Shown piece after piece: positions 1-64,000 of a DNA stretch of 64,000 bases. This DNA comes from a phage. How positions within the stretch are numbered: the first letter of the stretch is position 1; each line of letters starts with the position of its first letter. The position numbers were made by a program, and so were the translations under genes. Under the pieces are notes generated by a model. It saw nothing but the letters and a program-made list of their open reading frames with translations, had not been told where the DNA came from and did no database searches. The stretch lies in the sequence record PZ445530.1; one strand, given 5' to 3'.

Positions 1-1034
1 GGACACTCGTAATGCTTACAGGTCCATCAGGTGGCGGTAAAACAACCGTAGCTAAAAAACTGGAACACTGTATTGCAAGATACCTAATGGACCCGACATG
101 CCCGAAGGCTGATGACTATGAAGAGGATGATCGTCTATGTATGATCCATCTTGAGGAGGACCCAGAGGAAGCAATTAACTCCTTGTATGCAAACCAGTTA
201 GGGTTTGATGTTAAAGAGTTTGTTGAAGATCCTAGCCAGTTTTTAACTGATCAAGAACACGCAGAGATTCACCAATCATGGGCAAAAGCTGGAAAAATCA
301 AAGTGTTCAAACATTTCGGGTCTATTCCGGTGGATGAGTTGATTACCAAGCTTAAGCAAATGGTTTGCCTGTACCATTGCCGTTATATTGTGCTGGATCA
401 CCTGTCCATGGTAATTTCAGGGCTTAATGTTAAGGATGAGCGAAAAGAACTGGACATGGCTATGACTCAGCTGGCTGCGTTTTGTAAGCAGTTTAACGTG
501 TTTATCTTGGTGATCGCTCACCTCAAACGTACAGAGATTGTGCCTCCTAAGGACAAGGATGGTAACCCGTTACCTTTCTGGTATCCTGTGCGAAAAGAGA
601 ATTTGCGAGGATCGGCGGGGCTTGAACAGTTGAGTTGGGTAGTCATAGGTGTCGAGGCCGAAGAAATGGTGGATCGTTCTCGTGGACGTGTCCGTCTGGT
701 AGGTCTTAAAAACCGTCCAGCAAAAACTCTAGGTATTGCTGACACTTTGGTTATGGACCCGCACACAGGTAAGTTCCATGATGCCAGTAATTGGTACTGG
801 GACAAAGAAATGCAAATGTTTACAGACGGAGAAGGTGGGGAGGTTGTTTGGAGACCTCAGGCTATGTTTGAGGATCAGGAGCATGCAGTTGTAGAAACAC
901 CTATGGGCAAGGTTGTGGCTGATAAGGTTGTAACTCCTACTGTTAAGCCTGTTGACACGCAGGAAGACCTCCAGTACGATGATCCGTCCTCTGACCATGT
1001 TCCTGGTTTTGAGGATGATGAAACACCTTTTTAA
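1..1034 (+). CDS. DnaB-family replicative helicase (C-terminal part of primase-helicase), 5' end cut by window edge
   Basis: Reading frame open to position 1; Walker A GPSGGGKT near start; acidic C-terminal tail ending GFEDDETPF. Confidence 0.7.
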   Translation, partial: TLVMLTGPSGGGKTTVAKKLEHCIARYLMDPTCPKADDYEEDDRLCMIHLEEDPEEAINSLYANQLGFDVKEFVEDPSQFLTDQEHAEIHQSWAKAGKIKVFKHFGSIPVDELITKLKQMVCLYHCRYIVLDHLSMVISGLNVKDERKELDMAMTQLAAFCKQFNVFILVIAHLKRTEIVPPKDKDGNPLPFWYPVRKENLRGSAGLEQLSWVVIGVEAEEMVDRSRGRVRLVGLKNRPAKTLGIADTLVMDPHTGKFHDASNWYWDKEMQMFTDGEGGEVVWRPQAMFEDQEHAVVETPMGKVVADKVVTPTVKPVDTQEDLQYDDPSSDHVPGFEDDETPF

Positions 1035-1092
1035 TGTTTAACAAAGAGTGGGAGGGGTAGTACAACCGCCTCCCCTTTAAGGAGAACTGTAT

Positions 1093-3516
1093 ATGAGCAT
1101 GTGGTCGTTCGATTTTGAGTCATCCGGTTTGCTGGAAGACCCAGATCTTTATTATCACTGCGGCCTGTTTAAAGAGCTGAATAAGAACCGTTTTATGCTG
1201 TTCCTTCCTCTGAATGACCGCACACACTACTCCGAGGAGGATATAGAGAAGGCCAAGAACTTTATTCTGGCAAAGAAAACTCTTTATAAGGATTTTGAAG
1301 TTCGCATAGCAGATTTTTCGGAGTTGGAAGGTTGGCTTACAGGAAATTCCGACTGGTCACCAACAGCTTTGAACTGCCATAACTGCTACAGTTATGACTT
1401 TATGCTGATGGAGAGATTATCCGGTATTCATTTTGATATGTTCCGTGATCCTAAATGTATGGGGACTATCAACGACCACCAGGTTAACCTGTTTGATACG
1501 TTGGCGATGAGCCGAATCTTGTGGCCTGATCGCCCTTTACCAAAAGGTTGTCCGGACTCCGTATTCAACCCGGTTACTAAGAAAATGCAGCCTGTTGGTC
1601 CTCACGGCCTTATGGCATGGGGCTACGCCCTTGGTAACCAGAAAGTTCAAATTGATGATTGGCGCGATCTTCCGTTGTGGAAGTATGTGGATCGTGTATT
1701 CGAGGACGTTATCATCCAGGAGCTACTCTGGAAAGAGCTGGTAGCGGAATCAAAAGGTGTATTCTACGGCAAATCTGACATGCAGAACTTTATGTACGAT
1801 CCTGCCAAAGAGAAGCCGAAAGGGTTCAAGAAGATCACCTGGAAGAACGCATTGCGCCGGGGTATGCTGCAACACTTCCTGATGGAGCTGCAGGCCCGTC
1901 AGGGTGTGTATTTTGACATAGATGGAGCTATTGCTTTACGTGACCGTTGCGATGCGTGGATGAAAGAAATCGCTGATCGTGTTGAACCACAACTGCCTTT
2001 AAAAGAGCTGTCAATGTCTCAGCGGCCCAAGTTCCCTGAAAAGCCGTTTAACCAAGATGGGACAATCTCTAATAATGGTTGGAAATGGTTAAAAGATAAG
2101 CTTGGCTATCCTGTGGACATGAGTGCTTTAGAGTTCAAAGCCCCACCTAAGCGAGCATTTACCTCTACAGGAGATGTCAGTAAGATGGGGATAAAATGGT
2201 GTGAAGAGATGGGCTGCAAAGACCACGATAAGATGGCTGATTTCTTGAGAGGCTATATTAAGGGCACCTCCACACCACAACCTTTACCTAAAGAGCTGAT
2301 GGATCAGGCAATAAGCGATCTGCAGCAGAAGCGAATGCCTGACTGCAAGATACCTATGAAAATCAGCAATCAGGACGATATTAAGCGATACCTGATCAGT
2401 GCTGGTTGGCTTCCGACAATGTGGAGAACTAAGGATGTAACTAAAGACAGCAAGAAGAAAGCTTTACCTGATGCAGATGTTGATGCACGAGTATATGCAT
2501 ATATGGACGAGCTTTTGGAGTCAGAGTATTGTGACCTAATTATCAACTTCTGGAACAAAACTGATGCTAAGTTCCAGACAACCGTGCACAAGTTCCGAAG
2601 CTTTCCTAACTCCGAAAGGATTAAAAAGGAAGTATTCGGGAAAATACGTAGAAAAGCTAGGGCACTTATTACTTCTCCGCAACTGAAAGATACGTTTGGA
2701 CACCTGTGTCCGAATCTTGAAAAATTGAACGGAGAGATGGCTAAAGATATCGTCTTATGGTTATCATTGCGAAACCGCAGATCGGTACTTGATCCAATCA
2801 AGGAGGATAAGGTTGACACTGGTCTTCTTAATCACCCACGTTTGAAGATTGACCATAAGCTTCCTGCTAAAAGCTCTGGATTAACAAACACTTCCAGACA
2901 GAAACACAGTATTTGTGCAAACATGCCTAAACCCTCTCCTAAAGTGGTTATGGGTAAAGAGATGCGTAGCTTGTGGGGTGTTCCTCCAGGATACTTTGAG
3001 ATCGGTATCGACGGGTCCAACTTAGAGCAGCTTATCGGGGCTTGGGGTGCCTTTGAGTTCGACAACGGCCTGTATTACGATGTTGTAAGTAACGGAGACG
3101 CACACCAAAACAATGCTGAGGCATATACAAAAGTAGCAGGCAGAGAGGTGTCCCGTAACGACGGTAAACCTATCACGTATGGGGTTATGTACGGGGCACA
3201 AAAAGATAAAGTTGCAGATATGCTGGACATCTCTCCAGAGTTGGGACAAAGGGTAATCGATGCGCTTTGGGATGCCAACCCTGGTCTTAAGGGCCGTAAA
3301 GAGGATCTGGAGAAATTCTGGGAAGCAACGGGTAAGAAGTTTATCTACTCTTTTGATGGTCATGCCATCTGGACCCGATCTAAACACTCTTTACTTAATG
3401 CATACCAACAGAATGGTGGTGCATCGCTGTGTGACTTGGTTGGGATACTTATGCACCACCAAATGGTGAAGCGTGGGTGGTACGATGAAGGTGTTCGTCG
3501 TATTATCTATTACCAT
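1093..3516 (+). CDS. DNA polymerase family A, exon 1 (3'-5' exonuclease + polymerase motifs A/B)
   Basis: Exo I-like FDFESSG at N-terminus; motif A-like GIDGSNLEQL; motif B-like KPITYGVMYG; ORF stops shortly after, before motif C; SD ggagaa upstream. Confidence 0.8.
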
Positions 3517-4358
3517 AAATAACATTGTGGCTTCGTGCAGTGATGCACGTCGAAAACCTCTTTAATTGACGGGAAGGCTAAGTTGACTTTTACACCTAAA
3601 CATGGTAAAAGCTCAATATGCTAATCCGCAGCGAAGACTAAAGGGGTGTAGTTAAAATGGCTAGATCAGTTGAGTATCACGGATATACCGTGTTTGATGA
3701 TGGAACAATACCTTTATCGAAACGTGATCATACAACAATGTTTTGTTTTGATAATGGTCGAGGTTACCTTTGCGTAACCATGTTCATCGAGGGGAAGCAG
3801 TGCACAAAAGGTGTCCACCACTTGGTTGCTGAATGCTTTGTATCAAACCCTGATCCTGAAAGGCTCACATGGGTGAACCATAAGGACGGAAACAAATACA
3901 ACAATGCATACTGGAACCTTGAATGGACCACCCCTGGTGGAAATATCAAACACGCTTATGATAATGACCTCAGAGTAAGGCCAGTCGGTGAGTATAATGC
4001 CAACGCTGTACTGACCGAGGATGAGGTAACGGAGATTTGCGAACTGTTACAAAGTGGTTTACGACAATGCGAGATTAGGGATCTTGGGTATCCTTATGAG
4101 ACGGTCAGAGCCATAAAGCAAAGAAGACAGTGGAAACATATCTCTAAAAACTACACCTGGTAGTAACGTTCAGAGACTATCGAAAGCATAGCGCCAACAT
4201 AAATTGGTGCGAAGAAGCGAGTAGAGTAGACCAGCAAGTGCGGTCGAAATGGGAGGTGCCTTGGTAACAAGGTAGTGAGATAGTCCGATCCATACAGGAA
4301 ACTGTATGGCTGTGCACGTAATGGTGCGGGGTAGCTTAACGACCTACCTGAACTATTG
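3517..4358 (+). mobile_element. Group I self-splicing intron in DNA polymerase gene, carrying HNH homing endonuclease ORF
   Basis: P-like aattgacgggaagg 3564-3577, Q taatccgcagcgaag 3622-3636, R gttcagagacta 4168-4179, S gagatagtcc 4277-4286; exon 1 ends in U (3516), intron ends in G (4358); joining 3516 to 4359 restores pol motif C (YHDEYQ). Confidence 0.7.
3657..4163 (+). CDS. HNH homing endonuclease (intron-encoded)
   Basis: HNH_3-like VNHKDGNKYNNAYWNLEW motif; sits between intron Q and R elements; SD aaagggg upstream. Confidence 0.8.
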   Translation: MARSVEYHGYTVFDDGTIPLSKRDHTTMFCFDNGRGYLCVTMFIEGKQCTKGVHHLVAECFVSNPDPERLTWVNHKDGNKYNNAYWNLEWTTPGGNIKHAYDNDLRVRPVGEYNANAVLTEDEVTEICELLQSGLRQCEIRDLGYPYETVRAIKQRRQWKHISKNYTW

Positions 4359-4712
4359 GATGAGTACCAACTTCAAGTCCCTGACACACCGAAGTATAAG
4401 ACTGTGTACACCTTCGACACAATTGAAGAATTGGAAGCATTTAAGGCAGAGCAGGAGGCCAAACTTCATGTGTTCGACGGTCATAAGTACAAAAAGGCAC
4501 GCAAGGATGAAAACGGAAACGAAGTGGTTGACAGAGACGGAAACACGGTGTACGATCCTATCTTGAACGATGACGGAAAGCTTGAACTTATCTGGAGTCC
4601 TGTGGGCGAAATGGTGGTACATTGCTTCTGGCAAGCTTCTAAAATGATGGGAGTCCCGTTCCAGATCACAGGTGAATACTTGTGTGGTCGTAATTGGGGT
4701 GATTGTCACTAA
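4359..4712 (+). CDS. DNA polymerase family A, exon 2 (motif C and C-terminus)
   Basis: In-frame continuation after intron; begins DEYQLQV giving HDE motif C at splice junction; ends with terminal His as in family A polymerases; no SD or ATG of its own. Confidence 0.65.
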   Translation, partial: DEYQLQVPDTPKYKTVYTFDTIEELEAFKAEQEAKLHVFDGHKYKKARKDENGNEVVDRDGNTVYDPILNDDGKLELIWSPVGEMVVHCFWQASKMMGVPFQITGEYLCGRNWGDCH

Positions 4713-4761
4713 TGTAAACTATCAACACATGGAAGTGTTGTTGAGCAAAGAGGAGACTTTT

Positions 4762-5046
4762 ATGGTAGTAGAACCAACAAAAACATTTACATCTATGACT
4801 ATCCCTGTTATTATGCAGGTGGAGTGTGTTCAGGTATCTCAAGTGTGGCCTGGTACCAAAATCCCAACAGGGCCTGATTTCTTTCAGGTTGGGAAAGTGT
4901 ACAATGTCTGGAAGGCACCAGATTGTTACCCTTTCATCAAAGATGACCGTGGAATGTTGTGGTATCTTGGAAATGATTTGACACTGCACCTTGGGAATGT
5001 TATTATTGCAGTATTCAGACTTAACAAGAAGGAGACCGATCAATGA
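4762..5046 (+). CDS. hypothetical protein
   Basis: ORF with SD agaggag 7 nt before ATG 4762. Confidence 0.45.
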   Translation: MVVEPTKTFTSMTIPVIMQVECVQVSQVWPGTKIPTGPDFFQVGKVYNVWKAPDCYPFIKDDRGMLWYLGNDLTLHLGNVIIAVFRLNKKETDQ

Positions 5047-5270
5047 CAACTTTGGTTAAAGCTACTTTTGTAGAAGAAAAGATGACAGACCTGTCATTCT
5101 TTAAAGAAGGAAAGACCTACGAGGTTTATTACGATAAAAATCGTGCAAACAAGATGATTAAAGACGAGGAAGGGATTGCCTGGTTTATCTCCCATCTGGC
5201 AAACGGTGAGTATCATATCTACGGAACCACCCTGCTTGCCAAGTTTGTAGCTGTAGAAGAGGACCTATGA
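5043..5270 (+). CDS. hypothetical protein
   Basis: ORF with SD aaggag; start overlaps upstream stop (ATGA). Confidence 0.5.
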   Translation: MTTLVKATFVEEKMTDLSFFKEGKTYEVYYDKNRANKMIKDEEGIAWFISHLANGEYHIYGTTLLAKFVAVEEDL

Positions 5271-5461
5271 AAGTAAAGTATCTTGCTGAAGGTATGAGTA
5301 GGTATTTTACCCTTGGCGAAGAATATTGGCCCTTTACAAGCAACGGCGATGTCTACGTGAAAGATAATTTCGGAACGCCGTGGTTTCTGCACTCTAATGG
5401 GCTGGGATACTCCATTTACTGCGGTGCAGTGAACAACACAACTCTTGCAGAGTTCGTTTAG
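5267..5461 (+). CDS. hypothetical protein
   Basis: ORF, start overlaps upstream stop. Confidence 0.45.
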   Translation: MKVKYLAEGMSRYFTLGEEYWPFTSNGDVYVKDNFGTPWFLHSNGLGYSIYCGAVNNTTLAEFV

Positions 5462-5471
5462 AGGAGGTAGG

Positions 5472-5843
5472 ATGTTAGTAAAAGGTACCCACACAGTCAA
5501 ACAACGTATTGAAGTTGAGATTGATGATTGTGAGCTGAAGCATATTCTACGGTCATGTTCTAACGTTTTGCTCCTTAGCATTCTCCAAGAGCGAGCGGAG
5601 AACGAGTTCTTAAATGCATTGGCAGGCCGTCCGGGTGACTTTTGTGTGCGTAAGCGTGGTGACAACAAGTCATGGCTGTGGGAAATCGATGCCGACTGGG
5701 ATTACCACAAAAATGAGGGTATAGATGAGCCTATTCGTGAACTGACGGACAAAGAGATTCAGATGTACAATGAAGTTTGTCATTGGGCAACACGCCAACA
5801 AATTTACCTCGACCCTGTGTGGCTGATTGAAAATAGCCATTGA
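5472..5843 (+). CDS. hypothetical protein
   Basis: ORF; SD gaggagg before ATG 5472. Confidence 0.5.
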   Translation: MLVKGTHTVKQRIEVEIDDCELKHILRSCSNVLLLSILQERAENEFLNALAGRPGDFCVRKRGDNKSWLWEIDADWDYHKNEGIDEPIRELTDKEIQMYNEVCHWATRQQIYLDPVWLIENSH

Positions 5844-5919
5844 CAAGAAGTAAGATTAGATATAAGATGCTTCACACAAACAGATCGGTGATTTTTAAAT
5901 AACTAAGGAGACTGCCAAG

Positions 5920-6174
5920 ATGAAAATTACTTTGAAGCCAGATTGCGTTGCAAATGACCGAGCTTTTAAAGATTGCCCAGTCGGTGCAATTTATGAAGCA
6001 GAGTTTTGTGAGAACCCTCTGGTAAAAGCCCTTCTGGAAGAAGGGGCCCCTTTATCACAAGAAGAGATCGATGAGCTGGAAAACTCAGCACAGTGCCTTA
6101 CCTTTAAAGATGATGAAGGAGACTCTGTCTGGTGCACTGTTAATGAAGTCGTTTTTGTAAAACCTGAACATTAA
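5920..6174 (+). CDS. hypothetical protein (member of tandem paralog pair)
   Basis: SD aaggag; shares KPD..D.AF.DC and KDD.GD.V.CT motifs with next gene. Confidence 0.5.
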   Translation: MKITLKPDCVANDRAFKDCPVGAIYEAEFCENPLVKALLEEGAPLSQEEIDELENSAQCLTFKDDEGDSVWCTVNEVVFVKPEH

Positions 6175-6237
6175 TACTTGACAACAGCGATAGGACCTAG
6201 TACAATGGTCCTATCAAAACGAAAGGGGACCACAACA

Positions 6238-6510
6238 ATGACCAAACAATACCAACGAATTAAAGCCAAGGTTAAGCCAGACTATCTGGAGAAGGACTCT
6301 GCTTTTCGGGACTGCACAGCTGACAAAGTTTATACAGGGGCCGTCCTGTTGAACGATGAACTTGAAGTAGATATTCTGGGTAAAGAGGCAACTATTAAGG
6401 ACGACCAAGGCGATTATGTTTGCTGCACCACACGTGAGCTAGAAATCTTAGAATACTTCGGTGAAATCTTCACCTCTCTTGATGATTACTTAGATGATGA
6501 GGAAGCGTGA
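6238..6510 (+). CDS. hypothetical protein (paralog of 5920..6174)
   Basis: SD aaagggg before ATG 6238; motif similarity to upstream gene. Confidence 0.5.
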   Translation: MTKQYQRIKAKVKPDYLEKDSAFRDCTADKVYTGAVLLNDELEVDILGKEATIKDDQGDYVCCTTRELEILEYFGEIFTSLDDYLDDEEA

Positions 6511-6899
6511 TGAAAAATATTTGGGATATCGATATCTTTGAAGCCTCTAAGCTTGATGGTGCTGATGGAGTGATTATGGTGTCTGATGGCAAGGCAACAC
6601 TAACTTCCGGAGATATCATCTATGCCTTGGACGAGCTGGCGCTTCTGAAATCTACCGGTAACACTTTGGAGGAGCGTCTTCAAGGATTCGCTTTCAAAGA
6701 AGGTACAAATACAGCCATGATGTGCACCACACGGACAGTTCAGGTTGGTAACGGTGTCTATATGATTATTGCTGTGTGTCCTAAATTCAGCAACGTCAAC
6801 AAAGATGATGCTGACGCGGTCAACGATGTGGTTGTTCTCTTCGTGGGTGACGCTATGGCAGATCTGATGAATGCAGGAGAAGCAGCAAATGAAGACTGA
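6507..6899 (+). CDS. hypothetical protein
   Basis: ORF, overlapping start/stop with neighbours. Confidence 0.5.
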   Translation: MMKNIWDIDIFEASKLDGADGVIMVSDGKATLTSGDIIYALDELALLKSTGNTLEERLQGFAFKEGTNTAMMCTTRTVQVGNGVYMIIAVCPKFSNVNKDDADAVNDVVVLFVGDAMADLMNAGEAANED

Positions 6900-7191
6900 A
6901 AACATCACCCCAGCAGGGTTCTTAAAAGTATACCGTGAACTGCTATATACTACAGAGGACAGTGTTCTAGAGTATCCAGAATATCTTTTGCTGTATAAGT
7001 ATCTGCAGGAGGCTGGTGAAAATCTGCCAGTTAGTGCAGAAGGTGGTCCAAACTGGATATACAGTGCATGGAGAAAGGTTGACATTCTCCCAGACCCAGG
7101 TAAAGATATGGTAGTTTGGCAGCTTATCAACAACATCGGGATTCCAATCTTTGATGAAGCTGTTAAAATCTATTTTGAACTTGACGATTAA
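6889..7191 (+). CDS. hypothetical protein
   Basis: ORF; SD gcaggag before ATG 6889. Confidence 0.45.
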   Translation: MKTENITPAGFLKVYRELLYTTEDSVLEYPEYLLLYKYLQEAGENLPVSAEGGPNWIYSAWRKVDILPDPGKDMVVWQLINNIGIPIFDEAVKIYFELDD

Positions 7192-7208
7192 TATCAGGAG
7201 ACCTTAAG

Positions 7209-7454
7209 ATGACTGAAGCAGTTGCTCGCGCAGGACAGAAAGTACGTTGTGTTGAAGTAGGTTTTGGTGGCAAAGGGTGTCAAAACTTGACTCAAGGTAA
7301 GGAATACGCTGTTATCTCTGGGGGCGGAGACGAAAGTATTGTGTTCGAGGGCCACATCCTGGATGCTGAAAACTTTGAAATCTTTGACGACGATGGGGAC
7401 CCGATCACCTGCCTGCTGGACGGGAATTGGGGAACTTTCGAAGTGATTGGCTAA
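7209..7454 (+). CDS. hypothetical protein
   Basis: ORF; SD caggag upstream. Confidence 0.5.
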   Translation: MTEAVARAGQKVRCVEVGFGGKGCQNLTQGKEYAVISGGGDESIVFEGHILDAENFEIFDDDGDPITCLLDGNWGTFEVIG

Positions 7455-7537
7455 CAAATACCTATTGTAATTTACAGAAGGGGATGCTAAAATAGTGTCT
7501 CCTTCTATGTTGTTCAAATAAAATCGGAGATTCCATA

Positions 7538-7906
7538 ATGGAACAAATGAACGATCAAGCGTCGGTTGCGATGAACGAGCAAGAACAACCTCAAGAATTT
7601 TTCTTAGGGTTAAGTAAAGATCAAGTGTCTCTTCTGCTAGTGCTTTCTTCTTTCATGGGAAGACTTCAGGAGCTCACACAACAGCCAGAGGCTGAACAAT
7701 TATTTCAGGCTCTGCGTGAAGAAGAAAAATATCGTCGTTTGGACTATGCCTTGGGTTGGGTAGCTCAACAACGAGATATGCTGATGGCCCTCTCTGGGAC
7801 CACAAGTTTTGCAATGGGCCTGTTGGCTCAAGTTCAGGACAAATTAATTCAAGCAGGGTTTGCACACACGGCAAACACTAACGAAGAACAAGGAGACAAA
7901 GAATGA
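7538..7906 (+). CDS. hypothetical protein
   Basis: ORF; SD cggag upstream. Confidence 0.5.
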   Translation: MEQMNDQASVAMNEQEQPQEFFLGLSKDQVSLLLVLSSFMGRLQELTQQPEAEQLFQALREEEKYRRLDYALGWVAQQRDMLMALSGTTSFAMGLLAQVQDKLIQAGFAHTANTNEEQGDKE

Positions 7907-9129
7907 GCGTTATTCAACAATTCGCTAACCCGATGAATCCGCGTGAAACTGTTTTACTGGCTCACGGCATGATTAAACGCGTCAGCATCAAGCCTATCAA
8001 AGGTGCTGATCCTACAACAGGTATTAAAACCACTGTGTGGCAAGGTAAGAAAATTGAGTCCAGCCACACCATCTCTTTACTGATTTCTGAACTGGATTCC
8101 TCTGATAACCTACTTCAAGGTGGTGAAGAAGTTTGGATCAGTATGGGCGATAAGCTGCTTAAACCGGGTCATCAAGACTCTGTCTCTGTTAAAATTGATG
8201 ACAAGTGGGAAACCGTAACGCCAGGATGGATCGTAAATATCCCTTTGAAGGCAAACGAGCATAACGGTAAGACCTACTACAAAGGCTCACTGGCTAAGAT
8301 GGTTAAGCTGGGTGCAGGAGAGGCTCCAGCAGCGACTCAGCAGCAAAAACAGCAACAAGGTGCACAATCACAAGGCCAGAAGCAGAAACCTCAGCAGAAT
8401 GCCAATCAGGACGTTTTACGCATCTATGGTGATGTGACTCAGATTGTTGGCAACGTGGTTACTGTTAATGACCACAAGATTGGCGAAGGTGCTATGGTTG
8501 TAACTGATGAGCAGCTTAAAGACCTGGTGGTAGGTGGTCGTGTTGCAGCCATTGTTGACAAAGACACCGGAAACATTATCAGTGGTTTCAAAGCCTATCC
8601 TCCTAAGGCAGAGAACGGTACTCAAGGCTCTGGTGGCAAGCGTAAATCCTCTTACGACCCTATCGGTGTGGAAACGGGGCATAGCATCAATGCGTTGCAA
8701 ATCATCCTGGATCGCGGGTTTAAGGTAGACGACCCACTAGGAGTGGCTAAAACACTACACGTAGTCACTATTGAGCTTAAGAAAGAGTATGCTCAAGCCA
8801 CCAACCGAACTGAAGATGAAGTAGGTGCCAGTGTCGGTAATGCGGTGTTGAACGCTTGTCGCCGTATTGACAAGAAAACGAAAGTTGATGATTTTGCAGC
8901 GGCAATTACTGCAGAAGCAAAAGATGTCTTGACTAATCTGGCTGAGCCGTTGTACGATTGGATCAAGAACGGTGCTGGGTCAACTGACCATCAAGAACCT
9001 CAGGCTGCCAAACAGGAAGCAGCTCCACAGCAAAACACTGTAGACGCTCCTCCTGTAAATGATGGGGAAGATGACCCGATGGATCAGAATCCAGCACAGT
9101 ACGCCTTTGATGATGACATCCCATTCTAA
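7903..9129 (+). CDS. Putative single-stranded DNA-binding protein
   Basis: C-terminus AFDDDIPF matches the acidic SSB tip (DDDIPF); Gln-rich linker; position in replication block. Confidence 0.5.
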   Translation: MSVIQQFANPMNPRETVLLAHGMIKRVSIKPIKGADPTTGIKTTVWQGKKIESSHTISLLISELDSSDNLLQGGEEVWISMGDKLLKPGHQDSVSVKIDDKWETVTPGWIVNIPLKANEHNGKTYYKGSLAKMVKLGAGEAPAATQQQKQQQGAQSQGQKQKPQQNANQDVLRIYGDVTQIVGNVVTVNDHKIGEGAMVVTDEQLKDLVVGGRVAAIVDKDTGNIISGFKAYPPKAENGTQGSGGKRKSSYDPIGVETGHSINALQIILDRGFKVDDPLGVAKTLHVVTIELKKEYAQATNRTEDEVGASVGNAVLNACRRIDKKTKVDDFAAAITAEAKDVLTNLAEPLYDWIKNGAGSTDHQEPQAAKQEAAPQQNTVDAPPVNDGEDDPMDQNPAQYAFDDDIPF

Positions 9130-9145
9130 CATCTAGTTAACATAG

Positions 9146-9173
9146 CCCTGCCCGAAAGGGTGGGGCATTTTTG
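9146..9173 (+). terminator. Intrinsic terminator-like hairpin
   Basis: ccctgccc-gaaa-gggtgggg stem with GNRA loop followed by cattttt. Confidence 0.5.
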
Positions 9174-9191
9174 TATAAGGAGATCTGAAAA

Positions 9192-9608
9192 ATGACATTA
9201 GAAGATATCATTGTTAAACCTGAGAACTATGACCAATACAACCTGTCAACTCAATCTGTAGACCTTGGATGCGCCACAGTTAGTGCGTGGCTGGTTAACG
9301 GAAAAGAGCTGGACAAGTGCTTAGAAGCTCACATGTCTGTTAACAAGTTTCTGGATGAAAATACTCACTGGCTGGAAGGTGCAGGCGTATATGCTTCATG
9401 GTTGGAGAGCATGGGCTTTGACTATCAATCTGATGAAGGGTGGTGGAGCTATCTAGCTATCTGTCCAGAAACACGGCAATGCTTCATGAAATACTCTGAA
9501 GATCTTGAGTACCGAGCGGTGGTTGATAGTGCTATTGCCCGTTATAGCCGTAAACCTTTTTCCCACGACATTAAAACTGTGGAAGAATTTGTTGAAGTTT
9601 TCTGTTGA
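9192..9608 (+). CDS. hypothetical protein
   Basis: ORF; SD aaggag upstream. Confidence 0.5.
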   Translation: MTLEDIIVKPENYDQYNLSTQSVDLGCATVSAWLVNGKELDKCLEAHMSVNKFLDENTHWLEGAGVYASWLESMGFDYQSDEGWWSYLAICPETRQCFMKYSEDLEYRAVVDSAIARYSRKPFSHDIKTVEEFVEVFC

Positions 9609-9704
9609 CACAGGTTGAAAGGTGTGCAATTATAACTTCATATAACGGGAGGACGCGATGAACGAAGAAAACTGGGATGTATAACTAACAGGAGGCCACT
9701 GCCC

Positions 9705-9902
9705 ATGATTTATCGAATCCGTGTAAGAGAAGATGCACCAGGCTGTTACTTTGACTGGCGTGGGTGGTGGTTTCTCCACCCAATGGATGGACTCACAGAT
9801 AGAATGCTGGATGCTGCCCTTTATACAGATACCGACATAGAATATAATCTCTATCTGAAGGACGGTATAGATAACGGTCTATTTGAAGCAATTCCTGTGT
9901 AA
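9705..9902 (+). CDS. hypothetical protein
   Basis: ORF; SD caggagg upstream. Confidence 0.45.
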   Translation: MIYRIRVREDAPGCYFDWRGWWFLHPMDGLTDRMLDAALYTDTDIEYNLYLKDGIDNGLFEAIPV

Positions 9903-9967
9903 GAGACTGTGATAGCCATGTTTTATGATCTTCCTGTAGCACCACCTGTTGAACCTAGAGAACTAAG

Positions 9968-10393
9968 ATGATCTATGAAATGCCAAAACTGATTCGTGAC
10001 GATGCCCAAAACGCTAACACCATTATTATGGGCAAACGCATGGATATTATTTGTCATAAAGATTTCTGGGAAGGGAGTTACTTCACAGAGTATTTTGGTA
10101 AACTGGACAATGGTCTGCTGATCCAGTTCTACACCGATGCGGAAAACAATATCTGCTGGGAGTTCGAAACTGAAGATATCCATAAACTTTTCACCTTCCT
10201 AGGTATTAAGGTTGAGGCCAAGTTCGAAGAAGGTGAGTGCGACGATTGTGGATTCTACGAGGTAACAGATTTCTATCTCCCAAGTGGTGAGAACCTTTAC
10301 TATGAAAGCCACTTCGGTAACTCCAATATGCCACAGTGCTGGACTGAGTTTTTTGAAATTGCGGAAGAGGAGCTGGCATACCGTGATTATTGA
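9968..10393 (+). CDS. hypothetical protein
   Basis: ORF. Confidence 0.5.
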   Translation: MIYEMPKLIRDDAQNANTIIMGKRMDIICHKDFWEGSYFTEYFGKLDNGLLIQFYTDAENNICWEFETEDIHKLFTFLGIKVEAKFEEGECDDCGFYEVTDFYLPSGENLYYESHFGNSNMPQCWTEFFEIAEEELAYRDY

Positions 10394-10841
10394 TACTGTA
10401 GAGGGAGATTTAATCTCCCTTTTTAAGAGCGGTGCTGGTCACCTGATCCACGGTTGTAACTGCTTCCACACAATGGGCAAGGGGATAGCAAAACAGATTT
10501 CCCGTGAGTTCCCTCAAGCATTGGCAGCTGACAAAGAGACTAGATATGGTTGCCTAAGTAAACTGGGTGCGTTCTCCCGATGGGAGCACTTATCTCCGAG
10601 AGGTATTGTCTACGGAATCAATCTGTATACTCAGTTCTACCCAGGACCTAATGCTGAATATTTCTCAATTCTGAAAGGCTTTGAGCTAGTCAATGAGGTA
10701 TTCAGTAGATCGACTTTACCATTCTACATCCCTAAGATCGGGTGCGGCATAGGCGGTTTGAAGTGGGAGCACGTAGAGGACGTTATTAACCTTGCCACTT
10801 TTGATATGGATATTATCGTGGTAGACTACAAAAAGTGTTGA
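10383..10841 (+). CDS. Putative macro-domain (ADP-ribose binding/processing) protein
   Basis: Macro-like pattern VEGDLISL..HLIHGCNCFHTMGKGIAKQI and IPKIGCGIGGL; probable GTG start after SD gaggag. Confidence 0.45.
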   Translation: MIIDTVEGDLISLFKSGAGHLIHGCNCFHTMGKGIAKQISREFPQALAADKETRYGCLSKLGAFSRWEHLSPRGIVYGINLYTQFYPGPNAEYFSILKGFELVNEVFSRSTLPFYIPKIGCGIGGLKWEHVEDVINLATFDMDIIVVDYKKC

Positions 10842-10894
10842 CAGCTGGTTTTTGGGATGGTGTAGTCACCACAACGATTGAGATAGGGAGCACT

Positions 10895-11065
10895 ATGGAG
10901 ACTAAAATCTTAATTCTAGCTGTGATAGATACAACCGAAGGGGCTGTGTTCGAATCTGCAGGAGGGTATTTCTACCTACCCTACGGAAAAAGAACTGCTG
11001 AACCAGGTAAAGATTCAATCATCAAAGTGTTCCCGTGTGCTTTCTGGCTGGAGATTTTGGTATAA
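10895..11065 (+). CDS. hypothetical small protein
   Basis: ORF; SD gggag before ATG 10895. Confidence 0.35.
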   Translation: METKILILAVIDTTEGAVFESAGGYFYLPYGKRTAEPGKDSIIKVFPCAFWLEILV

Positions 11066-11091
11066 GATTGCAGAGGATTTGGGAGAGAATT

Positions 11092-11286
11092 ATGAGAAAC
11101 AAGAGAGAGCTTTACTCTGGCGAGTGGATAAACGATCAACAGGTTGGAGAGGTAACCTGCTTCCGGTGTTTTACTCGGTACAATCTTAAAACTGCACCAA
11201 AAAGTATTCCAAAGACTGATGGTTATTACATAAAAGAACCTCATTGCCCGAAATGTAAATGCCGATTATACTGGAGCAACCTGTAA
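11092..11286 (+). CDS. Small zinc-ribbon protein
   Basis: CFRC ... CPKCKC cysteine pairs; SD gggagag upstream. Confidence 0.4.
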   Translation: MRNKRELYSGEWINDQQVGEVTCFRCFTRYNLKTAPKSIPKTDGYYIKEPHCPKCKCRLYWSNL

Positions 11287-11290
11287 AAGA

Positions 11291-11318
11291 TTGACATCTG
11301 AAAACTACAGTGTATAAT
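11291..11318 (+). promoter_or_regulatory. Consensus sigma70-type promoter
   Basis: ttgaca - 16 nt - tataat (perfect hexamers). Confidence 0.6.
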
Positions 11319-11349
11319 ATACGCACAGACTAACAGAGAGCGATGTATT

Positions 11350-11541
11350 ATGGTAATTTTTAACCGGGATGGTATCATAGTTAGACAGCACCCCTTCCTT
11401 GAATACTATCAAATTGAGCAATGGTGCTACGGGGATTGCAGTCACTCCTATGGGCAAAGTTGGGGATATCGCACAGTTTTTGAATCAACAGACCTTGACA
11501 AAGTAAGACAGAAAGTTTTAGAACTTATTAACAACAAGTGA
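11350..11541 (+). CDS. hypothetical protein
   Basis: ORF downstream of consensus promoter. Confidence 0.45.
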   Translation: MVIFNRDGIIVRQHPFLEYYQIEQWCYGDCSHSYGQSWGYRTVFESTDLDKVRQKVLELINNK

Positions 11542-11550
11542 GTATGATAC

Positions 11551-11883
11551 ATGGTAACATTAGAAAGACGTAAAGCTATCGCCGCCACACTGGCAGACAT
11601 CTTTTGGGATTGCAACTTAAAAGATACCCGAAATTGTGGCGCATCTGTAGATGTATTATTCCCACGGCCCACCATTGTTGCAATGGGAAACCTGTTAAAC
11701 GTAGTGTACGGAGCATGGGACAAAGAAGGTGGATTCTATATCTGGCAACCTGACTACGGAGCCTGGAAAGAGGTAAGGGGTGCGGATGACTTTGGGCCTA
11801 CAGTTGCTAAGATGGATGGCTGGGAAATTTATGTTGGAAACGACATGAAGCTGAAAGGCGAGATTGTTTACTGGTTACCTTAA
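11551..11883 (+). CDS. hypothetical protein
   Basis: ORF. Confidence 0.5.
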   Translation: MVTLERRKAIAATLADIFWDCNLKDTRNCGASVDVLFPRPTIVAMGNLLNVVYGAWDKEGGFYIWQPDYGAWKEVRGADDFGPTVAKMDGWEIYVGNDMKLKGEIVYWLP

Positions 11884-11903
11884 GAAAGTGCAGGAGATAA
11901 AGT

Positions 11904-12149
11904 ATGAACAAAGGGTGGACATTTGTAGACGGCGTTAAAAACATGCCTCTAGGAAAGTATATCGTAGCCATGGCTGATGAGGATGGCAATGTAGATTTCG
12001 GAGCTTGCGAGGTTGTTCTTGCAGGATCTGGTAACTATGTGAGTAAAACCGGGATAATTAACGGTCAGTTCTACTTTGATCACAACCCTGTTGTAGCGTA
12101 TATGACTATGCCAGAGTTCAAGTTCCCAAAGGAGGGTGCAGATGTTTAA
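11904..12149 (+). CDS. hypothetical protein
   Basis: ORF; SD caggag upstream. Confidence 0.5.
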   Translation: MNKGWTFVDGVKNMPLGKYIVAMADEDGNVDFGACEVVLAGSGNYVSKTGIINGQFYFDHNPVVAYMTMPEFKFPKEGADV

Positions 12150-12339
12150 GCTTAAATCTGCATGGAACATCGCTGTGGGGGACGAGATCCGTATCCCAGG
12201 TGGAAAGACCATTATGAAGATATCTCGTATTGAGTACGAAGGTGACCGTGTATTCCACATCCTCGCAGAAGATGGTCGAGAAATTTATATACAGGCAGGT
12301 TCTCACATTTATATCCGTAAGAAAGGGGACGACAAATGA
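12142..12339 (+). CDS. hypothetical protein
   Basis: ORF; SD aaggaggg before ATG 12142. Confidence 0.45.
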   Translation: MFKLKSAWNIAVGDEIRIPGGKTIMKISRIEYEGDRVFHILAEDGREIYIQAGSHIYIRKKGDDK

Positions 12340-12665
12340 CAGAGATCATCATTTCAACTGCAGGGTATGTGTTCCTGACAATCATTGCACTGACTATTTT
12401 GGTGACAGTGTATGGGTTTGTTATCCTTCCTATCCTTGAGACATTTAGTTTGTGTCGGTGTTGGAGAAAAGCTTACGGTCCACAACCATGGAAGGACTGG
12501 CCCCACCTGGTGCGCTTAGCGTTCTCTTATGCTTACGATCACTCCAGTAGTGCATGCATAACCGGATACCACGCCCACAACTGGAGCTGGGAAGGATTGA
12601 GGAAATGGAATGTTACAAAGACCATACCTCTACGCATGTACAAACCTAAAAACAAAGACAGCTGA
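12336..12665 (+). CDS. Small membrane protein
   Basis: Hydrophobic N-terminal segment; SD aaagggga upstream. Confidence 0.5.
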   Translation: MTEIIISTAGYVFLTIIALTILVTVYGFVILPILETFSLCRCWRKAYGPQPWKDWPHLVRLAFSYAYDHSSSACITGYHAHNWSWEGLRKWNVTKTIPLRMYKPKNKDS

Positions 12666-12699
12666 TACTTGAAAATTCCTGGCATATCAAGTGTAAGGG

Positions 12700-13260
12700 G
12701 GATTTCTAAAATGGATTTCCTCCTTTTGATATTTCACCGGGCTGGATATTTTAAAATTCTTAGAAAATCAGAAAATGGATCGAAAACTAAAATGGATTTT
12801 TCAGAGTAGGCGCGACAAGCTGAATAACTCATCCTATCGTTTGCACCATATTCCAGGCCACCATTATAGATTTTCCACACATGCTAACCTCCCTCTACTA
12901 GAACTTCCTCCACTTGCCCTTAACCTTCTATGGTAACAATCTAACCACTATCTTGAAGTTGCGGTGCAGCTTTCCAAGTACTCGATCTGTTTTTCATTTC
13001 ATGGCTTGGATTTTCTGAAAATTTTTCTCGATAAATTTCTCAGTACTCGATCTGTTTTTCGTTTTCTGAATCGGATTTTCTGGAAATCGTTCCGGATCTC
13101 GACCTGAAATTTTTGGGGACGAAATCGATTTTTCGTTTTCAGAAATGGATTTTTAAAATTTCTATATGGGAATATTTTATGGGATACTGTTTTATAGGAA
13201 ATTGTTACGGAGGGTAATTAGCATGCTAATTAAATTTATTAAATGCGAGGAGTTCTCATT
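12700..13260. repeat. Iteron-rich non-coding region (candidate origin/regulatory region)
   Basis: Repeated aaatggat(t) and ggattttctg motifs; direct repeat cagtactcgatctgtttttc x2; perfect palindrome taattagcatgctaatta at 13219-13236; no plausible ORF. Confidence 0.5.
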
Positions 13261-13269
13261 TAGAATTTT

Positions 13270-13286
13270 GAATGATAATCATTCTC
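13270..13286. promoter_or_regulatory. Fur-box-like palindrome (copy 1)
   Basis: gaatgataatcattctc, 15 of 17 match to GATAATGATAATCATTATC core. Confidence 0.35.
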
Positions 13287-13403
13287 GTTTGCAGAATAAC
13301 GGGCAGGCCCGGTGATTGTCTCCCGGCCCCTGTTGCCCCGGCTTGTTATTATAGTATCACACAGGACAAAGAAAGCAAGGATTTTTTGCATAAATTTTTA
13401 AAT

Positions 13404-13422
13404 GATAATGATAACCGTTCTC
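13404..13422. promoter_or_regulatory. Fur-box-like motif (copy 2)
   Basis: gataatgataaccgttctc, 16 of 19 match to Fur consensus; followed by GC-rich element similar to that after copy 1. Confidence 0.3.
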
Positions 13423-13693
13423 ATTTTATGCAGCGCCCATCCCCGGTGGTTGTCTTCCCCGTCACCGGTGCCTGCCGTCCTTTCGATAGGTATATTGTGC
13501 CACCTGGCGGGGCCGCTGTCAACACTTTTCAAAAAATTTTTCTAACCTGATGCGCTAACCGCTGCAACCTGGCGGGGCCAGCCTGGCAGGACCTAACTGA
13601 CCAGGTAGGAGAGAATGAAGGCTTGTAAACCTGGTGGGCCTATGCTATAGGACAGGTAACAATTGAAGAGGAGGTACAAAAATAAAAGGTAAT

Positions 13694-13852
13694 ATGATCC
13701 CCCTGGAAAATGTAGCTATTAATGACGCTGAGGCTATCGCCCTGGTTGAAAAGGCCATGGCGGGAGCGTTGGAACATAAAGAAGAGTACGAAAAAATGAT
13801 GGTTAACCTGGCAGGGCGGCGGCAGGTGGATTCTATCATAAAAATAATTTAA
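13694..13852 (+). CDS. hypothetical small protein (52 aa)
   Basis: Short ORF below track cutoff; weak SD. Confidence 0.3.
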   Translation: MIPLENVAINDAEAIALVEKAMAGALEHKEEYEKMMVNLAGRRQVDSIIKII

Positions 13853-13940
13853 AATAATTGTTGACAACCGGGGGAGTCCTGCTATTCTTACCCTACAAGG
13901 TGAACAACACCGCACTAACTAGTAAAGAGGATAAAAAATC

Positions 13941-14138
13941 ATGAACGCATACGGAATCAAAGTACGTCGCAACACTCGCCAGGTGGTCACCGATCAAGTG
14001 GTTTGCCTGGTGGATGTAACCATCAACAACGGGCAAGGCCTTTATAAATTTCGTCGCGGTCATAGCTATACCCTGCAACAGCTTAATCGTTGCGCCCTGA
14101 CAAAAGGTCAGATCAATCACTGGTTTAATAAAAAATAA
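13941..14138 (+). CDS. hypothetical small protein
   Basis: SD aagagga; promoter-like ttgaca upstream. Confidence 0.5.
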   Translation: MNAYGIKVRRNTRQVVTDQVVCLVDVTINNGQGLYKFRRGHSYTLQQLNRCALTKGQINHWFNKK

Positions 14139-14142
14139 GTAT

Positions 14143-14170
14143 TGACATACGCCCCGACACAAAATATACT
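14143..14170 (+). promoter_or_regulatory. sigma70-type promoter
   Basis: ttgaca - 16 nt - tatact. Confidence 0.55.
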
Positions 14171-14202
14171 GAAATCACAAAAGACACTAAGAGGATAAAA
14201 TC

Positions 14203-14601
14203 ATGAAAACCACAACCTTTAATTTTGACAATGCCGACTTCTCTTTTTCTGATGTCAAGAACTGCCGCCGTGATCGTGGATTTTACAAGGCTTATAATCT
14301 GGTTGGCCTGGACGATGATAATAATTTGCACGAAGTAGCGGAGATCCGGTACTATGCCGCCGCCAGCGGTAACACTAACTACTGCGTTTTTTGGATACAC
14401 GACAACAAGAACAATAAGTACGGTTATACTGGCGGCAAGGCGAGCGGTCACGGTTATGATAAAGCTAACGCAGCACTTGAGAGCGCATTAAATGCTATGG
14501 GGATCACTGCCAACGGCTGGATCTACGAAGAAGAGTTTTTGTCGGCACTTGCTGACCACCTAGGCTATAAAAAGCACATTGTAACATGTGCCCACGAATA
14601 A
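14203..14601 (+). CDS. hypothetical protein
   Basis: SD aagagga; own promoter. Confidence 0.55.
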   Translation: MKTTTFNFDNADFSFSDVKNCRRDRGFYKAYNLVGLDDDNNLHEVAEIRYYAAASGNTNYCVFWIHDNKNNKYGYTGGKASGHGYDKANAALESALNAMGITANGWIYEEEFLSALADHLGYKKHIVTCAHE

Positions 14602-14608
14602 AAAATTA

Positions 14609-14636
14609 TTGACACGCTGCAAAATTCAAGTAAACT
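14609..14636 (+). promoter_or_regulatory. sigma70-type promoter
   Basis: ttgaca - 16 nt - taaact, followed by 5'-UTR hairpin ggcggg-gatgttt-cccgcc. Confidence 0.5.
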
Positions 14637-14684
14637 AGACACAAAAGGCGGGGATGTTTCCCGCCAGCACAAAGGAAAAAGATC

Positions 14685-15089
14685 ATGAATAAGAACGTAC
14701 GCCGCATCATGAACGAACTGGCAAACGATGAAAAAATTATTGACATGCATTTATTCAACATTTGCCGCCGTTGTGTAACATATAACAACCGCGCCGCAAA
14801 AGCGCGTGAGATGAACGCAAAAGGCACCTTAAAGCCATTCCAGGTGGTGGTAAAGGCCATTAAAGATGTAACTAATACGGCAAACCAGGTACAGGGGAAC
14901 ACCAACGAGAGTACCAATATTGATCCGGCTTACATCATGAAACGGATCCGGACCTGCAAGAACAAAGAGCAAGTGTATAATATCATAGACTGGTTGGATT
15001 CTATGGGCGATGTGGTTTACAATAGGTTTTCTGCAGCTATCGAGATCCAGCTTGACAGGTTGGACGGTAAAGTACTGAAAACTTACTAA
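14685..15089 (+). CDS. hypothetical protein
   Basis: SD aaaggaaa; own promoter and leader hairpin. Confidence 0.55.
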   Translation: MNKNVRRIMNELANDEKIIDMHLFNICRRCVTYNNRAAKAREMNAKGTLKPFQVVVKAIKDVTNTANQVQGNTNESTNIDPAYIMKRIRTCKNKEQVYNIIDWLDSMGDVVYNRFSAAIEIQLDRLDGKVLKTY

Positions 15090-15137
15090 GTTTATTTTTA
15101 GATGGCCTTGACTTCAGGGCCATCAATAAAGTAAACT
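15090..15137 (+). promoter_or_regulatory. Hairpin-embedded promoter/operator unit (copy 1)
   Basis: tttattttta + gatggcc-ttgacttcag-ggccatc palindrome containing ttgact, then taaact 18 nt downstream. Confidence 0.5.
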
Positions 15138-15170
15138 AATCTCAACTAAGCGAAAAAAGGGGGCTTTAAG

Positions 15171-15290
15171 ATGAGCACTACACGCCAATACACAAAGGTA
15201 ACTATTATCGTTTGCGTTGTCGGTTACATCCTGGCGCAAATGTTAATGAGTAGCGCTAACAGTTTTGCAAAATTTTTCTTAAATTTTTAA
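15171..15290 (+). CDS. Small hydrophobic peptide (39 aa)
   Basis: SD aaaagggggc before ATG; hydrophobic core VTIIVCVVGYILAQML. Confidence 0.35.
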   Translation: MSTTRQYTKVTIIVCVVGYILAQMLMSSANSFAKFFLNF

Positions 15291-15369
15291 TTGACAAACT
15301 AACTTAGATCGATATACTTAAACACGTAAACGGGAAAACTTCCCAGAGCACACAAAAGGAGAAAACACC

Positions 15370-15711
15370 ATGACTACTATGACCGCCGCAGAAAAAGCTA
15401 TGCAGATCGCCGCGCTGAAAAAACAGATCGCAGACCTTGAGAACAAGATCGACAACTTTGAAATCGACGAGGACAAGTACGACGAAAACTATGATGAATG
15501 GTTAGACGAGATCTACGGCGAAATTATGATCGGAAACATTTCTTTTCTTCCGTCGCGTATCCTCAAGGAGCTAGATCCTATCGCTTACCGCTGCGGATTT
15601 AGCGACTACATCGACAGCCTGGATATTGAGGAAGATGAAGAATACCAGGAACTACAGACAGAGTTAGAAGAAGCAAAAGAAGAGCTTGCGGAGCTGGAAG
15701 AAAACGAGTAA
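15370..15711 (+). CDS. hypothetical acidic protein
   Basis: SD aaaggag; upstream promoter ttgaca and leader hairpin. Confidence 0.55.
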   Translation: MTTMTAAEKAMQIAALKKQIADLENKIDNFEIDEDKYDENYDEWLDEIYGEIMIGNISFLPSRILKELDPIAYRCGFSDYIDSLDIEEDEEYQELQTELEEAKEELAELEENE

Positions 15712-15759
15712 GATTATTTTTAGATGGCCTTGACTCCAGGGCCATCAATAAAGTAAACT
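15712..15759 (+). promoter_or_regulatory. Hairpin-embedded promoter/operator unit (copy 2)
   Basis: Near-identical to copy 1: gatggcc-ttgactccag-ggccatc + aataaagtaaact. Confidence 0.5.
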
Positions 15760-15800
15760 TTATACTGTTAACACTGAACTAATTCAGAGGAGTTAAAACC

Positions 15801-16046
15801 ATGGCAGCACTAATCACCAAATATTATGCCCCTACCAACACCAAAAGCGCCCGTATCATGGTAAAAGGCTTCGGACGTAAAAAGGTTTACACCTGGGATT
15901 ATGCCTTAGACATGGAAGACAACTACACCAACGCGATGACCGATTTTATTAATGATCTGAACACGCGGATCTTGACAAATTATAAAATTACCGATATTGC
16001 CTATATAGGGGAAGGCGGGATCTGTTTTGTCGGTATCGTCAAATAA
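15801..16046 (+). CDS. hypothetical protein
   Basis: SD agaggag. Confidence 0.5.
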   Translation: MAALITKYYAPTNTKSARIMVKGFGRKKVYTWDYALDMEDNYTNAMTDFINDLNTRILTNYKITDIAYIGEGGICFVGIVK

Positions 16047-16095
16047 GCTGTTTTTTCGGTGGTCCTGGTAGCAGGGCCATCTATAAAGATAGTTT
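16047..16095 (+). promoter_or_regulatory. Variant hairpin-promoter unit
   Basis: ttttttcggtggtcctg-gtag-cagggccatc + tataaagat; diverged copy of the 15090 unit. Confidence 0.35.
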
Positions 16096-16121
16096 ATCAA
16101 CACAATGAAAGGAGAAAGTAC

Positions 16122-16469
16122 ATGATCAGCGGGGCAAGTTTTATTATTGGCGCTATTGCTACGGCTTTAATTGTAAACAAGATCCAATCTAAAAACGAAA
16201 AAGAGAGCAACGCGCTCACAGAATACCCATTTTGGGTATTCAACGACAATGAAGACTACATTATCAAGTACAAGAATGAGAAGGGCGACCAGGTAACACC
16301 GCGACCGATCCCGGCCTACAAGATGCAAGAAACACTATACCGCCTAAAGGCTGGAGGCGCAAAAATCGTAGACTTTTGGGGATATGATTGCAAGGATCAG
16401 GAGGTTATAAAACGGCGTATCCGGGCTATTCAGGCCAATATTGAAGTTAGCAAGGGGGGGAATATATGA
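16122..16469 (+). CDS. hypothetical protein with N-terminal membrane anchor
   Basis: SD aaaggag before ATG 16122; hydrophobic N-terminus. Confidence 0.5.
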   Translation: MISGASFIIGAIATALIVNKIQSKNEKESNALTEYPFWVFNDNEDYIIKYKNEKGDQVTPRPIPAYKMQETLYRLKAGGAKIVDFWGYDCKDQEVIKRRIRAIQANIEVSKGGNI

Positions 16470-16663
16470 AGATTAATTTTGAGAAGATTGTAAAGCGATC
16501 TCATGATTCCGAAGAGCTGCCGGAACGACGCCAACGTAACAATAAACTGAATAAGCCAAAAAGATTTGGAAAGATCTGGCGAAATCATTATGATCGTAAA
16601 TTGCCTGGCCTACTTTTGGAACGTGAACGACAGGCAGAACGATACCGCCATAAAGACAAATAA
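16466..16663 (+). CDS. Small basic protein
   Basis: SD aagggggg; Arg/Lys-rich. Confidence 0.5.
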   Translation: MKINFEKIVKRSHDSEELPERRQRNNKLNKPKRFGKIWRNHYDRKLPGLLLERERQAERYRHKDK

Positions 16664-16671
16664 CAACCAAC

Positions 16672-16701
16672 GCCCCCGCCATTGTGCGGGGCTTTTTATT
16701 T
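16672..16701 (+). terminator. Intrinsic terminator
   Basis: ccccgc-cattgt-gcgggg hairpin followed by ctttttattt. Confidence 0.6.
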
Positions 16702-16822
16702 CTATCCTACGAATAGCGCCCCTGGTTGGCCCTGTAAGCGCCAAAAAGGCCCCACCTATGCAATCGCCCCCTTTAACCTGAAAACATCGCCCAGGGCCGT
16801 TTCATGGCGTTAAAAATATCAT

Positions 16823-16850
16823 TGACATCGTCAACAGGTTAGCTATACTA
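16823..16850 (+). promoter_or_regulatory. sigma70-type promoter
   Basis: ttgaca - 16 nt - tatact. Confidence 0.55.
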
Positions 16851-16881
16851 ACCACATCAAAGAGAGAAAGGAGTAAACGCC

Positions 16882-17142
16882 ATGCGTAAATTAAAAAATT
16901 TTGATAAAGTTGATGTTGTCCTGAATAATTTTTACTACTGCAACAACAAGGCCATTTGGTGGCGTGATAGTTCCACCGATAAAGTCAAGGCGCGCTTTCT
17001 CCAGGGGCACTGGCAAGGCCGCCCAGTGATTAAAATCATGGGGCAATTGGTAGCGTTTAAAAATTGCCGCCGTGTTGATGACGTTGAGGAGATTTTAAAC
17101 ATTTTGCGCCACAATAATTTAAAAAATAGTGTTGACAAGTAA
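16882..17142 (+). CDS. hypothetical protein
   Basis: SD aaaggag. Confidence 0.5.
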   Translation: MRKLKNFDKVDVVLNNFYYCNNKAIWWRDSSTDKVKARFLQGHWQGRPVIKIMGQLVAFKNCRRVDDVEEILNILRHNNLKNSVDK

Positions 17143-17216
17143 ATCTCAATAAGTATAATTAAACACACAGGCGGGAAAACTTACCGCCACTAACAAAGAA
17201 AACAGGAGAAAATATC

Positions 17217-17297
17217 ATGACCACCGTTAACATTACCACAGGTTACAATTTATCTTTCGACGTGCTGACCGATGAACAAAAAAGAAAAAGCTATTGA
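17217..17297 (+). CDS. Short leader ORF (26 aa) at the canonical cassette start, out of frame with the downstream long ORF
   Basis: Promoter ttgaca..tataat, leader hairpin ggcgg-gaaaactta-ccgcc and SD caggag all point to ATG 17217; frame ends at TGA 17295-17297 after an A6 run. Confidence 0.3.
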   Translation: MTTVNITTGYNLSFDVLTDEQKRKSY

Positions 17298-17841
17298 AAT
17301 GGTCCGCGAAAGAGAAGAACACAGCGGGGATAACTTTTTTGCAGAAAGTGTAATTGAAGACTACAAAGAACATATCTTTCCAGAGTATGGCCTTGAAGAT
17401 ACCAAGGTACATTGGTCCGGCTTTTGGTGCCAGGGCGACGGCGCGTCAATCAGTGCGGAAAACGTGGATTTAGAAAAATTCTTGCGTAAAGTCAAGTCTC
17501 TGACTAAATTCCGCTCAATTCGTCACTTGTTCGGCACAATGCACGATGGCGAGCTATCCGCAAGTGTTGAGCGTGATCCATATAGCCGCTATAGTCACGA
17601 AAACACTGTAAGCGGGTACATCGATACTACATGGCTAGACCTGACAGCCAAGCAAGAAAGTAAGGTTGAAGAGCTGGAAGAGTTGATCACCGAGAACGTA
17701 CGGGAACTATCCCGCAAGGTTTACGTAGACCTGGAGCAAGCTTATCTTGAACAATTTACTACCGAAAACCTGATCGGCCTTATCGAGGCCAATGATTGGC
17801 GGTTTGATGTGGATGAATATGGAGAGATGAGTTTTTCATAA
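17272..17841 (+). CDS. hypothetical protein (start uncertain: 17272, 17299 via TGAAATG coupling, or 17217 if the A6 run is an indel)
   Basis: Long ORF; no SD of its own at 17272. Confidence 0.45.
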   Translation: MNKKEKAIEMVREREEHSGDNFFAESVIEDYKEHIFPEYGLEDTKVHWSGFWCQGDGASISAENVDLEKFLRKVKSLTKFRSIRHLFGTMHDGELSASVERDPYSRYSHENTVSGYIDTTWLDLTAKQESKVEELEELITENVRELSRKVYVDLEQAYLEQFTTENLIGLIEANDWRFDVDEYGEMSFS

Positions 17842-17931
17842 ATAAAGTGTTGCAATAATCTAAAAACCTGCTATATTAAAACTCAAGGGGCAAGACGTTT
17901 GCCCCCCACACAAAACAAAGAGGAAAACATC

Positions 17932-18312
17932 ATGAAAAACACTACTAAAGCTATTGACACCGTCATGTTTAACCTGGTTACCTTTCGCGAGGATATGAAA
18001 GATCTTCCACGTGAAACAGTGTGCGATCACATTGAAAACTATCGCAAACTAATCAAAGAGTTGCCTTTAAAACGTGATCAGTATGCGGCTAACGCCATGC
18101 TTAATGCCATGATCAAAAAGATGATCCAGTGTGATTTAACTCTGGCCTATGACTATGCGGGTGGTCGTTTTGCAGTATACAATCAGCCCGTGCCCGGTAT
18201 GGGCACCACCGAAGAATTGCACGCGTTAAATCTGAAGCAAGATGTATGGGATAACATGCCCCGCGTGGTGGTGTGGGCAGAAAGCGGAAAGATTTACGGC
18301 GATAATTTTTAA
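17932..18312 (+). CDS. hypothetical protein
   Basis: SD aagagga; leader hairpin ggggcaa-gacg-tttgcccc. Confidence 0.55.
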   Translation: MKNTTKAIDTVMFNLVTFREDMKDLPRETVCDHIENYRKLIKELPLKRDQYAANAMLNAMIKKMIQCDLTLAYDYAGGRFAVYNQPVPGMGTTEELHALNLKQDVWDNMPRVVVWAESGKIYGDNF

Positions 18313-18376
18313 TCAGGTAACAGGCGGCATATTTGCCGCCTTATTGTTAAACAGAGCTGCAAAAGAGGTACATAGA

Positions 18377-18748
18377 ATGGAATTTATTATTTTGGCTGTA
18401 GTAGTTGCCTTGTTCAACGCCTGGATAGCTGGCAAAATAGGTAGATCCGCTTTTCTATGGTTTGTTATATCTATTTTCCTGGGAGTGGTTGCAACCATTG
18501 TACTAGTTATCCTTGCAATTGTTGACAAGGATAATAATAAGAAGGGTAAAGTATTTTCCGACCTGTATGACGCCCAAACTTTTGTTAACGCCTATTATAG
18601 TGATCTTCCGGTCTCCTTGCGCTGCAGCCTGGCGCAACAAGTTTTTGATGAGGCTAAAACCAGAGATCAAGCCCATGAGATATGTTTAACTGAGGCGGAT
18701 CGCCTATTTGAGAGGAATAGAAAATATGTGGGCCAGCCGTTTAAATAA
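18377..18748 (+). CDS. Membrane protein (two predicted TM segments)
   Basis: SD aaagagg before ATG 18377; hydrophobic stretches. Confidence 0.5.
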   Translation: MEFIILAVVVALFNAWIAGKIGRSAFLWFVISIFLGVVATIVLVILAIVDKDNNKKGKVFSDLYDAQTFVNAYYSDLPVSLRCSLAQQVFDEAKTRDQAHEICLTEADRLFERNRKYVGQPFK

Positions 18749-18971
18749 TACCACGTTAATTAATCCCTTTAGTGAAGATTTGAAGCCAGCCGCCTGGCGT
18801 GATGGATTCAATAACGAACGCTTTATTTTCAAGCCTGATCTTGAGGAATTTTATAACAATGGATCGAACAACAGCGGAGATAATTTTTCTTGGGATGTGC
18901 GTGGTGATGGTACTCCTGGGGGCCATTGTAAACCACGTCACTACTACCAGGAGGAAAGGGGGAGACGATGA
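18726..18971 (+). CDS. hypothetical protein
   Basis: ORF; weak SD. Confidence 0.4.
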   Translation: MWASRLNNTTLINPFSEDLKPAAWRDGFNNERFIFKPDLEEFYNNGSNNSGDNFSWDVRGDGTPGGHCKPRHYYQEERGRR

Positions 18972-19087
18972 CAACCAAGGATAAGCCCCGTACCGATAAG
19001 GCGCGCCGGGTTATGGTATGGCTTGAGATCATCGCCCTTGAAATATTGCTAGGCGTAGGGATGTACTTTATCGCTGTAAGTAACTAA
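18968..19087 (+). CDS. Small membrane peptide (39 aa)
   Basis: SD aggagg; hydrophobic WLEIIALEILLGVGMYFIAV. Confidence 0.3.
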   Translation: MTTKDKPRTDKARRVMVWLEIIALEILLGVGMYFIAVSN

Positions 19088-19091
19088 GAAC

Positions 19092-19120
19092 GGCCCCCGA
19101 TCATGGGGGCCTATCTTTTT
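19092..19120 (+). terminator. Intrinsic terminator
   Basis: ggccccc-gatcat-gggggcc hairpin followed by tatcttttt. Confidence 0.6.
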
Positions 19121-19229
19121 AAAAAATTTCCCTTTCAGGGTGTTGCAATCCGGTCCGCAATATGGATAATAACAATCAACGGGGAAACATCCCCGCCACA
19201 CAAACAAAAGCCCGAAGAGGAGAAAGAAG

Positions 19230-19429
19230 ATGAGCAACAATATCCGCGTTATTAACTTCAAAAAGAAGAAAAAATTGCCGTGCTGATTGACGGTCAAGAA
19301 ATCTTCAAGGGCGACTATGAAGATCATCAAACGGCGATTAGTATCACTCGCGTGATTGGTTATCATAATTTCTACCCCCAAGGCGCTGAGGCAGCAGTTA
19401 AACGAATCAAAGAGATTGTAGGCCTGTAA
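19230..19429 (+). CDS. Small protein gene interrupted at an A6 run (frameshift or indel)
   Basis: Canonical start 19230 reads 18 codons to TGA; the remaining 52 codons continue in the -1 frame from the A6 run at 19269-19274. Confidence 0.35.
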
Positions 19430-19430
19430 A

Positions 19431-19478
19431 ATTTATTTTTAGATGGCCTTGACTTCAGGGCCATCGATAAAGTAAATT
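19431..19478 (+). promoter_or_regulatory. Hairpin-embedded promoter/operator unit (copy 3)
   Basis: tttattttta + gatggcc-ttgacttcag-ggccatc + gataaagtaaatt. Confidence 0.5.
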
Positions 19479-19522
19479 TAAACCCTGTTAAAATACCACG
19501 CAGTTAACAAGGAGTGATAGAC

Positions 19523-19822
19523 ATGTTTATCCAGGCTAATAATCTTTATTTCTTTGATGGTCAGATCGTAGATGGTGTGGAAGTGGAGATCACCGGGTGC
19601 CCTGGTGGTCAGGCTATGACTTTCCGGAATAATGCCTTTGATGATTCTCATATCGTTATGAGAATGGAAGTTACGAAGCTGGACGACAAGAAAACACTTA
19701 TTGACTATTCTGTGAAAGATCATCCAGACTACCACATGATCTATGGTGATTTGTGCATTGTTGACCGTGACAAGGTGGGCGGCATTGTGATCGCTATTGT
19801 GAACGATGTTTTCTCAAACTAA
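19523..19822 (+). CDS. hypothetical protein
   Basis: SD aaggag before ATG 19523. Confidence 0.5.
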   Translation: MFIQANNLYFFDGQIVDGVEVEITGCPGGQAMTFRNNAFDDSHIVMRMEVTKLDDKKTLIDYSVKDHPDYHMIYGDLCIVDRDKVGGIVIAIVNDVFSN

Positions 19823-19839
19823 TTTCAGCAGGTGATTTT

Positions 19840-20190
19840 ATGAAAGTAAAACTATATTACCTTAATGAGCTTAACCCCCTTGCCCAGGTCCGCGCCCTGG
19901 CTAATACCTTGATTTGTGAGAAATCTGTATATTGTGTTGAGCTTAACGCCATGCGTGAACGTCTCAAAGGTGGTTACTTTGACATCCATGCTGCAATCAA
20001 CGGCCTGAATATGGAATTTATCCGCTTACGTAACAACAGCCGGAATCTGGCAAGAATGGAACAAGATCCGGCCCACCTTCGTAAGCTGGTTATTGAAAAT
20101 CATCTGATGTTCAATGCCGAGGGTGATTATTACCATTTTCACCGCAAACGTTGGTACCGTGGCGGCAATACAAGCAAGAATGCAAAATAA
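19840..20190 (+). CDS. hypothetical protein
   Basis: ORF. Confidence 0.5.
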   Translation: MKVKLYYLNELNPLAQVRALANTLICEKSVYCVELNAMRERLKGGYFDIHAAINGLNMEFIRLRNNSRNLARMEQDPAHLRKLVIENHLMFNAEGDYYHFHRKRWYRGGNTSKNAK

Positions 20191-20225
20191 GGCCCCTAGC
20201 AGGGCCTGCAGCGATATAATCACAT

Positions 20226-20260
20226 AAAGGCTATGCGGTTGCATGGCCTTTATTATTTTA
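20226..20260 (+). terminator. Terminator-like hairpin
   Basis: aaggctatgc / gcatggcctt stem followed by tattatttta. Confidence 0.4.
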
Positions 20261-20392
20261 GCGTTACAGCGACCCCTAAGGCGCTTAAAAAATTTTTTAA
20301 AGAAGTACTTGCATCAAGCCCTACAGTATGGATAATAGGACGTGTCGGGGGGCGGCCCCCAATCATTAACCGGATAGATAGGAGTTAAAACC

Positions 20393-20677
20393 ATGGCTAT
20401 TGTTACCGCTGGCGATGTAGTAGAAATGGAAGCAAAATACTTAAAAGCGGGTATGCATATCCTACGCAACGATCTTGAACTGGTCCTGACAATGGTTGAC
20501 TATAACCCAGGGCAAGATTATCCAAGTGTTGACTACTTTTTTGAGTATGTTGATGAAGAATTAAAAGAGGATGAGGCTTATCAGGGCGAATTCTGTAATT
20601 TCTTTTGCTCTGATGAGGTTGTAAAAGTTATCTATCAACCTGGCGTACCTTTCCCGCTGCACGCTATCAATAAATAA
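20393..20677 (+). CDS. hypothetical acidic protein
   Basis: SD ataggag; upstream TG-extended -10 (tggataat). Confidence 0.5.
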   Translation: MAIVTAGDVVEMEAKYLKAGMHILRNDLELVLTMVDYNPGQDYPSVDYFFEYVDEELKEDEAYQGEFCNFFCSDEVVKVIYQPGVPFPLHAINK

Positions 20678-20733
20678 ACCTGGCGGGGCCGAAAAGGCCC
20701 CCCAATTATGAAAATAAAGAGAGGCAAATCATC

Positions 20734-20967
20734 ATGATGGAACAAATTAAACGCGCCGAGGCTATTAATGGCAACGTGATCTATTTTGTCAGCAAAAACG
20801 AAAAAGGCGTACCCTATGCGGCTGTAATAGTACAGCCTGACGGCGATTATTGGTGCACTGTGTACGGCGCTTATTCTTTTGGGCGTCCAGTGCATGATAA
20901 AATTTTGAAAGTAGCGAACCCTACCGGGAAAAATATTACAGCAGAAAAATTTTTTGAAAAGTGTTGA
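20734..20967 (+). CDS. hypothetical protein
   Basis: SD aagagagg. Confidence 0.5.
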   Translation: MMEQIKRAEAINGNVIYFVSKNEKGVPYAAVIVQPDGDYWCTVYGAYSFGRPVHDKILKVANPTGKNITAEKFFEKC

Positions 20968-21045
20968 CATGACCTTATAAGACTGTAGAATATAAATCAA
21001 AGGGGGGCAACAAGCCCCCCACCAACCACAAAGAGGATAAAAATC

Positions 21046-21225
21046 ATGGCTATTATTGCAAAGACTGAGATCGTAGGCTTAGATTCTATTCTCCTCGCAT
21101 ATGAGGAAGCTATAGAAATGTATGTGGTTTCCTATGGTGAGTATATTCGTGAATATAAATCTATTGATCTGGCTTTTGAATGTTATATTCGCCAGGTAAA
21201 TAAAGCATATGATGATTATCGTTAA
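21046..21225 (+). CDS. hypothetical small protein (59 aa)
   Basis: Full cassette: ttgaca..tagaat promoter, gggggg-caacaag-cccccc hairpin, CA-rich leader, SD aagagga. Confidence 0.4.
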   Translation: MAIIAKTEIVGLDSILLAYEEAIEMYVVSYGEYIREYKSIDLAFECYIRQVNKAYDDYR

Positions 21226-21310
21226 AATAGTTTGACAACAATTACAAATCGGGTAGAATGTATTTCGTAGGGCGGCAATGATGCCGCTCACAACTAAAAG
21301 AGAGATCATC

Positions 21311-21505
21311 ATGGCGCTTAAAAAACTAACAAGCAATACTCGTTGGGATGAAATCGACGGGGAAGTTTACATTTTTGCCCGTAAACCAGGGGATCAAAAA
21401 TGGTCAAAGGCTTTTACTTGCCATCCTGCAACAATAGATCTGATAAAAAGTCAAGGACTACGTGAAGCAGTAGCAAGAAGTTTACTGATCCCTTGTAAAA
21501 ATTAG
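21311..21505 (+). CDS. hypothetical small protein
   Basis: Promoter ttgaca..tagaat, hairpin gcggca-atga-tgccgc, SD aagagag. Confidence 0.45.
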   Translation: MALKKLTSNTRWDEIDGEVYIFARKPGDQKWSKAFTCHPATIDLIKSQGLREAVARSLLIPCKN

Positions 21506-21582
21506 TTTGACAACAGTCAACAATCTGGTAAAGTGTACTACATAGCGCGGGAATACTTCCCGCCATTAATGAGGGTAATTTA

Positions 21583-21720
21583 ATGAAAACTTTCAACGCA
21601 ACAGCCTCGACAATTGGTTATATTATTACAGTACAAGCCGTGGATCTGGTAGCAGCAGCAAACAAGATTAAAAAGATGATTCCGCCAGGTAGTGAATTTT
21701 CCGTTTGGGAAGTAAAATAA
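21583..21720 (+). CDS. hypothetical small protein (45 aa)
   Basis: Promoter ttgaca; hairpin gcgggaa-tac-ttcccgc; leader cattaatgagggta shared with next gene. Confidence 0.35.
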   Translation: MKTFNATASTIGYIITVQAVDLVAAANKIKKMIPPGSEFSVWEVK

Positions 21721-21803
21721 ATCTTGACAATAATTTATTACTTGATAGACTGTATTTCGTAGTGCGGGGAAATAAGGCAACGCCCATTAATGAGGGTAGA
21801 ATC

Positions 21804-21908
21804 ATGTTAGAGAAAATTTTCACGGTTGTAGTAGTTGGCCTGGCATTATCGGTTGGATGGGTTGCAACTATGGCTAACATGATCCTATCTTCCCACGGTA
21901 TCGGTTAA
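21804..21908 (+). CDS. Small hydrophobic peptide (34 aa)
   Basis: Leader cattaatgagggtagaatc; hydrophobic VVVVGLALSVGWVATMANMIL. Confidence 0.3.
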   Translation: MLEKIFTVVVVGLALSVGWVATMANMILSSHGIG

Positions 21909-21909
21909 G

Positions 21910-22134
21910 GTGAATCAAATGATCACGAATAAAACAGGTAAAACGGAATTCTTGCGCGGCTTGCAGGTCGGCAAGCCTGAGATCTGGCATTGCACTAAAA
22001 CACCACGTGACGAAATGAAAGACTTCACCGCCACGCTGCAACGGGTAAAGATATCCATTACGCAGAAAAAAGCCTTGATAGTGGTGGAAGGTGAGATCCC
22101 TCAAGCCGTTGTTATAGTTGAGCGTACAGCATAG
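21910..22134 (+). CDS. hypothetical protein
   Basis: ORF immediately after previous stop. Confidence 0.45.
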   Translation: MNQMITNKTGKTEFLRGLQVGKPEIWHCTKTPRDEMKDFTATLQRVKISITQKKALIVVEGEIPQAVVIVERTA

Positions 22135-22225
22135 TTTAATTTATACCGATACCCGAAAATTAACCAACAAAGCATAAACAGGCGGTTGCCGCCGCCTTAA
22201 ACGTAGCAGAAAGAGGATAGATACA

Positions 22226-22459
22226 ATGAAAAAGATGATCGCAGTAGTTGCCCTGGTTCTGGAAGAAGAAATTAAAGCCATGCACCATAGCAACAGATTT
22301 ATTGGTGACGCGCAGGATAATATGAAAGTATGCCGCCATAAAGTTAATGAAGTGCTTAAAGAGTACGGCTATAAAGATCTTATGATCAAACGTGAGGAAA
22401 AATTCCGCTACCGTAACGACCTGGCAAATCGGATTTTTGAAATATACGAATCATTATAA
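22226..22459 (+). CDS. hypothetical protein
   Basis: Leader hairpin aggcgg-ttgccg-ccgcct, SD aagagga. Confidence 0.5.
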   Translation: MKKMIAVVALVLEEEIKAMHHSNRFIGDAQDNMKVCRHKVNEVLKEYGYKDLMIKREEKFRYRNDLANRIFEIYESL

Positions 22460-22478
22460 TTTTTTAACTGAATTATCA

Positions 22479-22504
22479 AGGGGCTTAGGCCCCTTTCTTT
22501 TTGT
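22479..22504 (+). terminator. Intrinsic terminator closing the plus-strand early block
   Basis: aggggc-ttag-gcccct hairpin followed by ttctttttgt. Confidence 0.6.
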
Positions 22505-24935
22505 CTGCTCTTCTCCTACCATAAACGGCCCTACCTGGCAAGTGGAATAATTGACTAGCCATCAATCCCACATACTGTACAAATATACATGGAAAATAAC
22601 TATTGCATAATTTTTCATTGTGTGGTAGCAAGTCCATTTTTACCCGTTTTCTCTCCCAAAAGTGCACGTAATGCCGCTATTGCACAAATTTTAACCTGAT
22701 GCACATCTCCAATATCTTGTCAACAACTAAAAATCTTTATAAGTCATACACTTACACAGCATCGAAAGCGTGTTCTACGCGAAAAATCGAGTATAACTAT
22801 AGCCGCCAGATCTCAGAATTCACGTACGCACGCCATTCTATAGCCTGCAAAGTATTTATTCCAACCACAGAATAACGGAATAGTCAATACCTGCATAAAA
22901 TAATTATTCGTGCAAACTGCATAACATAAATCAGCTCAGGTGTCAACATTTTTCGTAAACAGTCCGAAATTATAACGATGAGTTATCATAAACAGAGAAA
23001 TCTTTAGTCGTCTAATGTTTACTGTACATTACTATACTGACTGGAATCATTAGATGACTAAGAGAAAGATAAGAAATAATTAATAATGTAATTATTTTAC
23101 CTGTAACAATAAGGCAACTATGCAAACGAATGGCATGGCGCGACGGAGTCGCGACATAATATAAAAGCAGTAACCATCACCCCCGTGATAGTTTGTCTGC
23201 AAACTATTAATCAGATCATAGTTGCCTTGTATTTAGTTAATCATGACATAACAAGCAAGGCAACTATAGATCTGCTAATAGTTGCCCTGCTTTTATATTA
23301 TGTCATGCTAATTATAATCAGTGCGATTATTGTCATGTATAATTATTGTCATGCAAACGAATGGCATGGCTGATTATCGGTGTGTAAACAGTCAATCATG
23401 TAAATGGTTAGCATGTGAACAATCAGGAATGTAAACAATCCAGTGTGTAAACTAATAGGTGTGTAAAAGTGTCATGTTGTGTCAGTTAGGTCACATTATG
23501 TCAGACAAGTTTTTCTCCTCTTTGTCAAGTGCTGCATGAAAAATTTACAAACTGGTATGGTAGCATTTTTGCGGCCCTGTTTACATTCAGTAATGTATGT
23601 ATAATCCTTGTTGTGTGGGCGTTTAGACGTCTAGACGGTTGGAAGTCCACAGGTCAATATCTAATCTATCGGCTGCTAACTATATCCCACACAAATAGCA
23701 AGAAATATGATTGTTATATGCGTAAACTGTAACTCATGTTATCAATCCCTGTATGGATCGCCAGTGGTGCGCATAATGGGTATTATGTTAAATTGCCCGT
23801 AATGATAACTATTCTCACAATGATAGGTATTCTCATTCATCCACATAAAATAGGTTGCAAATGTTGTGCCACTGTGTGAACGGCCTGGCCTATTAATTTG
23901 CCTCACTGCCTTGATATTTGAGAATTGTTATAAGAATGAGAAGTATTCCCATTTCGTCCGCCTGGCAGCACTCCTGTAGGTCAGGTCAAAATCGTGGTAG
24001 AATTGGGCCTGTTCAGATATTTCTGGCTGACTCTTCAGGTCTGTGTGGGAAAAGCCAACCTCTCCGGCGGGGCAGGGGGTCATGACGGGAAAATTGCAGG
24101 TCAATTAAAAATTTACGTGGTGTATGAAGCGCTCTTCAGGTAAGGCATGTATTATGGGATGAAACCCGCTTCAGGCAATGATATTTGTGGGTGTGATATT
24201 TGCTGGAAAGCCAGATATGACGGGACTCCCGGCGGGGATGGGGTAGTACAGACAGGGAAAATATGAGAATGTAGTTGGGGAAATTGATCAGACAGGTAGA
24301 GTATGGAATATGTTACAAGTATGTTAAATATGGAGGTTGAATATCTGTAGGATTTGTGTGTAAAATCAAAGACTTAAGGGGTGTTGTGGTATTTTCTATA
24401 AATAATTCAAGTTTAATAGGCAATATTTGTCTCTATCCGTTTTGTGTGGTAAACAGATTCAGATTAGATTGGTTTACAAGTGTATACATAATATACAAAT
24501 TAAAGATACAAGAAACCCCCCTCCCCCCTTCGGCTACCATTCACCTTTTCCTCTGACTGGTACTTAAACACTTATTCAGACTCTTCAGGTTATCACCCAT
24601 ATATCATATGGCAGTGACTGGTGTCCTCCGGCCCCTCTTTCGTCACCCGTCCGCTTCGCCATGCTAATGCCATAGCCAATGGTTCGGTTGTTCACCCTGT
24701 TCACTCAGGTGTATCTCCATACCCCTTCAAACCGAAGAGAACAGAAAACCCGAATTACTCGGTAAAAGAAAAGAGAAGAACTTAATTTTATCAGGATAGG
24801 CAAGAATGTCAAGGCATGACTGCTCACTAAACAAGCAAACAGTCATGTGTGGAAGGTAAGTGATTGTGGTGGTGGGAAATTTAGTTGAAAGATGTGTTAT
24901 AGGTGCTTCCAGCACTTTAGCCGGGCAGCTAATTG
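22505..24935. repeat. Repeat-rich non-coding region at the convergence of plus and minus transcription
   Basis: No convincing ORF; inverted repeats ggcaactat/atagttgcc; tgcaaacgaatggcatggc x2; tgtaaaca-type iterons 23380-23470; CTCTTCAGG x4; duplicated tccggcggggcagggg unit. Confidence 0.5.
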
Positions 24936-24939
24936 TGTG

Positions 24940-25155
24940 TCAGTCCAGCGGTTCATCCTCTACTTCACTGAAATCAATGTTCATGGTCTCTTCCCAACCA
25001 TCGATCTCAGCACAAGAGTGGAGTTCTTTAGGGTTTACTCCCAAAGCCTCAGCAACAGAGTCTATATTTAACACCTCTGGCAGGTATGATTCATCGAATT
25101 CAAGGTAAATCAGGCCACGAGTGTTGTCAGCTCCACCAAATATTTCTATCTTCAT
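24940..25155 (-). CDS. Small acidic protein (MKIEI family)
   Basis: N-terminus MKIEIFGG, acidic C-terminus; SD ggagatt upstream. Confidence 0.45.
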   Translation of the reverse strand: MKIEIFGGADNTRGLIYLEFDESYLPEVLNIDSVAEALGVNPKELHSCAEIDGWEETMNIDFSEVEDEPLD

Positions 25156-25276
25156 GAAATCTCCTCTGGAAATGAGAGTGTGAACAGGGTTTTATACGTT
25201 CCGATGCACAGGAATTATGCACGTTTGCCTCTTCAGGCCATGCTTTAGCATGAGGAACCTGTGTGGGCTCGGTGCT

Positions 25277-25489
25277 TCATAGTCTACCACCCCTGAACTC
25301 TTCGTGCTCAGGCATAATAGAGAACCAGATATCTACGATGTCTTCCCACGTTAGGTCATCAGCCTCAGGATCTACCTGGAGCGAAGATGGAGAATCTTCA
25401 GAATCTAAGTTTTCCTCTTTCACTGGCTCAGCCAAGGGACATATAGTCACTCCTTTGGATGTCTCTTCAGATGCATGTGTGTTTATCAT
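25277..25489 (-). CDS. Small acidic protein
   Basis: ORF; ATG overlaps upstream TGA. Confidence 0.45.
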   Translation of the reverse strand: MINTHASEETSKGVTICPLAEPVKEENLDSEDSPSSLQVDPEADDLTWEDIVDIWFSIMPEHEEFRGGRL

Positions 25490-25575
25490 GTTCCACCCGT
25501 GAGTATTCCGGCAACAGCCGCTATGGACGTAATGATCATCAGGATCACCACTAAAACTTCGGACAATGTTCTCAT
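25486..25575 (-). CDS. Small membrane peptide (29 aa)
   Basis: SD ggag 7 nt upstream; hydrophobic VLVVILMIITSIAAVAGIL; stop overlaps next start (ATGA). Confidence 0.3.
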   Translation of the reverse strand: MRTLSEVLVVILMIITSIAAVAGILTGGT

Positions 25576-25849
25576 TGTGTACTCCATATTCTACAAACTA
25601 TGTGTGGATACTATCACTGGATCGGTAATGTGTCAACAGAAACGCCGCGAGGGTTTGGTTAAAATCCGAGCGTATGGTGATTTGGGTCAAAACGGACGTG
25701 CGTTCTCGCTACGCTCGAAATACGGAGTTGTTTGTAGGGAGCTCTTAAACGCTCTGTAATGAGATTAACTGCCCAAGGTATGCAATCGTGCACCAGATAA
25801 AGAAAAGGACGCCACAGAGCGTCCTAGGTGTCTTAAATTTGATATTTTG

Positions 25850-26161
25850 CTATACCCACGAGGGCTTATCAAGGTTGGAGTAGCTGAAAGGTGTCAAAAG
25901 GTGACTGTCAAAATCTCTCAAACTATCCAAATCTTTTTCCTCGTCCTGACACCATCTGTGCCTACATTTGTTGTTGTAGTGCATGGAATGCATAGCGTTC
26001 TGCAACTTAACAGGCACAAGTGATTCAGGAGTAGATAGTATTGTTGGGTATGCCAGAACCACCTCAAACAGTGGAAACACATCGAAACTAAAGTCTACCT
26101 CTGCAGAGGTTGATGGCATGTAGGAGTATTTAGCCGCCTTTGTAGACATAATCCACCTCAC
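25850..26161 (-). CDS. hypothetical protein
   Basis: ORF. Confidence 0.45.
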   Translation of the reverse strand: MRWIMSTKAAKYSYMPSTSAEVDFSFDVFPLFEVVLAYPTILSTPESLVPVKLQNAMHSMHYNNKCRHRWCQDEEKDLDSLRDFDSHLLTPFSYSNLDKPSWV

Positions 26162-26490
26162 ACAGGTTTGATAATACCTTCACCGAATAGCTCTTCGTAT
26201 CTAATCTTGTCCGGATCCCACTCCTGGATAATTTCGAAGACAATATCCAACCCAGGAACAATCACTTCTCCAGTGTCAAGCTTAGCAAGAACAAAACCGG
26301 AAGGTTGAATGGTTTCCCAGTTACGGCGATCAGAATAAAATACTTCGAAAATATCACCAACCTCAATCCGTTTCTGTTGCTCAAGATGCTCAAGGTTCTC
26401 TTTCATACGGATGCAGCGTATTTTTCGTGCAGGCCATAGACCACCTGCATCACGTTCATTCAATTCTTTTACAGTGATCGGTATACCCAT
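26158..26490 (-). CDS. hypothetical protein
   Basis: ORF; SD gaaggag upstream. Confidence 0.5.
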   Translation of the reverse strand: MGIPITVKELNERDAGGLWPARKIRCIRMKENLEHLEQQKRIEVGDIFEVFYSDRRNWETIQPSGFVLAKLDTGEVIVPGLDIVFEIIQEWDPDKIRYEELFGEGIIKPV

Positions 26491-26545
26491 CTCAAATCTC
26501 CTTCATAGATAGTAAAAAGAGGGGCCCAAGCCCCTCTTTTTGTCA

Positions 26546-26851
26546 TTATTCTACAGAGCGTTTGAACAGAATGTCTGCCTCGGACATGTGCTCAACCTCT
26601 TCTTCGATTTTAGCTCGACGTTTTTCAGCCTCATAGCGAATATCGAACTCGGTAGCCACCAGAGATTTGATGAATTTAGGAGAATACAGGTGATCCTGCT
26701 TCTCAACGAGAATGATATCCTTAATGGCATCTTTCAGATCTTTAATCTGAAGTTGGAGTTCCACCAGTTCTTCGATTGTCTTGCGAAGGCGATCACGCTC
26801 TGCAGTGTCAGAAGGAAGAGAGGTGAACAGTTCAACTTTAGATTTAGCCAT
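26546..26851 (-). CDS. hypothetical protein
   Basis: ORF; SD aaggag upstream. Confidence 0.5.
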   Translation of the reverse strand: MAKSKVELFTSLPSDTAERDRLRKTIEELVELQLQIKDLKDAIKDIILVEKQDHLYSPKFIKSLVATEFDIRYEAEKRRAKIEEEVEHMSEADILFKRSVE

Positions 26852-26879
26852 AGTAAGAGTCTCCTTATGTTGTTTTAAA

Positions 26880-27131
26880 TTAACGTTCTACAAAAATACC
26901 GTTCAGTTCAATAACCAGGAATTTCTGGTCTTCACTGTCGTCTCGTGCCAGCACCTCACAGACGTATCGGTCATCTCCATCATCATCGCAGTCAAATACA
27001 AGACTGAGGACTTTATCATGATAAACCTTCGCCACTACCGCCTCGTAAGTATTGCCGATTGTGAATCCAAGATAATCTCCGATGCATTTGACAACAACAT
27101 GGTCGCCAGCATTCAAGTCAATCTTCGTCAT
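26880..27131 (-). CDS. hypothetical protein
   Basis: Start moved to MTKIDL with SD aaggag 8 nt upstream. Confidence 0.45.
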   Translation of the reverse strand: MTKIDLNAGDHVVVKCIGDYLGFTIGNTYEAVVAKVYHDKVLSLVFDCDDDGDDRYVCEVLARDDSEDQKFLVIELNGIFVER

Positions 27132-27286
27132 TACTGCGCTCCTTGGGTAATAATACTGTATGTAAAACTTTAACCAGAGATGTGAATAACGCCCCAAAAC
27201 ACACCGATAGCGCTAAAACAGACAAGGCCATCATTAAAGCTTCAGTAAAATCAGTCACTCCTCACCTCTTGTTAGTCACTATACTG

Positions 27287-27550
27287 TCATTTATCCTTGC
27301 CGTCAAGAACTTTTTTAAATCTTTCAGGGATATCGCCTGTTCTTAGATAGCTCATGACCTCACAAGGTTCCCACTTGAATTTCTTACAAAGCAGGGCGGC
27401 TGAGATTGTTTCATTGCGAAAAGAAAGGATATTAATATCCCATTCTGAGAACCCCAACTTCCGAAGGGTAGCTACAGAAATCCTCACCGCAACCCAGCAG
27501 CAAAAACATGCAACAAACGCCACTGCTATAACCCACATCAGGATGTTCAT
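27287..27550 (-). CDS. Small membrane protein
   Basis: Hydrophobic N-terminus MNILMWVIAVAFVACFCCWVAV. Confidence 0.45.
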   Translation of the reverse strand: MNILMWVIAVAFVACFCCWVAVRISVATLRKLGFSEWDINILSFRNETISAALLCKKFKWEPCEVMSYLRTGDIPERFKKVLDGKDK

Positions 27551-27639
27551 ACAAGCACCTCACTGAAATACAAGACACAGTGTTAAGGTTACAGACCAGC
27601 AAATAATTAACAGTGCCGTTGCAACCTTGGCAAGATTTA

Positions 27640-27927
27640 TCATAGTGCCTCTAAGATTTCATATCCTTCGGGTCGGAATACAAGCCACTCCGTGGCTCCG
27701 TTTGGTCGATACGTTTTATACAGAACAACCTGATCTCGGCACATGCACATAGCTACATAGTTTTCATCCACACCTGCAGCCTGCATTGCAGCTTCTTCTC
27801 CGGCAACTGCTTTGCTTACAACCTCCTTAGTAGGCAGGTGTGCGATCAGCTCGTCACCATCATTAATTCCAAAATGGCTGAGTTCTCCATTGGTATCTTT
27901 AATCTTAATCTTAACCAGATCTTTCAT
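27640..27927 (-). CDS. hypothetical small protein (MKxL family)
   Basis: ORF. Confidence 0.5.
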   Translation of the reverse strand: MKDLVKIKIKDTNGELSHFGINDGDELIAHLPTKEVVSKAVAGEEAAMQAAGVDENYVAMCMCRDQVVLYKTYRPNGATEWLVFRPEGYEILEAL

Positions 27928-27979
27928 TAGTCTTCCTCCAGGTTCAAAGGCCCTAAGATTTCATATGCCAGATTAGAAG

Positions 27980-28258
27980 TTACCAGAGGGTCTTCTGCAT
28001 CTTTAGTATTATACCACCCGTGAATAACCAGAGTCCCACACTCTGTTTCATATCTAACTGGAACTGTTCTGCAGTTTCCTCATCCATCTCTAAGATCTCC
28101 ATAAGGTACTTGATGTTAGGAAGGTATGCAGCTGTTACAGTTCCCTCTACCAGACCTTCGGGCCAACCTACATCCGGATGACAAGTAGGAACCAGATTAG
28201 TCAGCTTAATAGTGTACGCTTTTTCTGCACGAGCCTTCAGTAACGGGTCAATCTTCAT
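27980..28258 (-). CDS. hypothetical protein
   Basis: ORF. Confidence 0.5.
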   Translation of the reverse strand: MKIDPLLKARAEKAYTIKLTNLVPTCHPDVGWPEGLVEGTVTAAYLPNIKYLMEILEMDEETAEQFQLDMKQSVGLWLFTGGIILKMQKTLW

Positions 28259-28608
28259 TATTCGTCCTCCTCTTCGGTGCCTGCTTCCAGTAATAAGTTA
28301 AGAATATCTTCTGCACAAGGCTCATAGAACTCTTGGCCTTCATTATCAATGATTTTGTAGTCATCTCCACGAATAATCAGGGGATCACTCTCAAAATTAT
28401 CGAGACCTTTAACAACGACAACACGATCGATTGCCATCATTGTAAGAACTTTATCGACATCTTCCTCTGCTACACCATACTGCAGCAGAATGTCTTTGGT
28501 AGGAGGAACAGCATCCACCACAACGCCGTTACCAAAACCTTCCGGAAGTTTAGCTAAAATATCTTCCGGAACCACATTCACATCAAAACCGGTAATTTCT
28601 ACTTTCAT
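28258..28608 (-). CDS. Small acidic protein (MKVEI family)
   Basis: N-terminus MKVEITGF; acidic C-terminus EEEDE. Confidence 0.5.
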   Translation of the reverse strand: MKVEITGFDVNVVPEDILAKLPEGFGNGVVVDAVPPTKDILLQYGVAEEDVDKVLTMMAIDRVVVVKGLDNFESDPLIIRGDDYKIIDNEGQEFYEPCAEDILNLLLEAGTEEEDE

Positions 28609-28869
28609 TTACAGCACCTCTTCGTCAACTACTTCATAAAAATGGCCTGGGATTGCAATAGCGTTCTCACCTTCACCTACAAACACAGTTCCGTCAAGAA
28701 TCAACATCATAAGAATTTCTGTAATATCCTCTTCCGGAACGTTGCCAAAACCTTTAATCAGCTCGTAGGTTGGAATATTTACCTCTAAGATGTCACCATC
28801 TTTAGAACGGAAATCAACACCGTCCTGAATCTCTGCCGTTTCAAGGTTTTTCAATTTAATCTTCATCAA
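28609..28869 (-). CDS. Small acidic protein (MKIKL family)
   Basis: N-terminus MMKIKLKNL; ends VVDEEVL. Confidence 0.5.
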   Translation of the reverse strand: MMKIKLKNLETAEIQDGVDFRSKDGDILEVNIPTYELIKGFGNVPEEDITEILMMLILDGTVFVGEGENAIAIPGHFYEVVDEEVL

Positions 28870-28945
28870 TCGGTCTCCTGTCTTGTTAAGATGAAGGTAT
28901 TATTTCACACAGGGTTGGCGTTGTCAACACCTGTGTGCAAGAAAA

Positions 28946-29341
28946 TTACTGAAACAGTGCGGATAAATTACCTTCTGGTGGGAACTTATCTGCCAAAAAC
29001 GGTGTTAGCACAGTAGCCTTCTGAAGATCTGGGGTCCACTCGTTGTTCAGAACATCCCAGTAGTACGCAATGTTGCTGTGTGGGTGCCGCATTACGAACT
29101 TTTTCCCTTCGTAGTCATCTGAAACCTCTACAGAAGAAATAACAACAGAATCTTCAAGGGTTTCTTCATAGAAAGATCCACCTTCAAATTTCCAACGAGA
29201 TGCAAGAGCCCCTGCCTTGAACGCTGCAGATAACGGACTGTCGGCAAGAACATACATTTCTTGCACTCTGTCGCTGCGATCTTTGCTTCTTACGTTGTAT
29301 ACAGTATCTGAGCTATACTCAACACGGTATAGGCTTACCAT
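28946..29341 (-). CDS. hypothetical protein
   Basis: ORF. Confidence 0.5.
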   Translation of the reverse strand: MVSLYRVEYSSDTVYNVRSKDRSDRVQEMYVLADSPLSAAFKAGALASRWKFEGGSFYEETLEDSVVISSVEVSDDYEGKKFVMRHPHSNIAYYWDVLNNEWTPDLQKATVLTPFLADKFPPEGNLSALFQ

Positions 29342-29673
29342 TACCGCACCTCCTCAATAACTTCCACATCTGAACCTACCGCAAATGCAAAAGGACAGGT
29401 TTCATGAAAGATATCCGGATCGCCGCCAAGCTTGCTAACAATTTCTCCACCACTAATAAACACAAGCTCACCGATATTCATCAGATTGCTGAAATAGTAC
29501 CCATAATGATTAAAGAATGCAGCAGGGTCAGGTAGACTAGTAGCCTCAAGCACTACATCGGTTGAGGTTACTTTCTTATCATAACCTCTCGCCTTTTGAG
29601 ATGCAAGATCTGCAGAATCCTCAGGAGACCGGAGATGCACAGGAATTGTTTCACCAATAAAGCGTACTTTCAT
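29341..29673 (-). CDS. hypothetical protein (MKVRF start)
   Basis: Start placed at ATG 29673 with SD-like gggtga upstream; track start 29700 is TTG. Confidence 0.45.
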   Translation of the reverse strand: MKVRFIGETIPVHLRSPEDSADLASQKARGYDKKVTSTDVVLEATSLPDPAAFFNHYGYYFSNLMNIGELVFISGGEIVSKLGGDPDIFHETCPFAFAVGSDVEVIEEVR

Positions 29674-29677
29674 ATTA

Positions 29678-29941
29678 TCACCCAACAACCATAGCTTCAA
29701 AAGGAGTCATGAACGAATAAACGGCATCATCATCTGCTTCAGGGAATGCTCCCAAAGACTTCATGTCTGAGCCCTTGACAAATACAAGGTTTTGATCAAA
29801 AGCTTCTTGGGGGTCAATCCGATACATATTTCGTAGAATATCGCTTACCTCCTCATCAAGAGGTGAGTATGCTGTGCACGTTTTTCCGATCAAGCTTTGA
29901 GAATCAGGGTAGCCACCTGAAGTTTTAAAATAAACAATCAT
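29678..29941 (-). CDS. hypothetical protein
   Basis: ORF. Confidence 0.5.
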   Translation of the reverse strand: MIVYFKTSGGYPDSQSLIGKTCTAYSPLDEEVSDILRNMYRIDPQEAFDQNLVFVKGSDMKSLGAFPEADDDAVYSFMTPFEAMVVG

Positions 29942-30032
29942 ATAGTATCACCTCTGGTAAGAGATTGGGATTCCTTTCCCATAAATAATTACAAATCTTC
30001 CTTAGCGAGGAAGTATGCTAATCCAAGCAGGA

Positions 30033-30302
30033 TTATTCCTCTACAATCTCATACACATCAGGAGTTACAATCAACTCTTCTCCGTTACCCGGTGCAACAA
30101 ACACCACCAAGCCTTCAGGTGTGTGCTTTTTAGCCATCTCGATAACATCTTCTCGCAGAGCTGGCTCCATCAGATCAAAGCCTTCACCCAGGGCATCACG
30201 AACCACCTTCATATAGTCCACTGGTTGTGCTTCAACAATCATGCCTTCAACCAGTCCACAGTTTTTGTCTGCCAGCTCAGTTTTGAATAATTTAATTTTC
30301 AT
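30033..30302 (-). CDS. Small acidic protein (MKIKL family)
   Basis: N-terminus MKIKLFKTEL; ends YEIVEE; SD gaggag upstream. Confidence 0.5.
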   Translation of the reverse strand: MKIKLFKTELADKNCGLVEGMIVEAQPVDYMKVVRDALGEGFDLMEPALREDVIEMAKKHTPEGLVVFVAPGNGEELIVTPDVYEIVEE

Positions 30303-30354
30303 TTAGAGGTCTCCTCAATTATTTGATATTAATAGCCGTAACCTAACACATTAA

Positions 30355-30609
30355 CTACAACTGCGATTGCAAACATAATTTCAAAGCATGCCCATGGTAA
30401 AAATCTTTGTCCTTAGACAGTTTCTCATCTATATCTGCATCAACACATTCGTGATCCATAGCATTTTGCCTGAACGCATCGGTTATGCCAATGCACGCCT
30501 TGCTCTCAAGACTGGTATATCCGATATCTTTTAATTCAGTTTCCCAAGTCCAGTACCCTATAAAAGCTAAAACAGCTACCCACAGTAATAACGTTTTAAT
30601 CTTTGGCAT
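30355..30609 (-). CDS. Putative secreted small protein
   Basis: N-terminal signal-like LLLWVAVLAFIGY. Confidence 0.45.
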   Translation of the reverse strand: MPKIKTLLLWVAVLAFIGYWTWETELKDIGYTSLESKACIGITDAFRQNAMDHECVDADIDEKLSKDKDFYHGHALKLCLQSQL

Positions 30610-30671
30610 TCTCTCTACCTCTTTCTTAGTTTATTTCACTATGGCACATCCTTTGTGCCATATCTCAACTA

Positions 30672-31142
30672 CTACTTAAATAGTAGTTCAAAATAGTGCA
30701 AAATTAACAGAAGTTGAACTACACCTAGTGCAACGGCGAGTATGTTAATCTTAGAATCGAAAAACTTCTTAACTTTTACTCTAAAAGGTTCCTTAATGTC
30801 CTTTACGATCCTATCTATAGATGACCTCATATCTCTGATTACCCTCCTGAACATTAAAGACGGATGCTCCCCCATCTCTGTAACGGAATCGAAAACATAC
30901 TCTCTTCGGTCATAAGGGCCGCCAGCTCTGCGTATTAACCTCTCCACAGAGACCTCGAACGTCACACCTGTAACGTAATCATCTATAACAAGTCGTGACG
31001 GGTCTTTACCTTTACTATCAAGAGGTATCAAAGTTATCTTTCCAGATTTTGTTAAAATTTCCCCTTTTTCAAGCAAGGTGTACCAATGCTCTCTGCCAAG
31101 ACTGTTGAGGCACGTTTTTACATATTTAACAAACATCGTCAC
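30672..31142 (-). CDS. hypothetical protein with C-terminal TM segment
   Basis: ORF; hydrophobic C-terminus ILAVALGVVQLLLILHYF. Confidence 0.5.
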   Translation of the reverse strand: MTMFVKYVKTCLNSLGREHWYTLLEKGEILTKSGKITLIPLDSKGKDPSRLVIDDYVTGVTFEVSVERLIRRAGGPYDRREYVFDSVTEMGEHPSLMFRRVIRDMRSSIDRIVKDIKEPFRVKVKKFFDSKINILAVALGVVQLLLILHYFELLFK

Positions 31143-31342
31143 CCCTCATCGCACGTCTGATATAACCACTCTATAAAATCTTGATACCATTCGCCCTCTG
31201 AGCGCTCCGTAGGCCAATAATCTTCACCCTCTCGTGCATTAAAATCTGAGTATTCAACTTTCCACTCCTTTACCAGCTCGTGGAGAAGGTTTTCAGCCTG
31301 CTCTAAAGATTTATTTTTTACCATTGCTGTCTCCTTTTTCAA
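31139..31342 (-). CDS. hypothetical protein
   Basis: ORF; overlapping stop/start. Confidence 0.45.
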   Translation of the reverse strand: MKKETAMVKNKSLEQAENLLHELVKEWKVEYSDFNAREGEDYWPTERSEGEWYQDFIEWLYQTCDEG

Positions 31343-31543
31343 GATAGTTATACATCAGAACTGCACCACCTAAGATGGCTACCAGTAACAATACCCCAGA
31401 TAGCATCTCAATAAACATGGCTTGAAACACTGGAAGGCCTCCCTAAATTAACGCACCATTTTAAATACATGCTCTTTTCCCATAAAGGTGCCTGGCTAAG
31501 ATCTGCGTAGAACGCAATCTCTTTAAGAACAGTATAAACAGTT

Positions 31544-31780
31544 TTAGGTGCGGTCTCCATCCCTACCCTCCTTTTTCTCCTTACGGATATTCTTGTAGTA
31601 ATCAACCAGGCACATTATCACGATGAAGATAACAACAGGCCAAAAAGGTGCAGCAGTGATGATGGTGATAAAATCATCAAACTTCACCCTTCGTCTGGAC
31701 ACGATGCATACACCTGTCAAGAATACCGCTGTTATAACGGACATTACCAGGTAACCTATTAGCACAACATTTATACTCAT
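31544..31780 (-). CDS. Small membrane protein
   Basis: Two hydrophobic segments. Confidence 0.45.
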   Translation of the reverse strand: MSINVVLIGYLVMSVITAVFLTGVCIVSRRRVKFDDFITIITAAPFWPVVIFIVIMCLVDYYKNIRKEKKEGRDGDRT

Positions 31781-31810
31781 TGGTCCTCCCTTTGTAGGTT
31801 AAATTGTATA

Positions 31811-32344
31811 CTACAAATGGCAGCTGAGGGTGTCAAGAAAATTATCCCGTTCTTTCTCAGAGTTTTCATGGGTGTAGCTGAAAAACATATCGAGAATAAC
31901 CTTATTGATATATTCCAGCTCCTCTGTGTTCAGATGCTTAGCAGGATCTACAATGACATCCCAAATATCATACAGACCCCACTCATGATACCCATAACGC
32001 CACTCAATTGTCAAGCTGAGCGGCAAATCTTTACCGTCACAAACAACCTTCCATCTACATATGTTGGTATCTGGTCGTACCTGTGCACGGTACACCTGTA
32101 CAAAATCCAATTTGAATTTGAGGTACTCGTCATACAATTTAAGCACAAAGCTCTCGATTTGTGGAGACACTTTTGCAGCAAACTGTGCGTATTTGTACTT
32201 GCACTGGATGATCTTTCTGCGTTTTGCAGTTAAATTTTTTGCCGCCAGTTGTTCTTCAGTATATCTCCACCTACGATCAACAAACGCAACAGGGTCTTTG
32301 TCTCCATAGAGGTCTTCCCAGTTAATCAGAAGCATACCTGTCAC
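31811..32344 (-). CDS. hypothetical protein
   Basis: ORF. Confidence 0.5.
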   Translation of the reverse strand: MTGMLLINWEDLYGDKDPVAFVDRRWRYTEEQLAAKNLTAKRRKIIQCKYKYAQFAAKVSPQIESFVLKLYDEYLKFKLDFVQVYRAQVRPDTNICRWKVVCDGKDLPLSLTIEWRYGYHEWGLYDIWDVIVDPAKHLNTEELEYINKVILDMFFSYTHENSEKERDNFLDTLSCHL

Positions 32345-32574
32345 TCCTCTACAACTTCAAGGCCTTTACCGCCTCGCTCTGGCAGATTACTTAAAGATAG
32401 GTAATACATATAATCAGGAGAGATCCTGCCAGACTCTGCACCTGCAGCTAGTAAATCCTTCCCTTTAACCAGGACAACATTCTCGTTTGCAGATAGCCGT
32501 TTTGTTTCCACAATTTTACCAACACAGTCAACCAAGGAAGGGTACCCTAAATCTGTAAGAAATTTAACTTTCAT
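32341..32574 (-). CDS. Small acidic protein (MKVKF family)
   Basis: N-terminus MKVKFLTDL; ends LEVVEE. Confidence 0.5.
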   Translation of the reverse strand: MKVKFLTDLGYPSLVDCVGKIVETKRLSANENVVLVKGKDLLAAGAESGRISPDYMYYLSLSNLPERGGKGLEVVEE

Positions 32575-32611
32575 GCTACCTCCTACCTACCGTCCCTGGT
32601 AAGATAAATTA

Positions 32612-33010
32612 TTACTGAACAGAGCGCGGTGCTGGGAAGGATAACTCTTCTAAAGAGAAGATTTCATTTCCTACCACCCAAGTTGCTGGGTCATCTGGAT
32701 CAACAGGTTGGATAATCATTACCTCATCCGCCTCGCACACACGTTTCCCACCCATAGTAGCGTCAGCCACTAACATACGCGGCTCTTCAGAAATGCACAG
32801 GTAGCCACCTCGGCCCACTGTTCCTTCCACGGGATCCTGCCCTTTGACCACAATGAATACCTTCTCTCCTGTGGCGATATTACTTTTCACACTAACAGTT
32901 TGACCAACTTTAGATGTACCGATCTTGGTGGCTTCAAACATTAAATCCCGAATTACTGTTGCATAGTTGCCGGACACTTTCTTACCTTCTTTAGTAATCT
33001 CAATCTTCAT
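32612..33010 (-). CDS. hypothetical protein (MKIEI family)
   Basis: N-terminus MKIEITKEG. Confidence 0.5.
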   Translation of the reverse strand: MKIEITKEGKKVSGNYATVIRDLMFEATKIGTSKVGQTVSVKSNIATGEKVFIVVKGQDPVEGTVGRGGYLCISEEPRMLVADATMGGKRVCEADEVMIIQPVDPDDPATWVVGNEIFSLEELSFPAPRSVQ

Positions 33011-33282
33011 AATCTAGGCTCCTTAAATGAATCTATGTAATCAATTAAATCCCAAACATCGCGATGGGCTGTCAGAGGGTATACTTCTCCGAGAGGGATC
33101 ATAGCAATAAGTCTATCAAAAACCCAGTCTGGACGCAACATTTTATGGTGATATTCCCACTCACCTTCCACAGATTTTTTCTGAGTGATCAGGATCTCTG
33201 TGTAGTGTTTCGCCTGTCTTGAGTAGATTGAAAATGACTTGTACATAAATGACCCCCTCTTGTTGAAAACAACAATACACAA
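33007..33282 (-). CDS. hypothetical protein
   Basis: ORF. Confidence 0.45.
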   Translation of the reverse strand: MCIVVFNKRGSFMYKSFSIYSRQAKHYTEILITQKKSVEGEWEYHHKMLRPDWVFDRLIAMIPLGEVYPLTAHRDVWDLIDYIDSFKEPRL

Positions 33283-33597
33283 CTACCAGGTTACTGTCAA
33301 GTAGGCAACCGTATTATTTTTCTCTGGGGAGATGCCAACAACATCTACCTGCAGACCTCCTGCCCTTAAATCTCCAACAATGTGCGGGAAGTAATCTGAG
33401 AGATGCGAGGGTAGATTTATCGAAAATCCGCACCCCAGAAAGCCTGCTAACGCTTTATTTTGTATCTCCCCCACAATCGAATCATAAATGGAGTTAAGCT
33501 CGTCAGGGAGCGTTACAGGACGTTTTAGCGCTAACTGGTGTAATTTGTCCTTAGCACTCATTTTCATTTCAGGTCTACCTCTGGTGGTGCCAACCAC
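33283..33597 (-). CDS. hypothetical protein
   Basis: ORF. Confidence 0.45.
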   Translation of the reverse strand: MVGTTRGRPEMKMSAKDKLHQLALKRPVTLPDELNSIYDSIVGEIQNKALAGFLGCGFSINLPSHLSDYFPHIVGDLRAGGLQVDVVGISPEKNNTVAYLTVTW

Positions 33598-34097
33598 ATA
33601 AATGGCGGCAAGCCTAAACGGTTTTTCTTATCCCACACAAAATATGCATATGCTTGCCCGTCAGTTCTGCCATTTGATTGAAAAGATGGACGCTTAGATA
33701 TTGTGATCACAGAGGTAGGTGCATTATCAAGCCACCATTCAAATCTGGCTTTGCTTTCCAGAAAATTAAGACGCAAAAGCATAATAACTACGTCAGCATC
33801 TTTCAACGCCTTGTCTACAAACTCACGAGCCAAACTGTATGGTGGGTTGGTGATAATACAGTCAACATGGTTGTATTCTGTATTCAGATAGTCAACACCT
33901 TCTTGGATTTCTCCCCATGCAGATCCTAACGGCATACGGGAGTAGAACACACCTGAGGCACTATTCCTGCAAGGCTCTAAGTAGGTCCAGTCTTCTGGGA
34001 ACGGAATAAGGTCATACAGCCCTTCTGCACACCACTCCGGTGTCACATACTCATCGTAAGCGTTACGTTGTTCATCAGGTTTTCTAGCACAAGTCAT
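33564..34097 (-). CDS. DNA N6-adenine methyltransferase (NPPY type)
   Basis: Catalytic motif DCIITNPPYS. Confidence 0.7.
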   Translation of the reverse strand: MTCARKPDEQRNAYDEYVTPEWCAEGLYDLIPFPEDWTYLEPCRNSASGVFYSRMPLGSAWGEIQEGVDYLNTEYNHVDCIITNPPYSLAREFVDKALKDADVVIMLLRLNFLESKARFEWWLDNAPTSVITISKRPSFQSNGRTDGQAYAYFVWDKKNRLGLPPFMWLAPPEVDLK

Positions 34098-34148
34098 GCA
34101 AATCTCCAGATCATAAAAGCCCTCCGAAGAGGGCTTTAGAATTAATGT

Positions 34149-35195
34149 TTAAGCTTCTTCGACAATTCCTGCACCCAGGATTTTTTCATTGAGCTCTTTT
34201 GCTGTTTTAATAATATTGTCCACCAGACGCTTGCGAGTCTTATCTTTTACCTTAACCTCTTCACCGCCGTTCAGGGTTGTCTTCAATTGGGACAGAATGT
34301 CTTGAAGTTCAACGACAGAGAATCGCTGCAGATCTTCTGAGGTAATCTCACCTAAGGCAATCTTAATGGTCTCACCACTTTCCATCTGCAGATTTAGGAA
34401 CACAGTGTGAACATCACCTTTCGAACCAACCGCTTTCGCAGATTCAACAGCATGAACTAGCTCATCTAAAGAGGTGCACTGGTGAATCTCAGGAAGACCT
34501 GCTTCACCTAACACGCCTTCATCACCTTTTGCCAGAAGCTTTTTAGGTTTTTGTCCGTTCTGGATGCGCTGTATGTTACCTTCATCCAGAATGATGGCTC
34601 CAGTTCGAGCTGCCAGCTCCTCTCCGTCCAACCACACTTCACCACCAGCTGTGATGGATGCGATCTCATCTTCTGTCAGCACCCCACCGTAGTATTTTTC
34701 GATCAGGCGTTCAAAACGTTTTTTCCAGTAGCTGACCTGAGTATTCATGTTCACACCGTTACCATAAGTGCCACCTTGATAGTAGTGGAACATAAATTCT
34801 GTGTCCGGAGCCACAGTGCGTTCTTTACAACCCAGCCATAAGATTGTTCCCGCAGAGCAGCACATCCCTTCAGCATGTGCAACAACGCTTGCCTGAGACT
34901 CGCGGAATGCCTGCAGATAAGCCATTGCAATGTGCACGCAACCACCAGGGCTATTGATGATCACCCGAATGCTTTCTTCCGGCTGAGCCATACGGATCGT
35001 CTGCAGACGAGACATATGATCCTGCAGGTCTTCCAAATCGTCGATATAAAGAACGTGGTCAACAACAGGTGTTGGGTAGCTGTATGTTTCCATGATACCG
35101 CCCGGCATACCAAACATTTTATTACTCATAGGTTCGAAACCGTTCTGTTTTTCTTTCATGCCGTGTACCATGGTGCTGCGAGGTGTTAAATTCAT
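34149..35195 (-). CDS. ClpP-family serine protease with C-terminal extension
   Basis: ClpP-like INSPGG and catalytic-Ser region GMCCSAGT. Confidence 0.65.
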   Translation of the reverse strand: MNLTPRSTMVHGMKEKQNGFEPMSNKMFGMPGGIMETYSYPTPVVDHVLYIDDLEDLQDHMSRLQTIRMAQPEESIRVIINSPGGCVHIAMAYLQAFRESQASVVAHAEGMCCSAGTILWLGCKERTVAPDTEFMFHYYQGGTYGNGVNMNTQVSYWKKRFERLIEKYYGGVLTEDEIASITAGGEVWLDGEELAARTGAIILDEGNIQRIQNGQKPKKLLAKGDEGVLGEAGLPEIHQCTSLDELVHAVESAKAVGSKGDVHTVFLNLQMESGETIKIALGEITSEDLQRFSVVELQDILSQLKTTLNGGEEVKVKDKTRKRLVDNIIKTAKELNEKILGAGIVEEA

Positions 35196-35255
35196 GAGAA
35201 ATCCTTAATATTGGAAGTTGAAAGCTATTTATTTAAACCTGATTCACATTTACCT

Positions 35256-35627
35256 TTATTTAGCAATCACTATGGAATACTTACGATTGTCAGAAGCATC
35301 ACAACTCAATGATTGCCAGTCTACCACATACCACGTATCATTGTCAACAATTACTTTATCGCCTGTTCTGTAGCAAGTGCTGCTTTCAATAATTCGAGAC
35401 TCGATAAAGAATCTGTGTCGGCGCTCACGTAGCAACGCTAAGTTAATTATATTACCACCGCTGTCCTTGGTCCACACATTCTTGGATCCTTTATTTGCCA
35501 AAATTGTCTCGCCGTTATAGACAAACAGGCAGTATATTTTATTCAATCTCTCTTGTATTGTAGCCATACTGTCCTTCTCTTTGTTTTGTCCGATAATAAT
35601 ATCTAAAGCTTGCCTATTTGTCAACAA
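35256..35627 (-). CDS. hypothetical protein
   Basis: ORF. Confidence 0.4.
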   Translation of the reverse strand: MLTNRQALDIIIGQNKEKDSMATIQERLNKIYCLFVYNGETILANKGSKNVWTKDSGGNIINLALLRERRHRFFIESRIIESSTCYRTGDKVIVDNDTWYVVDWQSLSCDASDNRKYSIVIAK

Positions 35628-35668
35628 CTGTTTTAGATATTTAAGGGTGGAATAACCACCCTTCTATA

Positions 35669-36457
35669 TTACTCGGAAACAGGGGTCCAAATATGATTTG
35701 CACGATCCTCAATAAGATTGAGTGCGATCTGACGACCCAACCCGGAACGAACGACATCGTCTGGACTATCAAAGCTGATCATTCCAACCTCAGGATCTGG
35801 ATGACGAGTAAAGAAATCCGTCACCCATGCAAGTCCAGATTTACCAGGGATGTCACGTTGGCTATTATCCCCCATAATTACAAGGGTGGCCTGATCAGAG
35901 ATCCTTGTGATAATTGACAACATTTCTTCAGGGTTAGTTTGCTGTGCCTCGTCAATCAGGACAAAGCATCGCTCATCGAAACTACGACCACGAATGCTTT
36001 CAACTTCACAAATCTCGATACGGCTGTTCTGACCGTCTCCCAGCATTGCGGCAAAAGCACCTTTGCCAACACGGCGACAAATCGTGTCCATCATGCTTCG
36101 AAGATAGGGCCACAGTTTCTGCATTGCATTTCCAGGTTTAAATCCTGAAGTCTTCCCTGTCTGAACGTAAGGGCGTGCAACAATGATCTTATCAATCTCG
36201 TTCTTACGCAGAAGATCACCTGCATATGCAGATGCCATGAATGTCTTACCGGATCCAAACACACCGTTTACAATAATAATCTTACGTGACCCTAGATAAT
36301 CAAGGTACTTTTGCTGCTTTTTATTCATTGGTCGGAGAGCTGGAGCGGTGTGCTCTCTTTCGTCAGCAAATTTCTCAGCAGCCTTACGCAGGCGATCAGA
36401 TTTGCGAGCCTCTCTAGCTTCATCACGCATGCGTTTTGTTTCTTTAGCTCGACCCAT
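35669..36457 (-). CDS. phoH: PhoH-like ATPase
   Basis: Walker A GVFGSGKTF; Walker B-like FVLIDEAQ; typical PhoH length. Confidence 0.85.
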   Translation of the reverse strand: MGRAKETKRMRDEAREARKSDRLRKAAEKFADEREHTAPALRPMNKKQQKYLDYLGSRKIIIVNGVFGSGKTFMASAYAGDLLRKNEIDKIIVARPYVQTGKTSGFKPGNAMQKLWPYLRSMMDTICRRVGKGAFAAMLGDGQNSRIEICEVESIRGRSFDERCFVLIDEAQQTNPEEMLSIITRISDQATLVIMGDNSQRDIPGKSGLAWVTDFFTRHPDPEVGMISFDSPDDVVRSGLGRQIALNLIEDRANHIWTPVSE

Positions 36458-36495
36458 GTTGGGACTCCTTTCAGATTGAGATGTGCCAAGTACTT

Positions 36496-36846
36496 TTACT
36501 GCAACAGTTTTTCAATAGCCGCTTCCATGCTGCTTGCAACAGCCTGAACTCGGATATTCATCTCTTCTTGGTGGATCAGCTCCTTAAGCTCTTTAATGGT
36601 AAATTCTTTAGAGAAACCTTCCACCATAATCTTGTGCAAGGCTTCTTGCGTGTCTACTTGCAAGAACTTTTCCAGTTTGTTGGCAGAGGCTTCTAAATCA
36701 GCCCGAATACGAGGGTCATCTGTGCGATTCAGCATTAGGCGTAAGCCATCAAGATTAGTAGAAATAGCATCTGCATGTTGAGTAACTAACCGTGGCAAAA
36801 TGAGATCTACAACCTTATTAGCCAAATCGATACGTTCTTGTGTCAC
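36496..36846 (-). CDS. hypothetical protein
   Basis: ORF; GTG start overlaps upstream stop (GTGA). Confidence 0.45.
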   Translation of the reverse strand: MTQERIDLANKVVDLILPRLVTQHADAISTNLDGLRLMLNRTDDPRIRADLEASANKLEKFLQVDTQEALHKIMVEGFSKEFTIKELKELIHQEEMNIRVQAVASSMEAAIEKLLQ

Positions 36847-36956
36847 TGTTGCACCCCCTCTTCATCTTCATGATGTTTCTTTTCACGCTTGTGTTTTTTC
36901 TTAAGCTCAAGCGCAATCTCTTTCTTGTACGCCTTCTTCAAGGCTTTTTTAGCCAT
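36843..36956 (-). CDS. Small basic protein (37 aa)
   Basis: SD gaggagg 6 nt upstream; Lys-rich MAKKALKKAYKK. Confidence 0.35.
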   Translation of the reverse strand: MAKKALKKAYKKEIALELKKKHKREKKHHEDEEGVQQ

Positions 36957-37020
36957 TTGGCACCTCCTCTGCTTTCATTTTACGATAATTATACCTATCT
37001 ACACCAAGCTTTGTCAACAA

Positions 37021-37494
37021 CTAGTCTACCTGAACCCAACCGCCTGCTACTTTTTTAAACATTCTTTGGTTATCGCTGCCTCGGAACGGTTTCTTGGTTG
37101 GTAAATCTTTTACATACTTACCGTCAATGATGATATCAGCCAGTTTAAGAACATCACTAGAGATATGGTCAAATGTGAACCCAGTATATACAAGAATAGT
37201 TTTCTTGTCACCAAATTTTTCCTTAATTTTCTCCATCAGGCTAATAATACCTGGCTCATTATAGTATGCTAAGGGTTCTCCACCCAGCAGAGAGATACCG
37301 CACACAGACGGGTTATCCAGATCTGACAAGATTTTTTGCAAATCTTCTTCAGTGAACTCCCTCCCCTTATCTTTTGACCAAAATGCCTGATTAAAGCAAC
37401 CAGGGCAAGCGTGTGGGCACCCAGATACCCACAAGGCAGTTCTAATACCTGGCCCTTCTGTGTAAGATACTTCTGTGTATCCGACAATGTTCAT
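37021..37494 (-). CDS. nrdG: Anaerobic ribonucleotide reductase activating protein
   Basis: Radical-SAM CPHACPGC motif; adjacent to nrdD. Confidence 0.8.
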   Translation of the reverse strand: MNIVGYTEVSYTEGPGIRTALWVSGCPHACPGCFNQAFWSKDKGREFTEEDLQKILSDLDNPSVCGISLLGGEPLAYYNEPGIISLMEKIKEKFGDKKTILVYTGFTFDHISSDVLKLADIIIDGKYVKDLPTKKPFRGSDNQRMFKKVAGGWVQVD

Positions 37495-37523
37495 AGATAC
37501 TCCGTATCACATTTAGGGCAATG

Positions 37524-37607
37524 TCAAATAAAATCGTCTAGTGCCTTGCACCAACGAAGATTGCAACGACAACCACACTTGCAAATTTTATAAATACCTG
37601 TAGACAT
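37524..37607 (-). CDS. Cys-rich micro-ORF (27 aa) between nrdD and nrdG
   Basis: Strong SD aggagg 6 nt before ATG; sequence MSTGIYKICKCGCRCNLRWCK. Confidence 0.35.
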   Translation of the reverse strand: MSTGIYKICKCGCRCNLRWCKALDDFI

Positions 37608-37670
37608 ACTGTACCTCCTAGCCCACTGTGTGTCAATAATATGCCACATCCTTGTGGCTTTTGTCAAGTA

Positions 37671-39794
37671 TCAGCAACTACAACTTCCATAGTGCTTAAC
37701 TCGCTCGATAACTTCCGCTTGCTTACCTTTATTGTAAGGACGGGAGTTAGGACTGGAAAGGTATCCAGACACTCTTCGGATCACTGAGATATATTGTTCA
37801 TCGTGGCATCCGCACGCAGGGCAGCAGAACCCTTTAGCTGTTGCACTGAACTCACCAGAGAAACCACACTTGAGACATTTATCTACAGGTTGGTTAATAC
37901 CAAAATACATAATGTGTTTATACCCGAAGTCAACAAGAGCCTCTAAAGCATCCAGGTTGTTTTTCAGGTTAGGTGTCTCTACGTATCCGATGTTGCCACC
38001 AGAGGAGATCATAGCAAAACCTTCCTCATACTCCCACTTATCAAAAGGAGAGCTATTTATCCATACTGGCTGATGGAAACTGTTGGTGAGATATTCATGC
38101 TCGTGCTTCAACACTTCCGGATATTCACGATCCAGACAGGTTGCAGCTTTATAGCATAGACTCTCAGAAGGAGTGCCGTACAAGCTAAACGCTAGTCTAC
38201 TTTCCTTCTTGTATCGCTCACAAGCATCTCTCATGTGCTGAAGGATTCCAAGAGCTAAAGCCTTGTCACCCTCTCTACCCAAAATCTGACAGGTTTCATA
38301 CACACCAATATACCCAATACTGATGGAAGCGTACCCGTCATAGAAGAGTTTATCAATACTCTCTTCAGGATCCAGGCGAGCAAGAGCTCCTTCACACCAC
38401 ATGATGGGGTTCTGCCCTGCCTTTGTTCCTTTTAGACGGTTAACCCTTACAAGGTGAGCCTCGTATGCAAGATCCAAGTATTCGTCAAGAACTGCAAAGA
38501 AATCAACACCTTCCGTCTTAGCTTTTGCCGCAATCATTGGCAGGTTAAGGCTAACAACGCCTAAGTTAAATCTGCCAAGGTATTTCTCCTCGCCTGTTTC
38601 CAAGTCATTGTATTTGCTAAGAAAACTCCTGCAACCCATGCTAGTTACTTTGCCATCTGTCGAGCCTGTCACTTTTCTATTTAGTGGTACAGATACGAAG
38701 TCAGGATAGATACGTTCTGCACAGCATTCCAGAGCTAATCGTTTCAAATCATAGTTAGGATCCCCAGGGTTCATGTTGACACCCTCTTCCAGGAAGAACA
38801 GCACTTTAGGGAACACAGGTGTGATACGTTCTTCACCAAGACCCATTTTGTGGACTTTCAAGTAGTTTTTGGTAATCATTCTACCAAAGACCGAGGTATC
38901 CAGCCCTAAACTTAATGTTATGAATGGAGTTTGCCCGTTGACAGAGGTTAACGTATTGATTTGATAGAGCAAAGTCTGCATGCTGTCAAATACGTCTTTA
39001 TCTGTCATTTGCATTGCAACAGTCTCAGCATCTGGCAACCAATGTTCCTGGCAAAATTTAAGGTTCTTCTCATAAGTTGCTTCAGCATATTGTGCCAGAT
39101 AATGATCAATATGGCTCATAGTCTGACCACCATATTGAGCACTAGCTACCGCACTAGAGATTTGGCTAAGGATTGTTGTTGCAACCCCTATTGACTTCGG
39201 CTTACTGACATGGGCGTTACCAATGTTGAATCCGTTTTCCAACATATCTGGATAATTTACCAAACAACAGTTTGTTAACGGACTGATCAAGTAGTCAAGA
39301 TCATGCACATGGATGAATCCTTTATTGTGCTCTTCGGAGACACGGTCTGGCAGGATCTGTGTTGATGCAAGGTGTTTGCTAAGAATACCTGCAAGCAGGT
39401 CGCGATGAGTGTGTACATGATTAGTAGGCTTATTTGCGTTTTCTTTTGTAAATTCATCACAAGTTCGATCCAAGAAGCCACTAATATCTGCAAGCAGTTT
39501 TCCACCTGCCTCTCTGTTATTATCTCTTGTCTGTCTATACTGGATGTATTCTCTGGCTGCACATTTTAAACCCATATCCATAAGAGCATCTTCAACAAGG
39601 ATATGGATATTTTTTACAGAGATCGTGCACTGGTCGGTTGGTAGATTGTTAGCAACAACTTCATTAACTGCACAAGCTATCCGGTAAGCTTCTTCTTCAG
39701 TATGTCCAGACTCAAGTAAGGCGGACTCTGCCGCCTTGATCACCTTAATTCCGTTATAAAACTCTTCTCTACCGTCCCGTTTTACAACTTTCAC
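37671..39794 (-). CDS. nrdD: Anaerobic ribonucleoside-triphosphate reductase
   Basis: C-terminal glycyl-radical motif RVSGY; C-terminal Zn ribbon CLKCG..CPACG; about 700 aa. Confidence 0.9.
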   Translation of the reverse strand: MKVVKRDGREEFYNGIKVIKAAESALLESGHTEEEAYRIACAVNEVVANNLPTDQCTISVKNIHILVEDALMDMGLKCAAREYIQYRQTRDNNREAGGKLLADISGFLDRTCDEFTKENANKPTNHVHTHRDLLAGILSKHLASTQILPDRVSEEHNKGFIHVHDLDYLISPLTNCCLVNYPDMLENGFNIGNAHVSKPKSIGVATTILSQISSAVASAQYGGQTMSHIDHYLAQYAEATYEKNLKFCQEHWLPDAETVAMQMTDKDVFDSMQTLLYQINTLTSVNGQTPFITLSLGLDTSVFGRMITKNYLKVHKMGLGEERITPVFPKVLFFLEEGVNMNPGDPNYDLKRLALECCAERIYPDFVSVPLNRKVTGSTDGKVTSMGCRSFLSKYNDLETGEEKYLGRFNLGVVSLNLPMIAAKAKTEGVDFFAVLDEYLDLAYEAHLVRVNRLKGTKAGQNPIMWCEGALARLDPEESIDKLFYDGYASISIGYIGVYETCQILGREGDKALALGILQHMRDACERYKKESRLAFSLYGTPSESLCYKAATCLDREYPEVLKHEHEYLTNSFHQPVWINSSPFDKWEYEEGFAMISSGGNIGYVETPNLKNNLDALEALVDFGYKHIMYFGINQPVDKCLKCGFSGEFSATAKGFCCPACGCHDEQYISVIRRVSGYLSSPNSRPYNKGKQAEVIERVKHYGSCSC

Positions 39795-40069
39795 TTTTTC
39801 TCTCCAAAACCATTCTTAACAAAAGAGATGAAATCGTCTGCACCGCCTATATGGACACTGTCAAGATCGCTTTCTAAGAAGATCTGCGGCAACGTTCTGG
39901 GGACGATTGGACTACACTTCTCAATAAGCTCTTCTTTTGTGTAGCCCTCGCCAAGTGTCTTATATACAAAAGGCAGACCTTTGCTGATTGCAAATTCTTT
40001 TGCTCTGACACAATGTGGGCAGTTATCCTTACCGTAAATGATGATGAAAAAAGATTTTTCGCAGCTCAT
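39791..40069 (-). CDS. nrdH: Glutaredoxin-like protein (NrdH-like)
   Basis: Redox motif CPHC near N-terminus; about 90 aa; between nrdB and nrdD. Confidence 0.7.
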   Translation of the reverse strand: MSCEKSFFIIIYGKDNCPHCVRAKEFAISKGLPFVYKTLGEGYTKEELIEKCSPIVPRTLPQIFLESDLDSVHIGGADDFISFVKNGFGEKK

Positions 40070-40072
40070 ATA

Positions 40073-41161
40073 TTAAAACTCCCAAATTTCTTCTTCAGCG
40101 TCGTTAACAGTTGTGTTGACGCGGTAGTCAGTGTTCGACATTTCTTGGTTCGCCGTCTGTTGCAATGAAGGTTTCATCCACACCTGCATAAACGGTAGCG
40201 GGTCCTTTGTTGGCGGCACAAAGTCTTTGTCGATGTCGTAGTAATCATAAATCGGTGAGCAGTTATAGTCAACCCACTCTTTAAGCAACGGTGAGTTAAG
40301 ACCTATAATCGCTCTTCCTTCGCTGAAAATATAGTCACTCCAGCCGTACTCTTTGGTTCGTACTTCATCAAGAATCTCTTTTAACTCCCCCTTTATCTCA
40401 AGGAAGCTTTTCTCCCATGCGGGATCATTAAGCAAGATATCAATGATGGCAAAATCACCTTTCGAATGTAGCATTTCGTCAAGCATGATTTTTTGAACAA
40501 GCTGCGCCACCTGAACAAAGATACCCTGTTCAGCTACTGCGAAAGTGCATGCAAAACTTGCAATAAACTCAATACTTTCCAGAGCTAAAAGTGCAAAAAG
40601 CGCTCTAAGAATGCATTTCCGCACAACATCTTCTTCAACACTAGAAGGATCCAGTCGGTATTTTGCACCAATAACCTCAAGCTCTTGCATGTATTTGACA
40701 ATAACTCCGGATCTGCTCAGAACGTTTTGGTTTTCCTGAATCTCTTCTATAATCTCACGGGCATTAGGGAGGCATTGTCTAACAATCTCTGAGTAAGTTA
40801 GTGCGTGAAGAACTTCAATCTCTGACTGTTTCATCAATAGAGTGAAAAGCTCACTATTAGTGATGAATGGTGAAAAGAGGCAGATGATCGATCTTGCCGC
40901 AACGCTATCAGCCTCCCATTGCCACATCAAGGTCTGCACCATCACGTCATAAGTTGACTTTGAGCATGTTACAAAATCTGAAATAGATTGCGACAAATCC
41001 ACTTCATCCTCTGCCCAATCTTGCTCTTTTTGTTTTTTGTATAGTTCAAACAGTTGTGGATATTTTTTGTTGATAGAGTCGTACATACCCATTTGCTGTC
41101 CCAGAAACAGCGGATAGTCACCAGTTTTATGAGCGGTGTTCTCAGCATTAAATACAGCCAT
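40073..41161 (-). CDS. nrdB: Ribonucleotide reductase class Ia small subunit
   Basis: N-terminus resembles E. coli NrdB; start moved to MAVFNAEN with SD agaggtag; next to nrdA. Confidence 0.85.
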   Translation of the reverse strand: MAVFNAENTAHKTGDYPLFLGQQMGMYDSINKKYPQLFELYKKQKEQDWAEDEVDLSQSISDFVTCSKSTYDVMVQTLMWQWEADSVAARSIICLFSPFITNSELFTLLMKQSEIEVLHALTYSEIVRQCLPNAREIIEEIQENQNVLSRSGVIVKYMQELEVIGAKYRLDPSSVEEDVVRKCILRALFALLALESIEFIASFACTFAVAEQGIFVQVAQLVQKIMLDEMLHSKGDFAIIDILLNDPAWEKSFLEIKGELKEILDEVRTKEYGWSDYIFSEGRAIIGLNSPLLKEWVDYNCSPIYDYYDIDKDFVPPTKDPLPFMQVWMKPSLQQTANQEMSNTDYRVNTTVNDAEEEIWEF

Positions 41162-41199
41162 TATTCTACCTCTAAAATGGGGCCGAAGCCCCTTTAAAA

Positions 41200-43515
41200 T
41201 TATAGTGCACAGCTTTCGCAATACGGATCTTCAACTGAACTATCTGCAATCAAAGGATAGTTCTTTCTGGTTTCATCTTCAGCCTGTTTCTTGGCATGAA
41301 GTTCCTCTGCCAAGGAGTCACCAGCACCAACCCTAGAGTTTAAATAATACCATGTCTTCATCCCGAATTTAGTGGCACGGATAAGGTACCCTAACTGCTC
41401 CTTCATTGAAATTTTACCATCTTTCAACTTGGTGTAGTCTATGTATAAATCCGCGCTGATTGCCTGACCTGTGAATTTTTGAATCACGGCATACATATCG
41501 ATCATGTCGTTAGTATCAACGTCCCAAGCCGAGGTGTAATACTCTTTCAACTCATCATAGTCAGGAACGATAAACAGCACCTGCCCTTGTGGCGACTTTT
41601 TAAAGATAATGTGCTCACGGACAGGATAAACCCCGTTAGTGGTGTTTGTTGCCAGCGAAGAGCTTTCATTAGGCATATATGCTTCAAGAACGCTATTACG
41701 TAGCCCACCATTCTCAATGATTTCTTTACGTAACCCTTCCCAATCCTGTTTAAGAGAAGGATCTTTCACCACGCTATCGACCTCTTTGTTATAGGTGTCG
41801 ATTGGTAACCAACCTTCTGGATATTTTGTTTTATGCATCCACTCGCAGACACCACGCTCTTTTGCCAACCGTAAACTTGCCTTATGCAAGCTGTAGCTGT
41901 GAAGTTCTGCAAGATCGTGAACGAGCTGTTTACTTTCAGGAGACCCGTAAGTAACCTTGTGGCTGGCAATAAAATGTGCAACATTGGTAAGGCCAACCCC
42001 GATGGATCTGCGTTTTTTAACTGTGCTTTCCATATTTTCATACGGATATGTCATGATTTCCATAACATTGTCAATCATAAGCACCGTGTAGTATGCAACA
42101 TCCTCATACTCCTCTGGAGTAACCCTTCCAGCTACAAGAGATGACAGGAAGCACAATGCAACCTCTCCATCATCAGCATCGTACTTGAAGATATTACGCA
42201 TATCTGAATAGCCTTTTGTCGGGAGGGCTATTTCTGCACACAGGTTACTTGAATAGATCACATCTTTAAAAGGTGTATGTCTATTCATCTCATCTGTCCA
42301 GTATACATACAGCCTTCCCACCTCAGTACGCTGCGTGATCAGTTCAACAGCAAGATCTCTGGCTCGGATCCATGTTTTAGGAATACTGTCATCTTTAGCA
42401 ATACGCTCAACCTCTGCATCGAACTCCTCCATAGACATGGTGAAGATACCCTCATGCAGTTGAGGAGCGTGCTTATAAGAAACAAGCATCCAATCTAAAT
42501 TCTTAGCCACACGGTTGATAAACGACCTATTAATACCGATGGAGTAGTCCATGGTGTTGATTCTTTTTGAAGCAACAGTCATAGGGTTTCTCAAACGGAT
42601 TAGCTCATCAATCTGCGGGTCCAGTGCAAGGAATGATACTGTTGCAGAACCGCCACGTGATTGTTGTCTGTTCTCCTTAACACCAGCATCAATACCTCGA
42701 TAATATGGAATCTTACCCATATGTTTAATAGTGTTACCACGAACACCATCGCCTGCAGATCTTGAGGATAAGTAGTAGCCGATACCTGCTTGGTTAACCG
42801 TCATTGTGTACGCAACTTCACGTGCCACACCAATAGATTTTGCTGTATCGTCAGCTTTTATTACACAACAAGATGCATACCCTGTCTTACCTGTGCGCAG
42901 CCCGTTTAAGTACGGTGTCGGGGCATTGATCTTTAAGTCGGACAGATAAGTGTATAATTTTACAACATCGTTGATACGACGTTCTTTCGGCATATTCTTC
43001 ATGACAGCCATTGCTATCCCCATAAACATCATCTGGGGAGATTCAAACAAGGTGTCTTTAAGAGTATCCTTGATCCCGTATTTGTCGCGAAACTGTTTAA
43101 GGACTGCATAGCCATAACCGAGATCTTTACTGTGGTCAATAACAGCGTCTAAAGTGTTTAGCTCGGTAAAGCTATAACCCATATCCTCCCAATAACCTTT
43201 CTCAACCATGTCATTGTAAAATGATGGTAAGGAAGGGATCTTTGTAAACCCTCCAAAAGCCTCTTTATAGATCTGACCAATAAGAACACGACCAGCCATA
43301 CGGGAATGTGCTTCGTCTTTACGGCTAACACAAGAGTCTATAATAGCTTGGTTAACTTCTTTGGTTGTACATCCATCATACAACCGCTTGTAGGCATCCA
43401 GTGCAATATGTGACCAATTGCCGTTACCATCGTCACCGAAAATAGCTGCCTTATTTAAACGTTCTGGATCGAATGCTACTTCACATCCGTTGCTTTTAAT
43501 TACCTTGGTGATCAA
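41200..43515 (-). CDS. nrdA: Ribonucleotide reductase class Ia large subunit
   Basis: N-terminal ATP-cone; C-terminal CESCAL redox cysteines; about 770 aa. Confidence 0.9.
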   Translation of the reverse strand: MITKVIKSNGCEVAFDPERLNKAAIFGDDGNGNWSHIALDAYKRLYDGCTTKEVNQAIIDSCVSRKDEAHSRMAGRVLIGQIYKEAFGGFTKIPSLPSFYNDMVEKGYWEDMGYSFTELNTLDAVIDHSKDLGYGYAVLKQFRDKYGIKDTLKDTLFESPQMMFMGIAMAVMKNMPKERRINDVVKLYTYLSDLKINAPTPYLNGLRTGKTGYASCCVIKADDTAKSIGVAREVAYTMTVNQAGIGYYLSSRSAGDGVRGNTIKHMGKIPYYRGIDAGVKENRQQSRGGSATVSFLALDPQIDELIRLRNPMTVASKRINTMDYSIGINRSFINRVAKNLDWMLVSYKHAPQLHEGIFTMSMEEFDAEVERIAKDDSIPKTWIRARDLAVELITQRTEVGRLYVYWTDEMNRHTPFKDVIYSSNLCAEIALPTKGYSDMRNIFKYDADDGEVALCFLSSLVAGRVTPEEYEDVAYYTVLMIDNVMEIMTYPYENMESTVKKRRSIGVGLTNVAHFIASHKVTYGSPESKQLVHDLAELHSYSLHKASLRLAKERGVCEWMHKTKYPEGWLPIDTYNKEVDSVVKDPSLKQDWEGLRKEIIENGGLRNSVLEAYMPNESSSLATNTTNGVYPVREHIIFKKSPQGQVLFIVPDYDELKEYYTSAWDVDTNDMIDMYAVIQKFTGQAISADLYIDYTKLKDGKISMKEQLGYLIRATKFGMKTWYYLNSRVGAGDSLAEELHAKKQAEDETRKNYPLIADSSVEDPYCESCAL

Positions 43516-43742
43516 TTTGCTTCCTCCACTTCACTAACGTATTTATCAAGGCAGGTATCAGTATCTTGCTGGATAAAAGTATCCTCTTCTACAGAGATAT
43601 TTATAATTTTACCTGTATACTCGTCATAATAGACATCATCATACATTTTAATATCGTTTGTCAGGCCATTGAACCAAAGCCAACCAACATACTCTGCCCG
43701 ACTTGCAAAACCAAGATCCTTCCACTTGGAGTTATGACTCAT
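43512..43742 (-). CDS. hypothetical protein
   Basis: Start moved to MSHNSKW with SD aaggtgg. Confidence 0.4.
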   Translation of the reverse strand: MSHNSKWKDLGFASRAEYVGWLWFNGLTNDIKMYDDVYYDEYTGKIINISVEEDTFIQQDTDTCLDKYVSEVEEAN

Positions 43743-43752
43743 CTTCACCACC

Positions 43753-44253
43753 TTAGCTTTCAATACCGAATAATTTTTCCAGGCGATGCAGATCTTCAAA
43801 ATTGAAAGGTTCATCAACAATATGAATATCTTCAGCCTTTTCAGATTGTTTTGTATACTTTCTTACATTAACACGATCCTCTACAGGGATATCATACGGG
43901 AGATCTTGAACAAGCATTGCCTCACCAGGTGCTTTATCTACATCTAAAATATCTACACCGTTATACATTTGTGGGTATCTAAAGTCTGCACGCATGACAC
44001 CAGCAAATACATCTGCCTTTCGATAATGTGTTGGCTTATTTTTGCATCGAACGTTTTTTCCACGAAGAACATCAATACTTTTTAAATCAAACCCTACGGC
44101 AAAGAGTGCAGCTCGGAGACCGTTTCGTGTGCGAACGTTAAACCCGGGGACGGTAGATAGAAAATCTAAAGTAACTGAAATAAATGTCTTTTTAGGAATC
44201 ATAACATTACTCATATCTGTCTCCATTTCTGGCTCACCAACAAAGTGAGCCAT
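43753..44253 (-). CDS. hypothetical protein
   Basis: ORF. Confidence 0.45.
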   Translation of the reverse strand: MAHFVGEPEMETDMSNVMIPKKTFISVTLDFLSTVPGFNVRTRNGLRAALFAVGFDLKSIDVLRGKNVRCKNKPTHYRKADVFAGVMRADFRYPQMYNGVDILDVDKAPGEAMLVQDLPYDIPVEDRVNVRKYTKQSEKAEDIHIVDEPFNFEDLHRLEKLFGIES

Positions 44254-44312
44254 TATTATAGATTATCTAATACTATTAGTCAACACAAAAGTTACCTATC
44301 GCTGTGATAGGA

Positions 44313-45296
44313 TTAACCTTTCACGAAGTGGTTATTAAGCAGTTGTCTGTGCTGAACCCACCCACAAAAGTTGGCAGACCAGAATTTACCATCACGGTCT
44401 TGATGGGTTACACCTTCCTGCCAAGTACTGATGTCTTGTGTGATTTCACATGAAGACAGGTAGTAGTTTAAACGTTCCATTGCATTATCGTGATCCATAG
44501 GTGTTGCCTGGTGCTCGTAAGGGCTTGCATGAATACGATCCCCACCAATCAATTTTTTAGCAACACTATCTGCCTTTTCAAACGTGCTGTCAATATTTCG
44601 ATAAGATACTTGTGCACAGCAACTAGCACTGATAGACAGAGCTTCTTTAGTATCGAGAATGCAAAGCTTTCCTTCTGTGTCACGTACAGCGTAGTTAAAC
44701 TCTCCGTCCAAATAAACGTGCTCTACATATGGGGTGTGCCATTGACCCGGTTTAAGGATTTCAGGAGTGCTATTCTCAAGAGCCTCCCACATACAATTAG
44801 CTAACATCTGAATCGTAGGATCCGCATCGTGCCAGCAACGGAGGTGGAAAAAATTATTCCACTCGGTGCTTGTTACAACTGTTTTCATGCGCTGGAACGG
44901 CTCCACTAAGCGGTTACATACTTGCTTATGGTAACCAGCAAGGGCGAACTTCTCTGCATGCCAAGCGGCGTTTTTTGCAGCTTCTTTCCAAAACTCTTCA
45001 GGAGTTAGCTCCATGTCAGTGTACTCTACACGGATCTTTTGATCGTGTTCCCCACCATCTTCCATTCCTCGCTTATTTACACCGAAGCGAACTGGCATTG
45101 CCGGATTCTCCACAATCTGTTGCAGCATCTTGCCGACAGGTACTGCACGGGAAGACATGGCGTTTCTGCTGAACACTCGGTGCGTCATAAGCTCTGAGTG
45201 AATAATTCGAGGATACTCTAGTTCAAAAGTGGTGATACGCTTACCTTTCTCGGAAATGCTGTCAGCAATAATCTTTGCAGTGCACAGTTTTAGCAT
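44313..45296 (-). CDS. thyX: Flavin-dependent thymidylate synthase (ThyX-like)
   Basis: ThyX-type signature variant THRVFSRNAMSSRA (RHR-x7-S pattern); location in nucleotide-metabolism cluster. Confidence 0.6.
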   Translation of the reverse strand: MLKLCTAKIIADSISEKGKRITTFELEYPRIIHSELMTHRVFSRNAMSSRAVPVGKMLQQIVENPAMPVRFGVNKRGMEDGGEHDQKIRVEYTDMELTPEEFWKEAAKNAAWHAEKFALAGYHKQVCNRLVEPFQRMKTVVTSTEWNNFFHLRCWHDADPTIQMLANCMWEALENSTPEILKPGQWHTPYVEHVYLDGEFNYAVRDTEGKLCILDTKEALSISASCCAQVSYRNIDSTFEKADSVAKKLIGGDRIHASPYEHQATPMDHDNAMERLNYYLSSCEITQDISTWQEGVTHQDRDGKFWSANFCGWVQHRQLLNNHFVKG

Positions 45297-45496
45297 TATT
45301 TAGCTCTCCTTGTTTTAATTTTGGAAATTTCGTCTGGGTTTATGTTGGCCTTAAATGCAAGGTATCTGTTGAACATGTCAGAGCACATATCTTGGGTGAT
45401 CCTAGAGGCATACACTAGCTTACCTCCTAGATCATACACCTCTAGCCAGTCACCATATCTGACTACAGGATCGCCACCTTTAGAACATCTGCCCAT
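45296..45496 (-). CDS. hypothetical protein
   Basis: ORF. Confidence 0.4.
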   Translation of the reverse strand: MGRCSKGGDPVVRYGDWLEVYDLGGKLVYASRITQDMCSDMFNRYLAFKANINPDEISKIKTRRAK

Positions 45497-45497
45497 T

Positions 45498-46091
45498 TCA
45501 AATACCTTCTAAAAATTTTCCTATTTTATACCAGCTATTAGCGGTATAGTCAACACTGACCTTTAACTCCTCGAATTGCTCATAAGGCGTATCTTTTAGG
45601 ATTTTAATAACTTCAGGTCGTGAAGCGAATTGGTTCAGGTATTCATGCCTGTCGTCAATTATAACATCTACAGCCACATTCCCTTTGAAATGTGTGGCGT
45701 AGAAGCCGTGGCCCTGGGTGTGGTCGTCCAGATCCATAAAATCACTGGTCCAACGCTTTAAGAACCTTGATTTAGATGCAAGGTGACCTTTCTTGCATAC
45801 CGAGATAAATGCAAGCTTGTGACCACGAGCCACCAAATCTTTCATAACCTCAATAGCCCCCTCTTCAGGCTTAAGGAAGTCGTAGAGGAACGGATCACTC
45901 CAGAAATCAAAAGGTCCTATGATGTTTTCTTTGGGACGATCAGGCCAATACTTTGACAGATCGTAATACATTAGCCCATTAGAAGGTTTAGCTACTGTCT
46001 TACTGGCTGGACCATACAAACGCTCCAACCACTCCCACCATGCTGTTCCTGAATCTACCAGTGTCAGATCTACATCAATTCCGATTAACAT
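45498..46091 (-). CDS. HAD-superfamily 5'(3')-deoxyribonucleotidase-like phosphatase
   Basis: HAD motif I IDVDLTL (DxDxT); downstream DVIIDDR motif. Confidence 0.6.
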   Translation of the reverse strand: MLIGIDVDLTLVDSGTAWWEWLERLYGPASKTVAKPSNGLMYYDLSKYWPDRPKENIIGPFDFWSDPFLYDFLKPEEGAIEVMKDLVARGHKLAFISVCKKGHLASKSRFLKRWTSDFMDLDDHTQGHGFYATHFKGNVAVDVIIDDRHEYLNQFASRPEVIKILKDTPYEQFEELKVSVDYTANSWYKIGKFLEGI

Positions 46092-46699
46092 TCTTCTTGG
46101 GCCTCTTTAACATCAATATACTTGCACACAATCTCCGATGCACACTCCCAAGGTGCACCTTCAGGGTTTACAACATCAAACTCAACCCCTTTTATTCCGT
46201 TCTTTTCCAGACTTAGATAGGTTCTGGAATCATTTCCCCAGTCATATCCTACACGGTGAATACGGAACAACAACAGATCTCCACCTGTGCTGTATGCGTA
46301 CTCGCTAAGGCATGCCAGCTCCTCTTTGAATCCCCCATCGGAGTAAACAATAACCCCTTTACCTTCAGGGAAATCTTTCTTCAAAGATGCGACTGCGGCT
46401 TTACCGAAAGCATCTTCACCAAAGATAGGTTTAATCAGATTTTCACTACAATGGATCATCCATTCTCGCGGAGAAACATGCTTGCCGTCTATCATTAAGA
46501 AAGGGCAAGGCTCTTCTTTGTAGTGGCGGTCATAAAGTGCATTCCAGAGTTGAGGAGTTACACCAGCTGCCTTAATTGCCACACTGAAGAGCATTTCCTT
46601 AACCTCACGGTGGTGTGAGTTAGGAATAGCTTCCAACAAGAGATCTGCAATGTGATCCTTACCACTGCTGGGTGGGGCGTTAAGAACAATAATATCCAT
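46085..46699 (-). CDS. Deoxynucleoside monophosphate kinase (T4 gp1-like)
   Basis: N-terminal P-loop IVLNAPPSSGKDHIAD resembling T4 dNMP kinase. Confidence 0.6.
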   Translation of the reverse strand: MDIIVLNAPPSSGKDHIADLLLEAIPNSHHREVKEMLFSVAIKAAGVTPQLWNALYDRHYKEEPCPFLMIDGKHVSPREWMIHCSENLIKPIFGEDAFGKAAVASLKKDFPEGKGVIVYSDGGFKEELACLSEYAYSTGGDLLLFRIHRVGYDWGNDSRTYLSLEKNGIKGVEFDVVNPEGAPWECASEIVCKYIDVKEAQEEC

Positions 46700-46902
46700 T
46701 AAAAACCTCCGTGGTATTCTTCAACTGCATCAATAATACTTTTACACTTATCTACCAGCTCGTTAGCCACTACAGCATCGTCTTCCCAAACAGCCTCCTC
46801 AATCTGATCAAGCAATGATCGCATCTTACTCATCATTTCTGGGATAAAGTTTTCTGAAAAGCTGTCTGGAATTGTTAACTCTAGTGTCATTTCGGTCTCC
46901 AA
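46699..46902 (-). CDS. hypothetical acidic protein
   Basis: ORF. Confidence 0.4.
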   Translation of the reverse strand: METEMTLELTIPDSFSENFIPEMMSKMRSLLDQIEEAVWEDDAVVANELVDKCKSIIDAVEEYHGGF

Positions 46903-46917
46903 TCATACTATGCGTTA

Positions 46918-47376
46918 TTAGAAGTTTGTTTTTACACGTCCCTTCTCATCAACCTCGTTGTTAGCTAAAAGCGTTACAAAGTCTGTGAAACGAACATGAA
47001 GAACCCTTTTCTTATCAAGGTATCCTAAAGCCACCCCTGAGAAATTTAGCATCAAAGGGGCTAAAGAAGCTCTGGCACTGAAATGCTGTTGTTCTACCCT
47101 TCCAACACCCTTAGTGTAGGATGGGTTAAGATTGTAAGTTCTGAATCCCAGTTTTGTTGGAGCTTTAGAATTAAAAACGACTTTATAGCGTTTCTTACTC
47201 AACTTATGCTCCAGGATAAGCATTCCCTTATCACCTTTGATAAGTTGAAAATCTGTAAAGTGCTCTTTTAAGACGAAAGGTAGTGCCAGTCCCATCGCCT
47301 GTCCTCTTTGTACCGCTGTCTCACCAAAAGCTTTTGCATCAGTAAGTTCTTTGGTCAAGTCTATGCTTTTGATCAT
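46918..47376 (-). CDS. hypothetical protein
   Basis: ORF; SD ggaga upstream. Confidence 0.45.
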   Translation of the reverse strand: MIKSIDLTKELTDAKAFGETAVQRGQAMGLALPFVLKEHFTDFQLIKGDKGMLILEHKLSKKRYKVVFNSKAPTKLGFRTYNLNPSYTKGVGRVEQQHFSARASLAPLMLNFSGVALGYLDKKRVLHVRFTDFVTLLANNEVDEKGRVKTNF

Positions 47377-48187
47377 ACCTGGTCTCCAAAATGTATTGTA
47401 GTTCTTTCTTACCTATACTCTTCATTCCAGCAGTCTTACCTGCTTCTTCTTGAAAAGAAGAATAGCATTCAGCAAACACTCTGTCAACACCGTTAACTAA
47501 AGATTTTATGAAATATGTTGATTCTTCAGATTTTGGGTCATCATCCCCCAATACTTTTCCAGCATTATACCCAACACGTCTTACACAGAAGTCGTAGTCA
47601 TCTGGTGTGCTAAAAGAAAATAACTTATTCTCTCCAATCTCTACAGGATCCCTATTGCACGCCTTTTTCTCCCAAATTTGGAAAACACATGGCACGTCAT
47701 AAGGTTTGCCATTAAGTAAAAACGAATTCTTAGGGCACCTTTCGCTGTAGACAAGGTGCATCGACATGTCCAGTTTGTTTGCAAAAAATATTTTTTCAAA
47801 TGTCCGTGGCAAGATGAAGGCTATAGCCCCTCCAAGCTCTAGCAATGATGCACAATGGTTAAAGAATTTGCAAGCTAAGGATGAATTCTTGCCAAATGGT
47901 GGGTTACCTATGAAGACATCTGCCTTGGGATGCACCTCCAAGAAGTTTGCCTGAATGCACGGTGTTGGTCCTTCAAATTCAGGATCTGGTACTAAATCGT
48001 ACGACAGTATCTCTGAAAATAGTTTTGAAAAAGAACCCCTTCCAGCAGAAGGCTCAACGTATGCACAATTCCCATACTTATCTTTTACTTTACCAACAAG
48101 ATATTCTGCATACTCAGGGTTTGTGTAGTATTTGTCGTTGGACTCTTTCTTGCTCAAAGTGCCTCCAAAAGGAAAAGGGAGGCGCAA
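47339..48187 (-). CDS. DNA N6-adenine methyltransferase (NPPF type)
   Basis: Catalytic motif FIGNPPFG. Confidence 0.6.
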   Translation of the reverse strand: MRLPFPFGGTLSKKESNDKYYTNPEYAEYLVGKVKDKYGNCAYVEPSAGRGSFSKLFSEILSYDLVPDPEFEGPTPCIQANFLEVHPKADVFIGNPPFGKNSSLACKFFNHCASLLELGGAIAFILPRTFEKIFFANKLDMSMHLVYSERCPKNSFLLNGKPYDVPCVFQIWEKKACNRDPVEIGENKLFSFSTPDDYDFCVRRVGYNAGKVLGDDDPKSEESTYFIKSLVNGVDRVFAECYSSFQEEAGKTAGMKSIGKKELQYILETRYDQKHRLDQRTY

Positions 48188-48202
48188 GCCTCCCTATAAT
48201 TG

Positions 48203-49186
48203 TTAGATTATCTGAATCAGGGTATTTTTCATTTCTTCTCTGGTGCGGATGTTGTTACGGTCACGAACAACAGATCCACAACCTTCGCAGCGGTATGTTT
48301 TAAATGCACTCAGTTGAGTATACGCCAAAGCTTCTTCCTCGTGAAGGTGTTCTCCACCACAGCGTGGGCAACGAACTTTTGGCTCCTCATCCTGGTAGTA
48401 CAATGACATGTTGGGGTGCTGCTTAGCAAACGGGCGAGCCAGCAAATACAGGCCTTCCAGAGATAGGATATCGCCAACATTGTACTCCCGCATCTGTTTA
48501 AACGCCTCAAGATCACCGTGAACACACTTGATCCACATTTCAAATGTGTGGTCAATCAGTTTCTGTCGGGCAAGTTGGAAGTATTTGCATGCATACTCCA
48601 AAGTGTTTGCATTCAAACGGAATGCCTTCTTGATCATTTTAAGGGTGTCAACCTCTTTGTAGGGGCTTGTTGGAGGCAATCCGTGAAATGCAAATCGTTG
48701 GTTGGCCCACCCACAGTCAAAACCTGAATTGTGGGCTACTGCGACATCACATTTATCCAGATAATACCACAAATCCTGAATCAATTCGAGATCATTGTGA
48801 ATATCCTCATCCCACATTTTGTAATCAGGAAGAGCGCAGTCAACCACACTAGGACTGTCTAACCACTTACCTGCGAAAGTTAGCATGTAGGGCATAATTT
48901 CAATACCGCAGGTTTGAATGTTGGTCTTATAGTGCCCAAAGAACCAGCCGTTTGTTGGAGATGTCTCTGTATCATACACCCAAACTTTAGCACCTTTGTG
49001 CTCTTCAAGGAAGCGCTCCGTTGCTTCTCCTACAATCTCTGACATATTCTCTTGTGCACGTTTAAGCTGTAGTCGGATCCAGCTCTCACGTGACTCACGG
49101 CCTAAAAATTCACGAGCAATTTGTCTATTAGTGTATCCCTGTTGCTTTAGTGTTAAAATTTGCTCAAGAGTTAACTTTGTCATCAT
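48203..49186 (-). CDS. DEDD-family 3'-5' exonuclease with N-terminal HTH and C-terminal Zn ribbon
   Basis: Exo motifs VYDTETS, AHNSGFD, YNVGD; HTH-like QQGYTNRQIAREF; CPRCG...CEGCG. Confidence 0.55.
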   Translation of the reverse strand: MMTKLTLEQILTLKQQGYTNRQIAREFLGRESRESWIRLQLKRAQENMSEIVGEATERFLEEHKGAKVWVYDTETSPTNGWFFGHYKTNIQTCGIEIMPYMLTFAGKWLDSPSVVDCALPDYKMWDEDIHNDLELIQDLWYYLDKCDVAVAHNSGFDCGWANQRFAFHGLPPTSPYKEVDTLKMIKKAFRLNANTLEYACKYFQLARQKLIDHTFEMWIKCVHGDLEAFKQMREYNVGDILSLEGLYLLARPFAKQHPNMSLYYQDEEPKVRCPRCGGEHLHEEEALAYTQLSAFKTYRCEGCGSVVRDRNNIRTREEMKNTLIQII

Positions 49187-49198
49187 CGTTAAGATTCC

Positions 49199-49420
49199 TT
49201 AGTAAAACTGAAGAATGTCTTTTAAAGCGAAGTCACGATATTCGCCCTTGTCTACATCGAAGGCACGCATCAACCACTGCTCTTCTTTATGATACTCTGT
49301 AGAGCCAAACCATAAATTAGGCTCAGTAACGCAGCGATCTGCAACAACACCTTTCCAGTTACGGTATTTCATCCTGATCAGGACTGAGTCGCAAGGATTG
49401 AATACCTTTTTCATCCCCAT
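49199..49420 (-). CDS. hypothetical protein
   Basis: ORF, overlaps upstream gene end. Confidence 0.35.
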   Translation of the reverse strand: MGMKKVFNPCDSVLIRMKYRNWKGVVADRCVTEPNLWFGSTEYHKEEQWLMRAFDVDKGEYRDFALKDILQFY

Positions 49421-49964
49421 AGAAATCTCTCTCCTCAGTTTTCTTTATAAACTCCTGCATGTAGGACTCAATAGCCTCATGCTTGGTGCACTCTGGATTA
49501 ATGACAAGATTGAGATCTGATTCTGCTCGTGCAATAATCGTAGCTTTAGAGCATCTCCTCAAGAACTTTGTCATATCATCTCTGTAGTTTTTGTGGAGCG
49601 GGAAGTCGCTGTAGTCTTTCTCCAGATAGTCAGCCATCCGGCGCAACGCCTCTGATAAACTGCAATCTGTATACTCGTTACAGTATTTCATCCAGTATTT
49701 AAGCACATACCCCTCAAAGGTATTAGTGCACTGAGACAAAACACCCCTGCAACGACCAGTCAGATGATCATGATCTAAACAAGGCTTACGAAGTGGCTCG
49801 CACAAGATCGGATCAAGACCATCCTGCTCCTCTGACAATTCTTTTCGAAAGTTGGCTATGTCCTTAGAATCTTTTAGCCACCCGCTATGAACGGGGGCTT
49901 TGACAGCTTTCTTTCTTATTTTACGCTTTGCGATAACCCCTCCAGATGCGCCCTGCCTATCCAA
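49359..49964 (-). CDS. Endonuclease VII-like Holliday junction resolvase
   Basis: T4 Endo VII-type motif CLDHDHLTGRCRGVLSQCTN. Confidence 0.7.
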   Translation of the reverse strand: MDRQGASGGVIAKRKIRKKAVKAPVHSGWLKDSKDIANFRKELSEEQDGLDPILCEPLRKPCLDHDHLTGRCRGVLSQCTNTFEGYVLKYWMKYCNEYTDCSLSEALRRMADYLEKDYSDFPLHKNYRDDMTKFLRRCSKATIIARAESDLNLVINPECTKHEAIESYMQEFIKKTEERDFYGDEKGIQSLRLSPDQDEIP

Positions 49965-50545
49965 TAAGCATCTGCGAGATCGGCCTTACCTTGTACCAAA
50001 TTGATCCCATCTAGGAACCCTGGTTCAGATACTTCGCAGGCCTTAACCATCAACTTTTTATCCATCGTAACAGGTTTCTTCACAGTATGCTCTTTACCTG
50101 TCTTTTTGTCAAGCTTTTTCTTCTCCTCAAAAGCAAGTTCTTCAGGAAGATGACTACGAGCAAACTTTTTGGCAGTTGTTGGTGTCACTGTGTGAACCTT
50201 AAACAGGCCGTCATTTTCACAATCAGCTAAAGCATCCCAAAGCATAACTTCGAGACCGTAAAACAACCCAGCCAGTTCACGTGTGGCATCCCCGCGAGAT
50301 CCGAAGGAAAGTCCTTCCATAACCACGGTGTCAACTCCGTGCGTGTGGATATAATATCTGACCTGTTTGCAGATCCAGTCAATACGCTCAGCAGCTGTTG
50401 CAAAAGAAACCGTCCCTGGTTTCTTCTCTTTTGCAGATGAGCTTTGAGTTCGTAACACAACCTTATGAACAGGCTTTCCATCGTCCCATACAACGCAAGC
50501 TGTGTGTGTCAACGACTGGTCTATGGATAATAGACGCTCTCTCAT
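49916..50545 (-). CDS. RuvC/RNase H-fold nuclease-like protein
   Basis: N-terminal SIDQSLTHTACVV resembles RuvC-like resolvases; weak. Confidence 0.35.
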   Translation of the reverse strand: MRERLLSIDQSLTHTACVVWDDGKPVHKVVLRTQSSSAKEKKPGTVSFATAAERIDWICKQVRYYIHTHGVDTVVMEGLSFGSRGDATRELAGLFYGLEVMLWDALADCENDGLFKVHTVTPTTAKKFARSHLPEELAFEEKKKLDKKTGKEHTVKKPVTMDKKLMVKACEVSEPGFLDGINLVQGKADLADAYWIGRAHLEGLSQSVK

Positions 50546-50877
50546 ACTTCCTCATCCTCCTCTCCTTCATCAGGAGCATAAGCCTTATCTTTGAACAAGA
50601 CGAGAGAGCAAAGCTTAACATCTGTTTCCACACTGGTGAACATGCATAACCGCTCGCCCTCAATCAGTTCACAATCCTCTTTTAAAACAGCAGACCATAC
50701 ACGGTCATCTGCGTAATCATCAGTGTACAGGATGTATGAAATGGTGTCATCTTCATACAACCGCCACATACCTGTGGCAACAACGAATGTATTTTTTGTT
50801 TTAAGTGTCCCTGTTGTATGATCATCCTCAAAAACAGCTTCCATAATTGCACTATCTACAGAATTTTTAGTCATCAA
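50542..50877 (-). CDS. hypothetical protein
   Basis: ORF. Confidence 0.4.
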   Translation of the reverse strand: MMTKNSVDSAIMEAVFEDDHTTGTLKTKNTFVVATGMWRLYEDDTISYILYTDDYADDRVWSAVLKEDCELIEGERLCMFTSVETDVKLCSLVLFKDKAYAPDEGEEDEEV

Positions 50878-52013
50878 ATTGCTCCAACATTTCTAAGAAC
50901 GTTAACAAGTTTTGTTTGATCATTGAATGTTCGCTTCATATACAAACAGTCAAAAATTATACTCATCCATTGACCTACGGAAATTCTACGATCAACACCA
51001 TTGAAGTCAGTATACTTAACAACACCTTTCGGGAACCACTTCTTGTACTGATCAATAATAGCCACCCACATCTCCTTTGGAGTGCTGCACTGAGACAGTA
51101 GGTAGAATGCTGAGGCATCCCCGAACTTACCCTTACCGATAAGTCCTTGATACGGCTTGATATTGTCGGCAGAGTCACCACACAGCATTTGGTATCCGAA
51201 GAACAGCATTCCGTAACCACCAACCTCTCCATTAGGCTTCATGAAGATGTTCCCCATACCGTTATCGATCAGCATAGGGGTTTCCCTTACAAAATCTCCC
51301 TTATCGTTTCGCATGGGATCGAACACAAGCCCCGGCAGTGTTCTTTGGTCCTTATCAATAGAGATAATAAACTTGTTGAACTTACCTGTTTTTTGGTAGT
51401 GGTTCCAACCTTCAAATTGCTGGATAGCTAACCAGTCGTCAGCCTCGATACCGTTGATCACTTGAGCATTATACTGCTTTTGGAGATACTGTCTTGCATC
51501 TCCAAGCAGCAGTGGTCGAAGAGTATTGTTACGGTTGGCTTTATATCTTTCCGGCATGGGAAGATCTAGTCTGAAATTACCTGTGCCTCCAAGTACCCCC
51601 ACGCACCGATCTTCCGGAATACCGAGATAATTAAGGACTGCATTAGCTTTACACTTAATTGTGTGCAAGCAGTTCTCTACAGGATCAGGGGTTTGGATAT
51701 CCAAGACATCGAAATCTTCTCGTGTCCACGGAATAAACTCCTTGCCAGCCTTTTTACATGCAGCTTCACGGTTGGTATTCTCAGCTTTTAACCAACCACC
51801 AACGGTGTTCTTCTGCCGCCCCCAGAACTCTGTTCGTGTTTTAAACATCTTCTTACGTCCGGAGGCTTTGTGTGTTACCTCAATTGTCCTTTTTTCACAA
51901 CTTGCTGCAGCTTGATATGCAACCTGATCGAAGTCATAATAAACTATAGCGTCAGGTTCAAGAAGATCAGCCAGACAATCTATGGACTCAATAAGTGGAT
52001 ATTCTCTACTCAA
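50874..52013 (-). CDS. 5'-3' exonuclease / flap endonuclease
   Basis: H3TH-type motif MLCGDSADNIKPYQGLIGKGKFGDA; acidic motif GIEADD. Confidence 0.7.
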   Translation of the reverse strand: MSREYPLIESIDCLADLLEPDAIVYYDFDQVAYQAAASCEKRTIEVTHKASGRKKMFKTRTEFWGRQKNTVGGWLKAENTNREAACKKAGKEFIPWTREDFDVLDIQTPDPVENCLHTIKCKANAVLNYLGIPEDRCVGVLGGTGNFRLDLPMPERYKANRNNTLRPLLLGDARQYLQKQYNAQVINGIEADDWLAIQQFEGWNHYQKTGKFNKFIISIDKDQRTLPGLVFDPMRNDKGDFVRETPMLIDNGMGNIFMKPNGEVGGYGMLFFGYQMLCGDSADNIKPYQGLIGKGKFGDASAFYLLSQCSTPKEMWVAIIDQYKKWFPKGVVKYTDFNGVDRRISVGQWMSIIFDCLYMKRTFNDQTKLVNVLRNVGAI

Positions 52014-52314
52014 AGACCCTCCTGTTAGTTATTCTGCAAGATGGTTGGATGCTGTAATGGAATGCATCATCACTCTCTGCAATAAGTGACTCAACATCCC
52101 AATACTTTTCAAAAAGGAACGGATTAGACCCCCAGTGGTGGGTTATTTTCATCAAGGAGTCTGATATCATATAACCACAGATCTTAATTACATCGCCAGG
52201 TTGAATTGTGTTTTCATGAAGGTTGCTTGCCTTCTTCAGAATCATACCTTTATGATTCTCGTTTGCATACAACTGGACAATATCTTTATCTTCAACAATA
52301 AAAATTTTAAGCAT
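52006..52314 (-). CDS. hypothetical protein
   Basis: ORF. Confidence 0.4.
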   Translation of the reverse strand: MLKIFIVEDKDIVQLYANENHKGMILKKASNLHENTIQPGDVIKICGYMISDSLMKITHHWGSNPFLFEKYWDVESLIAESDDAFHYSIQPSCRITNRRVFE

Positions 52315-52373
52315 ATCTAGTTCTCCTAGTTTATAGATATCTGACCGATAATATCAGATTAATAACACTTTTG

Positions 52374-52667
52374 TCAAGACTTTTTGGTCTTTCTTGGAGA
52401 GCTTTTTGTTGATCTTTTCCTTTTGTGGTAGATTCCAAGTGCAGCGTTTTCTTGGGCGCACGTTTTAACAGTTCTCAGACAAGAACTTTCAGCTTTAGGC
52501 AGGTTTAACTCCCACCAACCAAGCCAGTAAAGTTCTGATTCAGACAACTGCTCAGATTCAGCCTTCCGATACAAGGATTGCATACCTCTGATGATGTCGT
52601 CCAGAGGTGTATCGAATACAAAAGCTGTCTTATCAAATTTCTCTTTTAAAGGTTTCTTAGCCATCAA
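52374..52667 (-). CDS. hypothetical basic protein
   Basis: ORF. Confidence 0.4.
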   Translation of the reverse strand: MMAKKPLKEKFDKTAFVFDTPLDDIIRGMQSLYRKAESEQLSESELYWLGWWELNLPKAESSCLRTVKTCAQENAALGIYHKRKRSTKSSPRKTKKS

Positions 52668-53121
52668 GGTAACCCTCTATCCACGAAAAGTCAGTCTTCC
52701 ATTCTGGAACTTTACTAAGCTCACGCCACTCTGCAAAGCAGTCTCGGTAATACGCCTCTGCCATACCCTTGGTGATCTTATTCACCTTAGCCAACTGACT
52801 AACTGCCTGAGCATACTTTCCACGGATATTTGCTAACCCAGGATGCACAGATGTGTGACAATCTGGGCACAACGCTATCAGTCCGACAAGCCGGATCACT
52901 CCCTCTTCGAAAGTGTAAAGTTCATGACACTCCACTGGGTGTTTGCTGCCTTTACCGCCGCACACCTCACAGGTGTAGTTGGCTTCTCTATAGCACTTCT
53001 TGCGGATCTTATCCCACTCACTCTTCTTTACAGCGTTTCGGAGGTTATTATACCAAGCTGTTTCTGGGATCAGTTGCACAATAAGCCTGCGTTCAGACTT
53101 CATTAAACGTCCGTCTTCCAC
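52657..53121 (-). CDS. Putative HNH-type zinc-binding endonuclease
   Basis: CEVCGG ... HPVECHELY ... CPDCH pattern. Confidence 0.45.
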   Translation of the reverse strand: MEDGRLMKSERRLIVQLIPETAWYNNLRNAVKKSEWDKIRKKCYREANYTCEVCGGKGSKHPVECHELYTFEEGVIRLVGLIALCPDCHTSVHPGLANIRGKYAQAVSQLAKVNKITKGMAEAYYRDCFAEWRELSKVPEWKTDFSWIEGYLDG

Positions 53122-53130
53122 GTATCCCCC

Positions 53131-53337
53131 TTATTCAAAGAAATGGGTGCGAGGGCAGGAACCTGCCTCGCCTTGTTTCACAAGCTCGTAGAGCTCACCT
53201 TGGCTTGTCTCATAAAGGCAAATACGTTTACCATTGTCCCGATATACATCGACAAGATACGCTGTTTCACCTGCAAACACGACACCACAGGCCAGACATG
53301 CTGCCATGAACAAAATTGCCAACAGAAAATCTTTCAT
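53131..53337 (-). CDS. Small lipoprotein
   Basis: Signal peptide with lipobox-like LAACLACG; 68 aa. Confidence 0.5.
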   Translation of the reverse strand: MKDFLLAILFMAACLACGVVFAGETAYLVDVYRDNGKRICLYETSQGELYELVKQGEAGSCPRTHFFE

Positions 53338-53405
53338 GGTTAAACCCTCCCTAACATTGTATGAGGTAACAATACCACGTCCGTGTGGTCATGTCAATGA
53401 TACTG

Positions 53406-54104
53406 TTACAATCTTTCAGCAAGAGCCTTTGCGTAACACGCTTCAGCAGACTCTTTGGTGTCAAACCTGCCTAGCGTTTTTCCTCTGAAAGTTACTTTCC
53501 ATTTGCCCCTATCTGCTTCAAATCTGACACCTCTAGATTTATCCCTCCCTAAAGGCTGTCCACGATATTCCCTGACAAACGTGCCACTTTCAAAAGACTT
53601 TTGAGCAGCAAGGGCCTCTTCTAAGGTATCGTATTCTCCTAGGTCTTTCTTATAGTAATGACCTACCTTACCAAAAGCAGCATACCTTCCAGTTCTAGCA
53701 TGAAAATATACACCCAAGTGTCCAGTGTTAGATTTAGGTATCTTGCGTGCCAGGCATCCGTCATCTGCCGCCTTTTTTGCGTTTTCTTCTGGTGTTAACA
53801 GTTGTAGGTTTTCTATCCTGTCATCAGCAACACCATCGGAATAGAAAAGTGGCTTTATGTGATCAACTTCGTACCCTTCTGGAATTGGTCCATAATGCAT
53901 CTCCCACACCAATCTATGCCTGTAGTAATGCACGCCGCGATAGATTATATCCCTGTACCCGTCCATGTTAGTACATCCAGCCTCCTTTCCCATCAGTTGA
54001 GGTTTGTTTTTTGGTGGGGACTTCCAAAACAACCTTCCAGTGCCTGTATCGTATCTAAAGACACTCCACCAGTCAATCCCGTTACTCATCTGTAACAACT
54101 CCAC
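53406..54104 (-). CDS. HNH homing endonuclease with AP2-like DNA-binding repeats (free-standing)
   Basis: HNH motif EVDHIKPLFYSDGVADDRIENLQLLTPEEN; two AP2-like repeats. Confidence 0.8.
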   Translation of the reverse strand: MELLQMSNGIDWWSVFRYDTGTGRLFWKSPPKNKPQLMGKEAGCTNMDGYRDIIYRGVHYYRHRLVWEMHYGPIPEGYEVDHIKPLFYSDGVADDRIENLQLLTPEENAKKAADDGCLARKIPKSNTGHLGVYFHARTGRYAAFGKVGHYYKKDLGEYDTLEEALAAQKSFESGTFVREYRGQPLGRDKSRGVRFEADRGKWKVTFRGKTLGRFDTKESAEACYAKALAERL

Positions 54105-54570
54105 CTGCCTTCTTAAAGATCTCCAGCATCTTGTCTATACTTTCTGCTCGCTGATTGTACAGCTTTCCAGCCCCTGGCGGTGGTGGGAAGCTTGCCCAGC
54201 GGCTGCGGCATTTATAAATGGCCTGATGAATACGCCCTTCATCAATGTCGGCGAGAGCCTTGCACTCACGGATCAGTTGCAACGCAATCTTGTCCTGACT
54301 GTCAGGGCCAAAATCTGGTAATCCTAACTGTTTCATGTAGTGTTTAGCAAACTTCTCCAAAACCTGGTAACGCCCAGCAGCGGAGGAGGTAAGTTTAGCA
54401 TTTAGCTTAACGTAAACACCGGGATGCTTGCTGTAATCGCTGAACAGCTTGCCTCCGACTATGACATCGTACCCCCGATCCTTGGTAGGTTGTCTACCAT
54501 TATCTGTGCCTTCCGAATATGCGATCATATCCAAGAAAGCTTTTCGTTGAACATTTTTATCAAGTTTCAT
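54082..54570 (-). CDS. Endolysin, lambda R-like lytic transglycosylase
   Basis: Close match along length to lambda R (NVQRKAFLDMIAYSEGTDNGRQ, GYDVIVGG, AGRYQ, KQLGL). Confidence 0.9.
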   Translation of the reverse strand: MKLDKNVQRKAFLDMIAYSEGTDNGRQPTKDRGYDVIVGGKLFSDYSKHPGVYVKLNAKLTSSAAGRYQVLEKFAKHYMKQLGLPDFGPDSQDKIALQLIRECKALADIDEGRIHQAIYKCRSRWASFPPPPGAGKLYNQRAESIDKMLEIFKKAGGVVTDE

Positions 54571-54694
54571 TTTTCATACTCTCCAGTTTACTCATAACTA
54601 ACCCGATCAACAACACTGCATAGTGTGGTTATGTAGGTGCCAATTGAAAAACCATCATTCAATTGGCTACCGTTACCTACTGAACCTCCCTACA

Positions 54695-55978
54695 TCATTC
54701 CAGCACCTCCCAAGTGTCTGGGTTAACATTTCGGACGCAGATACCGACAGGGAATTGGTAGTTGTTGTCTTCTGTCCTTGCTTGATATTTGAAGGTGACA
54801 AACTTGCCGATCATTTCCTGCATCCTGTCATAGCTACGCTCCTCGTGCGTGCCTTTCATCTTCATTTTAACAACAACACCTTCCTTGTCAACACAGATAA
54901 GAACACCTTCATCATTCTTATCTTTCTCAACGTCAATAACTTTCACCTCTGCGTCGTTGAACTTTTTCCATTTCAATGCTTCAGATGTTCGCTGACCATA
55001 CTCATATTTACCACAGAAGTTACGCATAATGGTACCTTCATATCCTTCAGACATAAATATACCAACAGACTCTTCGCACCGATCAACCGTATATGCAAGC
55101 TCTGCATCAACAACCTTAATATGATCAAGCATCAAAGAAGTAATAGCACCGTTTGCCTCCATAAGATCCTTACAGCGACCAGACTCTGTTTCAGGATCCC
55201 ACCACACCTTATCGCTAGGAATATCGAAAATATGATACTCTAAGTCGTAGCTGCAGTACCCTCCGTAACGCAAATCATCACGAACAGGCTCAACATCAAC
55301 AGGAATGTCCACCTTGTTGAAGTTTTTGTATGTTGCTAAACCTGCTTTAATCGCAGCCTGACGGCGTTTTTTATCTGCCTTGTAGTCTTTATCGATCTCG
55401 GCCTGAATTTCTTCCTGTGTGCGCCACCGTTTAGCAAGAGACACTATTTTCTGCAAAGGAAGACCATGAATGTATAGTTCCCCATCAAGTTGTTTAATCC
55501 CAGTGGTAGAATGGAAAGAACGAAGTTGCTCTAAAAGCTTTCCTTGAATAGGGTAGGACTTATTACCACGGGAAATAAATTTAGGCTCACCATTTTGGAA
55601 AACAACAAGCAGACGAAGGCCATCTAACTTACGCAAGATCCAGCAAGGTAATTTAAGTGCCTTGCCACGCTTCAGGTAGTCATGCACCAGCATGGGTAAA
55701 AGATCAACACCCTGCTCGCAATCTTCCATGTTTTCAACATACCCCAGACGGACTTGTTTTTCCCACTTGCTGATAGCCTCAAGCTCGGCCTGTTGCTCAG
55801 CTGTAGTCTCGTTGGCACGACCTACGTTCTTAGGTGTGCATACCGTCTCTTTGTACTGCAGTTTACCATCAAGCTTGCCAAACTCTACGATAACCTTATC
55901 ACCATCCGTGAATACTTTCCACTGTTGGTAGCTGCCATCTTTATTCAGTGCGTACAGTGTTGTTTTGATCTGATGCAT
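54695..55978 (-). CDS. ATP-dependent DNA ligase
   Basis: Nucleotidyltransferase motif I KLDGLR (KxDGxR); size about 430 aa. Confidence 0.75.
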   Translation of the reverse strand: MHQIKTTLYALNKDGSYQQWKVFTDGDKVIVEFGKLDGKLQYKETVCTPKNVGRANETTAEQQAELEAISKWEKQVRLGYVENMEDCEQGVDLLPMLVHDYLKRGKALKLPCWILRKLDGLRLLVVFQNGEPKFISRGNKSYPIQGKLLEQLRSFHSTTGIKQLDGELYIHGLPLQKIVSLAKRWRTQEEIQAEIDKDYKADKKRRQAAIKAGLATYKNFNKVDIPVDVEPVRDDLRYGGYCSYDLEYHIFDIPSDKVWWDPETESGRCKDLMEANGAITSLMLDHIKVVDAELAYTVDRCEESVGIFMSEGYEGTIMRNFCGKYEYGQRTSEALKWKKFNDAEVKVIDVEKDKNDEGVLICVDKEGVVVKMKMKGTHEERSYDRMQEMIGKFVTFKYQARTEDNNYQFPVGICVRNVNPDTWEVLE

Positions 55979-56247
55979 TACTCGGCCTCTTCCTTAAAAA
56001 TTTTAAACATCTCTTCTTTACTCATTACCAACCAGTCTCCCATAAAGTCAACTAGCCAATCCCCCTGGTACAAGACAAGGTTACCAAAAGGCTCGACAAG
56101 CTCACACATGCGACGAAGATCTCTGGTCCGAACAGGTGACGATGTAAACACACCTGTATCAATCCACCGTTGCAGATCAGATACTGATGAAGAGCTTCCG
56201 TCAAACTGATGTGCTTCTACAGGTTTAGCAAGATTAAATAACGGCAT
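55978..56247 (-). CDS. hypothetical protein
   Basis: ORF. Confidence 0.4.
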   Translation of the reverse strand: MPLFNLAKPVEAHQFDGSSSSVSDLQRWIDTGVFTSSPVRTRDLRRMCELVEPFGNLVLYQGDWLVDFMGDWLVMSKEEMFKIFKEEAE

Positions 56248-56542
56248 TGCAGTCCTCCTTCTGTAGTAGGTCTTTTATAGGATAAACAAGTAAGTGTGGG
56301 TCGTAATAACGTATAGTCCTATTCTGCCACACTATGAACTTTATTACAACCAAATTTACAATATCTTTATCACCATGTAGCCCAACACACACATTTGTCC
56401 ATATTTTGTGGTTGAAGACCTTGCTATCGATGTAGATTTTAGTGTCAAACTTATCTTCCATTCTACCAATAAGTTTGATCAGCTCCTTCATCTGGTCGCC
56501 AAACACAGCATCTTTTTCAAGATCTCTGGAATGCTTGTACAT
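56234..56542 (-). CDS. hypothetical protein
   Basis: ORF. Confidence 0.4.
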   Translation of the reverse strand: MYKHSRDLEKDAVFGDQMKELIKLIGRMEDKFDTKIYIDSKVFNHKIWTNVCVGLHGDKDIVNLVVIKFIVWQNRTIRYYDPHLLVYPIKDLLQKEDCNAVI

Positions 56543-56604
56543 AACTGACTACCTCACTGCATACTTTCCATAATAAGTAAAGCCGGGTAATCCCGGCTAT
56601 GTTG

Positions 56605-57318
56605 TTAAATATACTCTGTTACATCCTTGAAGCTCGAAGGCTTCATAATCTTACCTTTACTGTCAAGGAATATAATAACTTTATTGCCGTTGTAGAACTC
56701 CTCTTTAGCAACGAAACCTTCGTAGCGACCACCAAAACGACGCTCAAGATCTTTAATCTCCAACTCGATGAGTTGTTCAGCAGGCATATCTGCACTGGCA
56801 CCGTGTGAATGCCGTAGATGGTTGATCCGTGCAAACTTACTGTCATTAGATTTTAGAACCTTCCGCATCATCCCACACACATCCCCGCTAAGCTGGAACA
56901 GCAAAGCTGTTGATAACTCCGCTAGTCGGTAAGCTGACGCTCTTTGCTTGGATGTGTTTTTCGCAGCGATCAGTGTATCATAGAACTCACCGATCTTGAA
57001 CTTAAGACCTCGCGGATTATCAAACAGGTTTGACCACTTTTCGTGGTTATCATTAACAAGATAAGCTGCATAACTTGTGACAACGTGAAGATCGCAGGCC
57101 TCTTTTAGCAGGTGATCTCCACCATCACCTTTCTCCAGCTCTTCCAAAACCTCATTGAACTCTTCCTCAATGAAGCTAAGCTGTAATTCGAATGGTGTGT
57201 ATGATTTTTTCACTTTAGCTGCCACACGGTTCCAGTTTTCCACCCAGTTGGCAGACCAAAGGTAGTTTTCAGGCTGGGACAGTTTTTCCAGGTTGTCGAT
57301 CAGTTTAGTATTCAGCAT
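56605..57318 (-). CDS. hypothetical protein, possibly MazG-like NTP pyrophosphohydrolase
   Basis: Acidic FIEEEFNEVLEELEKGDGGDHLLKEACD resembles EExxE motifs; weak. Confidence 0.3.
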   Translation of the reverse strand: MLNTKLIDNLEKLSQPENYLWSANWVENWNRVAAKVKKSYTPFELQLSFIEEEFNEVLEELEKGDGGDHLLKEACDLHVVTSYAAYLVNDNHEKWSNLFDNPRGLKFKIGEFYDTLIAAKNTSKQRASAYRLAELSTALLFQLSGDVCGMMRKVLKSNDSKFARINHLRHSHGASADMPAEQLIELEIKDLERRFGGRYEGFVAKEEFYNGNKVIIFLDSKGKIMKPSSFKDVTEYI

Positions 57319-57331
57319 TAAAGGTCTCCTT

Positions 57332-57865
57332 TTAAAGTTCCATAAAGTTTTCTACAGTTTCAATAAATGCTTTATCAGAGAAAGCGTCAACAGCACCGTT
57401 AAACCATACAGGGATCCCGCGATCCTCATATTGATAAAGGTCGCTACGTGAAATGCCACTTCCATCTGCACTCTGCGAATCATACTTGTTTACAATCAGC
57501 AGTTTTGTGCCTTTACAAGTAGCAGGAAACAATTCCCAGTTAAAATTAATAACTGTGTTAGAACAACCTACCAGGATCACCATATCATTGCTTGTGAGAG
57601 ATGTCAACAGGTCATACATGTCTGTATACTTAGGAGCAACCTCACCGAAGAACACTACATTGGGCTTAACCCAGGTATACTTGCCTGTATCTACCTCCGT
57701 GTATCCGATATTTTTAATTACATCATTACCTTCAGCATCTTCGTAGGTGATTTCAGGCAAATACCCGTGGACATGTAAAATATCTTCATGTTTTACACCA
57801 GCACGCTCCAGCAAATCATCTACATTGGTAGTAAGGTTGATCACACGACCAGACCAGCGGGTCAT
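57332..57865 (-). pseudogene. Sir2-family protein fragment lacking the N-terminal NAD-binding motif
   Basis: Sir2 motifs LTTNVDDLLERAG, HVHG, KPNVVFFGE, LVGCSNTV present; GAGIS region absent; no SD; stop 5 codons upstream in frame. Confidence 0.5.
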
Positions 57866-57920
57866 GGAGTTTGATTCATGTCAAAAACACAGATCTCAGT
57901 ATGATCACAATCTTGACAGT

Positions 57921-58370
57921 ATGAATGCGGGAATCATCGCCGAGTGGAACTCTGTTGTGTCACCTGCAGACACTGTGTTCCACTTGGGAGATATTGCGTG
58001 CACTAATGATAAGAATATCAACAACTTACTTCCAGATATTCTAAATATGTTGAACGGACATATTATTCTTGTTCGTGGCAACCATGACACAAGGACGACT
58101 GTCAGAATTATGAAAGAGTTCGGTCATGAGGTTGTAGATTATTACGAGCTTCGCCACAACAAGAATTTAATCTGTATGAGCCATTACCAGTTTGCAAAGT
58201 GGAACAGAAAGCCTCACGGATCAGTCCAACTGTTCGGTCATGCTCACGGAACCACACAACAGTTGTTTGGCAGGCAGCTTGATGTCGGTTGGGATGTGTG
58301 GGGGAGACTCTTACCATTAGAAGAGGCATACCGTATTGCAATGAGTTTTGATATTGACAGCAGGGAGTAA
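57921..58370 (+). pseudogene. Calcineurin-like metallophosphoesterase lacking N-terminal motif I
   Basis: Motifs II-V present (HLGDIA, GNHD, SHY, GHAHG) but DxH motif I absent; no SD; track N-terminal extension is antisense to Sir2 fragment. Confidence 0.5.
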
Positions 58371-58417
58371 TCCCTGCTATTTTAAAGAAAATTGCCACAC
58401 AAGGAGAATCAGGAGAT

Positions 58418-58768
58418 ATGAAAGATGGGGATAAGCTGCTATATCTTAAAGTCCCCCTTGAAATACTATCTATGTCAAAAGTTTTGAATGACACAACTGG
58501 GGAGGTTGTTGTTCTTGACTTGTATGACAAGATCGTATACTGCTACCTGCACAACTGGTATAAGCTTGGAGGAAATTCACGCTTCACACCAAGCACAAGG
58601 AAAATTGCAGCAGATGTTGGGATAAAGAAAACAAAAGCAGCAGCGTGCGTTAAAACTTTAGAATGTGCAGGAGTGGTTGAAACATCCACACAAGGGAGAG
58701 GTAAAAGATGCACATTTTCCAAAGTTTTGCCACCAGAAGAAGTTATTCGGATGTCAACAACTGGTTAG
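58418..58768 (+). CDS. Putative HTH DNA-binding protein
   Basis: HTH-like TRKIAADVGIKKTKAAACVKTLECAGVV; SD ggagaa; sits next to palindromic array. Confidence 0.4.
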   Translation: MKDGDKLLYLKVPLEILSMSKVLNDTTGEVVVLDLYDKIVYCYLHNWYKLGGNSRFTPSTRKIAADVGIKKTKAAACVKTLECAGVVETSTQGRGKRCTFSKVLPPEEVIRMSTTG

Positions 58769-58843
58769 ACCAGTAAAAACTTAAATATCTGTACTATAAG
58801 GATTCGTATGTTTTATGTTCGCCATGGAACGGATACTATTAAC

Positions 58844-58924
58844 TGTCCGTGATACGGACACTACTGTCCGTCACGCGGACACATCTGCCCGTAATACGGA
58901 CACTAACTGTCCGTGATACGGACA
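58844..58924. promoter_or_regulatory. Array of four tandem 17-bp palindromic operator-like sites
   Basis: tgtccgtgatacggaca (58844-58860, 58908-58924) plus variants tgtccgtcacgcggaca and tgcccgtaatacggaca, 21-22 bp apart. Confidence 0.55.
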
Positions 58925-59429
58925 CATAAAGAATATAACTAAAATAACTAAATAATAAAAAATAAAAGATCTAGTACTTATGGTACTAAGTACATATACT
59001 TAACTTATGTAGAATATACTAGATCCTAAGTACCATGTTTTAAATTTATTACTTACTATGGGCAGTGTCGGCCCTTCATTGGCACTCGCCTACGAGGGGC
59101 GAGATGCCGGGCCTCCTTGGTGCACACAATAACAGAAGTTCATACATGCAGGTCTGTTAACATGTGTGGGAGCGAAGCGATAGCGCAGGCCAAAGGCCGA
59201 GCACTGATGTGGACCACCGACGAAAGCTTGCCAGCGCCGTAAGGAGTCGGTTGAGAGTCTCCCGCGCGAGCTTGGATGAAGTTTATGTGTGGAAACTGAC
59301 AAGAAGGCCCCTAAATCGCTCCACAGCTATATAAACTATACCAGGTAATGCAATCGCACCAGTTTGATAGAAAAGCTCGTTACAAAGCGATACAGTGAGT
59401 TTTTCTATAACTTGAAGAGGGGGGCAGCT

Positions 59430-60008
59430 ATGGGTTCACGCAAAGATGACCGTGAAAAGATTGCAAAACGTTATCAGAATGAAGAACAGATGGAGAAAAC
59501 TTTCAAGTGGAAGCCCGGTTTCCAGCGTAATCATTCTAACGCTCGTGATCGTAAGCATCCGGATAAGTGGCTAACACCGCCAAATGATGGCATGCAGGTT
59601 GGTGATGAGAAGGAGATGTCACCTGGAAAAGATGGCAACTACATTCGCACTAAGGAAGCTGGTCCAAAGGATGACAGCTATCTTGTAGATAAGGTTCTTA
59701 ATGGTATTGATGTAGATGTTGACACTGCACGAAACCTTTTTCTTGGTTGGTATCGTACAGGGTTTTTCGACATCAAGGCTATTCGTCGTGTTTGTGATAT
59801 TAAAAAGTCTGCCTATGATGATGACTCCCTACATCGCACTCTGAGACAATACTCAGAGAGATACGGTCATCCAGTTATCACTCTTGACGATATTAACGAA
59901 GTGATGTATCATGCAGAGGTTGTTGCAGGTAGATTCGGTGATGCATATCTAGATATCCTTTCTGCAAAGGATGAGGTAATGTTAAATAAGATTTACTATG
60001 AACGCTGA
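59430..60008 (+). CDS. hypothetical protein
   Basis: ORF; SD gaagagggggg before ATG 59430. Confidence 0.45.
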   Translation: MGSRKDDREKIAKRYQNEEQMEKTFKWKPGFQRNHSNARDRKHPDKWLTPPNDGMQVGDEKEMSPGKDGNYIRTKEAGPKDDSYLVDKVLNGIDVDVDTARNLFLGWYRTGFFDIKAIRRVCDIKKSAYDDDSLHRTLRQYSERYGHPVITLDDINEVMYHAEVVAGRFGDAYLDILSAKDEVMLNKIYYER

Positions 60009-60018
60009 GGGGTGCTTA

Positions 60019-60207
60019 ATGAACAATCCGGTAGCAAAGAACTGTACTAAGTTTAACAAGTCTGCGATTCACACTGACAGGAAAAAGGGCTGGTCTCCTG
60101 ACATTGACGAGGAGCTTGAGAGTTACTTTGAAGACCTGGTCACTAATGCAGATGAGGTTGCGATTAAAGAATACACAGACAGGCGAGATAAGGCCGGAAT
60201 CTGTTGA
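60019..60207 (+). CDS. hypothetical small protein
   Basis: ORF. Confidence 0.4.
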   Translation: MNNPVAKNCTKFNKSAIHTDRKKGWSPDIDEELESYFEDLVTNADEVAIKEYTDRRDKAGIC

Positions 60208-60283
60208 CAAAAATAATGTTACCTGATAAGATCTGCAATATGATGTGATACAATTTTAACTTACGAGGTCTACAGGTAATGCT

Positions 60284-60526
60284 ATGTTTAAGGTTAAGCT
60301 CGTTTTTCGTTCCATGAATGAGGATTATTTAGAAGATGAAGGTGAATTTCGTGCACTGGATGATGCAATAGATTTTGCCAACGACTTAGCTTGTATGAAT
60401 ACGGGTTATGGGCTATGCTGTTGGGATGGTGGTGTTCAGATCGGTGATAGCAAGATCTTCTACTTCTACCCTGAGCCTGATAACAAACAAATTAAGTATG
60501 TTTTATTTATTTGTGCTTTACAATGA
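60284..60526 (+). CDS. hypothetical protein
   Basis: ORF; SD gaggtc upstream. Confidence 0.45.
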   Translation: MFKVKLVFRSMNEDYLEDEGEFRALDDAIDFANDLACMNTGYGLCCWDGGVQIGDSKIFYFYPEPDNKQIKYVLFICALQ

Positions 60527-60813
60527 GGTTGTTTTCGTGTATCATGATGAATATCCAATTTAAAGATGAATTTGATGGCTTTATCTCCGGATGCTTTGAA
60601 ACAGGGTTCGGAGAAGGCTGAGTTCCCCTTAGAGGGCTTGATAGTGCACCACACTTAAAATGGTAGGGGCAGCCAGCACATGACGATGTGACCCCAGCCA
60701 ACCTGTAATAAGGTCTAGCCAAAGCGCGGTAATGGGCTCTGGTAACCCACTTGTTGGGTCTTGCTGGTCCAGGACGCTGGACAAGTCGCAGGGAATACCA
60801 CCCTGCGGCGAAC

Positions 60814-60842
60814 TTGACAATCAGTATTTGCTATGATAAAAT
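60814..60842 (+). promoter_or_regulatory. sigma70-type promoter
   Basis: ttgaca - 17 nt - taaaat. Confidence 0.55.
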
Positions 60843-60870
60843 CCACCTATCACGTGATAATGGAGGAAAC

Positions 60871-61209
60871 ATGGCGGATACAACTAAAAAGCGTCGCCGT
60901 AGAGGCAGACCTCTGAAAGAGGAGTCCAACGCCATTCAGCTAGAGAAGAACATCCTTGATATGAAGGAATCTTTTATAGCGATGGTTCCAGAAGCTCACA
61001 AAGTTCTAAGAGAGCTGATGTTGGACCCGAAAACCAAACAAAATATTCGTCAAAGCATTGCAGAGTATGTTCTTGATAAGGCAGACCGAATGCAGGAAGA
61101 ATATGATGAGATGTTTGGTGAAGAGGAAGAGGTGGTAGTAGAAGAGGCTGAAAAACCAGCACCTTTTATGCCATTTACCACAGAAATACAACCTGTTAGC
61201 AATAGCTAA
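60871..61209 (+). CDS. Small protein with AT-hook-like motif
   Basis: KKRRRRGRP N-terminus; acidic C-terminal half; SD ggagga before ATG 60871. Confidence 0.5.
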   Translation: MADTTKKRRRRGRPLKEESNAIQLEKNILDMKESFIAMVPEAHKVLRELMLDPKTKQNIRQSIAEYVLDKADRMQEEYDEMFGEEEEVVVEEAEKPAPFMPFTTEIQPVSNS

Positions 61210-61218
61210 AATATTTTC

Positions 61219-61247
61219 TTGACAAACTTTGCTTAACAGTGTAATAT
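61219..61247 (+). promoter_or_regulatory. sigma70-type promoter upstream of tRNA cluster
   Basis: ttgaca - 17 nt - taatat. Confidence 0.55.
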
Positions 61248-61305
61248 TGTAAACATGGTCTCACACCTTTTCTGGCGGCTAAGGTGTAAAAGAAAGCCAC
61301 CCAGT

Positions 61306-61380
61306 GCCCTGTTAGCTTAGTGGATAAAGCAGCGGCCTTCTAAGCCGTTGACACTGGTTCGAGTCCAGTACGGGGTGCCA
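61306..61380 (+). tRNA. tRNA-Arg (anticodon TCT)
   Basis: Cloverleaf by hand: acceptor gccctgt/acggggt, T-loop ttcgagt, anticodon loop cttctaa, encoded CCA. Confidence 0.6.
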
Positions 61381-61384
61381 AATT

Positions 61385-61471
61385 GGGGAGTTATCCCGTA
61401 GAGGTAGCGGTGTAGACTGTAAATCTATTGTCATTACGACTCGGGTGGTTCGACTCCACCACTTCCCACCA
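61385..61471 (+). tRNA. tRNA-Tyr (anticodon GTA), class II long variable arm
   Basis: Acceptor ggggagt/acttccc, anticodon loop ctgtaaa, long variable arm, T-loop ttcgact, CCA. Confidence 0.55.
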
Positions 61472-61585
61472 AATTTATAGTTTTAAATGCATAAATCATA
61501 CAGATAATGGCATTGATATTTATCGTCGTTTATACTAGTCACTAACTGCTCGAAAATCAGTGTCATTATCAGTATTGTTTATAAA

Positions 61586-61676
61586 TGAGGGTAGGGAGCA
61601 ATGGTGCTCAAGCGGTCTTGAAAACCGTCCCGTTGAGGATGACTCGATGATGGTTCGATTCCATTACCCTCAGCCA
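61586..61676 (+). tRNA. tRNA-Ser (anticodon TGA), class II
   Basis: Acceptor tgagggt/accctca, anticodon loop cttgaaa, long variable arm, T-loop ttcgatt, CCA. Confidence 0.5.
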
Positions 61677-61774
61677 TATTGTTGACCTTGTAATTAAGCG
61701 AAAGCCGGAAGCAGAACCGGATTATCAAATGTTACAGTCGTCATCGCCGACTAGCAACATGGTCAACATACTGA

Positions 61775-61871
61775 GCTAGGTAAGCCCTTTGGCAAGGGCG
61801 AGGATTTTTAATCCTGAAAATAGACGAGGTAGTCGTTGAATACATAGGTGGTTCGATTCCATCACCTAGCA
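61775..61871 (+). ncRNA. Aberrant tRNA-like element (97 nt)
   Basis: Acceptor gctaggt/acctagc and T-arm ggtgg-ttcgatt-ccatc are canonical, but anticodon arm folds as aggat-tttta-atcct (5-nt loop) with about 30-nt extra arm. Confidence 0.3.
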
Positions 61872-61879
61872 CCTTTTTT

Positions 61880-61955
61880 GCTGATGTAGCACAATTGGTA
61901 GTGCAATTGATTTGTAATCAATAGGTTGCAGGTTCAAGTCCTGCCATCAGCACCA
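61880..61955 (+). tRNA. tRNA-Thr (anticodon TGT)
   Basis: Acceptor gctgatg/catcagc, anticodon stem attga/tcaat with loop tttgtaa, T-loop ttcaagt, CCA. Confidence 0.6.
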
Positions 61956-61956
61956 T

Positions 61957-62031
61957 GGCCCTGTAGCTGGAAGGTTCAAGCAAGCGACTCATAATCGCCA
62001 GACGGTGGTTCAATTCCACCCAGGGCCACCA
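61957..62031 (+). tRNA. tRNA-Met or Ile2 (anticodon CAT)
   Basis: Acceptor ggccctg/cagggcc, anticodon loop ctcataa, T-loop ttcaatt, CCA. Confidence 0.6.
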
Positions 62032-62043
62032 AATAATAAATAC

Positions 62044-62119
62044 TCCGCGTAGCTCAGCTTGGTAGAGCGCCTGATTTGGGATCAGGAGGTCGAGTGTTCG
62101 AATCACTCCGTGGAGACCA
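62044..62119 (+). tRNA. tRNA-Pro (anticodon TGG)
   Basis: Acceptor ctccgcg/cgtggag, anticodon stem cctga/tcagg with loop tttggga, T-loop ttcgaat, CCA. Confidence 0.6.
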
Positions 62120-62165
62120 CTTTCAGTTATACTTTAAACATATACAAACAAAAGGAACCTTTAAA

Positions 62166-62435
62166 ATGTATACACTTAAAATTGTAGAGCGTGTAAATCC
62201 AACCCATACCGTAGATTTTCGTGACGATTTCAATCCTCTGGCTGTAAATCTTCGAGAGTCATATCATGAACTCAGCTGCGATGCAGTGGTGGTCTTTTTT
62301 GAAGACAACTCTGAAGGGGCGGTAGCTTGTGTTGTTGATAGTGAGCAGAAGTTTTATATTTACAGAGATGTAGATGCATACTTGATGAATGAAAATGCAG
62401 TTACTGTTAGAATCATCCACCGAGTGCCTCGATAA
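62166..62435 (+). CDS. hypothetical protein (89 aa); small terminase subunit is one possibility by position
   Basis: SD aaaaggaa before ATG 62166; lies upstream of spanins and terminase large subunit. Confidence 0.45.
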   Translation: MYTLKIVERVNPTHTVDFRDDFNPLAVNLRESYHELSCDAVVVFFEDNSEGAVACVVDSEQKFYIYRDVDAYLMNENAVTVRIIHRVPR

Positions 62436-62488
62436 GTATTAGTCTCCTTTTAGTTAGTTTCGATCTATTTAGGTTACTCAATTTTAAC

Positions 62489-62523
62489 CCGCCCCGTTAG
62501 CTGTATAGCTGCGGGGTTTTTTC
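62489..62523 (+). terminator. Intrinsic terminator
   Basis: ccccg-ttagctgtatagctg-cgggg hairpin followed by tttttt. Confidence 0.6.
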
Positions 62524-62540
62524 GTTTCTGGAGCCTTAAA

Positions 62541-62939
62541 ATGATTTCAGTTTTAACATGGCTGAGTAGGTATAGAGGGATCATAAAAGGTTTAGTTTTT
62601 GCAGCTGCGCTAGGTACAGCTTATCTTGGAGCCGTATATTGGTTTAACTTTAAGCTTAATGAAGCCTACCAAGAGGGTGTGTCAGCAACAGAGTTAAAGT
62701 GGGAACGGATCCTTGATCAGCAACAAAAGCAGGCCGACAAAATTAAAATGGGCCACGCAGAGGAGGTTAAAAACCTTGAAAAATCCCTTTCTGATCTGCA
62801 GGATAAATTAAATATGGCTGAGAAGGCAGGTAAAGAAAAGCAGATTATCTACCTCCAGTCACCTGAAGGCAAGAAGTCAACACTCCCTGATCAGCTTATA
62901 GATATTTATAATGAGAGTATCAATCAGGAGGATCGATGA
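62541..62939 (+). CDS. i-spanin (Rz-like)
   Basis: N-terminal TM segment IIKGLVFAAALGTAYLGAVYWF then coiled-coil-like periplasmic domain; adjacent to lipoprotein gene. Confidence 0.6.
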   Translation: MISVLTWLSRYRGIIKGLVFAAALGTAYLGAVYWFNFKLNEAYQEGVSATELKWERILDQQQKQADKIKMGHAEEVKNLEKSLSDLQDKLNMAEKAGKEKQIIYLQSPEGKKSTLPDQLIDIYNESINQEDR

Positions 62940-63223
62940 GAGTTGCTACACTGGTTATTGTGTGCTTGTTATTATGTGGGTGTGCAACCAACGTTGAGAG
63001 AGAATACAAGATTGACCCTCCGGATGTAGGAAGGTTGATTGTTAAACCCCCGGAAGGTGCCATGAAACCACCTGCTAAAGCTATGCCTTTGAAGAAAGGT
63101 GCGCCAGATGCAGTGAATTCTGGCATTATGAGGGATAATAATCTGTCTTGTAGCAATGATAGAGCTAAATTGATCATTTTGCAAGACTATATTAGAACAC
63201 TGTTTCCAAAGGAGAGCGGTTAA
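62936..63223 (+). CDS. o-spanin (Rz1-like lipoprotein)
   Basis: Lipoprotein signal with LLLCGCA lipobox-like cysteines; Pro-rich mature part; start overlaps i-spanin stop. Confidence 0.6.
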   Translation: MRVATLVIVCLLLCGCATNVEREYKIDPPDVGRLIVKPPEGAMKPPAKAMPLKKGAPDAVNSGIMRDNNLSCSNDRAKLIILQDYIRTLFPKESG

Positions 63224-63648
63224 TGTCTAAGATTTACGGACCGTGTTCTGAAAAGCAGAAGATGATCCTCGAAAACGATGCAGATATTTTGGTAATCGGC
63301 GGTGCCGCAGGGTCTGGCAAGTCGTTCCTCTTGCAATTGATGCCACTTAAAATTATTGATGACCCCCACAGCTCTGTGGTTATGTTCCGAAGAACAACCC
63401 CGCAGTTGGAAGGTGAGGGTGGACTATGGCCTAAAGCGGTAGCTATTTATAGTGATCTGCCTGAAAACATTAAGCCAAAGTTCAGAGAGAAGGATCATAA
63501 GTTCATTTTTCCACGGTTTGATCCGAACACTGGCAAGTGGGATAGAAGCAAAAAGGGAGCTGTTGTAAAATACTGCCACATGGAGTATGTACAAGATAAG
63601 CTTAACCATCAAGGGCTTGAGTACACCATGGTTTGCTTCGATGAGGGT
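63223..63648 (+). CDS. Terminase large subunit, exon 1 (ATPase N-terminus)
   Basis: Walker A VIGGAAGSGKS; Walker B MVCFDEG at exon end; stop codon lies inside group I intron. Confidence 0.7.
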
Positions 63649-64000
63649 TAATTTGTAGCTCTCGTAAAACCTCCCTAATTGCGGGGAAATCTTTACTATT
63701 AATACCACCAACCTGTCATGGTAACATGATAGAGGCTTCGAAGAGAGATCGAAGGTATGGTAACAGTGTGTTAATTTAGATAATCCGCAGCGAAGCATCC
63801 GAGAGGATGAACGTTCAACGACTAGTCGAAAGACGTAGAATCAAGCGATTCGAAACGGGAGGATAAGCGGTTGTTGTCGCTTATAAGATATAGTCTGGTC
63901 TGCATGGAGACATGCAGCTGCCTGAAAATGGCGGGGCAAGACTAGCGACCTTGCCCGAACATAAACGACACAATTCGAATGGGAGCAGATAGACTATCTG
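63649..64000 (+). mobile_element. Group I intron interrupting terminase large subunit (3' end beyond window)
   Basis: P aattgcggggaaa 63677-63689, Q taatccgcagcgaag 63781-63795 (identical 15-mer to pol intron), R gttcaacgacta 63813-63824, S aagatatagtc 63885-63895; no long ORF inside. Confidence 0.65.

Follow-up and report, generated by a model that had tools for sequence, protein, structure and literature searches.

The early RNA of phage T7 has five cleavage sites (PMC4858673). Substrates of RNase III span about two helical turns, and an internal loop limits the enzyme to one strand, such that protective 3' hairpins remain (PMC1540722). In the R1.1 model substrate, cleavage is suppressed by a G-C pair at the proximal-box position that flanks the scissile bond, and a G-C pair at position 2 of the proximal box prevents binding (PMC1540722). 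Another element described in phage early regions is the promoter-early stem-loop (PeSL) of the T4-type phages RB49, phi1, PST and nt-1 (Arbiol et al. 2010, PMC2839356; Comeau et al. 2014, PMC4122927). A PeSL runs from an upstream stop codon in an AT-rich run through a −35 hexamer, an overlapping G-T stem-loop and a −10 hexamer to a Shine-Dalgarno sequence and ATG (PMC2839356). Here we analyze a unit that recurs among the early genes of an rV5-like coliphage, using a 64-kb stretch of its genome (the window).

Results

A 24-nt core, GATGGCCTTGACTTCAGGGCCATC, was found on the + strand at 15101–15124, 15723–15746 (one mismatch) and 19442–19465; 100 dinucleotide shuffles gave no match, versus these three in the window. 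In a repeat search the cores fell within a 51-nt family starting at 15087, 15709 and 19428 (92–100% identity), and a diverged copy, unit D, at 16044 was 69% identical to that family. The TAA stop codons directly before the copies lie at 15087–89, 15709–11, 16044–46 and 19427–29, and the first base of every unit is the final stop-codon base of an early cistron. Thus, the original prediction of three near-identical units and a diverged fourth, each immediately after a stop codon, was borne out by the core search, the shuffles, the repeat search and the TAA coordinates of all four copies.

All four hairpins described below are on the + strand. Unit 1 (15089–15137) lies between the homologues of rV5 ORF194 and ORF193; the final stop-codon base of the 134-aa cistron upstream of it (14685–15089, + strand) is also the first paired base of its hairpin. 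Unit 2 (15711–15759) lies between the ORF192 and ORF191 homologues and is separated by an 81-aa ORFan (15801–16046, + strand) from unit D (16043–16097), which sits between the ORF191 and ORF190 homologues. Unit 3 (19429–19479) lies between the homologues of ORF179 and ORF178/177. There are exactly four units per genome. The family is confined to Vequintavirus, and the motif was not found outside that genus. No covariance model in Rfam matched the units at its gathering threshold, the best weak match over a unit being rhtB (23 bits versus a gathering score of 55). In the rV5 record, several neighboring ORFs are noted as resembling ORFs of RB49.

In the mRNA sense, all four copies were predicted to fold as a two-tier hairpin of ~50 nt. 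The upper tier is a 10-bp stem that includes G-U pairs and is capped by a tetraloop; a 2×3-nt internal loop separates it from an A/U lower stem of 7–13 bp, in which the upstream T-run pairs with the ‘−10-like’ segment. In unit 1 the lower stem is 15089–15098/15128–15137, the internal loop 15099–15100/15125–15127, the upper stem 15101–15110/15115–15124 and the tetraloop 15111–15114. The upper stem is 15723–15732/15737–15746 in unit 2 (tetraloop ACUC), 16058–16067/16072–16081 in unit D (two G-U pairs, tetraloop GUAG, lower stem 13 bp) and 19442–19451/19456–19465 in unit 3. The 7-bp inverted repeat of the original prediction is therefore real as far as it goes, but with G-U pairs allowed the stem has 10 bp and a 4-nt loop. 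The claim that the −35 box sits in the loop needs correction for the same reason: its TTG is paired in the stem, and the loop holds only AC and two variable bases.

Fold energies on the + strand ranged from −23.5 to −28.2 kcal/mol (z −5 to −7), and the − strand folded poorly. Unit 1 (−25.0 kcal/mol, z −7.2; covariance model match 80.2 bits) retained its fold within a 150-nt context. The values were −23.5 kcal/mol, z −5.2 and 78.2 bits for unit 2, and −24.7 kcal/mol, z −5.0 and 78.7 bits for unit 3. Unit D reached −28.2 kcal/mol (z −6.6; 72.3 bits) on the + strand versus a z of −0.8 on the − strand. A structural descriptor matched the four units and nothing further on the + strand of the window, against a background of about one match per shuffle on both strands combined.

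We then compared 33 distinct copies of the unit. Pair cells were paired in 98.3% of cases on the + strand versus 87.0% on the − strand, the mean minimum free energies were −23.5 versus −14.7 kcal/mol, and all 84 wobble cells were G-U on the + strand. When the pairing register was shifted by 1–3 columns, just 33–58% of cells paired. Changes on both sides occurred at four lower-stem pairs (the outer pair, alignment pair 12:58, is A-U in unit 3 and G-C in unit 1), and one-sided changes, passing through G-U only, at three upper-stem pairs. Among 10 genomes, 0 of 80 upper-stem columns were polymorphic where 13 were expected (P = 5e-7), versus 8 of 16 loop columns. In unit D, G-U and compensatory changes maintain the fold, with both promoter hexamers gone. 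A unit 1 copy in one relative (L019) has gained one base in the loop and one in the internal loop, and has changed a U-G pair to U-A and a G-C pair to G-U; it still folds at −22.6 kcal/mol (z −6.4). The RNA fold is what selection preserves in the units, as judged from four copies and few independent substitution events.

The promoter elements of the original prediction were present as claimed in three units. Units 1, 2 and 3 carry, on the + strand, TTGACT, an 18-nt spacer and TAAACT (15108–15137 and 15730–15759) or TAAATT (19449–19478), which match 9 of 12 consensus positions. With a weight matrix built from the promoters in the rV5 paper (training median 17.5 bits), they scored 12.5, 12.5 and 11.0 bits, ranking 58th to 72nd of 127,938 positions. 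That tail held 59 sites in the real sequence versus about 12 in shuffles. In phage Gotham, units 2 and 3 were annotated as promoters by PhagePromoter. We also found evidence that this promoter layer is itself constrained in units 1–3: across the 10 genomes TTGAC (completed by AC, the first two loop bases) and the TAAACT segment are invariant, whereas loop positions 3–4 and the 5' pairing partners of the −10 segment vary. It is plausible that units 1–3 also carry a putative, moderate sigma-70 promoter within the hairpin bases.

One might therefore read units 1–3 mainly as early sigma-70 promoters of the PeSL type for the next ORFan, the stem-loop attenuating read-through as proposed for RB49 and phi1, and unit D as a decayed copy that retains the attenuator only. 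The hexamers, their spacer, the upstream T-rich, UP-like run and the enriched matrix scores all favor this. The layout also agrees with the published one, in which the stem-loop lowered reporter expression (PMC2839356), although the order of stop codon, AT-rich run, −35, −10 and stem-loop was found in units 1–3 only. Against it, every promoter listed by the rV5 authors is stronger than the units, which their list omits. Unit D folds yet scores −2.0 bits and has no promoter-like hexamers, and the L019 copy folds yet has a spacer of 20 because of the base gained in each loop, so that the embedded promoter is plausible in three of four copies but is conserved neither in unit D nor in the L019 variant. 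The sixth base of the −35 takes all four nucleotides among copies, and the hairpin has no U-tract after it. We consider a primarily promoter role unlikely.

A sequence-specific RNA–protein site, at which the partner would be an RNA-binding regulator of phage or host and not a general double-strand RNase, is a further reading of the RNA. All four paralogues, with unit D and a lineage of 82% identity included, have the same 3' arm CAGGGCCAUC, the same AUAAAG following that arm and the same U-run ahead of the stem. This conservation exceeds what the fold needs, and would thus also fit such a factor. Gene conversion among copies could give the same identity, however; we found no candidate protein, and the genes on either side are ORFans that lack RNA-binding domains. 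We regard such a site as distinctly unlikely.

The units also leave traces at the DNA level. The 622-bp period that starts just past unit 1 and ends with unit 2 (15138–15759, + strand) comprises a 39-aa ORF (15171–15290), a promoter (15291–15318), a 113-aa ORF (15370–15711) and unit 2. In some relatives, recombination between units 1 and 2 has removed exactly 622 bp. What remains in ime (L003), ECP26 (L010) and an IMG/VR contig (L002) is one hybrid unit, with the left flank of unit 1 and the right flank of unit 2, and the cassette is lost. The cassette was present in 112 records and the next gene in 117; the deletion was seen in only about 3–5 of 117 genomes. In addition, unit D of V18 is an allele recombinant, and unit 2 of Gotham has a left flank of the unit 3 type. 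These junctions indicate recombination between unit copies with loss of the intervening cassette, the near-identity of the copies allowing them to act as homologous recombination joints.

Could the units be DNA elements only, that is, recombination joints or single-stranded hairpins at which replication or recombination pauses, with no role in RNA? The recombinant junctions lie inside units, and there is weak evidence that the loop bases evolve in concert within genomes (permutation P = 0.03 for matching positions, 0.11 for identical pairs). G-T pairs are tolerated in single-stranded DNA as well. However, folding with DNA parameters was much weaker than with RNA parameters, and unit D then reached only −7.6 kcal/mol (z −2.0), with its lower stem lost. 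The rarity of the deletion also argues against a DNA-only role. Moreover, homologous recombination needs identity and not a fold, so it leaves the compensatory changes and the loop-restricted variation unexplained. We judge a DNA-only role very improbable.

Slighter still is the chance of an operator overlapping a promoter, as had been proposed, in which a dimeric protein of the phage or the host would recognize the GATGGCC-N10-GGCCATC palindrome and control the embedded promoter. In three copies the −35-like hexamer is indeed bracketed by a perfect 7-bp inverted repeat, with arms invariant in the 10 genomes. But in unit D the left arm has changed from GATGGCC to GGTGGTC by A-to-G and C-to-T transitions, with the right arm GGCCATC unchanged. 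These transitions retain RNA pairing and destroy the DNA symmetry, so that the half-sites are no longer symmetric. The G-U bias of the wobble cells and the much weaker − strand and DNA-parameter folds also argue against an operator, as does the conservation of a paired pattern along the A/U lower stem, something that an operator would not require. The half-site centers are 17 bp apart, which would not place them on one face of the helix.

Least probable of all are intrinsic (Rho-independent) terminators: a stable hairpin does follow each stop codon, and automated annotation of phage Murica (KT001917) marks unit D and unit 3 as such, but AAUAAAGUAAACU follows the upper stem, the full hairpin has an A/U base followed by at most UUUAU, a consensus terminator scan called none of the four units, and they are missing from the ARNold/MFOLD list of the rV5 authors. 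Instead of the U-tract that should follow a G+C-rich stem, AAUAAAG comes after it; the T-run is upstream and an A-rich run downstream, so neither strand has a U-tract 3' of the stem. Intrinsic termination is for this reason unlikely, and the earlier remark that the unit is no classical terminator holds.

Discussion

The alternative reading in the original prediction, an RNA processing or stability hairpin, gained support from the strand-specific G-U pairs, the compensatory changes, the variation restricted to loops and a geometry like that of T7. We give about an even chance to the units being hairpins for intercistronic processing or 3' stability in the manner of the T7 early RNase III sites, with a putative sigma-70 promoter in three of them. 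In all four copies the 10-bp upper and 7–13-bp lower stems, coaxial over the 2×3 loop, provide the double-strand length of an RNase III substrate. In every copy 10 bp separate the asymmetric internal loop from the tetraloop above it, near the ~11 bp of the RNase III rule (PMC1540722); in the L019 variant its 3' side is 4 nt. One pair below the hairpin loop is a U-A/U-G tandem resembling the canonical distal box in units 1–3 (U-A/C-G in unit D), and the pair adjoining the internal loop is G-C, a possible antideterminant, the register being ambiguous for both features.

On this processing model, early read-through transcripts made by host RNA polymerase would carry the hairpin between cistrons, where we infer that it serves as an intercistronic processing and 3'-end-protecting signal. 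Judging by geometry alone, host RNase III would most likely cut in or beside the internal loop. The mRNA of the upstream ORFan would be left capped by the 10-bp hairpin and the downstream cistron would be freed, as at the T7 sites. In units 1–3 the TTGAC of the putative promoter lies at the stem top, and its TAAACT falls within the lower stem's 3' arm. Were this promoter active, the unit would form an ‘end of message/restart’ boundary of an ORFan cassette, much as in a PeSL. It is possible, though we hold it doubtful, that the same 48 bases encode both a processing and 3'-protection hairpin and a working sigma-70 promoter that restarts the next ORFan. If so, the small early genes would be insulated, self-expressing, recombination-portable cassettes, and PeSL-type shuffling would reach beyond the T4-like phages and be tied mechanistically to RNase III processing of the T7 type.

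The finding overturns nothing known. Phages of the rV5 type are common isolates in biocontrol and therapy work, and the annotation of their early regions consists almost wholly of ‘hypothetical’ entries. Automated annotation has called the unit a terminator in one GenBank record and a promoter in another; a correct label is a selected mRNA hairpin. The four units are precise sites at which to seek RNA ends, and they mark cassette boundaries where ORFans get lost or exchanged. Should RNase III dependence and promoter activity both be true, the unit would be a natural ‘insulator’ part of compact size, and the PeSL principle would gain a second, independent example.

Among known systems, the REP elements of enterobacteria are likewise repeated imperfect palindromes just past stop codons inside operons, and are thought to shield upstream mRNA from 3' exonucleases. 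They differ in being host elements with hundreds of copies, another consensus and a single stem, and Rfam gave no REP-like match to the units. PeSLs are closer: both are composite repeated cassettes within ORFan-rich early regions, with a Shine-Dalgarno sequence and ATG downstream of the stem-loop, and PeSL copies recombine and delete or swap ORFans, as the ime, ECP26 and L002 hybrids, V18 and Gotham show for the units. However, PeSL promoters match the consensus and are numerous in each genome, whereas the rV5 units have four copies, one of them without a promoter. The stem of a PeSL is a short run of G/C to which termination is ascribed, whereas the units form 20–23-bp two-tier hairpins without a U-tract, and their phage belongs to the Vequintavirinae and is not T4-like.

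A model of the rV5 unit run against 6.6 kb of T7 gave no significant match and thus no sequence homology (three best matches, E 0.45 to 1.9); these three are hairpins that we take to be R1, R0.3 and R1.1, and the single site found by the structural descriptor in the T7 early region is presumably R0.5. The T7 coordinates assumed here are, except for R1.1, those attributed to Dunn and Studier (1983); for R1.1, the GCAA loop agrees with PMC1540722. The R0.3, R0.5, R1, R1.1 and R1.3 sites of T7 and T3, like the rV5 units, are small paralogous families of ~50-nt hairpins that separate early genes read by the host RNA polymerase, and some T7 sites share their intergenic space with promoters. The T7 hairpins also have upper stems of 9–13 bp with G-U pairs, loops of 3–5 nt, A/U-rich lower stems and asymmetric internal loops, the one at the R1 position being 2×3. 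Two of them adjoin a stop codon, whereas the rV5 units always start in one; the units, found in one myovirus genus, differ further in a longer, almost purely A/U lower stem and in the G-C pair beside the internal loop. By this comparison the units appear most like the RNase III sites between the T7 early genes, and they are an undescribed yet ordinary instance of a phage module boundary of known kind.

Results

Setting of the repeated units

More than 110 GenBank records from rV5-like coliphages (genus Vequintavirus) match the region containing the units at 90–96% identity across 5.5 kb, the best match being phage A51.2 (96.2%). Seventeen GenBank "Campylobacter phage" records (MG0656xx, host C. 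jejuni) were 93–99% identical in this region to E. coli rV5-like phages; their host labels look wrong. The units sit in a plus-strand block of small early genes corresponding to rV5 ORFs 194–177 (minus strand in rV5). The proteins flanking them are all ORFans of unknown function, and a T7 gp1.1-like protein is encoded nearby. The homologue of rV5 ORF179 (19199–19429) has an in-frame stop near 19253; its sole remaining start, a GTG at 19280, gives 49 aa, which match positions 19–66 of the PHROG profile. The gene may be truncated in this phage.

A 24-nt core, GATGGCCTTGACTTCAGGGCCATC, was found on the plus strand at 15101, 15723 (one mismatch) and 19442, and had no match in 100 shuffles. The repeat reaches 51 nt at 92–100% identity in units 1–3 (hairpins at 15089–15137, 15711–15759 and 19429–19479), and a diverged fourth copy at 16044 (unit D, hairpin at 16043–16097) is 69% identical. 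A stop codon lies immediately 5' of every copy (4/4). The original prediction of repeated units placed directly after stop codons was thus borne out, and the promoter-like hexamers that it described, TTGACT and TAAACT or TAAATT separated by an 18-nt spacer, were present as stated in units 1–3.

A common RNA fold

Folded as plus-strand RNA, all four copies gave one common structure, larger than the 7-bp palindrome first noticed. The upper stem has 10 bp (GAUGGCCUUG paired with CAGGGCCAUC, including one U-G pair) and carries a tetraloop on top. Below it are an internal loop, with 2 nt in the 5' arm and 3 nt in the 3' arm, and a lower stem of 7–13 bp in which the upstream U-run is paired with AAAGUAAACU, the "−10-like" segment. 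Pairing in the hairpin begins at the final base of the stop codon. Because the upper stem spans 10 bp and ends in a tetraloop, the TTG of the "−35" is paired and the loop consists of ACNN only.

Fold energies of the four copies ranged from −23.5 to −28.2 kcal/mol (z −5 to −7), and the hairpin still formed in 150-nt contexts. Folding of the minus strand was poorer (z −0.8 for the diverged copy), and DNA parameters gave weak structure (−7.6 kcal/mol for the diverged copy, with the lower stem lost). A structural descriptor run on the plus strand of the 64-kb window returned the four units and nothing else, each with a loop of 4, an upper stem of 10 and a 2x3 internal loop; shuffled sequence yielded about one match, both strands summed.

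Selection on the fold

The comparison drew on 48 copies, 33 of them distinct, taken from the window, from nine GenBank genomes and from unit-bearing metagenomic and IMG/VR contigs. Standard pairing was seen in 98.3% of pair cells on the plus strand, versus 33–58% in slid registers. Four lower-stem pairs showed two-sided changes (G-C/A-U/G-U, U-A/C-G, U-A/A-U/G-U and A-U/U-A), and three upper-stem pairs showed one-sided change, each via G-U. Read as the minus strand, 87.0% of cells were paired; all of the wobble cells (84/84) were G-U on the plus strand.

Across 6.2 kb aligned from 10 genomes, 16.5% of columns were polymorphic. Within the units of that alignment, polymorphism affected 0/80 upper-stem columns (P = 5 × 10⁻⁷), 7/80 lower-stem columns and 8/16 loop columns (P = 2 × 10⁻³); across copies, loop positions 3–4 read UU, UC, AC, AU, CC or GC. 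The diverged copy keeps its upper-stem pairing, with A-to-G, C-to-U and U-to-C changes only in the 5' arm and an unchanged 3' arm; a compensated C-G/U-A pair distinguishes its two alleles. In the most distant lineage found (IMGVR_UViG_3300010279_000001, 82% identity), unit 1 shows a loop of 5 nt, an internal loop with 4 nt on the 3' side and two altered pairs (U-G to U-A, G-C to G-U), and still folds at −22.6 kcal/mol (z −6.4).

Nucleotide diversity of whole units, taken as 51-nt windows, showed no outliers except unit 3 (5th percentile). The signal lies in the placement of variation and not in its amount. We concluded with high confidence that a strand-specific RNA fold is under purifying selection at four cistron boundaries, and that the fold is the selected feature.

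Recombination between copies

Phages ime and ECP26 and one IMG/VR contig have a single hybrid unit, flanked on the left as unit 1 is and on the right as unit 2 is, and are without the intervening cassette of a 39-aa ORF, promoter P192 and a 113-aa ORF. The upstream gene alleles differ between ime and ECP26. The cassette was found in 112 records, compared with 117 for the next gene. In V18, units 1 and 2 have private variants in common, and unit D is composite, its left flank coming from one allele and its right flank from the other. The loop bases hint weakly at concerted evolution (P = 0.03 or 0.11, n = 7).

Gotham's unit 2 has a left flank of the unit 3 type, and its unit 1 (5385–5425 of L005, the Gotham sequence) has a 5-nt deletion. 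The missing bases are GGGCC of the 3' arm, a loss that destroys the upper stem and the promoter spacing; either a dispensable copy was truly lost or sequencing was compressed at the hairpin.

Distribution and prior annotation

A covariance model built from the copies found four sites in the window and, with filters off, no others, and it found exactly four in the complete rV5 genome (137,947 bp), all in gene sense. BLAST with the unit matched 121 records, every one Vequintavirus, at about three places in each, and an exact-pattern scan of IMG/VR with the upper-stem core gave one contig. In IMG/VR and metagenomes the invariant 3' arm, CAGGGCCATCNATAAAG, had many single matches due to chance; the covariance model retained Vequintavirus contigs only. 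Rfam had no family for the units (gathering thresholds over the whole window, E-value run over 14800–19800).

A search for distant homologues placed the 134-aa flanking protein in Vequintavirus only; the 81-aa flanking protein also occurs in unrelated phages, without synteny. A macro-domain neighbour led to a Phapecoctavirus locus of tightly packed genes, where no unit match was found. The rV5 genome paper has the unit sites in neither its promoter nor its terminator lists, and two copies are automatically annotated as "terminator" in Murica and two as "promoter" in Gotham.

Promoter, operator and terminator readings

Units 1–3 plausibly carry a sigma-70 promoter, matching the consensus at 9/12 positions with the 18-nt spacer. 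A weight matrix from 26 promoters (rV5 paper, Table S4, section 1; training median 17.5 bits) scored them at 12.5, 12.5 and 11.0 bits and ranked them 58th–72nd among 127,938 positions; sites reaching that threshold number 59 in the window versus about 12 in shuffles. TTGAC and TAAACT are invariant in units 1–3 across the 10 genomes. Some of the 5' bases paired with the TAAACT segment do vary, and this contrast hints at a further constraint. Against a promoter, the diverged copy scores −2 bits, the "−35/−10" spacer in unit 1 of the most distant lineage is 20, and the sixth "−35" base can be any of the four nucleotides. On this evidence a promoter is plausible for three copies but is not what the family has in common; we judge promoter activity of units 1–3 to be about equally likely and unlikely.

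The original prediction had also noted a resemblance to an operator overlapping a promoter. This reading was not supported and is unlikely, because the changes to the palindrome fall in one arm and fit RNA pairing alone. Intrinsic terminators are likewise unlikely, as first suggested: AAUAAAG follows the stem, the U-run lies on its 5' side, neither strand has a T-run 3' of the stem, and the unit sites are absent from a terminator scan and the ARNold list. A likeness of GCCCUGAAG (minus strand) to lambda boxB was rejected, being on the wrong strand with a different stem.

The strong early sigma-70 promoters form paralogous families (15291–15344 and 17132–17185; 21224–21279, 21499–21554 and 21716–21771) whose conserved part extends into the transcribed leader; the GGGAAAACTTCCC hairpin right after the −10 is one example. 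Such leader hairpins may be 5' stabilising and complement the 3' unit hairpins.

Other features of the window

Upstream of the early block, where genes are sparse, there are three direct repeats with a 65-nt period (12968–13153, 74–79% identical). A long near-perfect palindrome (23213–23272, −24 kcal/mol as RNA) lies where the plus-strand early block ends and gene orientation switches. Four tandem 21–22-nt units, each with the palindrome TGTCCGT-N4-CGGACA, occupy 58840–58925, directly 3' of a 116-aa ORF (58418–58768) and followed by a very AT-rich run (58926–58975). The array resembles an iteron or operator array, possibly a replication origin; from size and map position alone, the ORF was taken as the homologue of rV5 ORF79, annotated as a GntR-like regulator. 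Rfam identified five clustered tRNA genes (61306–62116, plus strand; RF00005, 35–80 bits) and a group I intron (63639–63917, plus strand; RF00028, 84 bits, full-length model match).

Discussion

We suggest that read-through early transcripts would be processed at, or protected by, the unit hairpin, with host RNase III, acting at the internal loop, as the most likely agent. Transcription may also restart at three copies. The repeats serve as recombination joints. RNase III-type processing or stabilisation at these hairpins strikes us as an evenly balanced possibility. Searches of the literature found nothing relevant on the motif or on Vequintavirus transcriptomes, and no description of this family, its restriction to the genus, or its precise two-tier form that overlaps with promoter hexamers. 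Elements of this kind are already known, as intercistronic processing hairpins and as composite cassettes like the promoter-early stem-loops (PeSLs) of T4-type phages.

The five early intergenic hairpins of T7, folded here, resemble the units in their upper stems of 9–13 bp with G-U pairs, 3–5-nt loops, asymmetric internal loops and A/U-rich lower stems. The R1.1 site was recognised by its GCAA loop; the other site names and coordinates follow Dunn and Studier (1983). At the R1 position the hairpin has the same 2x3 internal loop as the units, and those at the R0.5 and R1 positions adjoin the upstream stop codon, with promoters in the same spacers. Searched against 6.6 kb of T7, the rV5-unit model had as its top three matches the hairpins at the R1, R0.3 and R1.1 positions. 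Their E-values (0.45 to 1.9) were non-significant, so architecture is shared and homology is not indicated; the structural descriptor, too strict for this purpose, found one site only in the T7 early region.

RNase III substrates span about two helical turns, and internal loops confine cleavage to one strand, leaving a protective 3' hairpin (PMC1540722). Early T7 transcripts undergo co-transcriptional cutting at five sites (PMC4858673). In linear layout and recombination behaviour, the units are like the PeSLs of RB49 and phi1 (PMC2839356; PMC4122927). The "E. coli C promoter" of T7 has its annotated start (record position 3113) inside the R1-position hairpin (record 3099–3152; 2700–2753 of L153, the T7 sequence), which sets a precedent for overlap between a host promoter and a processing hairpin.

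Follow-up and report, generated by a model that had tools for sequence, protein, structure and literature searches.

Two conserved early accessory genes of an rV5-like E. coli phage are each split into two reading frames by a single-base change in a run of A residues, and both lesions are derived and private to this sequence. We analyzed a 64,000-nucleotide stretch of phage DNA (record PZ445530.1), referred to here as the window, which belongs to Vequintavirus and is 94-98% identical to many Vequintavirus genomes. The genes, runs, and regulatory sites mapped below lie on its plus strand. The lesions run in opposite directions, as the initial annotation of this DNA had stated, with a +1 change at the first site and a -1 change at the second. 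Both disruptions probably stem from errors of base calling or of the consensus, in a part of the assembly that is locally of low quality.

Two conserved genes split at A runs

At site 1, an ATG at 17217 opens a 26-codon ORF (MTTVNITTGYNLSFDVLTDEQKRKSY) that ends at TGA 17295-17297 (17217-17297), and a 189-aa ORF in the +1 frame (17272-17841) contains the rest of a 207-aa gene. Translation confirmed these reading frames and the A6 run at 17278-17283, all of which had been reported in the initial annotation together with the proposal that one A fewer would fuse the frames. Dropping one A does indeed produce an intact gene (17217-17841) encoding a continuous 207-aa protein, as in relatives. The run is A5 in every relative read, and the window carries a +1 insertion. 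The 26-codon ORF represents the genuine N-terminus of the 207-aa gene, severed by the frameshift; the CDS annotated for this gene in isim, AlexBoehm, navn, Murica, and rV5 uses the same ribosome-binding site and ATG. We found 114 phage records that match this site, none of which shares the window allele. The best matches are 98.9% identical, with a one-base gap as the sole difference, and in every row among the matches listed the alignment covers one base less of the record than of the query. The stop codon had also been described as overlapping an in-frame ATG; the ATG at 17299-17301 is in frame with the long ORF, but one spacer base separates it from the TGA (17295-17301). If the lesion is real, this TGA-A-ATG arrangement could act as a site of coupled reinitiation, giving a 180-aa product.

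At site 2, an 18-codon ORF runs from ATG 19230 to TGA 19284-19286 (19230-19286) and is the true N-terminus of a 66-aa gene, again severed by a frameshift. The remainder of the gene lies in an open -1 frame (19256-19429), in which a mechanical ORF call starts at GTG 19280 and yields 49 aa. The 18-codon read and its -1 continuation had been correctly described, but the lesion had been assigned to the A6 run at 19269-19274, which is likewise A6 in the GenBank relatives read. The true lesion is the A5 run at 19260-19264, 9 nt upstream, which is A6 in every relative read, so that the window carries a -1 deletion. An extra A in the downstream run fuses the frames, as had been proposed, but gives ...FKKKKKIAVL..., whereas an extra A at 19260-19264 gives ...FKKEEKIAVL..., the family sequence. 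Comparison of homologous loci, the check suggested at the outset, thus left the first lesion where it had been placed and moved the second upstream. The window allele was absent from all 120 records that match site 2. Here the best matches are 99.0% identical with one gap column, and among the matches listed the record span exceeds the query by one base, or by two in one row. Two phages, rV5_ev168 and A51.2, appeared to share the lesion, as their annotated CDS of 150 or 153 nt is shorter than the 201-nt gene; this was rejected, as their DNA reads A6 plus A6, and the short CDS arose because annotators picked other ORFs.

The site-1 gene is the orthologue of rV5 ORF185 (207 aa, PHROG 5162) and the site-2 gene that of rV5 ORF179 (66 aa, PHROG 12347). 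Aligned to the PHROG profiles, the repaired 207-aa protein places residues 4-205 on profile positions 2-200 of 201, and the repaired 66-aa protein places residues 1-66 on positions 1-66 of 66. Both proteins matched solely PHROG families without an assigned function, and searches of Pfam, NCBIfam, and the PDB with both returned nothing significant. Each gene cassette has a promoter-like site, of sigma-70 type at 17132-17159 for the first (TTGACA, 16-nt spacer, TATAAT; 12/12 matches), and at 19143-19170 for the second (TTGCAA, 16-nt spacer, GATAAT; 9/12 matches). Apart from the lesions these are ordinary genes, which more than 110 relatives conserve in intact form, so that the lesions are not chance ORF patterns.

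Base-level comparison gave the same result in every relative set. Eleven GenBank or IMG/VR relatives and seven further ENA or Logan contigs have A5 at site 1, and at site 2 both of their runs are A6; about 20 further contigs have single ORFs of 207 and 66 aa at the two loci. Pattern scans of IMG/VR for alternative alleles returned two contigs only, both with intact alleles. At both gene sites, the run bases are all that separates the nearest relative, ENA ERZ1305919 NODE_37, from the window.

Private run-length changes in the surrounding sequence

The two gene lesions are accompanied by further private changes of the same kind. Over 16597-20647, NODE_37 shows no substitutions relative to the window, and three of its indels fall at window runs: at 16673 (C4 in the contig, C5 in the window), 17278 (A5, A6), and 19259 (A6, A5). 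A fourth, in a GC dinucleotide at 19001-2, is a 2-nt deletion for which the contig and not the window is the odd one out. The C5 run at 16673-16677 is private, with C4 in 11/11 relatives aligned there; it falls within a terminator-like hairpin, where it lengthens the 5' arm while the 3' arm keeps G4, so that the change is uncompensated. Another private run, G7 at 16454-16460, is G6 in eight relatives and G5 in one, and alters the end of a 117-aa gene from ...GGIYED to ...GGNI before the stop. Farther upstream, a G3 run at 13814-13816 is G4 in isim, rV5_ev168, and NODE_37. We first took this position for a mosaic boundary, an idea dropped after one added G restored a homologous C-terminus ending in AGAAAGGFYHKNNLK, parallel to the relatives' AGAAAGEFYPKNNFN. 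The affected runs are thus both coding and non-coding, and include a terminator stem and gene 3' ends.

The background rate of such changes is low. Between 39 and 64 kb, where the window differs from each of five relatives by 418-567 substitutions, we found one private indel (G6 at 59419), and the natural ratio seen in the same genomes, per 25 kb, is 6-13 indel events for every 420-570 or so substitutions. At the background rate, four private changes in 2.8 kb have a Poisson probability of ~6e-6.

While the existence, privacy, and clustering of the lesions stand as observed, their technical rather than mutational cause is what we infer. Homopolymer sequencing error, one of the explanations offered in the initial annotation, is the best supported, as the changes are private, single-base, run-confined, clustered, and unaccompanied by substitutions relative to the nearest relative. 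As expected of an artefact, each length change occurs in this one record and the family consensus in its nearest relatives, and zero substitutions over 16597-20647 stand against three private single-base run changes, with those at 16454 and 13814 in addition. Private homopolymer miscounts clustered without substitutions point to a poorly sequenced assembly stretch, of roughly 13.8-19.3 kb, in which an A5 was probably misread as A6 at 17278-17283 and an A6 as A5 at 19260-19264. The phage itself would then probably encode both proteins intact.

The changes resemble the homopolymer consensus errors of flow-based, nanopore, or low-coverage sequencing in being of ±1, in both directions, in runs of 3-7 bases, and in one record. 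Unlike such errors, they are confined to about 5.5 kb and not spread over the window's roughly 300 runs of at least 5 bases. The large genes of the window, including those for replication, nucleotide metabolism, and terminase, are all intact, which argues against a general homopolymer error; the error model requires a local drop in quality, because a general one would yield many more frameshifts. Truncation of homopolymers at 6 in the assembly was also considered, as A and T runs in the window never exceed 6, and was rejected because isim and rV5_ev168 have nearly the same ceiling, with one or two longer T runs in each of the stretches counted; some relatives have longer A runs in intergenic tails. 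Two observations weigh against sequencing error, namely a private 2-nt insertion outside any homopolymer (AC at 28040) in the window, and the 2-nt deletion of NODE_37 itself, which suggests that real slippage could occur on this time scale.

Genuine mutation, recoding, and leader peptides

The main rival, which we consider unlikely but deserving of real weight, is that very recent replication-slippage mutations pseudogenised two dispensable early genes, with low-level slippage perhaps restoring the wild-type products. Independent disruptions, frequently located at runs, occur in magaca, Alma, Logan ERR12080297, phiWec193, and a lineage from three metagenomes, and demonstrate that in nature the two genes are dispensable or fragile. 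The ORF185-like gene is frameshifted in phage magaca, where T8 replaces C plus T6, in a Logan assembly that has T7, and in vB_Eco_Alma through an extra C. In the 66-aa gene, a separate lineage from three metagenome assemblies has a run of only A5 at 19269-19274; this A6 plus A5 arrangement is a second off allele, and the window allele was seen nowhere else. Moreover, the lesions of the window are confined to small accessory genes, and other lesions in it look natural, including the AC insertion and a 2.08-kb deletion at 57.85 kb. The same deletion junction recurs in two independent Logan assemblies, and for this reason we rejected the deletion as the mark of a laboratory-decayed genome.

Classical Streisinger slippage, as at the T4 rII hot spots, offers a close parallel, with small early genes altered by ±1 in A5/A6 runs and with independent frameshifts, several at A or T runs, in the same two genes of other Vequintaviruses. 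However, several events with zero substitutions relative to the nearest relative are unexpected for natural divergence. Four to five private run changes and no substitution over about 4 kb are far from the natural ratio; in addition, one change unbalances a terminator stem, and another alters the C-terminus of a third gene. The exact truncated products of 189 and 180 aa are not among 15 billion proteins, and a look-up of the exact 189-, 180-, and 92-aa products found none on record.

If the mutations are genuine, leakage could occur at both sites, and a slip at either would recreate the family sequence exactly. The site-2 deletion generates C_AAA_AAG in the zero frame, where rescue would be a -1 slip of tRNA-Lys; this permits slippage of the A-site A_AAG only and is not a full canonical motif. 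In E. coli, A_AAG is a tetranucleotide known to be prone to -1 shifts, and leaky 'savior' indels have been documented (PMC5009743). At site 1, rescue would be a +1 slip at AAA_A, within the local motif AAA_AGA, which is slippage-permissive and likewise not a full canonical motif. Coupled reinitiation may add truncated products from ATG 17299 at site 1 and GTG 19280 at site 2. A stable mRNA stem-loop is predicted at 19273-19338 (-21.2 kcal/mol, z = -3.1), 3' of site 2, and could favor leakage there. A ribosome pause at the zero-frame AGA of site 1, in contrast, is made unlikely by a tRNA-Arg(UCU) gene that the phage carries and that decodes this codon. Junction peptides diagnostic of frameshift rescue would be ...LTDEQKEKAIEMVR... 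and ...VINFKKEEKIAVL....

A stronger version of the genuine-mutation reading, to which we give very little credence, is that both are slippage-prone contingency genes whose A/T runs toggle off repeatedly, as in magaca, the Logan assembly, the three-metagenome lineage, and this phage. The off alleles would be leaky, with a tRNA-Lys slip recreating the wild-type protein in a 'savior indel' arrangement, and their advantage would perhaps lie in escape from host defence that senses these early proteins.

Still more improbable is evolved recoding, in which programmed +1 shifting at site 1 and -1 shifting at site 2, or transcriptional slippage, would set the ratio of short to long products. In favor of this reading, each site is a slippery run of A, the run at site 1 is followed in the zero frame by AGA, a rare codon in E. 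coli, and the predicted site-2 structure begins 7 nt 3' of C_AAA_AAG. A recoding site is recognized by joint conservation of the shift site and the split frame, but the two-ORF arrangement occurs in 0/114 records at site 1, 0/120 at site 2, and none of the roughly 20 contigs, and the nearest relative departs from the window at the two genes by the run bases alone. The initial annotation's suggestion of programmed frameshifting is not supported by this comparison, and the comparative data exclude conserved recoding. The sequence of the site-2 stem-loop is common to relatives with an intact gene; it is thus probably no adaptation to a shift, and nothing marks it as a recoding signal. Site 1 has no notable predicted fold downstream (z = -0.7), its AGA is served by the phage tRNA, and Rfam, applied to 16000-20500, returned neither a known RNA element nor a frameshift element. 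Efficient transcriptional slippage usually needs roughly 8-9 or more A/T; the runs here are only A6 and A5, and the split is not conserved.

Comparison with known recoding systems leads to the same view. Site 2 resembles dnaX-type -1 frameshifting (A_AAA_AAG plus a stem-loop) in its C_AAA_AAG, its predicted stem 7 nt 3', and a -1 slip that would give the wild-type protein. Unlike dnaX, its heptamer starts with C and not A, so that P-site re-pairing is imperfect, it has no upstream Shine-Dalgarno-like stimulator, and the arrangement is found in no relative. Site 1 resembles prfB-type +1 or hungry-codon slippage in that the P-site AAA can re-pair at +1 with a rare AGA in the A site. However, it has neither an in-frame stop at the shift site nor an upstream Shine-Dalgarno-like element, the phage supplies tRNA-Arg(UCU), and the arrangement is not conserved.

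Least credible of all is the short-leader reading, also raised in the initial annotation, under which the 26- and 18-codon ORFs would encode regulatory leader peptides, with separate genes following them. Each short ORF does carry the ribosome-binding site and start codon of its cassette and ends beside a possible restart codon (TGA-A-ATG at 17295-17301 for the first; for the second, GTG 19280, which lies four bases ahead of TGA 19284). However, the short ORFs are the N-terminal residues of conserved proteins, covered by the PHROG profiles from residue 4 in the first and residue 1 in the second, a single CDS is annotated from that ATG in relatives, and none of the 114 plus 120 records has a separate leader ORF.

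Consequences for annotation and for the two gene families

These findings serve mainly to flag sequence quality. The two split genes need correction or verification before annotation, as do, probably, three run lengths nearby, and describing the split genes as recoding events or leader peptides should be avoided. If the alleles are instead genuine, they would add evidence of repeated inactivation of the ORF185-like and ORF179-like genes in Vequintaviruses, and would mark both as dispensable or counter-selected accessory genes, of interest in relation to host defence systems.

Two split genes in the early region

Searching with 16800-19800 gave matches in 121 phage records (90-96% identity), each an rV5-like Vequintavirus, and the remainder of the window matched the same genus at 94-98% identity. 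Both split genes sit in the early region, a string of small genes that each carry their own sigma-70-like promoter and RBS, often with a terminator as well; 33 such promoters have been described in the rV5 genome (PMC3606486).

At the first site, we confirmed that the ATG at 17217 is read for 26 codons to a TGA at 17295, that the A6 run lies at 17278-17283, and that the 189-aa ORF is in the +1 frame relative to this short ORF. One base separates the TGA from an ATG at 17299, which is in frame with the 189-aa ORF. At the second site, the ATG at 19230 is read for 18 codons to a TGA at 19284, and the -1 frame is open over 19256-19429. The initial annotation had placed the lesion in the A6 run at 19269-19274, which is also A6 in every relative read. 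The lost base belongs instead to the upstream run at 19260-19264, which is A5 in the window and A6 in relatives. Adding an A to this run yields MSNNIRVINFKKEEKIAVL..., the family sequence, whereas adding it at 19269-19274 gives ...FKKKKKIAVL... instead.

In phages isim, AlexBoehm, navn, Murica, and rV5, each gene is a single CDS that shares its RBS and start codon with the short ORF, and measures 624 nt (207 aa; rV5 ORF185) at the first site and 201 nt (66 aa; rV5 ORF179) at the second. The repaired 207-aa and 66-aa window proteins matched PHROG 5162 and PHROG 12347 end to end, both families without known function, and searches of Pfam, NCBIfam, and PDB with the two proteins gave no significant match. 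Comparison of the homologous loci in related phages, suggested by the initial annotation, found the window alleles in none of them. A 95-nt query over the first site matched 114 records; the best matches differed by a one-base gap only, and the record span was one base shorter than the query in every match listed. A 101-nt query over the second site matched 120 records, and each span listed was longer than the query, with a one-base difference for all but one. Seven more ENA or Logan contigs with an identical neighbouring 116-aa protein all carried intact 207-aa and 66-aa genes (7/7), and neither truncated product (189 or 180 aa) had an exact match in a collection of 15 billion proteins.

Clustered run-length changes

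Contig NODE_37 of ENA ERZ1305919 (137 kb, 17× coverage) has no substitutions relative to the window over 16597-20647 and differs from it by four indel events alone: C5 in the window vs C4 at 16673, A6 vs A5 at 17278, A5 vs A6 at 19259, and a GC dinucleotide at 19001-2 that the contig lacks and the window has in common with the others. This 2-nt deletion private to the contig (GCGC vs GCGCGC in the window, equivalent to 18999-19004) breaks a 39-aa membrane-protein gene (18968-19087), and the contig has no 39-aa gene call at this place.

Other run lengths are private to the window. With G7 at 16454-16460 (G6 in 8 relatives), a 117-aa gene ends in ...GGNI* rather than ...GGIYED*. G3 at 13814-13816 (G4 in all 3 relatives covering the position) gives a 58-aa gene a different C-terminus, and adding one G at 13814 yields a C-terminus homologous to that of relatives. 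C5 at 16673-16677 (C4 in the 11 relatives aligned there) leaves a terminator-like hairpin unbalanced, with an extra, uncompensated C in one arm and still G4 in the other. Further differences in intergenic run length inside the block, among them the C run at 17902 and the T run at 20293, were set aside as ordinary polymorphisms that some relatives share.

As background, 39-64 kb (25 kb) was compared with five relatives at 418-567 substitutions each and held one indel private to the window; given this rate, four private run-length changes within 2.8 kb have a Poisson probability of ~6e-6. That sole indel is a G6 at 59419-59424, just upstream of an ATG (G5 in 5/5 relatives). The window contains 21 A6 and 38 T6 runs and no longer A or T run. 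The isim and rV5_ev168 stretches counted hold just one or two runs longer than 6 each, and the intergenic terminator tail 5' of the 66-aa gene reaches A10-A14 in rV5, an IMG/VR contig, and Murica. The scarcity of long A/T runs suggests selection against them inside genes.

Both sites carry every sequence-level sign of a homopolymer artefact. The changes are private, single-base, two-directional, confined to runs, and free of substitutions, and they fall in coding and non-coding sequence within a few kb, a pattern to be expected of a locally poor consensus. Such a consensus, from sequencing or assembly, would have led to run miscounts that split both genes. Judged from these patterns, sequencing or assembly error, one of the options raised in the initial annotation, is the best, and a probable, explanation for both breaks. 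Its weak point is that the errors need to be confined locally, given that every large gene was intact when 145 isim proteins were aligned to the window.

Other differences in the window and its relatives

Approximately 2.08 kb present in isim and rV5_ev168 is absent at 57853-57861, where the two sides of the junction overlap by 9 nt. Lost with this stretch are the N-terminus of a phosphoesterase, the neighbouring 136-aa CDS (annotated as phosphoesterase or 3'-phosphatase/polynucleotide kinase), an RNA ligase, a 116-aa gene, and the N-terminus of a Sir2-like protein. None of 122 GenBank records spans this junction; it recurs in two Logan assemblies, ERR14020395 and ERR16009830, at 99.1-99.2% identity, which indicates a natural allele. 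Within the phage tRNA cluster, ARAGORN predicts a 99-nt 'tRNA-???' at 61775-61873, flanked by tRNA-Ser and tRNA-Thr and with an anticodon of four bases (atcc); this call is also present in the slur12 annotation and is labelled 'tRNA-OTHER' in isim. In the rV5 record itself (DQ832317), the 99-aa gene beside the 66-aa gene contains two private one-base insertions, separated by 37 nt (equivalent to ~19572 and ~19609), and these explain its annotation there as ORF178 plus ORF177.

Alternative explanations: genuine mutation, recoding, and leader peptides

That both lesions are real, recent slippage mutations is the main alternative, and we regard it as unlikely. It draws on the fragility of both genes in nature, as shown by independent breaks in other genomes. 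Independent frameshifts break the ORF185-like gene in magaca (T8 in place of C+T6), a Logan assembly (ERR12080297; T7), and vB_Eco_Alma (extra C); two of these three breaks lie at the T run matching 17334-17339. The 66-aa gene is A6 plus A5, with the second run shortened, in one lineage found in three metagenome assemblies (99.9-100% identity); phiWec193 and other sequences carry either C-terminal frameshifts or an in-frame deletion in this gene. The lineage allele, from ENA contigs, mirrors the A5 plus A6 of the window at 19260-19274. Also in favour of real mutation is a private AC insertion at 28040, which frameshifts a 109-aa gene (minus strand, 27930-28258; isim_207 orthologue): at 28040-28043 the window reads CCCACACTCTG vs CCCACTCTG in a relative, a 2-nt, non-homopolymer change absent from 118/118 matching records.

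Programmed frameshifting and transcriptional slippage are both defined by a conserved split frame, which neither site has. Because the window alleles are not conserved (identical in 0/114 records at the first site and 0/120 at the second), evolved recoding is ruled out at both sites on this comparison. Nor are the short ORFs leader peptides, since the single CDSs of relatives and the end-to-end PHROG matches identify them as N-termini of conserved proteins.

Sequence error remains the favoured reading, under which the two breaks are no real feature at all; at most they are ordinary frameshift lesions. Genuine lesions would in principle be leaky at both sites. At the first, the wild-type protein would be restored if tRNA-Lys slipped +1 on AAA_A; fold prediction found no structure downstream, and pausing at the AGA codon is disfavoured because the phage encodes its own tRNA-Arg(UCU). 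At the second, the deletion yields C_AAA_AAG, which contains A_AAG, a tetranucleotide known to be prone to -1 shifts in E. coli (PMC5009743). A long-range mRNA stem is predicted within the 66-aa gene at 19273-19338 (-21.2 kcal/mol, z = -3.1; 0/200 shuffles fold equally well), starting 7 nt 3' of C_AAA_AAG; the same sequence is present in relatives with an intact gene, so it is no evidence of adaptation. A -1 slip at C_AAA_AAG would give back the exact wild-type sequence.

Follow-up and report, generated by a model that had tools for sequence, protein, structure and literature searches.

The DNA analysed here, a 64,000-nt window from an rV5-like coliphage (Vequintavirus), contains a gene-free tract of about 2.4 kb (22496-24939) on which rightward and leftward transcription converge (Table 1). 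On its left, the final plus-strand ORF (22226-22459) is followed by an intrinsic terminator that is carried as an annotation in phages Alma, Murica, and Gotham; on its right lies the last gene of the leftward block, which is intact in 18 of 19 relatives and whose variable sites number 6, 6, and 31 at the three codon positions. The flanking genes are small and without a Pfam hit. A first-pass annotation had described the interval as repeat-rich, devoid of credible ORFs, and situated between converging transcription units, all of which holds; its view that such a tract is unusual has been weakened, as the tract recurs throughout the genus and two sister genera and had already appeared, boxed as "non-coding" and unexplained, in the rV5 genome paper (2013). 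The comparison with related phages that it had proposed gave tract identities of 87-97% in approximately 120 phage records. Conservation in islands within the tract (pi 0.00-0.03) exceeds that of the flanking genes (pi 0.03-0.09), and the spacers at 22500-22960, 23305-23500, and 23963-24100 evolve rapidly and carry many indels. Of the two Rho-site-like spacers, that met by RNA from the left (C 111 vs. G 64; pi 0.06-0.16) reaches a top 300-nt (C-G)/(C+G) value of 0.31, which none of 1086 coding sense-strand windows attains (maximum 0.252), and that met from the right (minus strand, C 93 vs. G 33) reaches 0.50, above every coding window. E. coli genomes contain no match to the tract, which is thus not a host-derived element; an IMG/VR scan with an exact 20-mer returned two contigs only, and a tRNA search returned none within the tract.

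Table 1. Features of the gene-free tract and its borders, in window coordinates.
Feature	Position	Strand	Details
Intrinsic terminator, end of rightward gene block	22478..22495	+	7-bp G+C stem, 4-nt loop, then TCTTTTTGTC
Fast-evolving spacer, C-rich/G-poor for RNA arriving from left (Rho-site-like)	22500..22960	+	
Imperfect inverted repeat TAGTCGTCTAATG...CATTAGATGACTA, 13-nt arms, conserved	23007..23061	.	12/13 complementary
20-mer ATGCAAACGAATGGCATGGC, copy one, just left of hairpin E	23120..23139	+	
Hairpin E, branched hairpin/palindrome, 152 nt	23153..23304	.	Fold and comparison
20-mer ATGCAAACGAATGGCATGGC, copy two, right of hairpin E	23351..23370	+	
Six ~16-nt TGTRAA(Y) iterons	23383..23467	+	Spacings 16, 15, 16, 16, 16
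(T/G)GTCA array of four units, spaced by roughly a helical turn	23470..23503	+	Starts 23470, 23480, 23489, 23499
Putative cut site 1	23499..23509	+	TGTCA|GACAAG; Gotham DTR boundary
Direct terminal repeat (DTR), 459 bp, by homology	23504..23962	.	Single copy in circular-style assembly; two predicted in virion
17-nt repeat AATGAKARNTATTCYCA, three copies within DTR close to cut site 2	23801..23951	+	
Putative cut site 2	23957..23968	-	TGCCA|GGCGGAC read on - strand
Modular indel zone directly outside DTR	23963..24024	.	Duplications bounded by GGCAGCACTCC and CCTGTAGGTC; 20-relative alignment
Conserved 17-mer GGCTGACTCTTCAGGTC, includes first CTCTTCAGG	24025..24041	+	
Spacer, C-rich/G-poor for RNA arriving from right (Rho-site-like)	24140..24470	-	
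Genus-specific, almost invariant block	24514..24850	.	Begins at C6TC6 run; pi 0-0.04
Near-consensus sigma-70-type promoter, no ORF behind	24785..24812	-	TTGACA-16-TAAAAT and upstream TG
Final leftward-block gene, 71 aa; right edge of tract	24940..25155	-	Annotated in relatives

The repeats named in the first-pass annotation are all present. AAGGCAACTAT occurs at 23111 (+), 23218 (-), and 23257 (+), with a one-mismatch copy at 23278 (-), and is found nine times in the window at up to one mismatch against 1.45 expected. The imperfect inverted repeat folds with z scores of -3.6 on the plus strand and -2.7 on the minus strand (pi ~0.035). The left copy of the duplicated 20-mer is nearly invariant in 21 aligned sequences (one substitution, in WM), and the right copy is found in 21/21 relatives, with single-base variants in some. 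The tgtaaaca-type iterons, previously placed at 23380-23470, correspond to the six TGTRAA units, the sole such cluster in the 64 kb (Poisson P ~7e-8); their zone is full of indels, a count by eye giving approximately 1 to 11 units among relatives, of which WM has the fewest, and a 220-nt window stretch measuring 175-328 nt in relatives. The last (T/G)GTCA unit stops at the terminal-repeat boundary, ...TGTCA|GACAAGTTTT being found in 21/21 relatives.

Between the two 20-mers lies hairpin E, which comprises a perfect 18-bp outer stem (23153-23170 / 23287-23304), a side hairpin (23172-23193), and an inner stem (~23199-23229 / 23256-23288), and whose fold z scores are -8.9 (+) and -8.4 (-) as RNA and -10.5 as DNA (~-8 to -12 overall). 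Its stems are nearly invariant in 21 relatives, and rV5 and A147 carry a 33-nt insertion in the apical loop. Homologues of 190-265 nt are present in Mydovirus and Seunavirus (64 records of these types), and in all three genera the element stands 200-400 bp outside one DTR boundary. In the sister genera, 52 pairs are 99.4% paired and eight show compensatory changes, against none in slid controls, and the observed score is reached by 0 of 500 shuffles; G.U pairs occur there on one strand. The outer arms of the window and of the sister genera differ at 8 of 18 positions and pair perfectly in each. Literature searches returned no description of this hairpin.

The segment between the putative cut sites matches, ungapped and at 93.9%, the 459-bp repeat_region at both ends of the Gotham record (MT682716), which holds identical copies there, and two DTR places are likewise found in each of the ECP2309, EdH4, and HdK5 records. 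Terminal repeats of 459 bp in Gotham (PMC7471380) and terminal redundancies of 458 bp in EdH4 and HdK5 (PMC6563267) have been published; those of Gotham, EdH4 (MK327930), and HdK5 (MK373780) are 94-95% identical to 23504-23962, ungapped, with shared boundaries. The region is matched by 120 records, and its length is nearly constant (457-460 bp) among the matches listed. No fewer than 10 GenBank records (five submitter groups, going by record names and papers) begin or stop exactly at the window equivalent of 23504 or 23962, including Gotham, EdH4, HdK5, bov10K2, bov11CS3, bov22_2, bov25_3, ECP2309, and EcoIv14a_Aya; the ECP2309 and EcoIv14a_Aya records end or start at cut site 1, and Gotham, EdH4, HdK5, and the four "bov" records start at cut site 2 (window-equivalent 23962). 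A tandem duplication in CM1 also ends at 23962, although its unit measures 523 bp rather than 459, such that one boundary may vary or the duplication may be an assembly artefact; a duplication in I29 (546 bp, palindromic joint) lies off the DTR and was discounted as probably having arisen in assembly. Homology and the literature together identify 23504-23962 as the predicted 459-bp terminal repeat, and the virion DNA is predicted to start at 23504, run rightwards round the genome, and end at 23962, the ends of the source phage being placed by homology only. Circular permutation or headful packaging has been called by PhageTerm in other Vequintavirus isolates (PMC8407724; PMC13211470); later record versions of the PMC8407724 isolates start with the DTR.

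Both boundaries bear the same short motif, TGYYA|R..., in inverted orientation, and indel-rich zones lie immediately outside each. Tandem Repeats Finder, which missed the diverged iterons, reported for the tract only an 18-nt period of 1.9 copies inside the DTR, and units similar to the 17-nt repeats there (AATGAGAAT) occur in the DTR of the Klebsiella phage KPP-1. The core of the tract has already been published for Gotham, EdH4, and HdK5; those reports give its length only, with no link to the rV5 "non-coding" box and no account of hairpin E, the flanking arrays, or the motif at the cut sites. New, to the extent of the literature searched, are the inverted cut-site motif, the phased repeat arrays reaching a cut site, the hairpin, and the C>G (Rho-site-like) outer flanks facing incoming RNA.

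To the right of the DTR, the conserved 17-mer is matched at 17/17 positions in Salmonella phage SPLA5a and 16/17 in KPP-1; both are opposite-strand matches, collinear with those of the DTR. The four CTCTTCAGG sites of the first-pass annotation are present, at 24031, 24132, 24581, and 25229, its coordinates being off by 1-9 nt. Seven copies occur in the window against 0.46 expected; as a genome-wide motif the sequence was rejected because the three extra-tract copies are in-frame Pro-Glu-Glu codons inside genes. A query with 24500-24860 returned 97-100% identity in 119 records, all Vequintavirus, and RNA folding of the invariant block (24505-24780, both strands) was no better than that of shuffles (z -1.2 and -0.1). 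The orphan promoter inside this block, with 11/12 matches, was the top site in the scan; in KPP-1 and SPLA5a, a TTGACC-17-TATTCT site directed into the tract overlaps the 17-mer. Folding of the G-rich CCGGCGGGG units and of a terminator-like site (24750-24762) was not significant. The ~340 bp of nearly invariant sequence with its orphan promoter (24514-24850) is not explained by packaging.

Comparable tracts exist beyond the genus. KPP-1 (Mydovirus) has a 514-bp DTR assigned as T7-type by PhageTerm, with a reported doubling of read depth across the repeat and a pile-up of read starts at the ends (PMC9862379), and this DTR sits in an equivalent ~1.8-kb gene-poor tract between convergent blocks. 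Tracts of the same kind are present in the Seunavirus phages 4MG and SPLA5a, and collinear homologous patches tie all three to the window. These distant tracts could be reached because the KPP-1 DTR coordinates were published; a conserved regulator-like gene (26546-26851) was unusable as an anchor in distant genera because the gene order around it differs there. The KPP-1 boundaries were placed by experiment; that homologous to cut site 1 reads TGCTA|AACACA and that homologous to cut site 2 reads TGCTA|GACGGAC, so that TGYYA| stands at four boundaries, mirrored in both phages. The first bases of the KP12 record are GACGGAC, repeats predicted from the motif measure 514-516 bp in ten Mydovirus/Seunavirus genomes, and GRCGGAC ends are kept in 10 genomes besides the window and KPP-1. 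KPP-1 also shares the homologous DTR end (..CTCC..TTGTCAAG), the 17-mer in the form GGCTGAC(A/T)CTTCAGGTC, and hairpin E ~300 bp outside the DTR; it differs in its longer repeat (514 vs. 459 bp), in a larger hairpin E with two side hairpins, and in that most of the sequence is unalignable, with no obvious TGTRAA array (none was found by eye between hairpin E and the DTR).

The best reading of the tract is that of a packaging and end-processing region, not junk and not a missed gene, because it holds the DTR, two cut sites, repeat arrays, and a conserved large hairpin. The phage probably packages unit-length molecules whose ends are short, exact direct repeats, and the tract would be its genome-end (concatemer-junction) region. 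Of origin, packaging, regulation, and unannotated RNAs, the four functions offered in the first-pass annotation, packaging is favoured because the tract contains the DTR and both cut sites known in close relatives, and the list as a whole is only partly upheld. The properties of T7-type packaging are recovered as follows: unique, non-permuted ends, indirectly, from the published relatives and the boundary records, with contradicting PhageTerm calls in existence; the same sequence at both virion ends with one collapsed copy in assembly (two copies in Gotham, one in the window); a conserved, mirrored sequence at the repeat boundaries; and short-repeat arrays adjoining the DTR, namely six TGTRAA and four GTCA units on one side, with modular duplications on the other. 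The terminase genes, where Pfam Terminase_6N was assigned to exon 1 (63223-63651), lie ~40 kb away and hence lend no linkage support.

Phage T7, as Dunn and Studier in 1983 and Chung, Nardone, and Hinkle in 1990 are said to have described, has a 160-bp terminal repeat, SRL and SRR short-repeat arrays, and a hairpin intermediate. The likeness to the tract lies in a short exact terminal repeat that is present once per junction and needs duplicating, in short-repeat arrays adjoining it, and in a palindrome or hairpin near one end. Nevertheless, no sequence similarity is found, the source-phage repeat is three times longer, the hairpin is a 150-260-nt branched element, and its genes converge on the ends whereas those of T7 all read away from the left end. 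The source phage is, moreover, a 137-kb myovirus that uses host RNA polymerase and therefore probably has no T7-polymerase pause or termination site at the junction; the rV5 paper reported no T7-type RNA polymerase and sigma-70-like promoters. In the packaging region proposed here, replication would yield head-to-tail concatemers with one repeat per junction, and the phased TGTCA units, perhaps with the 16-nt iterons, may position a terminase that would cut after TGYYA, one strand at the first boundary and the other strand at the second. The cuts would leave recessed 3'-OH ends that a polymerase could extend through the repeat, thereby producing a full copy at both daughter ends in the classical T7-type scheme (the T7 concatemer-junction model is summarised in PMC4281155). 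Hairpin E could serve as a cis-acting single-strand or cruciform element in end processing or end replication, maybe comparable to the hairpin intermediate on T7 concatemers, and the intrinsic terminator and two C>G spacers would halt converging transcription before the junction. The iteron role, the hairpin role, and the nick polarity are ones that we infer.

Direct repeats beside A+T-rich DNA and a large, perhaps strand-specific hairpin also recall iteron-type origins (lambda ori, plasmid oriV) and single-strand initiation signals (sso/ssi of rolling-circle plasmids, G4/M13 complementary-strand origins). In a replication origin occupying the left half of the tract, alone or besides packaging, an initiator would bind the 16-nt iterons, the A+T-rich 23305-23350 would melt, hairpin E would be a single-strand initiation or primosome signal, and the 24812 orphan promoter could give RNA, as primer or R-loop, that ends at the G6AG6 run. 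The array indeed stands by A+T-rich DNA (30-32% G+C, 23270-23359) and a strongly structured element, one-strand G.U pairing in the sister genera hints that folding is strand-specific, a strong promoter lacks a gene, and cumulative GC skew peaks at the tract, as the rV5 paper likewise saw. The skew switch, however, coincides with the switch in transcription direction and is thus uninformative, DnaA boxes are not enriched (5 vs. 8.5 expected), no initiator-like gene is adjacent, and the 16-nt period is not helically phased, its copy number ranging unstably (~1 to 11) among near-identical phages. Considering also that the array abuts a cut site, its last units 10-nt phased up to the cut, and has no evident KPP-1 counterpart, an origin is unlikely. 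Slightly less likely still are non-coding RNA genes in the conserved islands, whether a minus-strand transcript from 24812 across the invariant block, hairpin E, or both. The near-consensus promoter in a block conserved at 97-100% and the promoter-like site overlapping the 17-mer of KPP-1 and SPLA5a argue for them, and RNA would explain the covariation and G.U pairs of the hairpin as well. Literature searches found no Vequintavirus transcriptome. Against such RNAs, no Rfam 15 family reached its gathering score in the tract, nor E <= 5 beyond a chance-level match (E = 4.9), the invariant block folds no better than shuffles, no terminator closes the putative transcript, and no conserved promoter lies beside hairpin E, right of which the sequence is replaced in many relatives. 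The window copy of the hairpin, furthermore, folds as well on one strand as on the other, as expected of a DNA palindrome.

It is very improbable that the tract is unconstrained filler or decayed genes between two transcription units, its repeats being functionless slippage products. The fast-evolving, indel-laden spacers and the small ORFs called differently by different annotators are as expected of filler, but the islands surpass the flanking genes in conservation, DTR length is nearly constant, and the cut-site motifs and hairpin E, the latter with compensatory changes, are kept across three genera. A real small protein gene that was missed is scarcely credible. Although ORFs at 23012-23125 (-), 23736-23879 (+), and 24585-24704 (-) are intact in 19/19, 16/19, and 18/19 relatives, respectively, and some are annotated in relatives, they sit in barely varying sequence, such that intactness says little; their variable sites show no third-position bias (5, 11, 7; 14, 17, 14; and 3, 3, 3, against 6, 6, 31 in the control gene), and most start with GTG or TTG. 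Within 22485-24915, most window ORFs of at least 30 aa are disrupted in the 19 scored relatives, and ORF families defined from all relatives, with CM1 and I29 excluded from this re-analysis because their records carry duplications, likewise show no third-position bias.

The packaging reading accounts for a box in rV5-type maps that has gone unexplained since 2013 and into which gene callers insert up to 15 spurious ORFs. It also supplies a sequence rule for the true genome ends in Vequintavirus, Mydovirus, and Seunavirus: TGYYA|GRCGGAC at one boundary and, at the other, TGTCA|GACAAG (Vequintavirus) or the reverse complement of TGYTA|AACAC (sister genera). In most records of these three genera the first base is arbitrary, and headful packaging is reported in some. 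These phages are common candidates for therapy and biocontrol; genome rebooting, in vitro packaging, and transduction-risk assessment all need known ends and the cis elements to be kept. It is possible, if doubtful, that hairpin E is an obligatory, cis-acting, strand-specific DNA structure in at least three Vequintavirinae genera, priming or guiding DTR duplication during concatemer processing or starting DNA synthesis at the genome end, with the mirrored TGYYA| motifs as the terminase nicking sites. Were this so, a large myovirus would for the first time have a defined set of cis elements by which short terminal repeats are made. The hairpin and mirrored cut motif make the duplication of short terminal repeats testable in a second, unrelated phage group.

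Positions 22400-25000 are matched at 90-97% identity by 122 phage records (megablast), nearly all of them Escherichia rV5-like phages of the genus Vequintavirus, about 137 kb in size. The rV5 genome paper draws an unexplained grey "non-coding" box between genes 163 and 164, where the skew changes; the key lead to the direct terminal repeat (DTR) came from phage Gotham (MT682716), with a 459-bp repeat_region annotated at each record end (GenBank), a length also given in print (PMC7471380), and 458-bp terminal redundancies have been reported for EdH4 and HdK5 (Korf et al., PMC6563267). Window 23504-23962 aligns with the Gotham repeat without gaps at 93.9% identity, and independent records (Gotham, EdH4, HdK5, four "bov" phages, ECP2309, and EcoIv14a_Aya) start or end exactly at the equivalents of 23504 or 23962. 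Given this alignment, the published redundancies, and the coinciding record ends, the physical genome ends are placed in the middle of the gene-free tract, so that virion DNA would start at 23504, run rightwards round the genome, and end at 23962. Repeat length is nearly fixed (457-460 bp among the matches listed from 120 records). In Shigella phage CM1 (L017, 1165-2210 of the extracted segment) a 523-bp unit ending at the 23962 equivalent is repeated exactly in tandem, probably because both repeat copies were kept on record rotation. The 546-bp duplication of I29 (L018, 1497-2636), its copies joined by a perfect 120-nt palindrome, does not coincide in position with the repeat and probably arose as an artefact of assembly.

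Features of the tract and its borders (window positions)
Feature	Position	Strand	Remark
Last rightward ORF	22226-22459	+	Left edge of tract
Hairpin with T-run	22478-22495	+	Closes rightward block
Hairpin E	23153-23304	both	Predicted branched fold
Left indel-rich zone	23305-23503		Contains six TGTRAA units
Right indel-rich zone	23963-24100		Modular duplications
Best sigma-70-like site of region (predicted)	24812->24785	-	Inside invariant block
71-aa gene, last of leftward block	24940-25155	-	Right edge of tract

The first-pass annotation had found no credible ORF in the tract, and this held: when 20 relatives were aligned to the window and ORF intactness was scored in 19, most of the window's ORFs of at least 30 aa within the tract proved broken, and none of them showed the excess of variable third codon positions seen in the flanking 71-aa control gene (6, 6, and 31 sites by codon position). 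ORF families defined from every relative, chosen to reveal any gene lost in the window alone, again gave no coding signal in the third-position test, and on small ORFs in the tract there is no agreement at all between annotators (0 to 15 calls). The repeats it listed are all present, each above chance; its copies of CTCTTCAGG exist but lie slightly off the positions it gave. Of all copies in the window, four are non-coding and three, outside the tract, are ordinary Pro-Glu-Glu codons. Both a missed gene and filler were rejected for the conserved parts of the tract.

The surroundings offer further observations. The final gene before the tract varies among relatives (e.g., L014 262-681), being a 77-aa ORF in the window, a 139-aa ORF in many relatives (including rV5 ORF164), and a 264-bp gene annotated "DNA translocase" in others; the gene adjoining the genome end thus appears to be often exchanged. 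On the other side, a 101-aa protein (26546-26851, minus strand) recurs across Vequintavirinae and beyond: 223 records have it, among them phages of Klebsiella, Salmonella, Cronobacter, Aeromonas, and Acinetobacter. Some annotations call it a "transcriptional regulator", but it has no Pfam match; the genes around it differ from genus to genus, which reveals a large rearrangement when Mydovirus and Seunavirus are compared. The window also contains exon 1 of the large terminase gene: ORF 63223-63651 encodes the N-terminal part (Pfam Terminase_6N, E = 1e-5) and continues directly into a group I intron at 63639-63917 (Rfam RF00028, 84 bits); the split gene (63223-63917) agrees with that described for rV5. 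A cluster of seven tRNA genes (61306-62119) includes a 99-nt member (61775-61873), reported by ARAGORN as 'tRNA-???' with a four-base anticodon (atcc) and scoring just 35.5 bits in Rfam, which could be intron-containing or otherwise unusual. About 19 GenBank "Campylobacter phage" records (MG0656xx, e.g., L024 = MG065644) are 88-95% identical to the tract; several are UNVERIFIED, unannotated, and of odd length, NCBI classes them as Vequintavirus, and wrong labelling or coliphage contamination is probable.

Conservation along the tract is a mosaic (21-sequence alignment), with the best-conserved islands at 23120-23300 and 24514-24850 and an indel-rich zone directly outside each DTR boundary. The TGTRAA units on the left, spaced 16, 15, 16, 16, and 16 nt, cluster in this way nowhere else in the 64 kb (P about 7e-8), and their number across relatives, counted by eye, ranges from roughly 1 to 11. 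They are followed by four (T/G)GTCA units (spacings 10, 9, and 10 nt), the last of which finishes on the final base before the DTR; the terminal ...TGTCA/GACAAGTTTT (slash, boundary) occurs in 21/21 sequences. Just right of E, after 23310, rV5, Murica, WM, CM1, I29, PDX, and A147 carry a 29-nt insertion, absent from the window, with a hairpin rich in G+C (..ACCCGAAGGGGTGACC..GGTCACC..).

Hairpin E, flanked on both sides by an exact 20-mer pair (23120 and 23351), is predicted to form a long branched structure in which a perfect outer stem of 18 bp encloses a side hairpin plus an inner stem of ~30 bp, with fold z-scores of -8.9 and -8.4 for the two strands as RNA and -10.5 as DNA. Within the genus its stems are near-invariant, changes falling mainly in loops and bulges; rV5 and A147 have a 33-nt insertion at the apex, and a common A-to-T change at 23203 disrupts one predicted pair. 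Perfect inverted repeats of 20-21 nt (spacer 164-183 nt) in KPP-1, 4MG, and SPLA5a give a branched fold of the same type (z -11.7 in KPP-1), and a BLAST search with the sister-genus element matched 64 records from Mydovirus, Seunavirus, and related phages. In a 10-sequence alignment, its 52 pairs are 99.4% paired, eight with compensatory double changes, a covariation score matched by 0/500 shuffles (slid controls, zero). The outer arm reads GACATAATATAAAAGCAG in the window versus GACACAATAACACGAGGG in the sister genera, differing at 8/18 positions, each matched by the opposite arm.

The same architecture recurs in those genera. KPP-1 (Mydovirus) has a 514-bp DTR of published coordinates, classed as T7-type by PhageTerm (PMC9862379), within a gene-poor tract of ~1.8 kb with convergent blocks on either side, and an equivalent tract of 1.75 kb is present in 4MG and SPLA5a (Seunavirus). 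Short homologous patches shared with the window, collinear on the opposite strand, fall at the E-proximal end of the repeat, in its middle, and at the 17-mer GGCTGACTCTTCAGGTC (17/17 identity in a Salmonella phage), so that E, repeat, and 17-mer keep one order throughout. The repeat boundaries in the window read TGTCA/GACAAG near E (plus strand) and TGCCA/GGCGGAC at the far side (minus strand), and those of KPP-1, placed independently, TGCTA/AACACA and TGCTA/GACGGAC, with homologous sequence past them (..CTCC..TTGTCAAG, 17-18 nt inside, and GRCGGAC); the very first bases of the KP12 record are GACGGAC. Used as delimiters, both motifs define 514-516-bp repeats in 10/10 Mydovirus and Seunavirus genomes examined, E lying 232-403 bp further out, so the motif is mirrored at the two boundaries. 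Terminase would then nick each strand after TGYYA at a single-repeat junction, leaving 5' overhangs and recessed 3'-OH ends whose fill-in would give each daughter a complete repeat; we infer the polarity of these nicks. The textbook account of T7-type ends runs the same way, by nicking and fill-in (summary in PMC4281155).

Transcripts entering the tract would be C-rich and G-poor, from the left over 22500-22960 and from the right over 24470-24140, with peak 300-nt (C-G)/(C+G) values of 0.31 and 0.50, respectively, against a coding maximum of 0.252 (1086 sense-strand windows). Rho uses untranslated RNA with more C than G, and from such flanks we infer a Rho-dependent back-up termination that would bar both converging units from the junction. 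The interval 24240-24470 is nearly C-free on the plus strand over ~230 nt (17 C vs 60 G) and may be read as a Rho-site-like spacer for minus-strand RNA.

Other functions for parts of the tract were weighed. A replication origin in the left half, possibly alongside packaging, is compatible with the iterons, A+T-rich DNA, and hairpin there, but nothing speaks positively for it: DnaA boxes are not enriched, no initiator gene adjoins the tract, and the skew is uninformative. Reading E as a non-coding RNA is not supported, given that it has no conserved promoter and its two strands fold equally well; G.U pairs restricted to one strand in three columns of the 10-sequence alignment are a weak hint that a single strand folds. 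A non-coding RNA from the invariant block (24514-24850) is possible. The block is genus-specific and starts abruptly at a C6TC6 run, and a slightly wider query, 24500-24860, has matches of 97-100% identity in 119 records; no ORF lies behind its predicted promoter, and its fold is not significant.

The repeat of close relatives is already in print, and the "non-coding" box is known as well. In a literature incompletely covered, no description was found of the box-repeat link, the cut motif mirrored at the two boundaries, the conserved hairpin with its covariation, the phased arrays, or flanks with C>G. Rather than a new type of system, the tract is a new and better-resolved member of an established class, that of genome ends with short terminal repeats.
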